From Eledone cirrhosa (lineage: Eukaryota): 64,000 nucleotides of DNA. The notes beneath the pieces are model-generated. The model had not been told where the DNA came from and did no database searches. It worked only from the letters and a program-made list of their open reading frames with translations. Shown one piece after another: positions 1-64,000 of this stretch. The translations under genes were made by a program, and so were the position numbers. The stretch is taken from the NCBI GenBank assembly GCA_964016885.1, contig OZ024740.1, positions 424,638,001-424,702,000 of the forward strand, given 5' to 3'. Each line of letters begins with the position of its first letter. The first letter of the stretch is position 1.

Positions 1-135
1 TGGCTGCTCTAAATATGTTTGTGTACCATTGTGGTTCCATGCGCCTTCATAAATATGAAACAGAAAGATGAAAACAAAATTAAGAAATAAGAAGAAAGGG
101 AGAAGGGGTAAAGAAGGGGAGATCTGGCGGCATGA

Positions 136-318
136 GAAAGTAGAGGAAAGTAGATGAAAGTAGAGGAAAGTAGAGGAAAGTAGAGGAAAGTAGAGAACAG
201 GAGAGGAAAGGAGAGGAAAGTTAGAGGAAAGTAGAGAACAGAAGAGAAAAGGAGAGGACAGTAGAGGAAAGTAGAGGAAAGTAGAGGAAAGTAGAGAAAA
301 GGAGAAAAAAGGAGAGGC
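136..318. repeat. 10-bp minisatellite (AAAGTAGAGG)n, degenerate
   Basis: Repeated aaagtagagg units visible directly. Confidence 0.85.
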
Positions 319-349
319 AAGGACTTGTTCTCAGAAGAATCATAGTGGT

Positions 350-562
350 TTCTTATATAGGCACAAGGCCAGCAATTTTGGGGGAGGGGTAAGTCGATTA
401 AATCGACCTCAGTGCGTGACTGGTACTTTATTTTATCGACCCGGTAAGGATGAAAGGCAAAGTTAACTTCGGCGGGATTTGAACTCAGATCATAAAGGGC
501 CGTAACTCTATGCTGCAAAGCATGGCGTCCGACCCTCTACCGATACAGCCAATCCATCGCCC
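350..562 (-). mobile_element. tRNA-derived SINE, full length with 21-bp TSD
   Basis: Minus strand has an A-box-like TGGCTGTATCGG, B box GAGTTCAAATCC and body gcctttcatcctta..gggtcgataaaataaagtaccag; TSD tctcagaagaatcatagtggt at 329-349 and 565-585. Confidence 0.9.
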
Positions 563-872
563 TCTCTCAGAAGAATCATAGTGGTAGTGATCAGCATAGC
601 TGCAATATAACGCTTTCTTAATTTCTAGAAAGTTTTCAAGAACATCCACAGAAATAAGATGAGAATTGAGAATTATTTGTGCTTATGGAATACAAGAGCA
701 GTTTGTGACCCCTAAATGGGGACTTTTTTTCAATAGGTGAATAATGTGGCCTCTTATCTCTTCACAGTTATAATTCGTTTATATATACTTTAGATATGTT
801 GTAGATTTATTTGTGTGTTTAAAAAATAAGCTACAGTGTGGTGAAATTCCAGCCAAACTACTGTAAATTCTT

Positions 873-1090
873 TGGATTGGCAGAATCGGTAGAGCGTCGA
901 AAAAGATGCTTTGTTACATATAGTTACAGGCTTTTACGTTCTGAGTTAAAATTCCGCCGAGGTTAGCTTTAGCTTTCTTGCTTACAGGGTCGATAACATA
1001 AAGTACCAGTAACACACTGGGTCGATTTAATCGACTTTCCCTTCCCCCCAAAATTGTTGGCCTTGTGCCTAAATCTGAAATCATTATTAT
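873..1090 (+). mobile_element. tRNA-derived SINE (same family)
   Basis: TGGCAGAATCGG A box, ctgagttaaaattcc B box, same body and tail as 350-562. Confidence 0.85.
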
Positions 1091-1315
1091 TGCTGCTATT
1101 TATGCTAGGAAAATTCTTGGAGTGTTTGTTTCGATATAAATCTTTTCTCTTTGTCTTTATTTAAAATAATGTTTGTCTTTTTGTAAACTGATTTCAGTAT
1201 TTTTATCGAGTATTGCAGTGGTTTGTCTTGATTCAGCGTCTGTCACGCTACTTTCTCATTCGTTCATACCTTCCGCTGGACCTCGTCGCATCAACAGGTC
1301 AGATTTTTGTAATAA

Positions 1316-1497
1316 TTGTTTCTACTTTTGGCACAAGGCCAGCAATAACCCAGTGTATTACTGGTACTTTATTTTATCGACCCGTAAGGATGAAAGGCAA
1401 AGTTAACCTCGGTGGGATTTGAACTCAGAATGGCAAGGGCCGTAACTCTATGCGCCAAAGCATGGCGTCCGACCCTCTACCGATACTGCCAATTCAC
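1316..1497 (-). mobile_element. tRNA-derived SINE (short-tail variant)
   Basis: Near-identical to 350-562 but lacks the gtcgattaaatcgac segment. Confidence 0.85.
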
Positions 1498-1744
1498 AAT
1501 AATAGTAATATAGAACCACAAAATTGAAAAACAAACGAAAGACCTACACTTACTTGGGGAACTAGAAAAAAACAAAAGACCAACACTTACTTGGGGGACT
1601 AGAAACAAAAAAAAAAGAAAGAAATAACGGATTCAACATGAAAAAATAAACGATCTAAATAGCAAAAATAAAACAAATAAAAAAGAGATCTTGGAAGCAA
1701 AACAACTCAGACGGATCATAGCAGAAAAAAGTCATGGTATCTTA

Positions 1745-1960
1745 TGTATATATATATGTAAAAGGTAAACAGAAATATCAACACAATCGGTACTGTATAT
1801 GGAAGGGATATATTAGGTTAACGCTTGATATAGTAGGAAGAGGGTCTTAACGTTTCGGACGCTAGTCCTTCATCAGAAAAAAGAATTATGAATAAGATAG
1901 ATTGAGGGGGCGGGCGGGATGGAATTTGAAAAAATGTCTTTAGATAAAAATAACAGGTCC
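1745..1960 (-). mobile_element. Penelope-like/retrozyme-like fragment with hammerhead motif (family HH-1)
   Basis: Reverse complement of 47480-47715; minus strand CTGATGA-aggac-tagc-gtcc-GAAACGTT at about 1845-1880. Confidence 0.7.
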
Positions 1961-2358
1961 ATTCATGTTGACATCTCTTGCAAAACTGTTGGTGCTGGCG
2001 TTTTGTGTATGATTTATTTTTTAGAAAAGTGGATGATGGATCGCGTCTACCTGAAATGGAAAAAAACTGTTTTGTGAAAAGAGCTATACATGCGTAAGCA
2101 TGTGTGTGTGCGTGTGTGTGTGTGTATGTGTGCACGTGTGTGTTTATGTGTGTGTGTGCGCGCGTGTATGAGAGTCCGTGTTTTGTTTAAGTTTACTATT
2201 TGGTTATGTCCCCTTACTTAGTTGTTCGACGAAAAGAGTTTGATAAAATAAGTACGGCGTCAATATGATCAGCTAAACCATAGTCTAATGATTGGAGCCA
2301 GTAAAAGAATTATCTCTGTCTCTCACACACACACACACACACTCTCTCTCTCCCTCTC

Positions 2359-2392
<34 letters not shown>

Positions 2393-2397
2393 CCTCC

Positions 2398-2454
<57 letters not shown>

Positions 2455-2458
<4 letters not shown>

Positions 2459-2696
2459 GATTGAATCTTAACTATCTACTATGTCAGGGTATGTCATGTA
2501 TCATTATATTTTATCTGATGAGGACGTACTGTTGAACTTAACTCAGTACCTCTGAAATATGTATAATAAAATATAATTGATCACAAGAATATCTATTTTG
2601 TTAATATTTTGAATTAATATTAATAACTCTGGAAAACATTTTCAATCTATTGTAAAACTCATTCTTTGATGTATTCATTGAACCTTGTTTAACTCT

Positions 2697-2697
<1 letters not shown>
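2455..2697 (+). mobile_element. Hammerhead-bearing non-coding element in (TA)n (family HH-2)
   Basis: ttttat-CTGATGA-ggacgtactg..cagtacctct-GAAA-tatGTA-taataaaa at about 2509-2570; further copies at 20880-21243 and 23265-23550. Confidence 0.7.
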
Positions 2698-2730
<33 letters not shown>

Positions 2731-4439
2731 TAAATTATAAATTACACAATTATCAAAGTTATGTTCAAATCATTTAATTGCTGACAATCGTTTCTTCCAA
2801 ACTGACTATTGGTAGCATGCCATAGTCTTAACTATTTACAAAAGGAAAGCTGATCATTCGGATTGAAACATCAGATGCCGAAAGAAAAAAATACTCGGTT
2901 GCTTCTTATTACGACATCTCCTCTACGGAATAGCTTCAAGAATATATTCTGAATCTCAAGTCAGCTTTCGGCCTCAGCATAGCACAATTGATATGATCTT
3001 TGCAAGGCCCATGGGAAACGCCAGTGACCCTCCCTCCTCCAAAAGTGATTGGATTTGACTTGTGTAAGGCTTCTGACATCTTCAGCTATGATCGGATATG
3101 GAATGTACTCTGTAAAAAATCATTGTGTCCCTAAATTCAGGTTATCGGCAGATGGATTAGTGGTACATTCAGAAGACTCTTTCTGGCATAATTATCCACT
3201 TCCCACCGACATTTCTACTGGAAACCAAATCTTAGGTACTCCTTCTTCTTTTGTGTATCTTGTATATCTCCTTCTGCCAATTCCTTGCCCTGGACTGCGG
3301 GACTTTATTTATTGACCCAAAAGTATAAAAAACACAATTAACCCCGACAGCATTGAGTATCTCAGGTAATGTGAGTTTAATTAAGATGTTTAATAACAGA
3401 ATCAAACAAGTCTCCTCTACGTTTGGGCGTCATGACGAGTTTGTTTTCTGTAAACGGAGCATTCGCTATATATTTTTGTTTGTTTTTATAACATTCACAG
3501 TTTGCCAAGTTGTCTGTATTTCAACTGTGTTGTGTAGGTGCCAAGTGTAGACACTCTTCAGTAAAGCAAATCAGAACATTGGAATCCTCCCACATTTGAT
3601 GTCTACAGCAACAACAAAAACAACAACGATGATGGTGACGACAACAACATGTAAATCCAATATTTTATTCTAAAAGTTTCAAAACTCTCTTGTTTGTTCC
3701 TTACAGTTGTTGTTGTCGCTGTTGTTTTTTTTTGTTTTCTGTTTACGCCTGAAATTATGCCGATATATGACATTTGAAAAGAGAAAACTTCTGATATTGT
3801 ATTTGTAAGACTACATTATCCAATATGACCTTCTTTTTCTCTTCTAAGACTGCAAGATGTGATATGAGGTAAAATTTGTTGCTATTTCTTCTAGCAACCC
3901 GAGATCCTACATTGAGTGTCTGTCAGTTAGCTTGTTCCCAACAACGTTACAAATGTGTATGACGTGCGTGAGCTGTTTAGCCTCCAAGTCAACCCTGATT
4001 GAGTAGACCTTTGAATAATCGGATCATCCCACTCCTTTATTTTAGTATATCATACAGAGGTGACAATTGGCGAAGTGGTTAAAGCGTTGGGTACAAAACC
4101 TTGCAGCGTTTCTTCTAGTTTCTGTGTTCTGAGTTCAAATGTTCGAATGATGTCGAGGTGAACTTTGTCTTTCATCCTTTTATGTCGATAACTAATGTAC
4201 CACAATTCAAAACGGCTGATTGCTGGATTTATCATAGCTTTGGATGAGATGCCTTGCGGTAGTTGTTCTGGTTCTTCGCATTCTGAATTCAAGTTCTGCC
4301 TAAGAACCAACTGACCAGTCTAGTCATCTAAACATAAGATCACATTGTTATTCTACCATTGGCTAACGTAGACAAACTTAGACAAGCGTAGACCTAGAGT
4401 CAGTATAAATAAACATGCCTAACCTTTTCTGCTGCAGTA

Positions 4440-4730
4440 ATATATTGAACAAGACTCCCAAGTGAGGAGAGACTTGCTAATCAGGTCCTGTATGGGTACT
4501 GTCCATTGGAAATAGGTGAAGAGGACGTCCCAAGATGAACTGGCGGAGAGAATCGACAGAGACCTGAAACCCATCAACAAAATCTGGAATGATGTATTGA
4601 TAGATGCAACTGACCGTGGTCATTGGAACACTTTGGCTGCCTCATGTGTCACAAGACATGGGATGTATTGATACATGGAACTGACCGCGGTCATTGAAGC
4701 ACTTTGACTGCCTCTTGTATCTCAAGACAC
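4440..4730 (+). mobile_element. RTE-like LINE 3' fragment with one duplicated ~70-bp terminal unit
   Basis: Same sequence as 46160-46910 in reverse orientation; decayed GRPK..W-like C-terminus. Confidence 0.6.
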
Positions 4731-5368
4731 AGAAGTTTCTAAGTGTAAGTAAGATATATTGACAACAACTGAAAAGAATAGACGCCTATCTCGAGCAATA
4801 GTAAAACATATTACGTTTGTTTGGACATCATTATACAATGCCATCCTCGTTCTTCTCATATTCATGTTTAATGACAGCAAGATGTGATTCGAGCTTAAAT
4901 TAGCTCCTATTTCTCTCATGTCGATCACATAACATCTCCCGTGTCTGGTGCCGACAAGGTATATCATCTGGCTCAAACTTCCTCTACGTCTTTCCGTTTT
5001 TCATTTACTAATTATTCTTCTCGTTCCTCCTCTCCATGTCATAACAAATAAATTCCCCTTTGTTCTTCTCTTCTTTATCCCTTCTCTCTTTCTTTCATTC
5101 ATATTTTTCTATCTCCCTTTCTTTTTCTCCCTATTTTCCTTCCTTCTATATCACTGTTGCAATGTTCTCACTTCTTCTTCCTTTCGTTTTCTCCCTCATC
5201 AATTTCTCACTTTAGTGCTTTCTTTTTGTTTTTGTTTTTGTGTGGGAGGTTATATATATATGACCTCCCCACACCCTAATCACCACCTCCCCCACCACCA
5301 TATCACATTCACAGTCGCCTTTCATGATGATTTCTTTCGAATGAAACAGTTCTAGTCCTGTAGAAGCC

Positions 5369-5489
<121 letters not shown>

Positions 5490-5581
5490 GGTATATGTGA
5501 ATATCTATATATGTGGTGTATCTGTGTGGCTTCATATTTGTAAAGATACTTGTATTTTTTTTCCTTTGGACACATGTGCAC

Positions 5582-5625
<44 letters not shown>

Positions 5626-5629
<4 letters not shown>

Positions 5630-5881
5630 AAATTAAAGAAATTATTTAGCCTGATAGTGGGGTTAAGAACCCTCGAATAAATGGAAAAAGATGAGTATTG
5701 ATGTACATGAGTATTGATGTACATGAGTATTGATGTACGTCAATACTCATCTTTTTCCATTTCTCCGAGGGTTCTTAACCCCACTATCAGGCTAAATAAT
5801 TTCTTTAATTTCTTTAGTCAAAATACGGCGATAGCTAACATTTCTAATAATTTCAAATCAACTCGCTGTTTCGAAAATATT

Positions 5882-5884
<3 letters not shown>
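5626..5884 (+). mobile_element. Fold-back palindromic element with tail, flanked by (TA)n
   Basis: Arms about 5626-5702 and 5739-5816 are reverse complements with a few mismatches; loop holds a triplicated gagtattgatgtacat; unique tail to 5884. Confidence 0.75.
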
Positions 5885-5970
<86 letters not shown>

Positions 5971-6057
5971 TTATATATATATGTGTGTAGAGTACTAATT
6001 TGAATAATGGCCTTATTGGTCTTAAAAAATAACATATCTCGCTCTCTCCCCCCCCCC

Positions 6058-6103
<46 letters not shown>

Positions 6104-6109
<6 letters not shown>

Positions 6110-6294
6110 TAAAATAACAGATTAAAGTTCTGAAACTGTTTCAGAAGATCCCGTTAAGGGTGAAAGCAGCGATTCATTGCTTAAACTTTAATCTGTTATT
6201 TTAATAAATATTTGCTCTACGGTTCTTATGTATTTGATATATATTTATCCTTATCGAGCTCTCTTTGGATTTTAATCTTCACATTTATTATTAT

Positions 6295-6298
<4 letters not shown>
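6104..6298 (+). mobile_element. Hammerhead-like element (family HH-3) with inverted arms
   Basis: caGAAGA-tccc-gttaa-gggt-GAAA-gca..tgc-TTA-aacttt; arms atttattaaaataacagattaaagtt / aactttaatctgttattttaataaat; related pieces at 17203-17310 and about 39565-39665. Confidence 0.55.
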
Positions 6299-6344
<46 letters not shown>

Positions 6345-6347
<3 letters not shown>

Positions 6348-6905
6348 TATGTATACGTACATACATATATGTACACAGACGTACAGTAGTATGTATATAT
6401 ATACATACATGCACACATATATATATGTACGTATGGATTCACCAAATGAAATGAAATTTCGTTTCATTTTTTCCGTTTATCGTTTTCGGTGCACCCGGCC
6501 GATTAACTCACTCGATATGCAAATTGGGCTACTCAGCCGTTAATATGCATAAGGTAGGTATATACTTTCGGACGTTCAACTATCTGGCAGGAAGGTATAC
6601 GTTGCTGACGATAGCTAACAAGCTTGAAACTAGTACAGCGTTCCTTTGTCAGTGTTGAACAAACGAGCAACAGTGGTTGCTAGACACTACGGCTTAATAC
6701 GGGATGTTGGTTTACAAACACACCGAGCATTATAATAAATGTTCGGTGAATCCATACGTACATATATATATGTGTGCATGTATGTATATATATATACATA
6801 CTACTGTACGTCTGTATACATATATGTATGTGCGTATACATACTTATATTTAAGTAACAGCCGTACTAAGAGTGGGAAATGAAATTTCGTTTCATTTTTT
6901 CCGTT

Positions 6906-6908
<3 letters not shown>
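6345..6908 (+). mobile_element. Retrozyme/Penelope pLTR-like element (family HH-4): inverted 5' piece, ~430-bp monomer, 30-bp direct tail
   Basis: Direct repeat aaatgaaatttcgtttcattttttccgtttat at about 6448 and 6877; 6345-6441 is the reverse complement of about 6745-6846; contains a hammerhead. Confidence 0.8.
6599..6641 (+). ncRNA. Minimal type I hammerhead ribozyme
   Basis: acgttg-CTGACGA-t-agc-taacaa-gct-t-GAAAC-TA-GTA-cagcgt: helix I acgttg/cagcgt, helix II agc/gct, palindromic helix III ACTAGT, GUA cleavage triplet. Confidence 0.8.
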
Positions 6909-6955
<47 letters not shown>

Positions 6956-7374
6956 CATACATCTACAGATCCATATACATATGTACATGCATGTATATAT
7001 AAATGTGAATGTATATATATATATATATGCGTGTGTGTGTGTGTGTGTGGAGAGAGAGGAGAGGGGGGAATAGAGAATGAGTGTGGGTGTGTGGAGGAAG
7101 AGGTTCGTGTATGGCAAGATATGTGTAGAAAGGAGCACGTGTTCACTAAATAGAATGTTTGGTAGGGTAGTGTGGTATAGTGTGGTGCATTCCAGTTTAA
7201 ATACCTACTAGTGAGAAATGTGATGAATGTTCCTGTTGGGCCAACCTACTCTTCAATGAGGCTGCCATTCTCAGCCAGTGTCTCAGAAACGGACCTTTAT
7301 AGTGCTATGTTAATACCTAACTTAGTTGGATGATGCTATGTACATGTAAACGTATACTCACCCTGTATATATAT

Positions 7375-7413
<39 letters not shown>

Positions 7414-7551
7414 TATATACATATATATGTATATGTATACATATACGTATGTATATATACACACATATATATGTATATATATAGATAGACAGATATATAT
7501 ATATGTATGTATCTATATATGTATACATACACGCATAAGTATGCGTGCATA

Positions 7552-7592
<41 letters not shown>

Positions 7593-7613
7593 TATATATA
7601 AATATATATATAT

Positions 7614-7661
<48 letters not shown>

Positions 7662-7790
7662 CACTGAACATCTGCTGACACATTGCCGTTAAAAGTTGTT
7701 TTAAATATTAAACTACAATTTTAACAGACTGAGATGCTATATATACATACATATATACATACATATATACATACATAAGTACATGCATAC

Positions 7791-7844
<54 letters not shown>

Positions 7845-7922
7845 TATACATACATTCATATACACAGGCATATGTACATACTATCTCTCTGTTGGCAAAA
7901 ATTTGTGAAATTATAAATATAT

Positions 7923-8075
7923 ATATCAACTAGAAATAGATTGACACATATATGTCAATCTATTTCTAGTTGATATGTAATGCTCGGATCTATTCATTGG
8001 AATCTTTGAGCTTATTCTACTGTGGGTACGGCGCATGTGTCTCAGATATGACAACCCTTAATTTTAATTTTGGAT
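7923..8075 (+). mobile_element. Fold-back palindrome plus tail in (TA)n
   Basis: atatcaactagaaatagattgaca-cata-ta-tgtcaatctatttctagttgatat followed by a ~95-bp tail. Confidence 0.7.
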
Positions 8076-8200
8076 ATATATATATACATACAATACATAC
8101 ATTCATATACGCATGCATATATACATATATACATGCATACGTTCATACGTACATACATACATACATATACACATACATATATACATACATACATACATAC

Positions 8201-8810
8201 ATGGTGGCTGCCAACTCGTTTTCGAGTACGGCCACTACTTTATATCCATGTAGGAGAACCCCTACGGATGCGCTGAACGAGTGTGACTTTTTAGTCCAGC
8301 CAGCGATTTGAAAACTCTGGTACAAACACTACACTTTTGACAATTATTGACACATAGTGCTGGGCCCATGGTACCATGTGACGACAAGTGCAGAGAAATC
8401 TCCAGATATAAAGCAATGCCTGTGCCGTGAAGCTTTTATAGTGAGCAAAGGCACTGCACAAAGCCAGTCCCACTCTCTTAAACAAGATGATATATACCAA
8501 AGAGAAGAACAAGTCAACATCATTGGATACCATCAGGGTTGCAGGTGTTATATCAGAGTTTTCCTTCTCCTAGAATTCTGCCTTGACAAAGGCTAAGGGG
8601 TCATCTCTCCCGGTGATTTTGGATGGCCATTGACTCTTAAGAGCTCTTTTGCCCTTTGACAGGTTTTGTTTTTAGTCCTGCAGGATGTCCAAAGTCACCC
8701 TCCTCACCAAGAAACCTTGGTGGGGTTGCCAGTTTAGTCGCCAACGACCCGACCATGAGACAGGTTGTACTGGGATACATGTTACCAGTAGCACCAACTG
8801 GTGACCTGAC
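8201..8810 (-). mobile_element. Non-coding non-LTR retroelement (RTE-derived SINE-like) in (TATG)n
   Basis: Highly similar inverted copy at 58900-59493; truncated copies at 58753-58833 and 57903-57960 keep the gcagccaccat end with a ctcg-aaaa-cgag stem; gaaggaaaactctgat resembles RTE 5' UTRs. Confidence 0.75.
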
Positions 8811-8825
8811 ATATACATACATACA

Positions 8826-8856
<31 letters not shown>

Positions 8857-8902
8857 GACACATACATATGACACATAGATACATATACACTTACATACAT
8901 AC

Positions 8903-9331
8903 ATGATGATGGCTGCAACTCGATTTCGAGTATTAGCATCGCTTGATAATTAAGCATAAACATAATGGACGTGGCGTATGGCCAGCAATACCATGGGTCG
9001 TAAAAAATATGAGGAAACGCGTTGCACGGAGCCAATCCGACTTTTAGAACATCGAATGCATTTATGCAAAAAGAAGAACTGGTCTACATCATTGGATGCA
9101 AACGAAGTCGCTACTGGTACAACCTGTGCATGATCGGGTCGTCGGCGACTAAACCAGCAAACCCACCAAACTTGATTGGTGAGGAGGGTGATTTTGGACA
9201 CCCTGCGGGATGACAAACAAAACCCGTCAAAGGGCGGAGTAACTGAGGAGGGTCAACGGTCATCCAATAAGGTTTTATTTTAGTCTTCATTGAGACATCT
9301 CTCTAGGAGAAGGTCACTCTGATATAAAACA
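8903..9331 (-). mobile_element. Divergent relative of the 8201-8810 element with inverted 5' part
   Basis: 8903-9098 is collinear with the 8201-8530 ends; about 9110-9331 matches 8545-8775 in opposite orientation. Confidence 0.65.
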
Positions 9332-9944
9332 TATATATATACCTACATACATGACTACCGTGTCTGGTATGCGAATTTCCTCTCTAAACAACCCACATTT
9401 GGTCTCTACACGTCCGTCATCACTTAGGTCGATAGCATTTTATCAGATCACATGATCATGCCGTGTGCTGACGGCTCTCGCTCTCTCTCACGCCAAGCCA
9501 CGTGTACATTGTTCTCCAATGGACGCATGATTTTATTAAAAGTAAAACTACAAACGCTGTTGAAGAAAACCTTATCGCAGTCCCTTAAGCATAAACAACA
9601 CGTGACTAGAACCCTAATGATTAGTCCATATAGTTCTCACAATCACTGATGATTTCTCACGGAGGACACACTCTCACCCAACCTCTTGCCTTATTTTTCA
9701 TAGTTTCACTGCCAGAAAATATATCAATTCTCAATAACTAATGATCCTCTAGAGGGCTCAGTTGAGGCCTTCAATGAAGCACTGCTCCCACATAAGGGAC
9801 CTCGGTGATTTCACTCTAGAACCCCAGGTCACAACCAGAAGAAAGGTCAATCGGTTTATAGTCACACGTTGATATTCAACAACCTTTGACCCACGGTGGT
9901 TGTCTTCCCTCCCAGCCTATTTTACTGTTTTACAATGGCCTCTG

Positions 9945-10160
9945 AGGGCGGTGGATTGTCAGTAGACTCTCGGACACCATGCTACGCTGTATAGAGTTAC
10001 GGCCCTTTATGTTCTGTGTTCAAATCCTGCCGTGGTTATCTTTGACTTTCATCCTTAAAATGTCAATAAAATAGAGTACCAGTAACGAACTAGGGGCGAT
10101 TTCATCGGCTATCCCTCCTCCAAAATTGTTGGCCTCGAGCTTAAATCAGAAACCGTTATT
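9945..10160 (+). mobile_element. tRNA-derived SINE
   Basis: gggcggtggattgtcag head, gtgttcaaatcc B box, family body. Confidence 0.8.
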
Positions 10161-10299
10161 TAAATGATCACCCCTATTTATCGTAACCCATTAGTTTCAT
10201 GCCACCTCCACCCAGGTATTCTTGACACACTCGTACCTTCTTCTTTCGTCACTCGAGTTCTGTCCAAGTTCCCAGGCTCCGCCTTATATATTCATTTTA

Positions 10300-10610
10300 T
10301 TATAGAAATGACTTCCACAGGAATAGAACTGTTTCATTCGTAAGAAATCATTTCTACAATAAAATGAATATACTTATATTCTACTAACGTATTGAGTACC
10401 CTTTTTAACGATGGTCACCCTTCGATACACAAGTTTATCCGGGTTCAATCGAGGGTAACCACAGTAAGTAAGGTACTCAATACAAAGCAGAGTATAAATA
10501 TTTAATATAGAAAGGCTTCTACAGGACTAGAACTGTTTCATTCGGGAGAAATCATCAGGAAGCCCTGATGATTTCTCCCGAATGAAACAGTTCTAGTCCT
10601 GTAGAAGCCT

Positions 10611-10616
<6 letters not shown>
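10300..10616. mobile_element. Hammerhead-like element (family HH-5), tandem plus perfect fold-back
   Basis: 10507-10559 and 10564-10616 are reverse complements; CTGATGA-tttc-tccc-gaat-GAAAC-a-GTTC; other copies at about 5324-5372, 10302-10352 and 25672-25725. Confidence 0.7.
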
Positions 10617-10680
<64 letters not shown>

Positions 10681-10956
10681 TATAAATTATGTCCTTAGAA
10701 TCATTTGATAAGATATATACTCAATTTCATCTCCCAATTAGCATAATTAACCACACAAAAAGCCAATCAAACCAGGCTATAAGATCAAAAGGCACCTGTG
10801 AAGAAATAATAGATAAATAAACGATAGCCACCTATTCGCGATCAACAGCCATAGAATATTTACCCAGCATTTCAATAGCACGTGGAAATCGATTAAATAT
10901 ATCGTCAACCATACACAATCAGGTATAAAATCAAAGCTAGAAGAAAAAATGCATAT

Positions 10957-11067
<111 letters not shown>

Positions 11068-11080
11068 AATATATATATAG

Positions 11081-11132
<52 letters not shown>

Positions 11133-11667
11133 CTGTGTACATGTGTTTAATTATTTGTATGTATGTGTATGTACATATGTGGGTACGAACGAAAGAAAAA
11201 AAAGCGATCAATGTGTGGAAGTTGTAATTATATTAACATTGTGACTTATTTCCTCATCACTGGCGGCATAAAGCCATCTATCTCAAATGGAAAACAAATA
11301 AAAAAACAATATGGAGATTGCAGCTTCACAACATGTTTGTTGTTTCAGATCACGTGGTGCTTTTTGGTGATTCTGTGACATCAGATGAGTGAGCCTAAGA
11401 TAGGAAATTTATGTCGTGGTGGCACGATTAACTTTGAAGCGATTTAGCGACACCAAATTCCTTGTCGTATTGGATTTCGCTGACGGAAAAGGGTGTATTG
11501 GTGAGCTTGTTGTTTGGACTAGTCTAGTGATGACTGTCTCTTCCACACGAGATGGGTACAACTAAGGGTTGTTTTTTTTTCTAAACAATAACTGACATTA
11601 TTTAAAAAAAAATTAATCAGTATATATATATATATATGTGTGTGTATCTGACTGATAAAATGACAAG

Positions 11668-11948
11668 TCAGTCAATCATATCGGTGGCCTCCCCACAGCC
11701 CCGGAAGACGGCAAGGGAGACGCGCTGGAAAAGCCATTCCAACTCGCGAGGCTCACACCTGCAGTTGGCCAGCTCAGCGCCTATAGTGGTGAGTAGGGAG
11801 GTAGCCCTAAAACCGAGGATACCAGAAGTCTCCACTGCCAAGGGTACGACCGCGAACCTGTCGGAGAGTGACCGGTATTTGAAGAGTTTGGTGTCCTCAG
11901 CCCGACGTGCAGCAGAACCTGGGTTAGTCGCAGACTGCACCAGGTTGC
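11668..11948 (-). pseudogene. CRE-clade non-LTR retrotransposon restriction-like endonuclease fragment
   Basis: Translation PGSAARRAEDTKLFKYRSL..FAVVPLAVETSGILG..WLFQRVSLAVFRG fits the C-terminal RLE region of CRE-type elements. Confidence 0.75.
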
Positions 11949-12090
11949 GATGGCCATTGGGCGATGTCCGAGGACAGTGTTTTGAAGTTGGCTAACGGAG
12001 GGCTTTTCCTGTGGTCAAAATATTACCTTTCCTGATTATGTATGGCTATAGGAAAAGTGTCTCTTAATTAGAGACAGAATTATTAACTAG

Positions 12091-12828
12091 TCTTCTTCTT
12101 CTTCTTCTTCTTCTTCTTCTTCTTCTTCTTCTTCTTCTTCTTCTTCTTCTTCTTCTTCTTCTTCTTCTTCTTCTTCTTCTTCTTCTTCTTCTTCTTCTTC
12201 TTCTTCTTCTTCTTCTTCTTCTTCTTCTTCTTCTTCTTCTTCTTCTTCTTCTTCTTCTTCTTCTTCTTCTTCTTCTTCTTCTTCTTCTTCTTCTTCTCTC
12301 ACTAATCCTGAGAGAGTCATGGGGACAGAGTTCTGAAGAACTTCTTCCGGCAGGTCCTGTCAGAAGCAACCGTCTCCAACTGATCCGGCTGGACTCCAAG
12401 CTAGACCAGCCAACCTCATGGATGTTATCATCTACCCCGTCATCTCCTGCCGGGTGATTTTGCCCGAAAAATCTGTCCAACGATTCTTTCCTGATAGATT
12501 CTAACCACATGTCCATAGTATCGGAGCGGTGATCTCTCAATTCGGAGAAGTAGCAGCTCTACCTGGAGTGACTCCCTGATCTCTGAGCTATGTATTCTAT
12601 CGAGTAACGTTATCCCAAAGACTCTTCGGATGAATCCCATTTCGGTCGCTTGTATTCGTGAACGTATTCTTTCGTTCATTGTCCAAAATTTATAACCATA
12701 GGGAAGGGTTGGCCGAATACCAAATTGAAGATGGTGAGTTTGTCTTCCCCCCCCCCCCCCATCTTCTGATAATCGAGTGCTGAAAGGCGCATTATTGCAC
12801 CAGCTCCTGCAATTCTTGCACACAATTC
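12091..12828 (-). mobile_element. 5'-truncated RTE-clade LINE with long (GAA)n tail and 17-bp TSD
   Basis: RPTLPYG..WT..IQATEMGFIRR..GITLLDRI..RYYGHVVR; (TTC)n 12091-12296; TSD aattattaactagtctt at 12078-12094 and 12829-12845. Confidence 0.85.
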
Positions 12829-12879
12829 AATTATTAACTAGTCTTTATATATATATTCCTTTATTCCTGTTACAGCCAT

Positions 12880-13289
12880 CCGAATGAGTGCTACATTATC
12901 TGCATGATGTGGAAAATATTCCATCAGCTTTGCCCAAATGATGTTGGCATCACCTTTAATGTACACCCAAGGCTAGGGCCCAGTGCTATCCGCCCACGAC
13001 AAAAATCTCACTCGCATCTCATAACAACAATACGGCACAATTATTTCACCTCAATTTGCCCTGCTCTCTTTAACATTACACTAAAACACATCAAAACAGA
13101 AACAGACCCCATCAAGTTCAAGAAGTCTTTGGACAAATTCCTTCAAGAAATCCCAGATAAGCCTCCTACACCCGGATATGCCCCCGTAAACAATAACTCT
13201 GATTTGTAATACTTCGCCAGGTGGTGCTATTAAGTTAGACATCGCCTGGGCCAATACTGGCCGAAAGTTATCAAAGTTATTTAAGTTAT
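12880..13289 (+). mobile_element. CR1-like LINE 3' fragment
   Basis: [32 protein letters not shown]-terminus followed by an aagtta tail repeat. Confidence 0.65.
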
Positions 13290-13301
13290 ATATATGTATG
13301 C

Positions 13302-13727
<426 letters not shown>

Positions 13728-13728
13728 T

Positions 13729-13776
<48 letters not shown>

Positions 13777-13778
<2 letters not shown>

Positions 13779-13970
13779 CGAAGGAATTGTGGTAAGGAAC
13801 CAGATGGACCATAACACACCAAAGTACTCAATACTTAGGGTAGTAGAGTGGGTAATAGGAACAAGTATGACCGCGACGGCAGAGCTCAAGCCGTTTTGAC
13901 GGCTATTTCAGGTCCTAAAATACCCATCGAAACGGCTTGAGCTCTGCCGTCGGGGTCATACTTGTTCCCA
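13777..13970 (-). mobile_element. Fold-back half-hammerhead element (family HH-6)
   Basis: Arms 13858-13908 and 13918-13969; GAAACGGCTTGAGCTCTGCCGTC; shared tail; (TA)n on both sides. Confidence 0.8.
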
Positions 13971-14354
13971 TATATATATATATATATTTATATCATAAAT
14001 CTCTAGGTGATTACGCTGTCGAAATATTCGATAAATAGTCCGCTACGGCCGACGCGAAGGGCTAGTTTCGGTTATTTGTCGGAGATTCCTTCATAGAAGC
14101 CTCATTCGTATAGCCTGGTCTATTCCATTTTTTTATATAGTTACTTATGCTAATTGGGAGAGGAAATAGTATATATTTTATCTTGTGATTCTATAGACAT
14201 GTTTTATGATATATAGCTCTGATTGTTTAATTTATTAATTTTTCATTGAGCCACAAAGTGACCAGTTGCAAAACACGTATATGTATGTTTATGTACAGTG
14301 TATATATGTAAACTTTTATATATATTTATATATATATATATAAACACAGATATA

Positions 14355-14433
<79 letters not shown>

Positions 14434-14548
14434 CGCACAGACGCACACACGTATATTTAATATTTCAAATAAAATTCTTTATAATGGTGTCTTTATTTAC
14501 TGTGGTATTACGGTTATGACACTGAAACAAACAAACAAATGTTTGCCC

Positions 14549-15477
<929 letters not shown>

Positions 15478-16280
15478 AGTCAGAAGAATGTTAAGAATTG
15501 TTGATGAACAAGGCAGGAAGAGTGTGTTCTTTATGAATTGGCCTAAATCAGACATGAAAATCATTACACTATACATCTTCTTCTTCATTATCATCATTAT
15601 CATTATTATCATCATGTTCATCGTTGTATTAGTCGACATTACATGGTATTCAAGTATCCTCACAATATTCTTGCTGATATGCACGCACGTAGCTATTCAT
15701 GTGTGTGAGTGTATGTATGTATATATATATATATATATATACATACCTTATATATATATACACTTATATATATATATATATATATACAGGAATATATAGA
15801 TATATACACAGGAATAGCTACGTACGTGCATATCTGCAGGAAAAAAAATATATGAGAATATAGTAGGTCAGGACGACACAAAAGATCAGTGGAGCAAAAT
15901 GTTAAAAGTGAAAAGTGTCGTTGAAAAATATTTGCAGAAAATTATGGACAATATGTATAAAGTAGCAATATTTACGTGGAATTGAATGTGAAGTGATCTG
16001 ATGTTTGGAATCAAACCCTTTCTTGGAGTTGAATGAGTAAGACAAATCATAGGAATGATAGCAAGTTTGAAAATACAGTGCATACTGAACAGCTGTATTC
16101 CGAAGAAAAAGGAAGAGCTTTACTACACATACACATATATAGATAGAGAGAGATTGAATCATGAGCTGATCAATTGCGAAACGCGCGTCACACCTGACCA
16201 AGCTTAATGAACATTTGACACCTCGTACATACTTATTTTTAATAAGTATGGACGAGGATTTGTATTATTTTTATCACTAC

Positions 16281-16325
<45 letters not shown>

Positions 16326-16326
16326 T

Positions 16327-16446
<120 letters not shown>

Positions 16447-16978
16447 CAATTTTGTCTAGTACCGTGTGCAAAAACTGACACGGTACTAGACAAAATTGTT
16501 TCATCATTCATTTGTTGGGGCAGTTTTGTATGGCGCCAGTTTGTATTTTGAACTCGGGAATCTTATTTTCTCCGAGAGAGAAAACCCTTCTGACGAGGAT
16601 CCTCTTTCTCAATAGAAATCCGCTTGGATTATCTATTTGTTTTGGGATCTAAAACCGCGGTAAAGGCACATATAGTAAGTACAGTGAATTTTTTCAAATT
16701 TATTTTAAAATGTTTTCTTTATTTGCTTATCCTTGATTTTATATGTTCTGGCTTGTTAATTTATTAACTTGCCATTGAACCACACCGGCTTACGGTCGGA
16801 CTATACTTGTATCCCTATGTGTACTATTTACATGTAGGAACATATACTTTTATTATATATATATATATACACACACACATATATATATATACACACACAT
16901 CTCTCTCTCACTCTCTCTGTCTCTCTCTCTCTACACACACACAAACACACACAAAAGTATATATATATATATATATAT

Positions 16979-17184
16979 AGGAACGAGTAGGACCCCGACG
17001 GCTGAGCTCAAGCCGTTTCGACGGCTAATTCTGGACTAATAATTTAGTCCAGAATTAGCCGGCGAAACGGCTTGAGCTCAGCCGTCGGGGTCCTACTCGT
17101 TCCTATTACCCACTCTATTACCCTAAGTATTGAGTGCTTTGGTGTGTTATGGTCCACCTGGTTCCTTACCACATTTCCTTCGTT
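16979..17184 (+). mobile_element. Fold-back half-hammerhead element (family HH-6)
   Basis: Arms 16979-17038 and 17045-17105; GAAAC-GGCT-tgagctc-AGCC-GTC at 17064-17086; 80-bp tail; (TA)n flanks. Confidence 0.85.
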
Positions 17185-17307
17185 ATATATATATATATAT
17201 ATATTTATTAAAATAACACATTAAAGTTTAAGCAAAGAATCGCTGCTTTCACCCTTAACAGGATCTTTGGATTTTTGTCTTCAAATTTATTATTATTATT
17301 ATTATTA

Positions 17308-17345
<38 letters not shown>

Positions 17346-18017
17346 AATGGAAGTTTAGTAAAATCGAAGTTTTGGCTGTGGCCAAGCTAATATACAATGA
17401 GGAATGTGCAGCAAAGCACTCGATAAGGTTGTGTCACCTTAGAGTAATAACATAGCTTAGCTAGCCTGACAAATTGAAAACTGCGGCAGGCAAGCCTAGC
17501 CACATAATACCAAAGCAACGAAAAAACAATCAGGTTAGTACACTAACAATGGTGTTACTTGAGGTCCAATCCTTTCTCTGACCAGAGAAACGTTGACATG
17601 ACCCAACTGGCGTATTTATTTCAAAACTTCCAATAAAACTCTGAAATTAATATGTAAGGAGTGAGCCAAAACAATTACAGAGATTACGTCAAATAAATGA
17701 GGTTTTGGTATTTGTTTTGCAAGATTAATGATGTGAACTCCACAGAAAACAAATTGTAATAAGACCAAAAAGAAGACATAGAGAAGAACAACAAATAGTC
17801 GTTGTTGAGGCCACAAAATATGTGACGAAAGAGCTTTGATAAAATAGCCAATAACTAATAATAATATAATAAAATTTAATAATGCGTGTGTTTTCATTAG
17901 CAAAATTGGCAAAATGATCATTCCCAAATAGAGAGAACAACATATACAAGTTTAGAAGTGTTACATTCGTTTAAAATCATCAGTTTCTGTATATATATAT
18001 ATATACAGAAAGAGAGA

Positions 18018-18109
<92 letters not shown>

Positions 18110-18349
18110 TTTCACAACAAATTAACCATAATATACTTGAAGAATCCTTCGAGTGAAAGGCGTGTTCTCAAGAATGTTTTCTTAATTTGTCGTGGAACTA
18201 AATCTACATCGGACTTGTCCTTTGTACTCAGTGCTCTAACTACTTCTCATATAACCTCCTGGTATTTCACTACTATATATATATCAATAATATTAATAAA
18301 TGGAAACTATCTTTATAAAACCATATTTATTTTATTATAACTCATTGCT

Positions 18350-18426
<77 letters not shown>

Positions 18427-18468
18427 CACGTCGTGTAGATGCGTTCTTGAGACTAGTAAAATGAGGTA

Positions 18469-18558
18469 TCCTCTTGATAAGTCGGCAGACCTCGCAGGGA
18501 CTCTATATCTTTATGATATATTGTTTTTGTTTATGCCACGAAACTACGTAGTCGAGGA
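18469..18558 (+). ncRNA. Type I hammerhead ribozyme, U3-A8 core variant (family HH-7)
   Basis: tcctc-TTGATAA-gtcggca..tgccac-GAAAC-TACGTA-GTC-gagga. Confidence 0.65.
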
Positions 18559-18909
18559 ATTTAGGAGCAGTTTAGGTATGATACATTTTATTACTAATTA
18601 TATCTAAATGTTTCTTCTCTCTTCATAATGTATTTTTAACTCTGATACTGGTTCAGTCTAGTTCAACTGAATTGGTCTGTCCCAGTCATTCATTGAGCAA
18701 CATCGGTGAAGTTGGCACCCTTAACTCACAGTTGGGTGCGGATGCATTCATGTATATATGTGTGTGTCCGCATGTATCTGTGTGTTTCTAAATATATTGT
18801 TAATAACTCCCTCTGGTCGAACAATCTTTGAAGTGTGGGGACAGCTGGAAAGCTTCCATTACTCATACTTCTCGCCTTCTTCACCACCTCTTCTACGGCC
18901 TCGATATAA

Positions 18910-19229
18910 ATACCCCCTCCGCCTCCGTGGTATTTTCTTCGGGGTTATAAGAGGCTTAGCTCTGTTTCTCGACCGTTATATCGCGTGACTATCTCCCCCT
19001 CCGCCTTTTGGGATTCTTTCTCACGTCGTGTAGACGCGTTCTTGAGACTAGTAAAATGAGGTATCCTCTTGATAAGTCGGCAGACCTCGCAGGGACTCTA
19101 TATCTTTATGATATATTGTTTTTATTTATGCCACGAAACTACGTAGTCGAGGAATTTAGGAGCAGTTTAGGTATGATACATTTTATTACTAATTATATCT
19201 AAATGTTTCTTCTCTCTTCATAATGTATA

Positions 19230-19230
<1 letters not shown>
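18910..19230 (+). mobile_element. Non-coding hammerhead element family HH-7
   Basis: Near-identical to 18426-18631 and inverted 24978-25294; TA-rich flanks. Confidence 0.8.
19064..19153 (+). ncRNA. Type I hammerhead ribozyme, U3-A8 core variant
   Basis: Helix I tcctc/gagga, core TTGATAA..GAAA, helix II gt(c)ggca/tgccac with long loop, palindromic helix III ACTACGTAGT, GUC site. Confidence 0.65.
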
Positions 19231-19272
<42 letters not shown>

Positions 19273-19512
19273 AAATATATATATATATATATATATAAAT
19301 ATATACACACACACACACATATATATATAACGAACGAAGTGTGGTAAGGAACCAGAAGGACCATAACACACCAGAGTACTCAATACTTAGGGTAGTAGAG
19401 TGGGTAATAGGAAAATGTTTAATCCCTTGGGGTTAAACATTTCATATATATATATATATATATATATACATATGTATATGTATATATATATATATATGTG
19501 TATAAATATATA

Positions 19513-19795
19513 TATTATAGATAACGAAGATCAGTGATGCATCAACACACAATTTAATAACATATTACGTATGTTTCTCCGACGATCAGCTCAAGGTAGG
19601 ATCTATTACAGGTTCGATCTGTAACAGATCCTGCCTTGAGCTGATCGTCGGAGAAACATATGTAATATGTTAATAAATTGTGTTATAATGCATCACTGAT
19701 CTTCGTTATCTATAATAATATACTCTGCTCTGCGCGAGCATCAAGTGCTTAAACGGCATACCGCCTACACACATATTGATTGTAACCTACAAGTA
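19513..19795 (+). mobile_element. Fold-back palindrome (~100-bp arms) plus tail with half-hammerhead
   Basis: Arms 19513-19610 and 19618-19718; GAAAC-ATAT-GTA follows the central stem. Confidence 0.7.
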
Positions 19796-19838
19796 TATAT
19801 ATATATATGTGCGCGCGCGTGCGTGTGTATGTATATAT

Positions 19839-20119
<281 letters not shown>

Positions 20120-20133
20120 ATATGTATATATAC

Positions 20134-20225
<92 letters not shown>

Positions 20226-20435
20226 GGACATGATCACCGACATCCAGAGTTGACACTACACTCAGTGCTCCTGTGGGAGCCCCTGCATGGACACACTGGA
20301 AGAGAAAGACCGAGGTTGACATTTGATGCCCTAAAGACAGACACTGGTCTCTTGGAGACGCAGGATATGGCAGCGATGATGAGGGGCAGAGACCGCCGGA
20401 GGGAACTCGTCCATGGATCTCGGGAATTTTACCCG

Positions 20436-20438
<3 letters not shown>
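20226..20438 (+). mobile_element. RTE-like LINE 3' end inserted in (TA)n
   Basis: [34 protein letters not shown]; second copy at 57213-57360 minus. Confidence 0.7.
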
Positions 20439-20489
<51 letters not shown>

Positions 20490-20846
20490 GCAAGTTTAAA
20501 GAATTATAATTCTTCAAACTTATTAGATAAAATATATGCAGTATTTCCTCTCCCTAGTCCGTATGAATCACCCACATAAAAAATCATTTAAACGAGGCTA
20601 TAAGTTTAAATTGTAACTATGAAGAAATAATAGACAATTGATACTTCCGCGAGGGACAGCCAGATAAAATTTACCAAGTTATTTCTCCTCGCCCGTAAAA
20701 ATTGACTAGATAAATAATCAACTACACAGAGTTAGGAAAGCCAAATAGAAGTTTGAAGAAAAAATGTATATAAACTTTACCAAAATTCCTCAAGTCTCGA
20801 CTACCGGCAGTTTCGTTCATTTTCTGTGGATATACCCGATCTTGGA

Positions 20847-20879
<33 letters not shown>

Positions 20880-20882
<3 letters not shown>

Positions 20883-21015
20883 AAGGTTAAACAAGGTTCA
20901 ATGGATAAATCAAAGAATGAGTTTTACAATAGATTGGAAGCACTCAACAGTTATGGTTTTCCGGAGTTATTAATATTAATTCAAAATATTAACAAAATAG
21001 ATATTCTTGTGATCA

Positions 21016-21074
<59 letters not shown>

Positions 21075-21238
21075 CACCATGACTGAATCTTAACCATCTA
21101 CTATGTCAGGGTATGTCATGCATCATCTTATTTTATCTGATGAGTGCGTACTGTTGAAATTAACTCAGTACCTCTGAAATATGTATAATAAAATATACTT
21201 GATCACAAGAATATCTATTTTGTTAATATTTTGAATTA

Positions 21239-21243
<5 letters not shown>
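20880..21243. mobile_element. Two HH-2 pieces in inverted orientation around (TA)n
   Basis: 20880-21017 minus and 21075-21243 plus; CTGATGA..GAAATATGTA at about 21137-21186. Confidence 0.7.
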
Positions 21244-21306
<63 letters not shown>

Positions 21307-21529
21307 TAAAAGGAAAAGAAAATGGTGACAAATTGTTCCCAGTGAAAAATAGTTTAATTAGGGATAAGTAAAAATTAGTAATAAGTATTGGTTAGTATTC
21401 AGTTTTGGTTTTAAGTTTTTACCGGTTGCGCATTTCTAATGCTTTTCAAAAATAATTTTGAGATAGAGCGTCCGTGATGTTTGCTCCTCTATTCTTTTAA
21501 AAAAAAAAAAAAATATATATATATATAAA

Positions 21530-21722
21530 TCAGGATAGAACCAGTTTGAAACTGGTTAGATCATTACTCAAAAGAGTACTCGATACTTGGGGTAGTAGAG
21601 TATGGTTATATTATTAAATGTCGGGACCCGACGGCTGAGCTCTTGCCGTTTCAACAGCTAGCTCCAGCCTGGACCTAGCTGTTGAAACAGCAAGAGCTCA
21701 ACCGTATGGTCCCGATTCTTTA
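21530..21722 (-). mobile_element. Fold-back element, HH-6 variant
   Basis: Hairpin tcgggacc..gagctcttgccgtttcaacagctag / ctagctgttgaaacagcaagagctc..ggtcccga. Confidence 0.7.
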
Positions 21723-21862
21723 TGATATATATATGGGCGGTGCCCCAGCATGGCCTCAACTGGACGGCTGGAACAGGTAAAAGAGTAAAAGAGTATATAT
21801 TCAAACACCCAGATCTATATATGGAAACATATAAAGATTTTAAGAGATGTAGATAGCAGTAA

Positions 21863-22066
21863 GATGATGATGATATTGGTGATGGTGATGGTGATGGTGA
21901 TGATGGTGGTGGTGTTGATGATGATGATGATGGTGATGATATTGGTGGTGTTGTTGATGATGATGATGGTGATGGTGATGGTGATGATGATGGTGATGAC
22001 GATGATAATGGTGATAATGACTATGATGACTATGATGACTATGGTAATGATGATAATGATGAGGAT
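21863..22066. repeat. (GAT/GGT)n trinucleotide repeat
   Basis: Direct reading. Confidence 0.9.
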
Positions 22067-22281
22067 GCAGCATGCAGGCAGTGTTATTATAAAGTGGGCA
22101 ACGGACAGCAAGGAAATGACTTTGACAGCTTAGCGACAGGATAGTATATCATTTCTTACAGGATCCGCCCCCTTTCTTACACTCCTTTACCATAGATTAG
22201 AAAGGATCTGGCTGACGACCGTGTCTCATCATAGATGGATGTACGCTGTCTATCTACTTCTCTCTCTCTCTCTCCGCATAC

Positions 22282-22319
<38 letters not shown>

Positions 22320-22379
22320 GTATGCGGAGAGAGAGAGAGAGAAGTAGATATATATATATATATAAATATATATATATGG

Positions 22380-22529
<150 letters not shown>

Positions 22530-22531
22530 TG

Positions 22532-22583
<52 letters not shown>

Positions 22584-22639
22584 AATATATATATATCTTT
22601 GTATATGTATATATATGTATGTATGTATATATATATATG

Positions 22640-22711
<72 letters not shown>

Positions 22712-22736
22712 ATATATATATATGTGTGTATGTATG

Positions 22737-22789
<53 letters not shown>

Positions 22790-23220
22790 GTAAATAAAAA
22801 TTCAGCGAGAATCGCATTTCGGCGGGCAGGAAAAGCGAAGCGAAACGTAAAAATCAGAAATGATACTGGCAAAGTGCTCAATAGTTAAAAACCAGAGCTA
22901 AACAATGTGTTAAGAAGCCATACAAAACTGAAAAGGTGCTCAAGAAGCCATTAACCACCCAAGCCAAAAACCAAATCTAGCTAGACAGGTCAAAACAAAA
23001 TAAATGATAAAAAATAAATGATAACCAGACCTGGACTCCCGGAATTGCTGTTGAAATCCGATGTAGAGTTTCTGTGACACCTAAATCAAAATACAGTCTG
23101 CTTAAAATATAAGCTTTGGGTATAATGATCGAACAAGGAATATCACGTTATCAACAGGTATTTCGCTCTGTACCAAATAAGTGAATGGCACGGTGGTAAG
23201 AAATTTCGTTTCATTCTTTT

Positions 23221-23264
<44 letters not shown>

Positions 23265-23268
<4 letters not shown>

Positions 23269-23545
23269 GAGTTAAACAAGATTCAATGAGTACATCAAAG
23301 AAGGAGTTTTACAGTAGATTGGAAGCACTCTACAAGAAAATATTTTCCAGAGTTATTAATATTAAAATACAAATATTAATAAAATAGATGTTCCTGTGAT
23401 CAATTAAATTTTATTATACATATTTCAGAGGTACAACAGTACGTCCTCATCAGATAAAATAAAATGATACATGACATAACCTGAGATGTTAAATGATTAA
23501 GATTAATCATGGTAGTCTACCTTGATTAATCTTAATCATTTAACA

Positions 23546-23550
<5 letters not shown>
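23265..23550 (-). mobile_element. HH-2 copy with 5' fold-back
   Basis: Reverse complement of 2455-2697; hairpin 23482-23550; tcatcag core at about 23447-23453. Confidence 0.75.
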
Positions 23551-23632
<82 letters not shown>

Positions 23633-23637
<5 letters not shown>

Positions 23638-24499
23638 GACGTAAAATAAGAAAATTTTAAAATTAACTTACTTACTAAAATGTTCACTCCAACTAATTAG
23701 TTTCTGTAAGGGAATAAATATAGTTCCGCAACGCAACTATAGAGAAGTCCTTACGTAATCAGGGAGTCTATTCTCAGCTAAGTTCCCAGGCAATGCGCGG
23801 ACACTAGGAACCCATATAAAAATAATAATTCAGTGGATGGAAAAAAGCTAGCGGGGACTAGATTCCAGGGCACTGAAAAAATTCACTGCCTACTTGGTCA
23901 GTGGCAAATTCTAAAGAATCAATCACGTGACACTGAGGTTAATCAGTGAGGAGTGGGGTGGTATTATGACAAGAGCCTAACTACTACCATGAACCATAGC
24001 AGTAAATTTCGGCAAGTTTTGCTCAACAAATAATTTTGAGTTAAATATAGAGAATTAGTATATCTACCAACATATGTATACAGATGTATACCAATGCTAG
24101 CAAATATATGTTATGTCTTAGTACCTTTGTGGTTCTATGCAGGGGGATGCAGAACAATTATATGAAAGCCGTAAAATAAGAAAATTTAAAAATTAACTTA
24201 CTAAAATTTTCACTCCAACTAATTAGTTTCTGTAAGGGAATAAATATAGTTACGCAACGCAACTATAGAGAAGTAAAGGACTTCTCTATAGTTGCGTTGC
24301 ATAACTATATTTATTCCCTTACAGAAACTAATTAGTTGGAGTGAAAATTTTAGTAAGTTAATTTTTTAATTTTCTTATTTTACGGCTTTCATATAATTGT
24401 TCTGCATCCCCCTGCATAGAACCACAAAGGTACTAAGACATAACATATATATTTGCTAGCATTGGTATACATCTGTATACATATGTTGGTAGATATACT

Positions 24500-24588
<89 letters not shown>

Positions 24589-24960
24589 GTGCTTGGAATC
24601 CAGTCCCCGATAGCTGTTCCATTTACCGAATTATTATTATTTTTATATGAGTCCCCAGTGTCCGCGCATTGCCTGGAGACTTGGCTGAGAATAGACCTCC
24701 CTGATGACGCAATGAAATTCTCAACAGTTCATTACGTAACTGTCTTTATCCCATTGCAGAAACTAATTAGTTGGAGTGAAAATTTAAGTAAGTAAGTTAA
24801 TTTTTTAAAATTTTTTTTAAAAATTTTCTTATTTTACGTCTTTTATATTATTGTTCTGCATCCTCCTGCATTGAACCACCTAGGTACTATGACATAACCT
24901 GTGTATTTGCTGGCATTAGCGTACATCTGTGCGCTTATGTTAGTAGATATATTAAATTAT
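23633..24960. mobile_element. Tandem plus inverted ~530-bp monomers with degenerate hammerhead (family HH-8)
   Basis: Monomer starts at about 23633 and 24163 (minus); fold-back centred about 24277; plus copy with CTGATGA-cgcaatgaa..ttcattacg at 24702-24737. Confidence 0.7.
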
Positions 24961-24977
24961 CTATATATATATATATA

Positions 24978-25294
24978 TACATTATGAAGAGAGAAGAAAC
25001 ATTTAGATATAATTAGTAATAAAATGTATCATACCTAAACTGCTCCTAGATTCCTCGACTACGTAGTTTCGTGGCATAAACAAAAACAATACATCATAAA
25101 GATATAGAGTCCTTGCGAGGTCTGCTGACTTATCAAGAGGATACCTCATTTTACTAGCTTCAAGAACGCGTCTACACGACGTGAGAAAGAATCCCAAAAG
25201 GCGGAGGGGGAGACAGTCACGCGATATAACGGTCGGGAAACAGAGCTAAGCCTCTTATAACCCCGAAGAAAATACCACGGAGGCGGAGGGGGTA
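24978..25294 (-). mobile_element. HH-7 element with U3-A8 hammerhead (25052-25141)
   Basis: Reverse complement of 18910-19230. Confidence 0.8.
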
Positions 25295-25581
25295 TATATA
25301 TATCTGTGTGTCTGCCAGTCCTTCTCTCAGTCTATCTGCCTGCCTGTCTGTCCGTCCAGCCAGTCTTTTCCCTGTGTCTTTCTGTCTGTCTGTCTTTCTC
25401 TGCATTGTATATATTATTATGTTCAAATCCCGCCGAGGTTAACTTTGCTTTCATCCTTACAGGGTGATAAAATAAAATACCAGTAATACACTGGCATAAT
25501 TGGTGGCCTTGTGCCAAAAGTAGAAACAATTATTATATTTAATTACTTAATCAATTTAAACGTTCGCATAGAGCTAGTAAG

Positions 25582-25617
<36 letters not shown>

Positions 25618-25975
25618 CTTTCTGACTCTATGCGGACGTTTATATATATATATATATATATAATGTTTAATATAGAAATAGCTTCTACAGGAGTAAAATT
25701 GTTTCATTCAAAAGAAATCACCAGGAAAGCCAACTGCCCTTTTAAAACATTCCATATTAAACACGATGTTTATACTCTACTAATCTATTGAGAAACTTAC
25801 TGTGGTTACCCCCGATTGAACCCTGGATTCACCCCTCACCCCCATACACCCCCCATATATATTTCCTTTGCTTCTCTTCTATCATCTCTTACTCTCCACT
25901 TCTCTCTCTTTCTCTCTCTTTCACCTTTATACAGTATTTCCAATCAGTTAAAAGAATGGTGTAAGAAAAGAGATT

Positions 25976-26016
<41 letters not shown>

Positions 26017-26029
26017 TTTAAGACTAGTG

Positions 26030-26172
26030 CAGTGATTCTCAACCAGTGTGCCGCGAAATTTTATTTTCGCCATGTTTTTATTTTGTAAAATTCAATGTTT
26101 CATATATATTTAGCCAGGTGTGCCGCTATTTAGCCAGGTGTGCCGTTGGCAAAAAAAGGTTGAGAACCACTG
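26030..26172. mobile_element. hAT (Charlie-like) MITE
   Basis: TIRs cagtgattctcaacc / ggttgagaaccactg and 8-bp TSD gactagtg (26022-26029, 26173-26180). Confidence 0.9.
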
Positions 26173-27189
26173 GACTAGTGTGTGGTTTGAGGGAAATTCG
26201 ACTGTAATTTCGAGTAATTTAAACGACCATGCAGATACTCTCACTGGCTCGGGTATTCTCGTCCTCAATAGGATAAATTCCAGTTCATCAAACGTGTGTA
26301 TGTGTGTATTTATTCATGTATGTGTGTACGTTTGTGTACTTATGGAAGTAGCTCGCTATCACCATATATGGAACTGAGTTGGCTGTCCGCAAGTGCCAGT
26401 CCCGTGAGGGTGGTGTGGATGTTCTAGCGCGTCTCCCTTGCTGTCATCCGGGGCAATGTCTTCTCCATCCTGTGGATCGAGACCACGAGGCGGCGGGTTA
26501 ATTGTAAGAGAAACGTTTGAGGCCGGGTATTTTTCTTTCTGATAATTTCTTCGGTAAATTCTTCCACTCTCATTTGATATGTAAGGTGGATAGAGAGAGA
26601 GAGAGAGAAAGAAAGAAAGAAAGAGAGAGGGGGCATCTGATGCCCAGTAAGGTTTATGTAAAGCTTAAATTTCAACATTAATGATCAATCTATGATCAAA
26701 AGCATCTTAGTCAACGCTCTGGATATCTTTTCCATCTGATTGGGTGCGATTTGAGGGAGATTTGCTGCTTTTTCTAGCAAGGCAAGTGACCTCATAGAAA
26801 CCTCCTCATTAACGTATATCGCCCTAGAATATCAAACAGACCTATGATTATAGATATTCCTGCATAACCAATCCGTATTTTCCCATGTGCAAACAACCTT
26901 GGATTATATTATGTAATCTATCCTATTTAAAACAGTGCGGACTGGTTTGTGAGAAATTTGGCTGCTATTTCTAACAGGTCCAGCTATCACGTAAAGGTTC
27001 GTTGGCTGGCCCCTTATTAGTAGTGAATGGAGTAGGTATATTGACAGAATCGATAGAGTAGCGAACATAATTCGTTGTTATATTTAGTGACAGCTCTTTT
27101 CGTTCTGAGTTCGAATCCTACCGGAGTCAACTTTGCTTTTCATTCTTCTGAGGTCGATAAAATATACAATTAGTGAATTATAAAATACA

Positions 27190-27404
27190 TTCCAGAACCA
27201 CATTATGAGACTTATGATTAACAAACGACTCAGCGACCAGATCTCTATCAATGAACTACTCAACATTACCAGACTTAAACCAATCACATCAGTTATCAAG
27301 TCAATAGTACTTAAACTGTATGGTCAGATCAAAAGATCAACTCGTGGTATAAGTACGTTATGCCTTGAAGGAAAGTTAGTTGGTAAGAGATACAGAGGTC
27401 GCCA
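27190..27404 (+). pseudogene. RTE-like LINE C-terminal fragment
   Basis: DQISINELL..LKLYGQIKR..LEGKLVGKRYRGRQ. Confidence 0.6.
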
Positions 27405-27409
27405 GGGGA

Positions 27410-28108
27410 TGCCATCCAGTGCAGCCTGACCTCAGACAGGCTCACGTGCCAGCTCGACCAGCACCGCCTTGCCTGTTTTCGCGCGGCCTCCAAACCCCAC
27501 AGTGGTGCCTAGCTCCATGCCTTGCCATCCTTCTTCACTGGCACGCGGCTGGATAACGATATCCTGCGCATCTGCGGATCTGCGAGCCACATAAATGTCA
27601 CTGTGGATCCACCGTGGACTCTTTCGGATTCCACCCGCTTTCTTGTCGCCACAGTGCCGGCTGCCTTCCGCGCCATGTTGCCCTCAACGAGGTCATTAAG
27701 CATGGCTTGGACCAGCTCGAGCCGGTGGCGCTGGACCAAGGTGATGGCAAAAGGCCAGACAGTATGACCATCTTCCCGTTCCGCGGTGGCAAACTCCTCG
27801 TCTGGGATGCCACTTGCAGCGACACTTTCTTCAGCTGCAACTTGGTGCAGTCTGCGGCTAACCCAGTTTCTGCTGCACGTCGGGCTGGGGAGCCAAACTC
27901 TTCAAATACCGGTCGCTCTCCGACAGGTTCGCTGTCGTACAGTTGGCAGTAGAGACTTCTGGTGTCATTTGGCCGTAGGGCTACCTCCCTATTTACCTCC
28001 ATAGGCGCTGAGCTTGCCAGCCGCAGGTGTGAGCCTCGCGAGTTGGAATGGCTCTTCCAGCGCATCTCCCTTACCATCTTCCGGGGAAACGCCTTCTCTA
28101 TTCTGTCC
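27410..28108 (+). pseudogene. CRE-clade non-LTR element 3' fragment (zinc knuckle remnant plus RLE endonuclease), frameshifted
   Basis: FGFHPLSC..RHVALNEVIK..EP..DGKRPDSMTIFPFRGGKLLVWDATCSDTF..ETSG..WLFQRISLTIFRGNA. Confidence 0.8.
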
Positions 28109-28357
28109 GTCGGTTCATTTATTGGCCGACATATAGGGGACAATACAAAAGACTGGGACAGTGGGGTTTTACAGAAAAATCGAGTAAACAATATGAATCA
28201 GAATAACAAAGTAACAATAAAATTACAACAAGAAAACATTCTACAATAGGGGGAATGACCACCCAGGGTTCGCCCTGGTACCCCACCAATCCTGAACGAC
28301 CCGACGCTTCGAGAGCACTCTGGAAGAGCACCCCCTCTCCTCCTCAAATTTACCTAC

Positions 28358-31315
28358 CTACAGCCGCATAAACAGAGTAGGCCCACTCAGACGGGCCATT
28401 CTCGGCACATTCATCCACCATTCAGCAAATGTACTGGGGGAGCACTTCTCTCTCCACCCTCACCTTCCTTTCCAAGTGAAACTTGAAAAAGTTGATGAGG
28501 GATTGCCGAAGAGAAAAGTGTCTGTCTTCAGTCCTTTCAACCTCTAATCGACCACTAATCCTCTATAGAACTCGAGAGTGGAAGTGCCACTGACCGCATT
28601 CCCGCCTGGTAGAGGGCAGTGAGTGCCTGGCAACATTCCAGATGCCAGTCACCCAGTCTCGGTCTGTCTTGACCCAGGACTGCAGCTCAGTCAAAGAAAC
28701 GAGCTGCGGAAAGGCCCGTCTGACAAACGGCGACCACACCTGTTCACCATTTAGGCAGAATATCTAGAGATGACGCAGCCTCAGCGCGTGCCTGCGTATC
28801 ATTAGCCACGGCATGCCCAGCCCTCCACGTAGAGGGTGCTGGCAGCAGATGGACCGCCTCACCAGCGGAACCTGACCCCTCCACAAGAATTTGAAGAGGA
28901 GCCGCTCCAAGATGGCGAGGCGCGAACGGGGGCAAAAGACGACGGTCAGACGGTAGTAGATGACGGACGCGATGTACGCGTTCACCACCTCCGCCCGACC
29001 TTTCAGTGATAGCTTCATCCCAGCCCATTTCTGGGTGAGACTGGCTACCCTGCCCGTCACCTCGTCCCAATTCTTATCCACCTGGAGGTCTGGCTCGAAC
29101 CAAACCCCGAGCAACTTTACCGGTCCGTCCGTCCAGCGCCTAACGACGCTGTTGGACGGCATGGCTTTGCCTCTCTAGGTGCCGAGTTGCAAGCCCACCG
29201 ACTTTTCCGGGTTAAGTTTTGCTCCCGTCAACCTTCCATATTCCTCCAATAAGTTACCGACGACCTCGATTTCAGAGGTGTCCGACACCATCACGGTGAT
29301 GTCGTCCGCATAAGCCGACACAGCCTTTCCGCGTCCCGGTTGGAGCGGGATGCCCTGCAACAGCTCCAGCTTCCGCAGTAAAGGCTCGAGAGTCAATACG
29401 TACAGAAGGGAAGAGAGAGGGCACCTTTGACACACCGATCGGGAGACCTGAAACGGTTCCGAGAGGTGGCCATTTTGACCATCGAGCAGGTGCCGCTGTG
29501 CATTGCAGCGATCCAGCTTCTGAAGACGGGGCCGAAGCCAGCCGCCTTGAGGACAGCTTCCAGGTACCGATGGTCGACCCTATCGAATGCTTTCGATCGA
29601 TCTAAATTGATCAGAGCCCCACCGAAACCAGGTTTACACCCTACCCTCTCTATGATGTATCGCATTAGATGGTGGTTGTCGTGTATGGACCTGGTTGGGA
29701 TTGCGCAAGTTTGCGCCAACCTCTTCACTAACACCCTGGTCAAAATCTTAAACTCTGTGTTGAGCAGAGTTATGGGCCTGAAATTGTCTAATGTGTCCTT
29801 CTTGTTCTCGTCTTTCCTTATCAGCGTCACTACGCCCCGGCTCACAGAACTGGGAATACTCCCGTTTTGCTGCCAGTTTCAGTAGAAGGCTTCGAGGAGA
29901 TTGGAGAACAAGTCTGGCATATTTACGTAAAGCTCGTAGGGCAGACCATCCAAACCGGGTGACTTGCGCCTCATGCAGCCGACAAGGGCATCCTGAATCT
30001 CGGCTGAAGTAATTGGCCTTTCGCAGCGCCCAGCGTCAGCCGTCGAGATTTGCAGCAAGCCATCGAGGTAGGGACTGAAGTCCGCCACCATCTCTGACCG
30101 GCCACTTCCCCCGAGCAACCGAACAAAATGTTGGCGAAAGGCCTCACACATCCGCTTGGAATCGCTCAGCTCGTGTCCGTCTCGGTCCGTCAAAGTCCGA
30201 ATCGTGGTTTTATTACCACGCTGCGCCTCTGCCACGCGGGCCCATCGAACAGCTTTGGTTCCGTCGTTTCTCAGAGCACGCGCCTTAGCTCTGACAATGC
30301 AACCTTCGAGTTTCGCATTGAAGAAATGGTCTAATGCCATTCTCGCCGCTAACCAATAGTCTCGTCTAACTTACCTACCAACTTCCCCTCCTTTCTATTT
30401 TTCTCTAACGCTACTTCTTTGCTAAACTCTATCGAAGTTACTCTAATCTCTCTTTTGAGAGCCCCCCCCCCCCCACCATCTATTGTTGACGACTCCCCCT
30501 GTCAACTTTTTCTTAACTAAATTGTTGACCTGGTCCCTGAAAGCCTTACGTGCCGGAAATGACATGTTTAGCTTCCAGTAACCAGGTACTAACCTACGCG
30601 TCTTATCTAGGTCGACCATACAGATCACAAACTTGTGATCTGAATAGGCGACCGTTTCAAAACGTGGACAGCTTACACTATTTCTGTCTATTTTCCTAAT
30701 GAATATCCTGTCTATATACGATCTAGATGACCTTATGCGGTTAGCCCAGGTCCACACAGGCGCATTAGGGAAATCTAGTCGGTACCTGTCAGACAGTTGG
30801 AACTGGCTGATCAGGTTCTTGAGGCTTTTGCACCCCCCGCTCCTATCGGATACTCCCACACAGTCCCAGCGTGCGTCTAAGATGCCGTTCCAGTCCTCTG
30901 CTAACAGTAAAAGGCGAGACGTACCCAGAAAGGCTTCCAGGCGTCTAAAGAAGTCCGGCCGTCCTGCCCCAGTAGGAGCATAGACGGCCACCAGTCTAAA
31001 GGCACCACCTTCGTTATTGTTCACGTCCAGGACCACCAACTTCCCGTCCGGGTCCCGGAAGATCGACCTTACCTCGAGATCCAGGCCTTTCCTAAACAGC
31101 ACTTCCACCCCGCCTCCCATTCCCGGCCGGCTAACAGATGCAAAGATCTGATAGTCGTTGAAAATGGGGGCTAGTGCGCGCGTGTCGGAAATCCTGGTCT
31201 CGCTGACGGCAATTACATCCATTTCTAGAGACCTGAGGTCGTTGAGCAGGTGACCCTGCTTCCAGGAATATCCCAGGCCTTGAACATTTAAACATCCTAC
31301 TCTTAATACGGCCAT
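28358..31315 (-). pseudogene. Tx1 ORF2 pseudogene (APE endonuclease plus RT), frameshifted, C-terminal zinc finger deleted
   Basis: GCLNVQGL, SETR, SYIDR, SDHK, KSPGLDG, FRPITLLN, KAFDRV and YADD across ORFs 30443-31315, 29879-30340, 29393-29845, 29175-29435 and 28764-29162; ends RMARLSGPTLFMRL*. Confidence 0.9.
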
Positions 31316-31347
31316 GTTGGCAGGTTGAAAAGAGAGAGAGGAAAGGT

Positions 31348-33280
31348 CTACTTACCTTCCGGTCTCTTGTGAAGGTCGGGTTGTTCGACCTCCATAGTTG
31401 GTGGGCTTTCTTTTGGGAACCCCTTTAAAAGTCTTCGAGTGGGTTTTACGTTCGGGGTTCCCACCTCCCGAGGAAAGCTGTCTCGTATTTCTTTGAATAT
31501 GTCCAGCGACATTCGCACCAGAACCGAATCTTCCAGCACGCGAAATGTGCTCGATTTAAACATTTCCCCCTCTTTTTGTATATTTTCACTTCGTGCTACG
31601 AGGACCATCAGTTCCTTGTTGGCCCTCCTGACGAGAACGAAGTTTTGTATGTTTTGTTGGTGTGATTTTATTTGTTTGCGTAGCTGTGGTGGTGATGGTT
31701 TTGGTGGTGTTGTTTCGGTTGTGTCTGTGTTTGTTGTGAGTGCGGTGTCTGTGGTTTCAGATGTTTGTGTGTATATTTGTTCTTGCGTCTGTTTAGGTTG
31801 TTTGCGTTTCGGGGATTATGGTGATGGTGATGGTGATGGTGGTGTTGATGTTGGTGTTATTGGAGAGATGTTTGCGTGGGTGGTGTCTGAGTTTTTTTAT
31901 TGTGGGTGATTTTGTGCTTTGTTGAGTTTTTTTTTTTCTTTTTGTGTTTCCTCTTTTGGGATTTTGGGGGATTTTGGTTTTCCCTCATCTTCACTACTGG
32001 TAGATGAGGGGTCTGTGTCTGTAAGTCTGTCTGTATGTATATTTATGGTTTTATTGGTGTGTATATTTTTGCGGGGAGGGGGAATTTGACAGCTTTCCTC
32101 ATTTCCCCCCTGGGTGGTCAATGTTGGTGGTGGTCTTCTATTGGTGTTGTTGTTGGTGGTTTTGCCGGTGCTGGTGTTGGTTGTGGTCCTCGCCCCGGCG
32201 TCGGCAGCAGTGGAGCCTTTCGACCCCTTGCCTCTTTCAGCAGTTGAGGGCAGAAGGCTCGCAAATGGGTTTTTTCCCCACAAACAAAACACTGCGGCCT
32301 TTTGCCTTTGGTCATATTGTGAATGACCGTCTCATTCTGAAGGCGGATGTGGTCCGGGATTGTCTTCACATTCTCGGGCCTGATCTGGAGAAGGATCTCC
32401 AGGTCAACCCCGGACCAATTCTCTCTGGCCGTTCTGGTCACTTCTATAGGGACGGTATCCGTCCCTTCCACAATCACACATCCCAGAAGCCACCACATGT
32501 CAAGTCCTGGTGGGATTCTGGGAATGCGGAGACGGGCCGTCATTTTCCCATGTGGGAGGGGTACATTAAGACGTTGCTGGTTTTGCAAGGAGTCATAGCG
32601 TGTTTCATAGCGAGGGCTTCTGACTTGAACAACACCGAAATGGTGCCGTACTGTCTGCCCCTCTCTATGTATTCGGTGTTTTCTCTGATGAACCTCAGCG
32701 CGACTTCGACATCTTCTTGTGGGATTAAAGCTGCCCTTTTGGTTTTTGCTGAGATGCATCTATAATGCACCGTTCTGCGCTCCACTGCCTCAATAGCTTC
32801 TACCGGGACAGTTAAGTTGGCCCAGGTTTCCTCTTGCTTGGGCCAACTTTTCTCTGTTTGAGAGGTCCATGTTGAAGCATGGCCTCTTTTTTGCTGCTGC
32901 CGCAGCGAAAGTGTTCTTCTTGTTTTCGTTGGGGGTGTTGTTGTCGTTGTCGTTGTTCTTGTTGGTGTTGTTATCACTGTCGCTGTTATCATTGTTGTCT
33001 TTGTTGTCACCGTTGTTCTCGGTGCAGTTGGTATTGTTGCTGTTGGTGTTGTCGCTATTAGTTTTCATGTTAGTGTTGTTGATATTGTTGTTGCATTTGT
33101 CATTTTTTTTTTGTTATCTGTATTTTCGTTGTCGCTGTTACTGTCATTTTTTTCAAAACTAGAGTTCTCATTGGTATCATTGGTGTCTTTGTTTACCTTG
33201 TTTGTGGTGGTGTTTGTGTTATCAATGGGTGTTAATTTCGCTGTAGCGCTCCTCTCAACTTCTACGTCGTTGTGGCACAA
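31348..33280 (-). pseudogene. Tx1 ORF1 (gag-like) pseudogene
   Basis: Asn/Thr-rich N-terminus, CCHC knuckle, Pro/Thr-rich tail; several frameshifts. Confidence 0.75.
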
Positions 33281-33895
33281 CAGCAGACATATCGGGGGGT
33301 GCTCAGCTTTTTTTTTTCTCCGTAAATTTTAAAAAATGTAATAAAAGTTCAAATATTTGGGCCAAAAGGCCCAAATATTATACTTTCCCCTTCACGGGGC
33401 AAAGTCTAAGGGCTTATATCCCTTACACAACAAGAAATATTTAACAACAAATAATTTAAACAGGCAAGTGAAGCGACTTACTGGGAGCCAGCAAAATACG
33501 TCCGATTAGACCAATAATAATAATAATAATATAATGATATAGATATATATAGATACACAATTATATAGAGAGATTATATATACATACACAATGATATAGA
33601 TATATATAATGATACAGATAGATAGATATATATACATACACAATGATATAGATATAGATATATATAATGATATAGATAGATTTCTTTATTTACCATAAAG
33701 GCATAAAAAGAAGGGACAAATACAAAGGGGGAGTTTACATATAATCGAGTAAAAAGGGTGTAACATGAAAATAATCGAAAATAACCTCAAAAGGGAGGGG
33801 ACGTGATGGGGGTTGCACACACCCCCGAAAAAGTGTGCAATCCTTTGCCCGGGGAGCACATGGAGAAGGTGTTCCCCTCTCCTTTACTTCTTTAC

Positions 33896-36800
33896 CTACA
33901 GGATGGTATACAGAGAAGGCCCATTTACACGAGCCATTCTCGCCACTATCACCCACCTTTCATAAAACTGCCTGTGGCCAAGCACCTCTCTCTCCATTCT
34001 TATCCTTCTTCCGAAGTGATATCGGAAGAAGTAGACCAGACTATGGCCAGAGAGGAAGTTGCCTGACCTCAGACCTTTCAATCGTGTCCACCAAACAACC
34101 TCTTTCAACATGGCTATTACGCACAGAAAAACCGCCTTTGCTTCCTTTGTGAAGAGGGGAGGCGGTTTGATTGTCATCACGGACTCGGCGGTCAATTTAA
34201 TCGGCGCCACCCGCGACAGCAGTTGTTCGGCGTAGCCCCACAGATCAGCCACGCCCGGACATTGCACCAATGCGTGCGCCACGGTTTCTTCGTGACGCAC
34301 GCATCTAGGGCAAATCTTTTTTGAGGGATCCCTGCCCGGGCGCCCGTGTCTGTAGAGCCTCTCTCGAACGGGTAGAGCCCCTCGGTAGCACTGCCAGGCC
34401 AGTGACTTCTGGAAGTTGTCCATTGGTCCTGGGCCGAAAGTCCTACCGAACAGGCTGGCCAGTTCGTCTTCTTCCATGTCCAGCGACTCTCCAAGGGTGT
34501 CATCGCCCCTGCTAGCCACCAGCCCTCTATAGAATGATGAGGTGGATTCTCCACCGATGGCCCGGCCCGCTTGCCAGAGAGCCCTGAGCGCCTGAGCACA
34601 CTCAGTGTGCCAGTCTCCCAGTTTTCCGGATCTTTGCTTGACCCAGGACTGTAGCTCGGTGAGTGAGACGAGTCTCGGAAAGGCTCGTTTCACGAACGGA
34701 GCCCACACCGGTTGACCAGTGAGGAATACCTGTAGGTGCCGTAGCCTTAATGCGTGCCTACGCATCATCAACCACGGCATCCCCAGCCCTCCTTTCGAAG
34801 GTTGTTGGCAGCAGATGGATCTTCTCACCATAGGAGGACGCTTCTTCCAAAGAAATTGGAAGAGCATGCGTTCCATGGTGGTGAGTGTTTCCTTAGGGCA
34901 AGGCACGACAGTCAGGCGGTAGTAAGTGACGGACGCTATGTAAATGTTCGCCACCTCCGCCCGGCCTTTTAGGGACAGCTTACACTTGGCCCATTTCTGG
35001 GTTAGTGCAAACACCTTGTTCGTAACCTCGTTCCAGTTCTTTTCCACCTGGAGGTCCGGTCCAAACCAGACCCCAAGCAACTTTACCGGGCCCTCCGTCC
35101 AGTGTCCGACGACACCGTCAGGAGGCATCGGTTTGCCTCTCCACGTTCCGAGTTGCAGCCCGATGGATTTTTCCCGGTTCAGTTTCGCTCCTGACAACCT
35201 TTCGTACTCCTCCAGTAAGGTACCGATCGCCTCGATCTCCGAGTCGGTTGATACCATTACTGTTACGTCATCGGCGTAGGCCGACACCGCTTTGCTCAAT
35301 CCTGGTTCCAGGGGGATACCCTGCAACAACTCCAACTTCCTCAGTAAAGGCTCGAGAGTCAATACGTACAGAAGGGAGGAGAGAGGGCACCCCTGTCGAA
35401 TGGATCGTGTGATTTCGAACGGCTTCGAAAGGTAGCCGTTCACCTTGATCCTAGAACAGATGTGGTTGCTATGTAGGGCAGTGATCCAGCCTCTGAAAAC
35501 AGGACCGAATCCAGCCGCCGCTAGCACCGCATCCAGGTAACCATGGTCGACCCTATCGAAGGCCTTAGACTGATCCAAGTTGATCAGGGCCCCACCGAAG
35601 CCGGGTTTGTTGCCAACCCTCTCTATGATGTATCGCATGAGGTGGAGGTTATCGTGAATGGACCTGGATGGGATAGCACATGTCTGCGCATCTCCCACCA
35701 GGCCACCCACGACAAGCGCCAACCTCTTTGCTAACACCTTGGCCAAAATCTTTAACTCTGTGTTTAGCAGGGTTATGGGCCGAAAATTATTTATACTATC
35801 CCCCTTGTTCTCGTCCTTCCTCACCAGCGTGACTACGCCCTTGGCTACAGAACAAGGAATTCTCCCGTTCTGCTGCCAATTGCAGTAGACCGCTTCGAGG
35901 AGTTCGGAGAAGAAGACCGGCATTGCTAAATAAAGTTCGTAAGGTATACCATCGAGACCTGGAGATTTGCGTCTGCTGCATTGGCTCAGCGCATCTCCGA
36001 TCTCATCAGCCGAGATTGGTCCCTCGCAGGACTCTGCCTCTTTGTTCGAGAGACGCGGCAGGCCGTCGAGGTATGGACCGAAATCCACGCCCCGGCCCGG
36101 ACCCTCGCCTCCCCCGAACAATCGGGCAAAGTGCTTTTGAAAGGCCTCGCACATCTGCTTAGGCTCCCGGATCACTCGTCCATCTTCGTCTTGCAACGAC
36201 CGGATGGTGGATCGATTTCCACTTTTAGCTTCTGTCACGCGGGCCCATCCAACGGCTTTGGCCCCCTCATTACCTAGAGCACGTATTTTACTTCGAATGA
36301 CGCAGCCTTCATGCTTTGCATCGAAAAACTGGTTCAAGGCCGTCCTCGATGCCAGCACTCTGGCCACATCTTCGCTCTTGATTGCCTCTTCTAATTTACC
36401 TGTTAATTCTTTCTCGTTTCTATTCCTATTGGCAGCTAACATCTTGCTATAACTTATTGATTCTGTTCTAATCTCTCTTTTGAGAGATGCCCACCATCGG
36501 TTGTTGACGATTGCACCCGTCAACCTCTCCTTAACTAATCTGCTAATCCGGTTTCTGTAAGTCTCTTTTGCCGGTAAAGACAAATTAAGTTTCCAGTAAC
36601 CGGGACCCTGTCTATGTGTTTTCTCGAGATTGACCACGCAGGTCACTAATTTGTGATCCGTGTAGCCAACCGTGCGCATTTCTGGACAGCTTAATATGTC
36701 CCTATCCTTACTTCTAACTAAGAATCTATCTAAGTACGATCTAGATTGACCACTGTGGTTTCTCCAAGTCCAGGTAGGCACAGTTGGAAAATCTAGTCGA

Positions 36801-37333
36801 TATCTATCGACCAAGTTAAAACGGTCGAGTAACCCCTTGAGGCTGTTACACCCCCCTCTATTAGGACATGCTCCTGCATAGTCCCAACGTGCATCTAGGA
36901 TGTCATTCCAATCCCCCGCTAGAAGCAGGGAACGCGACGTTCCCAGAAAAGTCTCCAAACGCTGGAAGAAGTCGGGCCGTTCAGCTCCGAAAGGGGAGTA
37001 GACGGCGACCAGTCTCAAGGCCGCACTTTCACTACTGCCAACGTCTAGCACCAACAAACGACCCTCCGGGTCCGAGTGCACAACCTGTACGGCAAGACCC
37101 AGGTGTTTTTGCAGTAGCACGACAACCCCACCCCCACCTCCAGGTTGACAGAGAGATGCATGCACCTCAAAGTCATCGAAGGTGGGGGCCAGCTGCCGCA
37201 TGACGCTGATTCGAGTCTCACAGATAACCATTACATTTATACTACATGACCTGAGGTCATTTAGAAGCTTTGCTTGCTTCCAAGTTGAGCCCAGGCCACG
37301 TGCATTCAAACATCCTACTCTTAACACATCCAT
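33896..37333 (-). CDS. LINE ORF2: apurinic-like endonuclease, reverse transcriptase, C-terminal CCHC finger (1145 aa, intact)
   Basis: GCLNARGL, ICETR, LAGDWN, SYLDRF, TDHK; KSPGLDG, FRPITLLN, LDQSKAFDRV, IRQGCPLS, YADD, KLLGV; CPRC..ETVAHALVQC. Confidence 0.97.
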   Translation of the reverse strand: MDVLRVGCLNARGLGSTWKQAKLLNDLRSCSINVMVICETRISVMRQLAPTFDDFEVHASLCQPGGGGGVVVLLQKHLGLAVQVVHSDPEGRLLVLDVGSSESAALRLVAVYSPFGAERPDFFQRLETFLGTSRSLLLAGDWNDILDARWDYAGACPNRGGCNSLKGLLDRFNLVDRYRLDFPTVPTWTWRNHSGQSRSYLDRFLVRSKDRDILSCPEMRTVGYTDHKLVTCVVNLEKTHRQGPGYWKLNLSLPAKETYRNRISRLVKERLTGAIVNNRWWASLKREIRTESISYSKMLAANRNRNEKELTGKLEEAIKSEDVARVLASRTALNQFFDAKHEGCVIRSKIRALGNEGAKAVGWARVTEAKSGNRSTIRSLQDEDGRVIREPKQMCEAFQKHFARLFGGGEGPGRGVDFGPYLDGLPRLSNKEAESCEGPISADEIGDALSQCSRRKSPGLDGIPYELYLAMPVFFSELLEAVYCNWQQNGRIPCSVAKGVVTLVRKDENKGDSINNFRPITLLNTELKILAKVLAKRLALVVGGLVGDAQTCAIPSRSIHDNLHLMRYIIERVGNKPGFGGALINLDQSKAFDRVDHGYLDAVLAAAGFGPVFRGWITALHSNHICSRIKVNGYLSKPFEITRSIRQGCPLSSLLYVLTLEPLLRKLELLQGIPLEPGLSKAVSAYADDVTVMVSTDSEIEAIGTLLEEYERLSGAKLNREKSIGLQLGTWRGKPMPPDGVVGHWTEGPVKLLGVWFGPDLQVEKNWNEVTNKVFALTQKWAKCKLSLKGRAEVANIYIASVTYYRLTVVPCPKETLTTMERMLFQFLWKKRPPMVRRSICCQQPSKGGLGMPWLMMRRHALRLRHLQVFLTGQPVWAPFVKRAFPRLVSLTELQSWVKQRSGKLGDWHTECAQALRALWQAGRAIGGESTSSFYRGLVASRGDDTLGESLDMEEDELASLFGRTFGPGPMDNFQKSLAWQCYRGALPVRERLYRHGRPGRDPSKKICPRCVRHEETVAHALVQCPGVADLWGYAEQLLSRVAPIKLTAESVMTIKPPPLFTKEAKAVFLCVIAMLKEVVWWTRLKGLRSGNFLSGHSLVYFFRYHFGRRIRMEREVLGHRQFYERWVIVARMARVNGPSLYTIL

Positions 37334-37366
37334 GTGGGCGGCAGAGCCAAAGGAGAGTGTAGAGAC

Positions 37367-39247
37367 CTACCTTTCCGCTTCCCGGGGTTCGGGTTGCACG
37401 ACTTCCATGGGGTCGGGGGTGTTGGGTGAAGGGGTGTCTTGTGGTGGTGTGGGGTCGTCGGTGTGTGGTGGGGTTGGGGTGTTTGGAGTTGTGTTGGGGA
37501 GGGGAAGGGGAGGGGGAAAGCTTTTTAGTAGGACGCGGTTTATGGGTTTGACAGAGGGTGGTCCTACGTCCTCCTTAAAATCCTTTTTTAGTTTTTGGTA
37601 GAGGTTCATTGGGATTTTTATTAGTTTTAAATGTGGGTGGTTTTCTGATGAAACAAAGTTTACACCTTCGGTTTGTACCGAAGGATTATTGTATATGAGT
37701 TCATTTAATTTATTATTGTTTCTGTTGATGTAAGTATAGTGTAATGTCTTTTTTTCCGATGGTGTGAGTGTTTCGAAGAGGGGAGGGGCAGGTTTGGTTT
37801 TGTTTGTTGCTGGAGGGGTGTTTTCTGTTTTGTTAGATTGTGTTGCGATTTGGGTGGGGGTTGTTTGTCCTTGTGTGTTTTGCACATGTTTTCTTTTTTT
37901 TCCTTTTAATCTGTCTGAAGGACTCCGTTTCTTCCTCCGAATTCGTTGGGTTATCTTCAGTGTTGGAGGGAAGAGGTATGTTTGCTGGTAATGTTTCCGT
38001 GTTGGTTTTCTTTGTGGGGGAGATGGATGTCACTATGTTAGACTGTGTTGTGTGTTGTGTCTGCGGTGGTTGTGTTGTTTTATTGAGTGAGAGGTTGGGT
38101 GGGCCTGTATTTTGTTTTGGGGTAATGTGTTGTGACTGTTTGTGTTGTGGTGGTGTTGTGGTGTTACTGAGGGACGGGTTGGGTGGGACTGAGTTTTGTT
38201 GTTTGTTTATCTGTTGTGGTGGTGGTGGTGGAGCTGGTGTTGGTAGCAGGGTTTTCTTTTTGTTGAGTTGGGGACAAGCGGCCTTCAGGTGCCCTCTGCC
38301 TGCACAGATATGGCAGGACGGCCTTCTCCCCTCCACGCTAATGTTTATATACCCGTGGTCCTCTAATAGGATTCTGTCGGGTATTTGGGCGATGCGTTCA
38401 GGCTTCATTTGTACTACCAGCTCTATACCTGTTCCACTGAACGCATTGCCTGTGGTTTTCCCAATGGAAATCACGTTGTCATTCACTGGATCGATGAAGC
38501 CAGCTATGAGCCAGCAGTAGTCCACATCTGGCATCATTGCATCCAGCCATATGCGTTGAGTTTTTTTCCCCATATAAGATGGATAAAAGGTGAAATTTTT
38601 CGAACGAATCGGTGACAAAGCACATTTTTTTGCCGCCGATTCGTTCTTCATGATAATTGCTAGGCTTCCATACAGTCTGTCTTTTCTTATGAAAGTTGTT
38701 TCATTCAGTACTTCTGCGAGTACTGTTTTGATATCTGCTTGAGAAGGCTGTTCAGGTTTTTTGTACTGTTGTTGATGGTCCGAAACTTGACCGTTCGGCT
38801 TTCAATGTCTTTCGTGAATTCTTGAGGCATTTTTACCAATAAAATACCATTCTCACCTTCACTTATGTATTGTTTTGCGTCCGTGATCCTTCGTACCACA
38901 TCTGAAATGTTTTCCGCTATATAAGTCAAAGATTTCTTTGTTTTCTGTGCAAAAGAAATCTTGTCGTCTGCTTTGTTTTCTGATATTATGTTATTTTCAA
39001 CTGTTATTTTTTTGTTTGTTGTGTCTTTGTTTGTGTTATTAGTATTGTCATGCAATTTTTCAAATTTTTTTTTTCCGTTGTTTTCGTCATTTAATTTTTT
39101 TTCCTCCGCAGATTCGTCCGTTTTTATTTTCATTTTTCCTTCCTTCTCTATGACGTTAGTTGGGAAGGAAGGGAGGACTAAAGCGTGCGAGCTTACAACT
39201 CTTACCGCTGTCCCCCCACCACTATTTTCGTTCGCTGCGTTTAACAT
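37367..39247 (-). pseudogene. Tx1 ORF1 (gag-like, CCHC knuckle), split by two apparent frameshifts
   Basis: ORFs 38705-39247, 37833-38651 (CHICAGRGHLKAAC) and 37367-37885. Confidence 0.8.
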
Positions 39248-39694
39248 TTCTGTTAGACGATTGAAATTTTTTACACAAAATTTTTTAAAACAGGTTTTTC
39301 ACCTCTAGGAGGGGTAAAGATGAGCTGACCCACCGCCTGACAGTTCAGACGGAGGGTCAAGCTACACAATTGTATCAAAATTAAGTTTGAACTCACAAAA
39401 TTTCCTCAATAAATTTGAACAAAACTTCTGTGCGAAGTGAATGACATCCACACTGTAGAACAGACGACAGCTAGATTCTATAATGATATAGATAGATAGA
39501 TAGATATACATACACAATGATATAGATATAGATATATATAATGATATATATAATGATATATATATTTATTAAAATATATATATATATAATCTGTTATTTT
39601 CATAAATATTTGCTCTACGGTTCTTATATATGTGATATATATTTATCCTTATCGAGCCCTCTTTGGATATATATATATACATATATACATACAC

Positions 39695-39742
<48 letters not shown>

Positions 39743-39808
39743 CTATCTATATATATATATATATGTATATATATCTATCTATATATATATATATATATAT
39801 ACATACAC

Positions 39809-39878
<70 letters not shown>

Positions 39879-39952
39879 TTCGTTTCTGAATTTGTTTAGC
39901 AACATGACCCTCCCAAAGCATAACAATATATATATATATATATGTATATATG

Positions 39953-40076
<124 letters not shown>

Positions 40077-40244
40077 TAAGCATATAAAGGTATTTACACT
40101 ACTCCATCGTACGAAGATTTAAAAAACTCCGTATTCAACAGAAGCAGAATTTATCCCAAATTCAATTCCCACCTTACATAGGCAACTATATCATATATAA
40201 TTCACTACATACATCTGAGCTGTGTGTATATATGTTTACCTTTG

Positions 40245-40302
<58 letters not shown>

Positions 40303-40653
40303 GTGTGTTAGTTTGTGAGTTTGTGCGTGTACATGGGTGTTTGTATATATCTATAAATTTATATACAAACACACATATATTCGTATTTAAATATTCTAGT
40401 AAATATATACAAATATATATACGCCTATATGTGTATACGTATATGTGTGTTTGCATGCATATATGTATATGTACGTGCTGGTATTATGTCTGTATAAATA
40501 AGTTGTACATATACATGCAAATATATTGTCTCAGGGTGTCTGTGTGTTTAGATGTGGTTTTAAACAATCCCTCTGTTGTGAAGAAATATCCTCTCTTTTC
40601 TGTAGACACACCCAGCTCTGCTCTCTGTATATATTTAATAAGTGTATATATAT

Positions 40654-40778
<125 letters not shown>

Positions 40779-40849
40779 TGAATGTATGCATGTGTTTTCA
40801 TGTATGTATGTATATATATATATGTATGTAAGTATATAAGTATGTACAG

Positions 40850-40883
<34 letters not shown>

Positions 40884-41005
40884 TGTATGTATGTATGTAT
40901 GTATGTATGTATGTATGTATGTACGTGTATAAGTATGTATATATATGTATGTGTATATGTATGTATGTGTGTATGTATGTATATATATATGTATGTATGT
41001 ATATG

Positions 41006-41037
<32 letters not shown>

Positions 41038-41071
41038 AGTATATATGTATATATATATGTATATACGTATG

Positions 41072-41109
<38 letters not shown>

Positions 41110-64000: not shown

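Follow-up and report, generated by a model that had tools for sequence, protein, structure and literature searches.

Two neighboring two-ORF elements, element 1 (E1) and element 2 (E2), lie on the minus strand of the window, the 64-kb stretch of DNA, probably from an octopus genome, that was analyzed. E2 (33682..39478) is full-length with an intact ORF2 and lies between the two copies of a 19-bp direct repeat (39497-39479 and 33681-33663; read by eye) in low-complexity DNA. Its ORF1 (37367..39244), which carries two frameshifts in this copy, has the C-terminus EPREAER before the stop codon at 37369-37367. Its ORF2 (33896..37333) encodes 1145 amino acids with an Exo_endo_phos domain (PF03372, 33-238), an RVT_1 domain (PF00078, 523-766), and a zf-RVT region (PF13966), the last of which was matched with an E-value of 8e-6 and 26.9 bits, slightly below the curated cut-off of 27.5. 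The poly(A) signal AATAAA is located at 33685..33690. E1 (28110..33513, both ends approximate) is a decayed two-ORF non-LTR retrotransposon of the L1/Tx1 type, around which no target-site duplication was recognized. Its ORF1 (31348..33250, 5' end approximate) contains several frameshifts and ends in RPEGK at the stop codon TAG (31350-31348), which is followed by a pyrimidine-rich spacer (31316..31347; 86% C/T over 28 nt counted) and the ATG of ORF2 at 31315. ORF2 of E1 (28358..31315) possesses both the endonuclease and the reverse transcriptase (RT) domains in pieces; because it is frameshifted and lacks approximately 430 nt near 28545, its stop codon was assigned through homology. The poly(A) signal AATAAA of E1 is at 28118..28123. 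A CCHC knuckle (CxxCxxxxHxxxxC) is visible in ORF1 of both elements, where the window pieces gave no Pfam match and relatives gave weak zf-CCHC matches. E1 and E2 are L1/Tx1-group non-LTR retrotransposons, based on the endonuclease followed by RT, the zinc region, the ORF1 knuckle, and the direct repeat of E2; their assignment to the Tx1 clade as distinct from the L1 clade is putative. The tree of relatives, which was built by a quick method and used alongside identities, contains no reference Tx1 or L1 sequences. A target-sequence preference is found in many Tx1 families, and both insertions (n=2) adjoin microsatellite-like DNA in a window that is itself microsatellite-rich.

In each element, a predicted intron containing the whole of ORF2 extends from the end of ORF1 to the ORF2 stop codon. 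The E1 candidate donor AAG/GTAAGT (31350..31358; the slash marks the predicted exon-intron boundary) lies two codons ahead of the ORF1 stop in CCG GAA G/GTAAGTAG, and the predicted phase-1 intron starts with the G at 31355. The candidate acceptor (28350..28381) is the ORF2 stop TAG itself (28360-28358), read as CTG TAG/GTAGGTAA, position 28358 being the last base of the AG, and a restored stop TAA (28352-28350) follows. Removal of this 2998-nt intron (31355-28358) would change the C-terminus from KRPEGK to KRPEGR, in agreement with the preliminary description, which had placed a perfect donor at 31355 and reported PEGR and PEGK for the spliced and unspliced forms. E2, as that description also correctly noted, has the same bracket in another codon phase: the candidate donor AAG/GTAGGT (37365..37373, intron G 37370) is in phase 2 and overlaps the ORF1 stop, the sequence reading GAA AG/GTAGGT there and CTG TAG/GTAAAG at the end of ORF2 (33896). 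The predicted intron of E2 (37370-33896) is 3475 nt in length, its candidate acceptor (33892..33919) is the ORF2 stop TAG (33898-33896) followed by TAA (33894-33892), and the C-terminus is EAER whether spliced or unspliced. Both elements thus restore a stop despite the phase change, as had been claimed, but this is a weaker test than it was taken to be because the acceptors give early stops in other phases too: downstream of the E1 acceptor, phase 2 meets a stop at codon 1 and phase 1 at codon 2, and downstream of the E2 acceptor, phase 2 meets one at codon 1 and phase 0 at codon 4, but phase 1 only at codon 53. The stop-restoration argument is dependent on one phase change.

The sites were scored with a rough position matrix based on general splice-site frequencies and not trained on octopus sequences. 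With this matrix, the ORF1-end donor ranked 1/281 among GT sites in E1 and 2/297 in E2, and the ORF2-stop acceptor ranked 6/370 and 4/367 among AG sites, respectively. When the comparison was confined to sites common to the two elements, which were aligned in two segments, the top donor (of 150 GT) and the top acceptor (of 156 AG) were those at the two stops, the very sites that had been proposed. AAG/GTAAGT occurs only once on both strands of the window, as the E1 donor, and 0.06-0.08% of random contexts matched for composition contain, next to TAG, a donor as good as that of E2. When the last nine ORF2 codons were recoded synonymously, the acceptor scored as high as observed in 0.7% of cases for E2 and 2.7% for E1. 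The acceptors are only moderate, the stop codon itself provides their AG, and no clear branch point was found in E1 or E2.

ORF2 of E1 and E2 is 70% identical at the DNA level, with 53% identity at third codon positions. The claim that ORF1, the spacer, and the UTRs are barely alignable is correct for DNA, where identity falls to 47% in the last 80 nt of ORF1, 56% in the spacer, and 50% in the 3' UTR and where blastn matches the two elements in ORF2 only; it does not extend to protein, where the C-terminal domain of ORF1 and a MEV.QP motif directly before the donor can be aligned. E1 and E2 share descent and are therefore not independent cases. More distant evidence comes from the main family of genome G001, whose ORF2 is 40-41% identical to that of E2. 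In this family, AG/GTAAGT directly follows the ORF1 stop in 65/65 ORF1 ends (64 exactly, one with an extra A before it), lying in the non-coding spacer and in the same ORF1 phase as in E1 (TAA G/GT AAG T versus GAA G/GT AAG T). This donor ranked best in seven of eight representative units and second in the other, and the chance of such a donor beside TAA is 0.08%. Among ORF1 relatives that are 24-28% identical to the middle ORF1 piece of E2, P0004 ends in PPDQGK and P0008, from Argonauta, in PPEGKS, in register with PEGK of E1 at the protein level; these ends would fit an old donor. The other ORF1 relatives P0002, P0009, P0044, P0048, P0053, and P0077 reach the C-terminal domain and have no GK end. 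Based on the G001 family, with its distant ORF2 and the same donor and phase in 65/65 ends, and on the distant ORF1 ends, the ORF1-end donor is likely an old, selected feature. The preliminary description had argued for selection on splicing rather than chance. The occurrence of AG/GTAAGT in a distant family gives good support for selection on a putative 5' splice site where ORF1 stops; that the ORF2 stop is its partner, and that splicing occurs, we infer.

A protein search with the C-terminal piece of E2 ORF1 gave no matches, the ORF1 alignment gave P0004 alone, and the ORF2 end gave two matches. No related loci were found in viral contigs or in 48 other genomes of G001's family, and the three distant loci from a metagenome scan, 24-34% identical over the best segment, had no ORF1 end that could be used. 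A match between G001 flanks and the window was rejected as shared DNA, being microsatellite. The 603-aa protein P0004 is encoded on a contig of 2209 nt, the size predicted for the spliced RNA; it was set aside as a candidate spliced copy, since short contigs are common.

Window sequence was also sought in sequencing runs; of the 15 runs listed, 11 contain part of the stretch, and none of these is listed as RNA. The contigs compared with the window came from X4, X1, X5, and X6, of type DNA or with no type on record. No donor-to-acceptor joint is present among the 15 of 1749 joints and 12 of 308 rows listed, which speaks neither for nor against splicing because the listed entries are a fraction of the total and contigs drop rare forms. 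Contigs cross the sites unspliced, as DNA would, at the E1 donor (records 9 and 17), the E2 donor (record 32), and the E2 acceptor (records 11 and 25). Two variants were read from loose-end consensus lines: X1 (8 contigs, agreement 0.58) has CTGTAG/GT in exact register at the ORF2 stop, with the three preceding codons different, and X4 (2 contigs, 0.70) keeps TAG/GT there. Both have an early phase-1 stop (after GEE and immediately, respectively). One contig in each of three runs carries a one-base deletion at 37460, which, if uncompensated, would put an E2-type donor in phase 1, with no stop for 53 codons. The small size and relatively higher ORF1 depth of X4 were dropped as RNA evidence because no type is on record for this run and contig depth cannot rank parts. 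An X4 joint at 28187-28332 (144 nt), which begins and ends with GT on the element strand and has unknown letters inside, was read as diverged 3' UTR and not as an intron.

Based on these features, a possible expression mechanism is proposed in which the host spliceosome joins the ORF1-stop donor to the ORF2-stop acceptor in part of the transcripts. Splicing would remove all of ORF2 and yield a predicted 2.3-kb mRNA coding for the ORF1 protein alone. The unspliced RNA would be both the template for reverse transcription and the sole source of the ORF2 protein, and the intron would thus be retained in genomic copies. Such splicing could supply the RNA-packaging ORF1 protein in excess over the reverse transcriptase and act as a brake on ORF2. 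Under the general rule of nonsense-mediated decay, an mRNA whose junction lies only a few bases from its stop would escape decay, which would explain why the donor is right at a stop and why a stop comes right after the acceptor. A probability of about 0.5 is assigned to the removal of ORF2 between the two stops; that ORF2 is spliced out to leave an ORF1-only mRNA by whichever acceptor is rather probable. The reading predicts junctions at 37371/33895 and 31356/28357, a 2.3-kb RNA, and ORF1-only retrocopies with a precise AG/G joint.

The ORF2 stop is less sure as the acceptor because in the G001 family it is a poor one with a second donor beside it. In six of eight representatives its AG scores -0.7 to -1.1, and in two it is lost; a second donor lies 14 nt beyond the ORF2 stop, and better acceptors occur near +50 and +236..277. 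The acceptor of that family is not the ORF2 stop, and the two-stop bracket is therefore so far found only in the subgroup of the window. The ORF1-end donor could instead be joined to an acceptor farther into the 3' UTR, with a short intron in the 3' UTR using TAG/GTA at the ORF2 stop as an additional donor, and the product would still be an ORF1-only mRNA. This arrangement would suit the families of G001, which carry one donor at the ORF1 stop and another just past that of ORF2, with a strong acceptor 184-277 nt farther on, as well as the sister family L004, in which the best of 393 donors and the best of 433 acceptors enclose 144 nt of 3' UTR. E1 likewise has a good acceptor, TTGTAG/AAT, in its 3' UTR (28241..28264, with the junction at 28241; rank 3/370), and TAG/GTAGGT at its ORF2 stop also scores as a donor (rank 5/281). 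However, the matching acceptor position in E2 is GAG (score 1.5), the E2 ORF2-stop donor scores only 2.8, the X1 and X4 variants have bases at +3..+6 after TAG/GT that are not donor-like, and joining the E1 donor to 28241 would add approximately 40 codons before a stop (by eye). This variant is rather unlikely.

The sites might also be by-products of coding, whereby an inherited G-K-stop end and a TAG followed by G yield splice-like strings that have no role in splicing. G-K codons alone can create donor-type sites, since the second-best shared donor (36399/30374) lies within ORF2 and is made by GGT AAR codons, and the C-terminus of ORF2 shows protein-level conservation (NG.TL.M.L/F before the stop), which would supply the pyrimidines of the acceptor. 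The G001 spacer, read in the ORF1 frame as stop-GK(W/S/L)D-stop, may be a former coding end. L004 manages without a donor at the end of ORF1 (best nearby rank 109/393), its ORFs overlapping in TAATG and its ORF2 stop being TAA. On the other hand, the donor lies outside the reading frame in the G001 family, where the five spacer types differ in bases past GTAAGT and not within it, albeit in small numbers and among close relatives, and by chance it would be expected at a rate below 0.1% per lineage. In E2 the donor persists although the G-K ending is gone, so the constraint looks to be at the nucleotide level. A purely coding origin is considered unlikely.

The donor is conserved far better than any acceptor, which would also fit a role of the sites as landing pads for U1 snRNP in the tuning of 3' end formation or of RNA export, with splicing rare or never occurring. 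U1 at the EVD donor suppresses premature termination according to the available text of PMC5580714, both E1 and E2 have a pyrimidine-rich run after the donor, and all 65 G001 ORF1 ends are unspliced, with no spliced copy among them. Nevertheless, the best acceptor shared by the two elements is the ORF2 stop, a stop in the phase of the donor comes next in both, and the AATAAA hexamers of ORF1 precede the donor, with none of that set after it; this role is distinctly unlikely. An in-frame ORF1-ORF2 fusion, made by joining the donor to an AG just past the ORF2 start, is very improbable: the spacer is rich in pyrimidines and each phase has an AG in frame (after 59 nt in E1 and 51 nt in E2, by eye), but spliceosome geometry leaves no branch point room before the pyrimidine run in so short an intron, with three AGs clustered there one in frame is likely to occur by chance, and the stop ahead of the donor makes such a fusion impossible in the G001 family.

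In the textbook view, LINEs express both proteins from a single unspliced RNA with two ORFs. If the removal of ORF2 by splicing is true, a selected splice that yields an ORF1-only mRNA would offer another way to an excess of ORF1, the host spliceosome would gain a switch over reverse transcriptase output, and half-L1 elements would have a one-step origin. No LINE that splices out ORF2 was found in titles and abstract openings of the openly searchable literature, and a prior report is possible. In Octopus vulgaris, 80 L1-Tx1 families, 13 of them recently active, are counted, without structure or splice sites in the available part of that account (PMC13282606), and such families are likely the home of elements of the E1/E2 type. 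LINE expression in neurons is debated in the octopus group (PMC13282606, in part).

Donors and acceptors within an L1-group mRNA, and spliced RNAs that can retrotranspose, are also features of human L1 and its SpIREs. In the available text of PMC5860796, those splices fall in the 5' UTR or between the 5' UTR and ORF1 and are described as harmful dead ends, and no removal of ORF2 that leaves ORF1 whole is given. A retrocopy of the predicted RNA would resemble HAL1 (half-L1), an ORF1-only derivative of the L1 group, whereas HAL1 elements are separate non-autonomous families for which the available part of PMC5753468 gives no splicing origin. E1 and E2 both keep ORF2, the 65 ORF1 ends of G001 include no spliced copy, and no ORF1-only copy was found among these sequences. 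The shGAG RNAs of EVD and BARE1 share with E1 and E2 conserved splice sites in a retroelement, a stop just past the (in E1 and E2, predicted) junction, and a proposed excess of structural protein; they differ in having a short, protease-centered intron and early termination, whereas the whole of ORF2 would be removed and the normal 3' end kept in E1 and E2 (PMC5580714, in part). The closest likeness is to Drosophila copia, in which a Gag-only RNA is made by splicing an intron that spans all of POL (Yoshioka et al. 1990, as cited in the available text of PMC5580714). One long intron (about 3 kb), loss of the whole enzyme region, an mRNA for the structural protein, and unspliced RNA as the genome would be common to both, and plant Ty1/Copia introns create a stop directly after the junction (same source). 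The copia-type layout in E1 and E2, with GT-AG sites that enclose the enzyme ORF and a stop at or after the predicted junction, is present at the DNA level. In contrast to E1 and E2, copia has LTRs and a single ORF and therefore needs the splice to make Gag alone; E1 and E2 are non-LTR LINEs whose ORF1 has its own stop and whose splice is predicted only. With two ORFs, an endonuclease-RT, and no match to an integrase family, E1 and E2 fall outside Ty1/Copia, and the likeness is one of analogy only. At roughly even odds, an old branch of L1/Tx1 may use its entire ORF2 as a spliceosomal intron, with a donor fixed before lineages with 40%-identical ORF2 split, which would provide a dedicated ORF1 mRNA, a means of setting the ORF1:ORF2 ratio, and half-L1-like offshoots; the strategy of copia would then have evolved independently in non-LTR elements.

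The minus strand of the window carries two L1/Tx1-type non-LTR retrotransposons in head-to-tail order. Element 2 (39478-33682, minus strand) is full length, with a 19-bp direct repeat at either side, an intact ORF2 of 1145 aa carrying the Exo_endo_phos, RVT_1 and zf-RVT domains, and an ORF1 with two frameshifts. Both ORFs of element 1 (about 33513-28110, minus strand) are decayed, and about 430 nt are missing near the end of its ORF2. Among named proteins, the closest relatives come from Octopus sinensis, O. vulgaris, O. bimaculoides and Argonauta hians, which makes an octopod the likely host. A 250-bp dispersed repeat (27837-28086 and 11699-11948; 88% identity within the pair) abuts the 3' end of element 1, whose tail and target-site duplication it may have eliminated.

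In element 1, the G of the predicted donor near the ORF1 stop (31355) and the G of the predicted acceptor at the ORF2 stop (28358) were located as first described, as were the peptide ends, PEGR-stop if spliced and PEGK-stop if unspliced. The counterpart pair in element 2 (37370 and 33896) is in phase 2, and its ORF1 would end in EAER-stop in either form. The predicted introns (2998 nt in element 1, 3475 nt in element 2) both hold the spacer and the entire ORF2, and spliced element 2 RNA would comprise about 2.1 kb plus 0.21 kb, with AATAAA retained. Straight after the donor the spacers are pyrimidine-rich (86% C/T at 31316-31347, 75% at 37334-37366), and a T-rich run follows a second donor in the bacterial bin G001 discussed below; these runs are possible, putative sites for splicing-regulator binding. 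Both 3' UTRs also have a predicted purine/pyrimidine stem soon after the ORF2 stop (33860-33885 and 28305-28340, minus strand).

Splice sites were scored by a rough matrix with approximate frequencies, so only ranks are meaningful: the donor ranks 1 of 281 GT in element 1 and 2 of 297 in element 2, the acceptor ranks 6 of 370 AG in the former and 4 of 367 in the latter, and both rank first among sites common to the aligned elements (1 of 150 and 1 of 156, respectively). Third codon positions of ORF2 are 53% identical between the elements, which indicates that unselected positions have largely turned over. A donor this good beside a stop arose in fewer than 0.1% of random-context trials, and an acceptor this good via synonymous recoding in 0.7-2.7%, estimates qualified by the relation of the two elements by descent. 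No clear branch point was found.

A scan of GTDB genomes revealed related elements as tandem arrays in one bacterial bin (G001), evidently as eukaryotic contamination. Head-to-tail arrays occupy at least 16 contigs (C3-C19; loci L004 and L006-L043; 81 matches in all), with a period of about 6.4-6.8 kb, mostly intact two-ORF Tx1-like units and flanks rich in microsatellites, and telomeric repeats were not seen; such self-arraying is unusual. The main family has an ORF2 40-41% identical to that of element 2 and a homologous ORF1. A pattern search located 65 ORF1 ends, each with AG/GTAAGT (solidus, predicted junction) after it; the copies are closely related (91-98% identical in ORF2) and so count as one lineage. 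Of 8 representative units, 7 have this site as their best-scoring donor. It lies in the spacer, directly after the ORF1 stop, in the same phase as in element 1 (TAA G/GT AAG T versus GAA G/GT AAG T). This points to phase 1 as old and the phase 2 of element 2 as derived, and to retention of the donor whether coding or non-coding. L004, a sister family 47-49% identical to the main one, has overlapping ORF1 stop and ORF2 start codons (TAATG, L004:1985-1991) and no donor at the ORF1 end; of the three lineages examined, two therefore carry the site. In the spacer of the main family (as in L017), a second ORF1-frame stop four codons past the real one overlaps the start (TGATG), possibly a relic of stop-restart coupling.

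The sites and their conservation are observed, and from them we infer splicing and its purpose. In the likeliest reading, with a probability of about 0.5, the spliceosome would in some transcripts join the donor at the ORF1 end to the acceptor at the ORF2 stop to give an ORF1-only mRNA, and unspliced RNA would supply ORF2 protein and the template. Transcripts whose junction lies next to the stop escape nonsense-mediated decay, and the ORF1-only mRNA would do so because its junction adjoins the stop. The preliminary description had taken the recurrence of this bracket in a different codon phase as support for selection on splicing. For the donor this stands, as the site appears real and selected and is kept in the distant G001 family; the ORF2-stop acceptor, poor in that family, is a plausible predicted partner in the window's elements. 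A stop does follow the junction in both elements, but with the element 1 acceptor two of the three phases soon run into a stop, which leaves stop restoration as one informative event.

Use of another acceptor with the same ORF1-only outcome is the strongest of the alternatives, though unlikely. Of 8 main-family G001 units, 2 have lost the poor ORF2-stop AG; in this family another donor lies 14 nt past that AG, and better acceptors occur at about +50 and +236 to +277; these layouts and that of L004 count against a universal two-stop bracket. A strong donor and a strong acceptor flank +14 to +264 past the ORF2 stop in L017 and its kin, and the best L004 pair flanks 144 nt of 3' UTR (L004:5497-5640); this segment is a possible retained intron in both families. 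In a 1161-aa variant the ORF2 stop has shifted onto the 3' UTR donor. Within the window's subgroup, four runs were compared (contigs only, none on record as RNA), and no donor-to-acceptor joint appears among the joints listed. Two further variants at contig loose ends under the window's species label keep TAG/GT at the ORF2 stop in low-agreement consensus lines, and their non-donor bases thereafter and early phase-1 stop favour reading the site as an acceptor in this subgroup. Among the rows listed, some element 2-like contigs have a one-base deletion at 37460; if uncompensated, it could disrupt the match of phases in a subfamily.

That the strings are a by-product of coding is also improbable, and ranks next. 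The next-best common donor (36399 in element 2, 30374 in element 1, minus strand), within ORF2, is built from G-K codons; the two sites (CAG/GTAAAT and TAG/GTAAGT) sit after the endonuclease domain, and joined to the ORF2-stop acceptor would truncate ORF2. U1 binding without splicing is less probable again, and a mini-intron fusing ORF1 and ORF2 is very improbable.

An ORF1 search gave 92 matches, mostly fragments and a few unrelated knuckle repeats. Of ten ends examined among the matches that reach the C-terminal domain, those of P0004 (QGK-stop) and P0008 (EGKS-stop) are in register with the element 1 EGK-stop, which fits a predicted G/GT AAG at the protein level, and the other eight ends showed no such G-K ending. 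P0002 (XP_036364761.1, Octopus sinensis), annotated as an intact 623-aa ORF1-type gene, continues in a C-terminal extension past the point aligned with the donor (NGR...). The ends of two ORF2 relatives, L-stop and F-stop after a conserved motif, are neutral for the acceptor.

No LINE that splices out ORF2 was found in the literature searched, subscription papers and Repbase reports lying outside its scope. Human L1 splices act at the 5' end and have been called dead ends (PMC5860796), TART antisense RNA is known to contain introns, which have also been noted for L1, Tad and Penelope, their importance unsettled (PMC1636488), and HAL1 elements are ORF1-only derivatives (PMC5753468). The predicted splice of elements 1 and 2, which are not Copia members, would work like that of Drosophila copia, where all of POL is spliced out to yield Gag, and would also resemble plant Ty1/Copia shGAG RNAs (PMC5580714).

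Follow-up and report, generated by a model that had tools for sequence, protein, structure and literature searches.

The second frame, ORF2, of a two-ORF LINE of Eledone cirrhosa is best read as an intron, the splicing of which, gated by a predicted RNA duplex between the start and the end of ORF2 (the zipper), would make an ORF1-only mRNA; this reading was given an even chance. The window analysed is a stretch of 64,000 nucleotides with two related elements on its minus strand, the full-length element 2 (33681..39478) and the decayed element 1 (28120..33290, ends approximate; 70% nucleotide identity over most of ORF2). The splice-like motifs, their conservation, the complementarity of the arms and the stop codon that follows the join were read from the letters themselves. 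Zipped RNA would stay unspliced and serve as template and ORF2 message; unzipped RNA would be spliced to the ORF1-only mRNA. U1 would bind the donor during transcription of the 3.4-kb ORF2. Since both splice sites and the ORF2 AUG lie inside the duplex, closure of the zipper would then compete with recognition of the acceptor; the spliced RNA, 2.3 kb long, would increase the amount of ORF1p relative to ORF2p. It is also possible, though given somewhat less confidence, that a whole lineage of animal LINEs uses its RT gene as a regulated intron: with both splice sites and the start codon of ORF2 held in the zipper, a single fold would choose between genomic/ORF2 RNA and a spliced ORF1-only mRNA, and alternative donors would follow each ORF.

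Element 2 (5798 nt) is one intact insertion in a TA/TCTA tract, bounded by an 18-nt target-site duplication; the 5' copy (39479..39496) lies inside the TA/TCTA-rich tandem tract, the 3' copy (33663..33680) is an exact match, and the 18-mer occurs exactly twice in the window. No LTR was found in the element by self-BLAST, and terminal repeats are absent. ORF1 (37367..39247, minus; stop TAG 37369-37367) encodes a CCHC-like knuckle, C-x2-C-x4-H-x4-C as read from the translation, and a C-terminal FxxDVG domain; this copy has it split over three frames, and indels were seen near 38756 and 37894-37902 in contigs from runs X1 and X2. A Pfam search with ORF1 gave no match, one word search was empty and the other returned ORF1 itself only; the nearest Atlas clusters of a relative were CCHC proteins (weak score), and ORF1 relatives are present in Octopus and Argonauta. 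ORF2 (33896..37333, minus, ATG at 37333; stop-to-stop frame 37366..33896, 1156 aa) encodes an APE endonuclease, RT and a zinc-binding domain; matches: Exo_endo_phos PF03372, RVT_1 PF00078 and zf-RVT PF13966 (the last slightly below the cut-off). The inter-ORF spacer (37334..37364, minus) is pyrimidine-rich (23/30), has a Kozak-like end and forms the middle of the zipper 5' arm; the 3' UTR (33681..33895, minus) has AATAAA at 33690 and no YAG. Rfam families were matched neither in the window nor in 7 sister loci; no relatives were found among viral contigs, and a search of genome contigs with a single protein found none.

The APE-RT-zinc ORF2, the separate ORF1 with its knuckle and the target duplication without terminal repeats are features of an L1-group non-LTR retrotransposon, and human L1 ORF2p was the best solved relative (E 1.5e-50). 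ORF2 scored 327 bits against Xenopus TX1 and 175 bits against human L1 ORF2p. In a quick tree of 58 rows, built without Keno, Kibi, Koshi or vertebrate L1 references, the 15-row lineage formed its own clade (support 100) with the backbone to P0106 unresolved, and it did not group with Xenopus Tx1. The Tx1 label of the first-pass annotation is a resemblance. The target-preferring LINEs of the Tx1 clade (Tx1L, Keno, Kibi and Koshi; PMC4494074) share with element 2 the two ORFs, the APE-RT and the insertion in a simple-repeat tract; the present lineage differs as a supported clade of its own, and splicing is not mentioned for the Tx1 clade in the consulted part of that account.

The ORF1 end of element 2 reads GCG GAA AG|G TAG on the minus strand and includes the 5' splice-site motif AAG|GTAGGT (37365..37373; donor G at 37370, phase 2), as had been proposed. 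On the minus strand of the window 16 of 3426 GT sites have at most one mismatch to MAG|GTRAGT, 4 of the 16 in element 2; the sole perfect donor on that strand is AAG|GTAAGT (31350..31358; phase 1, G at 31355) and is found where ORF1 of element 1 ends. The donor was found at the ORF1 end in all 65 copies of a sister clade (about 40% identical to the window elements in ORF2) while the adjoining bases vary, related copies in these and the other clade counts not being independent observations; such a donor within 30 nt of the ORF1 stop was present in 0/36 distant LINEs. Counted from the donor, the ORF1 stop falls at intron position +2 (element 2) or +6 (element 1), and sister-clade copies have it immediately before the donor. 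The candidate donor at the ORF1 end is a real, conserved motif, and these comparisons support a 5' splice site held as nucleotides despite its shifting position relative to the ORF1 stop. Element 2 contains three further donor-like sites with one mismatch, one of which is explained by conserved ERWV codons. The C-termini of two distant ORF1s, known as protein only, are QGK* and EGKS*, which is what a phase-1 donor would encode.

At its other end ORF2 of element 2 closes with a pyrimidine-rich tract (33896..33919, minus) and TAG|GTAAAG; the last intron base would be 33896. The predicted intron is 3475 nt long, and the join 37371/33895 reads EAER*, identical to the unspliced ORF1 end, the TAA that would end ORF1 lying at 33892..33894 (minus). 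Both claims made for this site, that the ORF2 stop is an acceptor-like YAG after a pyrimidine-rich tract and that joining recreates the stop with the same EAER*, were confirmed, the latter by reading the joined sequence and the former by rank: from the ORF2 start to the element end it is first of 97 YAGs by pyrimidines (16/20), and the sole YAG to match both its own pyrimidine count and its own 41-nt AG-free zone. The corresponding tract of element 1 (28358..28381, minus) ends in TAG at the ORF2-stop position (rank 4/105 YAG), and the join reads PEGR*. The joins of both window elements meet a stop within two codons despite differing phase, and the tested alternatives run at least 33 codons. 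The acceptor ranks are inflated because the 3' UTRs are T-rich; no YTRAY was seen by eye in the 45 nt inspected, and no branch point is clear.

The predicted zipper of element 2 joins a 5' arm (37314..37386, minus), which takes in the ORF1 end, the donor, the spacer, the ORF2 ATG and the first codons, to a 3' arm (33848..33919, minus), which takes in the last ORF2 codons, the acceptor-like TAG|G and the start of the 3' UTR; it has 56 pairs at −69 kcal/mol. Arms at 31296..31367 and 28312..28381 (both minus) are predicted to form 56 pairs at −70.9 kcal/mol in element 1. The pairing energies in the two window elements were −45.5 and −49.2 kcal/mol (0/200 shuffles as low in either), and arms swapped between the elements paired less strongly (−38.5, −31.4). 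When about 186 windows were compared, the best pairing partner lay at the ORF2 end in 5/5 sister variants and in element 1, against 1/38 controls; the zipper of element 2 was the weakest (second of 177 windows; lower than fifth when short arms were used), and the −13.4 by which it improved on local folding fell inside the range of 9 controls (−8.8 to −18.8). Among 14 variants of the sister-clade zipper 2 pairs were compensatory, both sides having changed, and 9/59 pairs were broken in some variant. Splicing aside, the predicted, covarying pairing of the two ORF2 ends is itself a conserved control element, and the literature searches found no account of such a duplex.

Of the final 24 intron positions of element 2, 20 are paired in the predicted duplex (the stop TAG has its A unpaired), so that conservation of the acceptor letters can be accounted for without splicing. 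Pairing also takes in the 4 additional nt of element 1, which weakens the argument from phase compensation. Because its letters are largely explained by the predicted pairing with the ORF2 start, the putative acceptor is less secure than the donor. The proposed layout of ORF2 as an intron is upheld in part: the donor is conserved and a stop follows the join in both elements, but the acceptor letters are largely accounted for by the duplex.

This pairing is the basis of the main rival, a possible but distinctly less probable explanation, according to which ORF2 is unspliced: the zipper would act in translation, hiding the ORF2 AUG until ribosomes open it or holding the stop beside the start, the donor would be a non-splicing U1 site guarding the RNA from cleavage at cryptic poly(A) signals of ORF1, which is A-rich, and the acceptor would be a by-product of pairing, its letters being paired with the Kozak-like context and the first ORF2 codons. 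In phage MS2 the long-range Min Jou interaction likewise hides the polymerase start codon until translation opens it; MS2 is an RNA phage of bacteria, the pairing partner is located upstream, within the coat gene, and no splice sites are involved. Subclade L081 fits this explanation: the zipper core is present (best of 373 windows), the junction donor is absent, and the ORF junction is a TAATG stop-start. The same TAATG overlap is found in SART1, where, according to the part of the review consulted (PMC3894237), RNA structure downstream of the ORF1/ORF2 junction affects ORF2 initiation; here the structure near the junction is predicted, and the partner strand is 3.4 kb away at the ORF2 end. 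The hexamers AATAAA/ATTAAA also fit (7 in element 2 ORF1, the nearest 252 nt upstream of the donor, against 1 in ORF2; none in ORF2 of L086), as does the U1 repression of premature termination described for Arabidopsis EVD in the section consulted of PMC5580714. Units without ORF2 (ORF1 joined to the 3' UTR), which, as had been suggested, splicing could spawn, were not found (0/65 in the sister clade, 0/3 of L081 type), and their absence is a further point for an unspliced ORF2; HAL1 (half-L1), by the consulted part of PMC2241872 an ORF1-only genomic deletion family from an L1-type element, differs in this respect. An unspliced ORF2 leaves unexplained why, in each of the window elements, the join is followed at once by an in-frame stop, and also why a second donor and strong acceptors are conserved in the sister 3' UTRs (below); pairing would also allow compensatory change, yet five octopus-type element ends, loose contig ends included, all keep CTGTAG|G.

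Conservation of GT and AG in related families had been named as a check; in the sister clade the donor is invariant and the stop-site AG is not: the ORF2 stop is TAG in 54/60 copies and TCG in 6/60, and the stop-site acceptor ranks 52-54 of about 130 YAGs. L081 has TAA at the end of ORF2. GTRAGT was found within 60 nt downstream of the ORF2 stop in 60/60 sister copies and L081 versus 0/45 controls; it lies 14-40 nt past the stop and is followed by acceptor-like sites at about +184 to +264, and in 5/5 loci the 3' UTR acceptors have ranks of 1-3 among about 130 YAGs. Because of this second donor and the top-ranked 3' UTR acceptors, the putative splice architecture counts as a lineage feature, and in sister-clade elements the same ORF1-end donor would instead be joined to 3' UTR acceptors. 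The P-G, V-G and A-G endings of sister ORF2 proteins were considered as an acceptor and dropped; in L081, the one such locus read, the best acceptor is in the 3' UTR.

These sites could also be taken to mean that the ORF2-stop TAG|GT serves as another donor and not as an acceptor; each ORF would then be followed by a U1 site, the 3' UTR would contain a short retained intron, and any ORF1-only RNA would be made via an acceptor farther along the 3' UTR. Element 1 agrees in that its ORF2 stop reads TAG|GTAGGT and a pyrimidine-rich TAG follows at 28241, but its ORF1 joined to 28241 has no stop in about 39 codons; in element 2 TAG|GTAAAG is a poor donor, the 3' UTR is without YAG and the aligned site is GAG at 33786, and other element ends among the loose contig ends do not keep GTRAGT, and we regard this arrangement as improbable. 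That the motifs are functionless, products of chance or of stop-codon and protein context, is very improbable: the additional one-mismatch sites of element 2 and the relatedness of the copies would favour it, but the donor persists while frame and stop distance change across lineages so far diverged in ORF2, and the controls for donor and zipper partner were nearly empty, by which chance as a source of the donor motif is largely refuted.

High ORF1p relative to ORF2p together with intact RNA is an open question in two-ORF LINEs, the usual answer being inefficient reinitiation. If zipper-gated splicing of ORF2 is true, the conserved donor and the duplex across ORF2 would be a second solution, parallel to copia in a non-LTR element. 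Elements of the Ty1/Copia type (Drosophila copia; Arabidopsis EVD, BARE1) make a spliced gag mRNA with a stop just past the junction, the copia intron being about 3 kb, and U1 also guards the full-length RNA, as far as the consulted part of PMC5580714 goes. The likeness is a structural-protein-only mRNA made by splicing with a stop just after the junction, which is predicted here; in those LTR elements there is a single gag-pol frame and the splice has been demonstrated, whereas the present element is non-LTR with two ORFs, the whole ORF2 as the predicted intron, and a long-range duplex over both sites. Splice sites within LINE RNA are functional in human L1, the spliced RNAs of which can be retrotransposed; the SpIREs, described as dead ends, come from splices inside the 5' UTR or between it and ORF1 that damage the element, and no removal of ORF2 is described in the consulted part of that account (PMC5860796). 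The proposal also bears on reports that LINEs are expressed in octopus tissue: from reads of ORF1 or of the 3' end, expression of the RT would not follow.

Contigs of unstated kind from several runs were also compared with element 2. Those of runs X1 and X5 span the acceptor unspliced; the joint 33895/37371 was not present among the 15 of 171 joints listed (contigs from 4/6 runs), and no loose ends were found at 37320-37430 in contigs of 3 runs, a search made insensitive by the exclusion of partly matching records. A contig end at 37368 was rejected as a splice branch, since a 61-nt bubble and a further contig end, at 37366, indicate instead a single-base variant at 37367; the higher depth of ORF1 than of ORF2 in run X1 was rejected as splice evidence, the depth being unrankable with overlapping contigs of divergent subfamilies. 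P0196 encodes a 603-aa ORF1 on a contig of 2209 nt, near the 2.3 kb expected of the spliced mRNA, and is recorded as a lead only.

The window was animal DNA with abundant TA microsatellites. Element 2, the full-length two-ORF LINE under study (39478 to 33681, minus strand), was bounded by two copies of an 18-mer absent from the rest of the window; its ORF2 was intact (endonuclease, RT and zinc-binding domains), and ORF1 of the window copy carried two frameshifts. Element 1, a decayed relative directly downstream (approx. 28120–33290, minus strand), was 70% identical across most of ORF2. Nearest named relatives were octopods: Argonauta hians for ORF2 (63%); Octopus sinensis, O. vulgaris, O. bimaculoides and Argonauta for ORF1. 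An octopod host is therefore likely. The lineage is a candidate member of the Tx1 clade; the backbone of a quick tree did not place it with Xenopus Tx1. A sister clade (ORF2 identity ~40%) was found by profile scan of genome contigs, in LINE arrays whose contigs belong to one bacterial assembly and are rich in repeats and apparently eukaryotic (likely host contamination); 16 contigs gave 65 main-type ORF1 ends (three more anchor matches were unrelated sequence and were left out), and these closely related copies were treated as one lineage.

The splice-site-like feature flanking ORF2 is real. The layout proposed in the first-pass annotation was exact to the base in element 2 (donor G at 37370; ORF2 stop TAG ending at 33896), and joining ORF1 to 33895 gave the protein end EAER-stop, as had been claimed; the predicted intron was 3475 nt and the predicted spliced RNA ~2.3 kb.

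Pairing of the two ORF2 ends (the zipper) was computed with 60-nt arms, 200 shuffles and swapping of arms between elements: −45.5 (element 2) and −49.2 kcal/mol (element 1); swapped arms, −38.5 and −31.4; shuffles as low as the cognate zipper, 0/200. With wider arms each element gave 56 predicted pairs, which took in part of the donor, the spacer and the AUG that starts ORF2 and, at the other end, the pyrimidine tract and the stop-codon G. In element 1 and five of five sister variants the ORF2 end held the best partner window (controls, 1/38). The element 2 zipper was weak: second of 177 windows, not among the five best when short arms were used, and not above nine controls when local folding competed; element 1 exceeded all eight of its controls. 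In the sister clade the register had moved to within the final 70 coding bases; stop-centred windows, effective for the octopus elements, therefore showed no signal in that clade. Across 14 sister variants, 42 of 59 pairs were invariant, 2 had changes in both partners and 10 in a single partner, and 9 were broken in some variant; mean energies were −72.5 (cognate) vs −70.0 (swapped). In the subclade L081 the stop region fell outside the top four of the 60-nt scan; the short core ranked first of 373.

A zipper-gated splice making an ORF1-only mRNA has about an even chance. The sequences show its motifs, their conservation, the complementarity and the frames; its presumed steps are binding of U1, duplex formation in cells, the competition between closure and splicing, and the splicing itself. 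The donor would be free during ORF2 transcription; on emergence of the 3' arm the duplex would close, hiding both sites and preserving genomic and ORF2 RNA; where it failed to close, the acceptor would become usable, yielding an ORF1-only mRNA with a nearby stop. The main alternative, less probable, is that the zipper serves translational control and U1 guards against cryptic poly(A) signals; such signals are concentrated in ORF1, upstream of the donor (AATAAA/ATTAAA hexamers: 7 in ORF1, 37370–39247, minus strand, vs 1 in ORF2; similar skew in the sister locus L086).

The stop-site acceptor is ambiguous. By pyrimidine content it was first of 97 YAGs in element 2 and fourth of 105 in element 1; the joins in both elements met a stop within two codons, and three alternative acceptors tested met none for at least 33 codons. 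In the sister clade the ORF2 stop lay in a hairpin loop (TAG 54/60, TCG 6/60) and ranked 52–54 of about 130 as an acceptor, the strongest acceptors being in the 3' UTR (ACCTAG invariant in 60/60; a second YAG matched in 54/60). Contig loose ends showed three more variants ending CTGTAG/G or TAG/GT. A second donor-like GTRAGT downstream of the ORF2 stop was found in 60/60 sister copies and in L081 (controls, 0/45); reading the ORF2-stop site itself as a second donor is improbable. Putative sister-clade 3' UTR introns had a donor 14–40 nt past the ORF2 stop, a long pyrimidine tract and YAG; in L081 a textbook-looking intron of 145 nt (4496–4640) was present unremoved in genomic copies. Another, L086:8476–8726, was still in every genomic copy examined. 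In L082–L117 the ORF2 stop sat in a 4-nt loop atop a 6-bp stem; one subfamily had the loop TTCG and an ORF2 six codons longer.

Donors were scored against the consensus MAG/GTRAGT. Among 3426 minus-strand GT sites of the window one was perfect, at the element 1 ORF1 end, and 16 had at most one mismatch, the element 2 donor included. Donor phase (2 in element 2 vs 1 in element 1) and ORF1-stop position in the intron (+2 vs +6) differed, which shows that the motif is no by-product of the stop codon. AAG/GTAAGT immediately followed the ORF1 stop in 65/65 main-type sister ends, with variable flanking bases; no such donor lay within 30 nt of the ORF1 stop in 36 distant L1/Tx1-like loci with identifiable ORF1 (control set: 45 distinct long ORF2s out of 80 loci). 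The ORF1-end donor is not due to chance, and chance origin of the motifs as a whole is very unlikely. Of the expected GT/AG conservation, the donor GT held in 65/65 sister ends; the stop-site AG varied there, and L081 (three copies, TAATG overlap) lacked the junction donor. Two full-length ORF1 relatives (24–28% identity) ended QGK-stop and EGKS-stop, as a phase-1 donor would encode (2 of 93 proteins checked, mostly fragments). The database relative P0196, a 603-aa ORF1 ending QGK-stop, lies on a contig of 2209 nt, about what an ORF1-only mRNA would measure. Contig breaks in sequencing run X1 suggest a minor variant at window 37367, which is donor position +4 and also the final base of the ORF1 stop codon.

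None of the 15 contig joints listed, out of 171, lay at the predicted splice place. The ORF2-less non-autonomous copies suggested earlier did not appear among 65 sister units (0/65); LINE proteins prefer their own RNA, and this absence therefore weakens the claim of such copies more than that of the mRNA.

As far as the accessible parts of the sources go, copia and EVD gag splicing (PMC5580714) would be alike in working mode, although element 2 is a LINE outside that family; human L1 is spliced at other places, to its loss (PMC5860796); HAL1 is a deletion family (PMC2241872); the SART1 structure lies downstream of its junction (PMC3894237); and a survey across vertebrate L1 spacers reported no common structure (PMC5381506). 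A term search of the main text of two octopus papers (PMC13282606, PMC9115989) gave no mention of splicing. A LINE with ORF2 excised as an intron, or a duplex spanning ORF2, was not found in the literature accessible outside subscription journals and Repbase reports.

The sister arrays resemble telomeric retrotransposon arrays. Full-length units (L126–L160; ~6.4–6.9 kb) ran head to tail, at most 10 in succession, with a single polarity per array (16 contigs); contig C9 held two 5'-truncated units. In L113, L109, L103 and L099, ~800–950 nt past the ORF2 stop, in the 5' region of the next unit, a donor-like CG/GTAAG lay inside an inverted repeat, followed by a T-rich CAG acceptor; the repeat would mask the donor, and this is possibly a gated 5' UTR intron. 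Element 2 had a 5' UTR hairpin (TTGACCC...GGGTCAG, 39325–39365, minus strand), with similar inverted repeats in sister-clade 5' UTRs; the element 2 hairpin lay between a weak GTGAGT (39396) and a TAG rich in preceding pyrimidines (near 39305). A GC-rich repeat adjoining the element 1 end (27837–28086), possibly its target, recurred at 11699–11948 (88% identity). Tandem arrays occupied 44295–45066 (~79-nt units, 99% alike) and 46171–46803 (~70-nt units, 90% alike).
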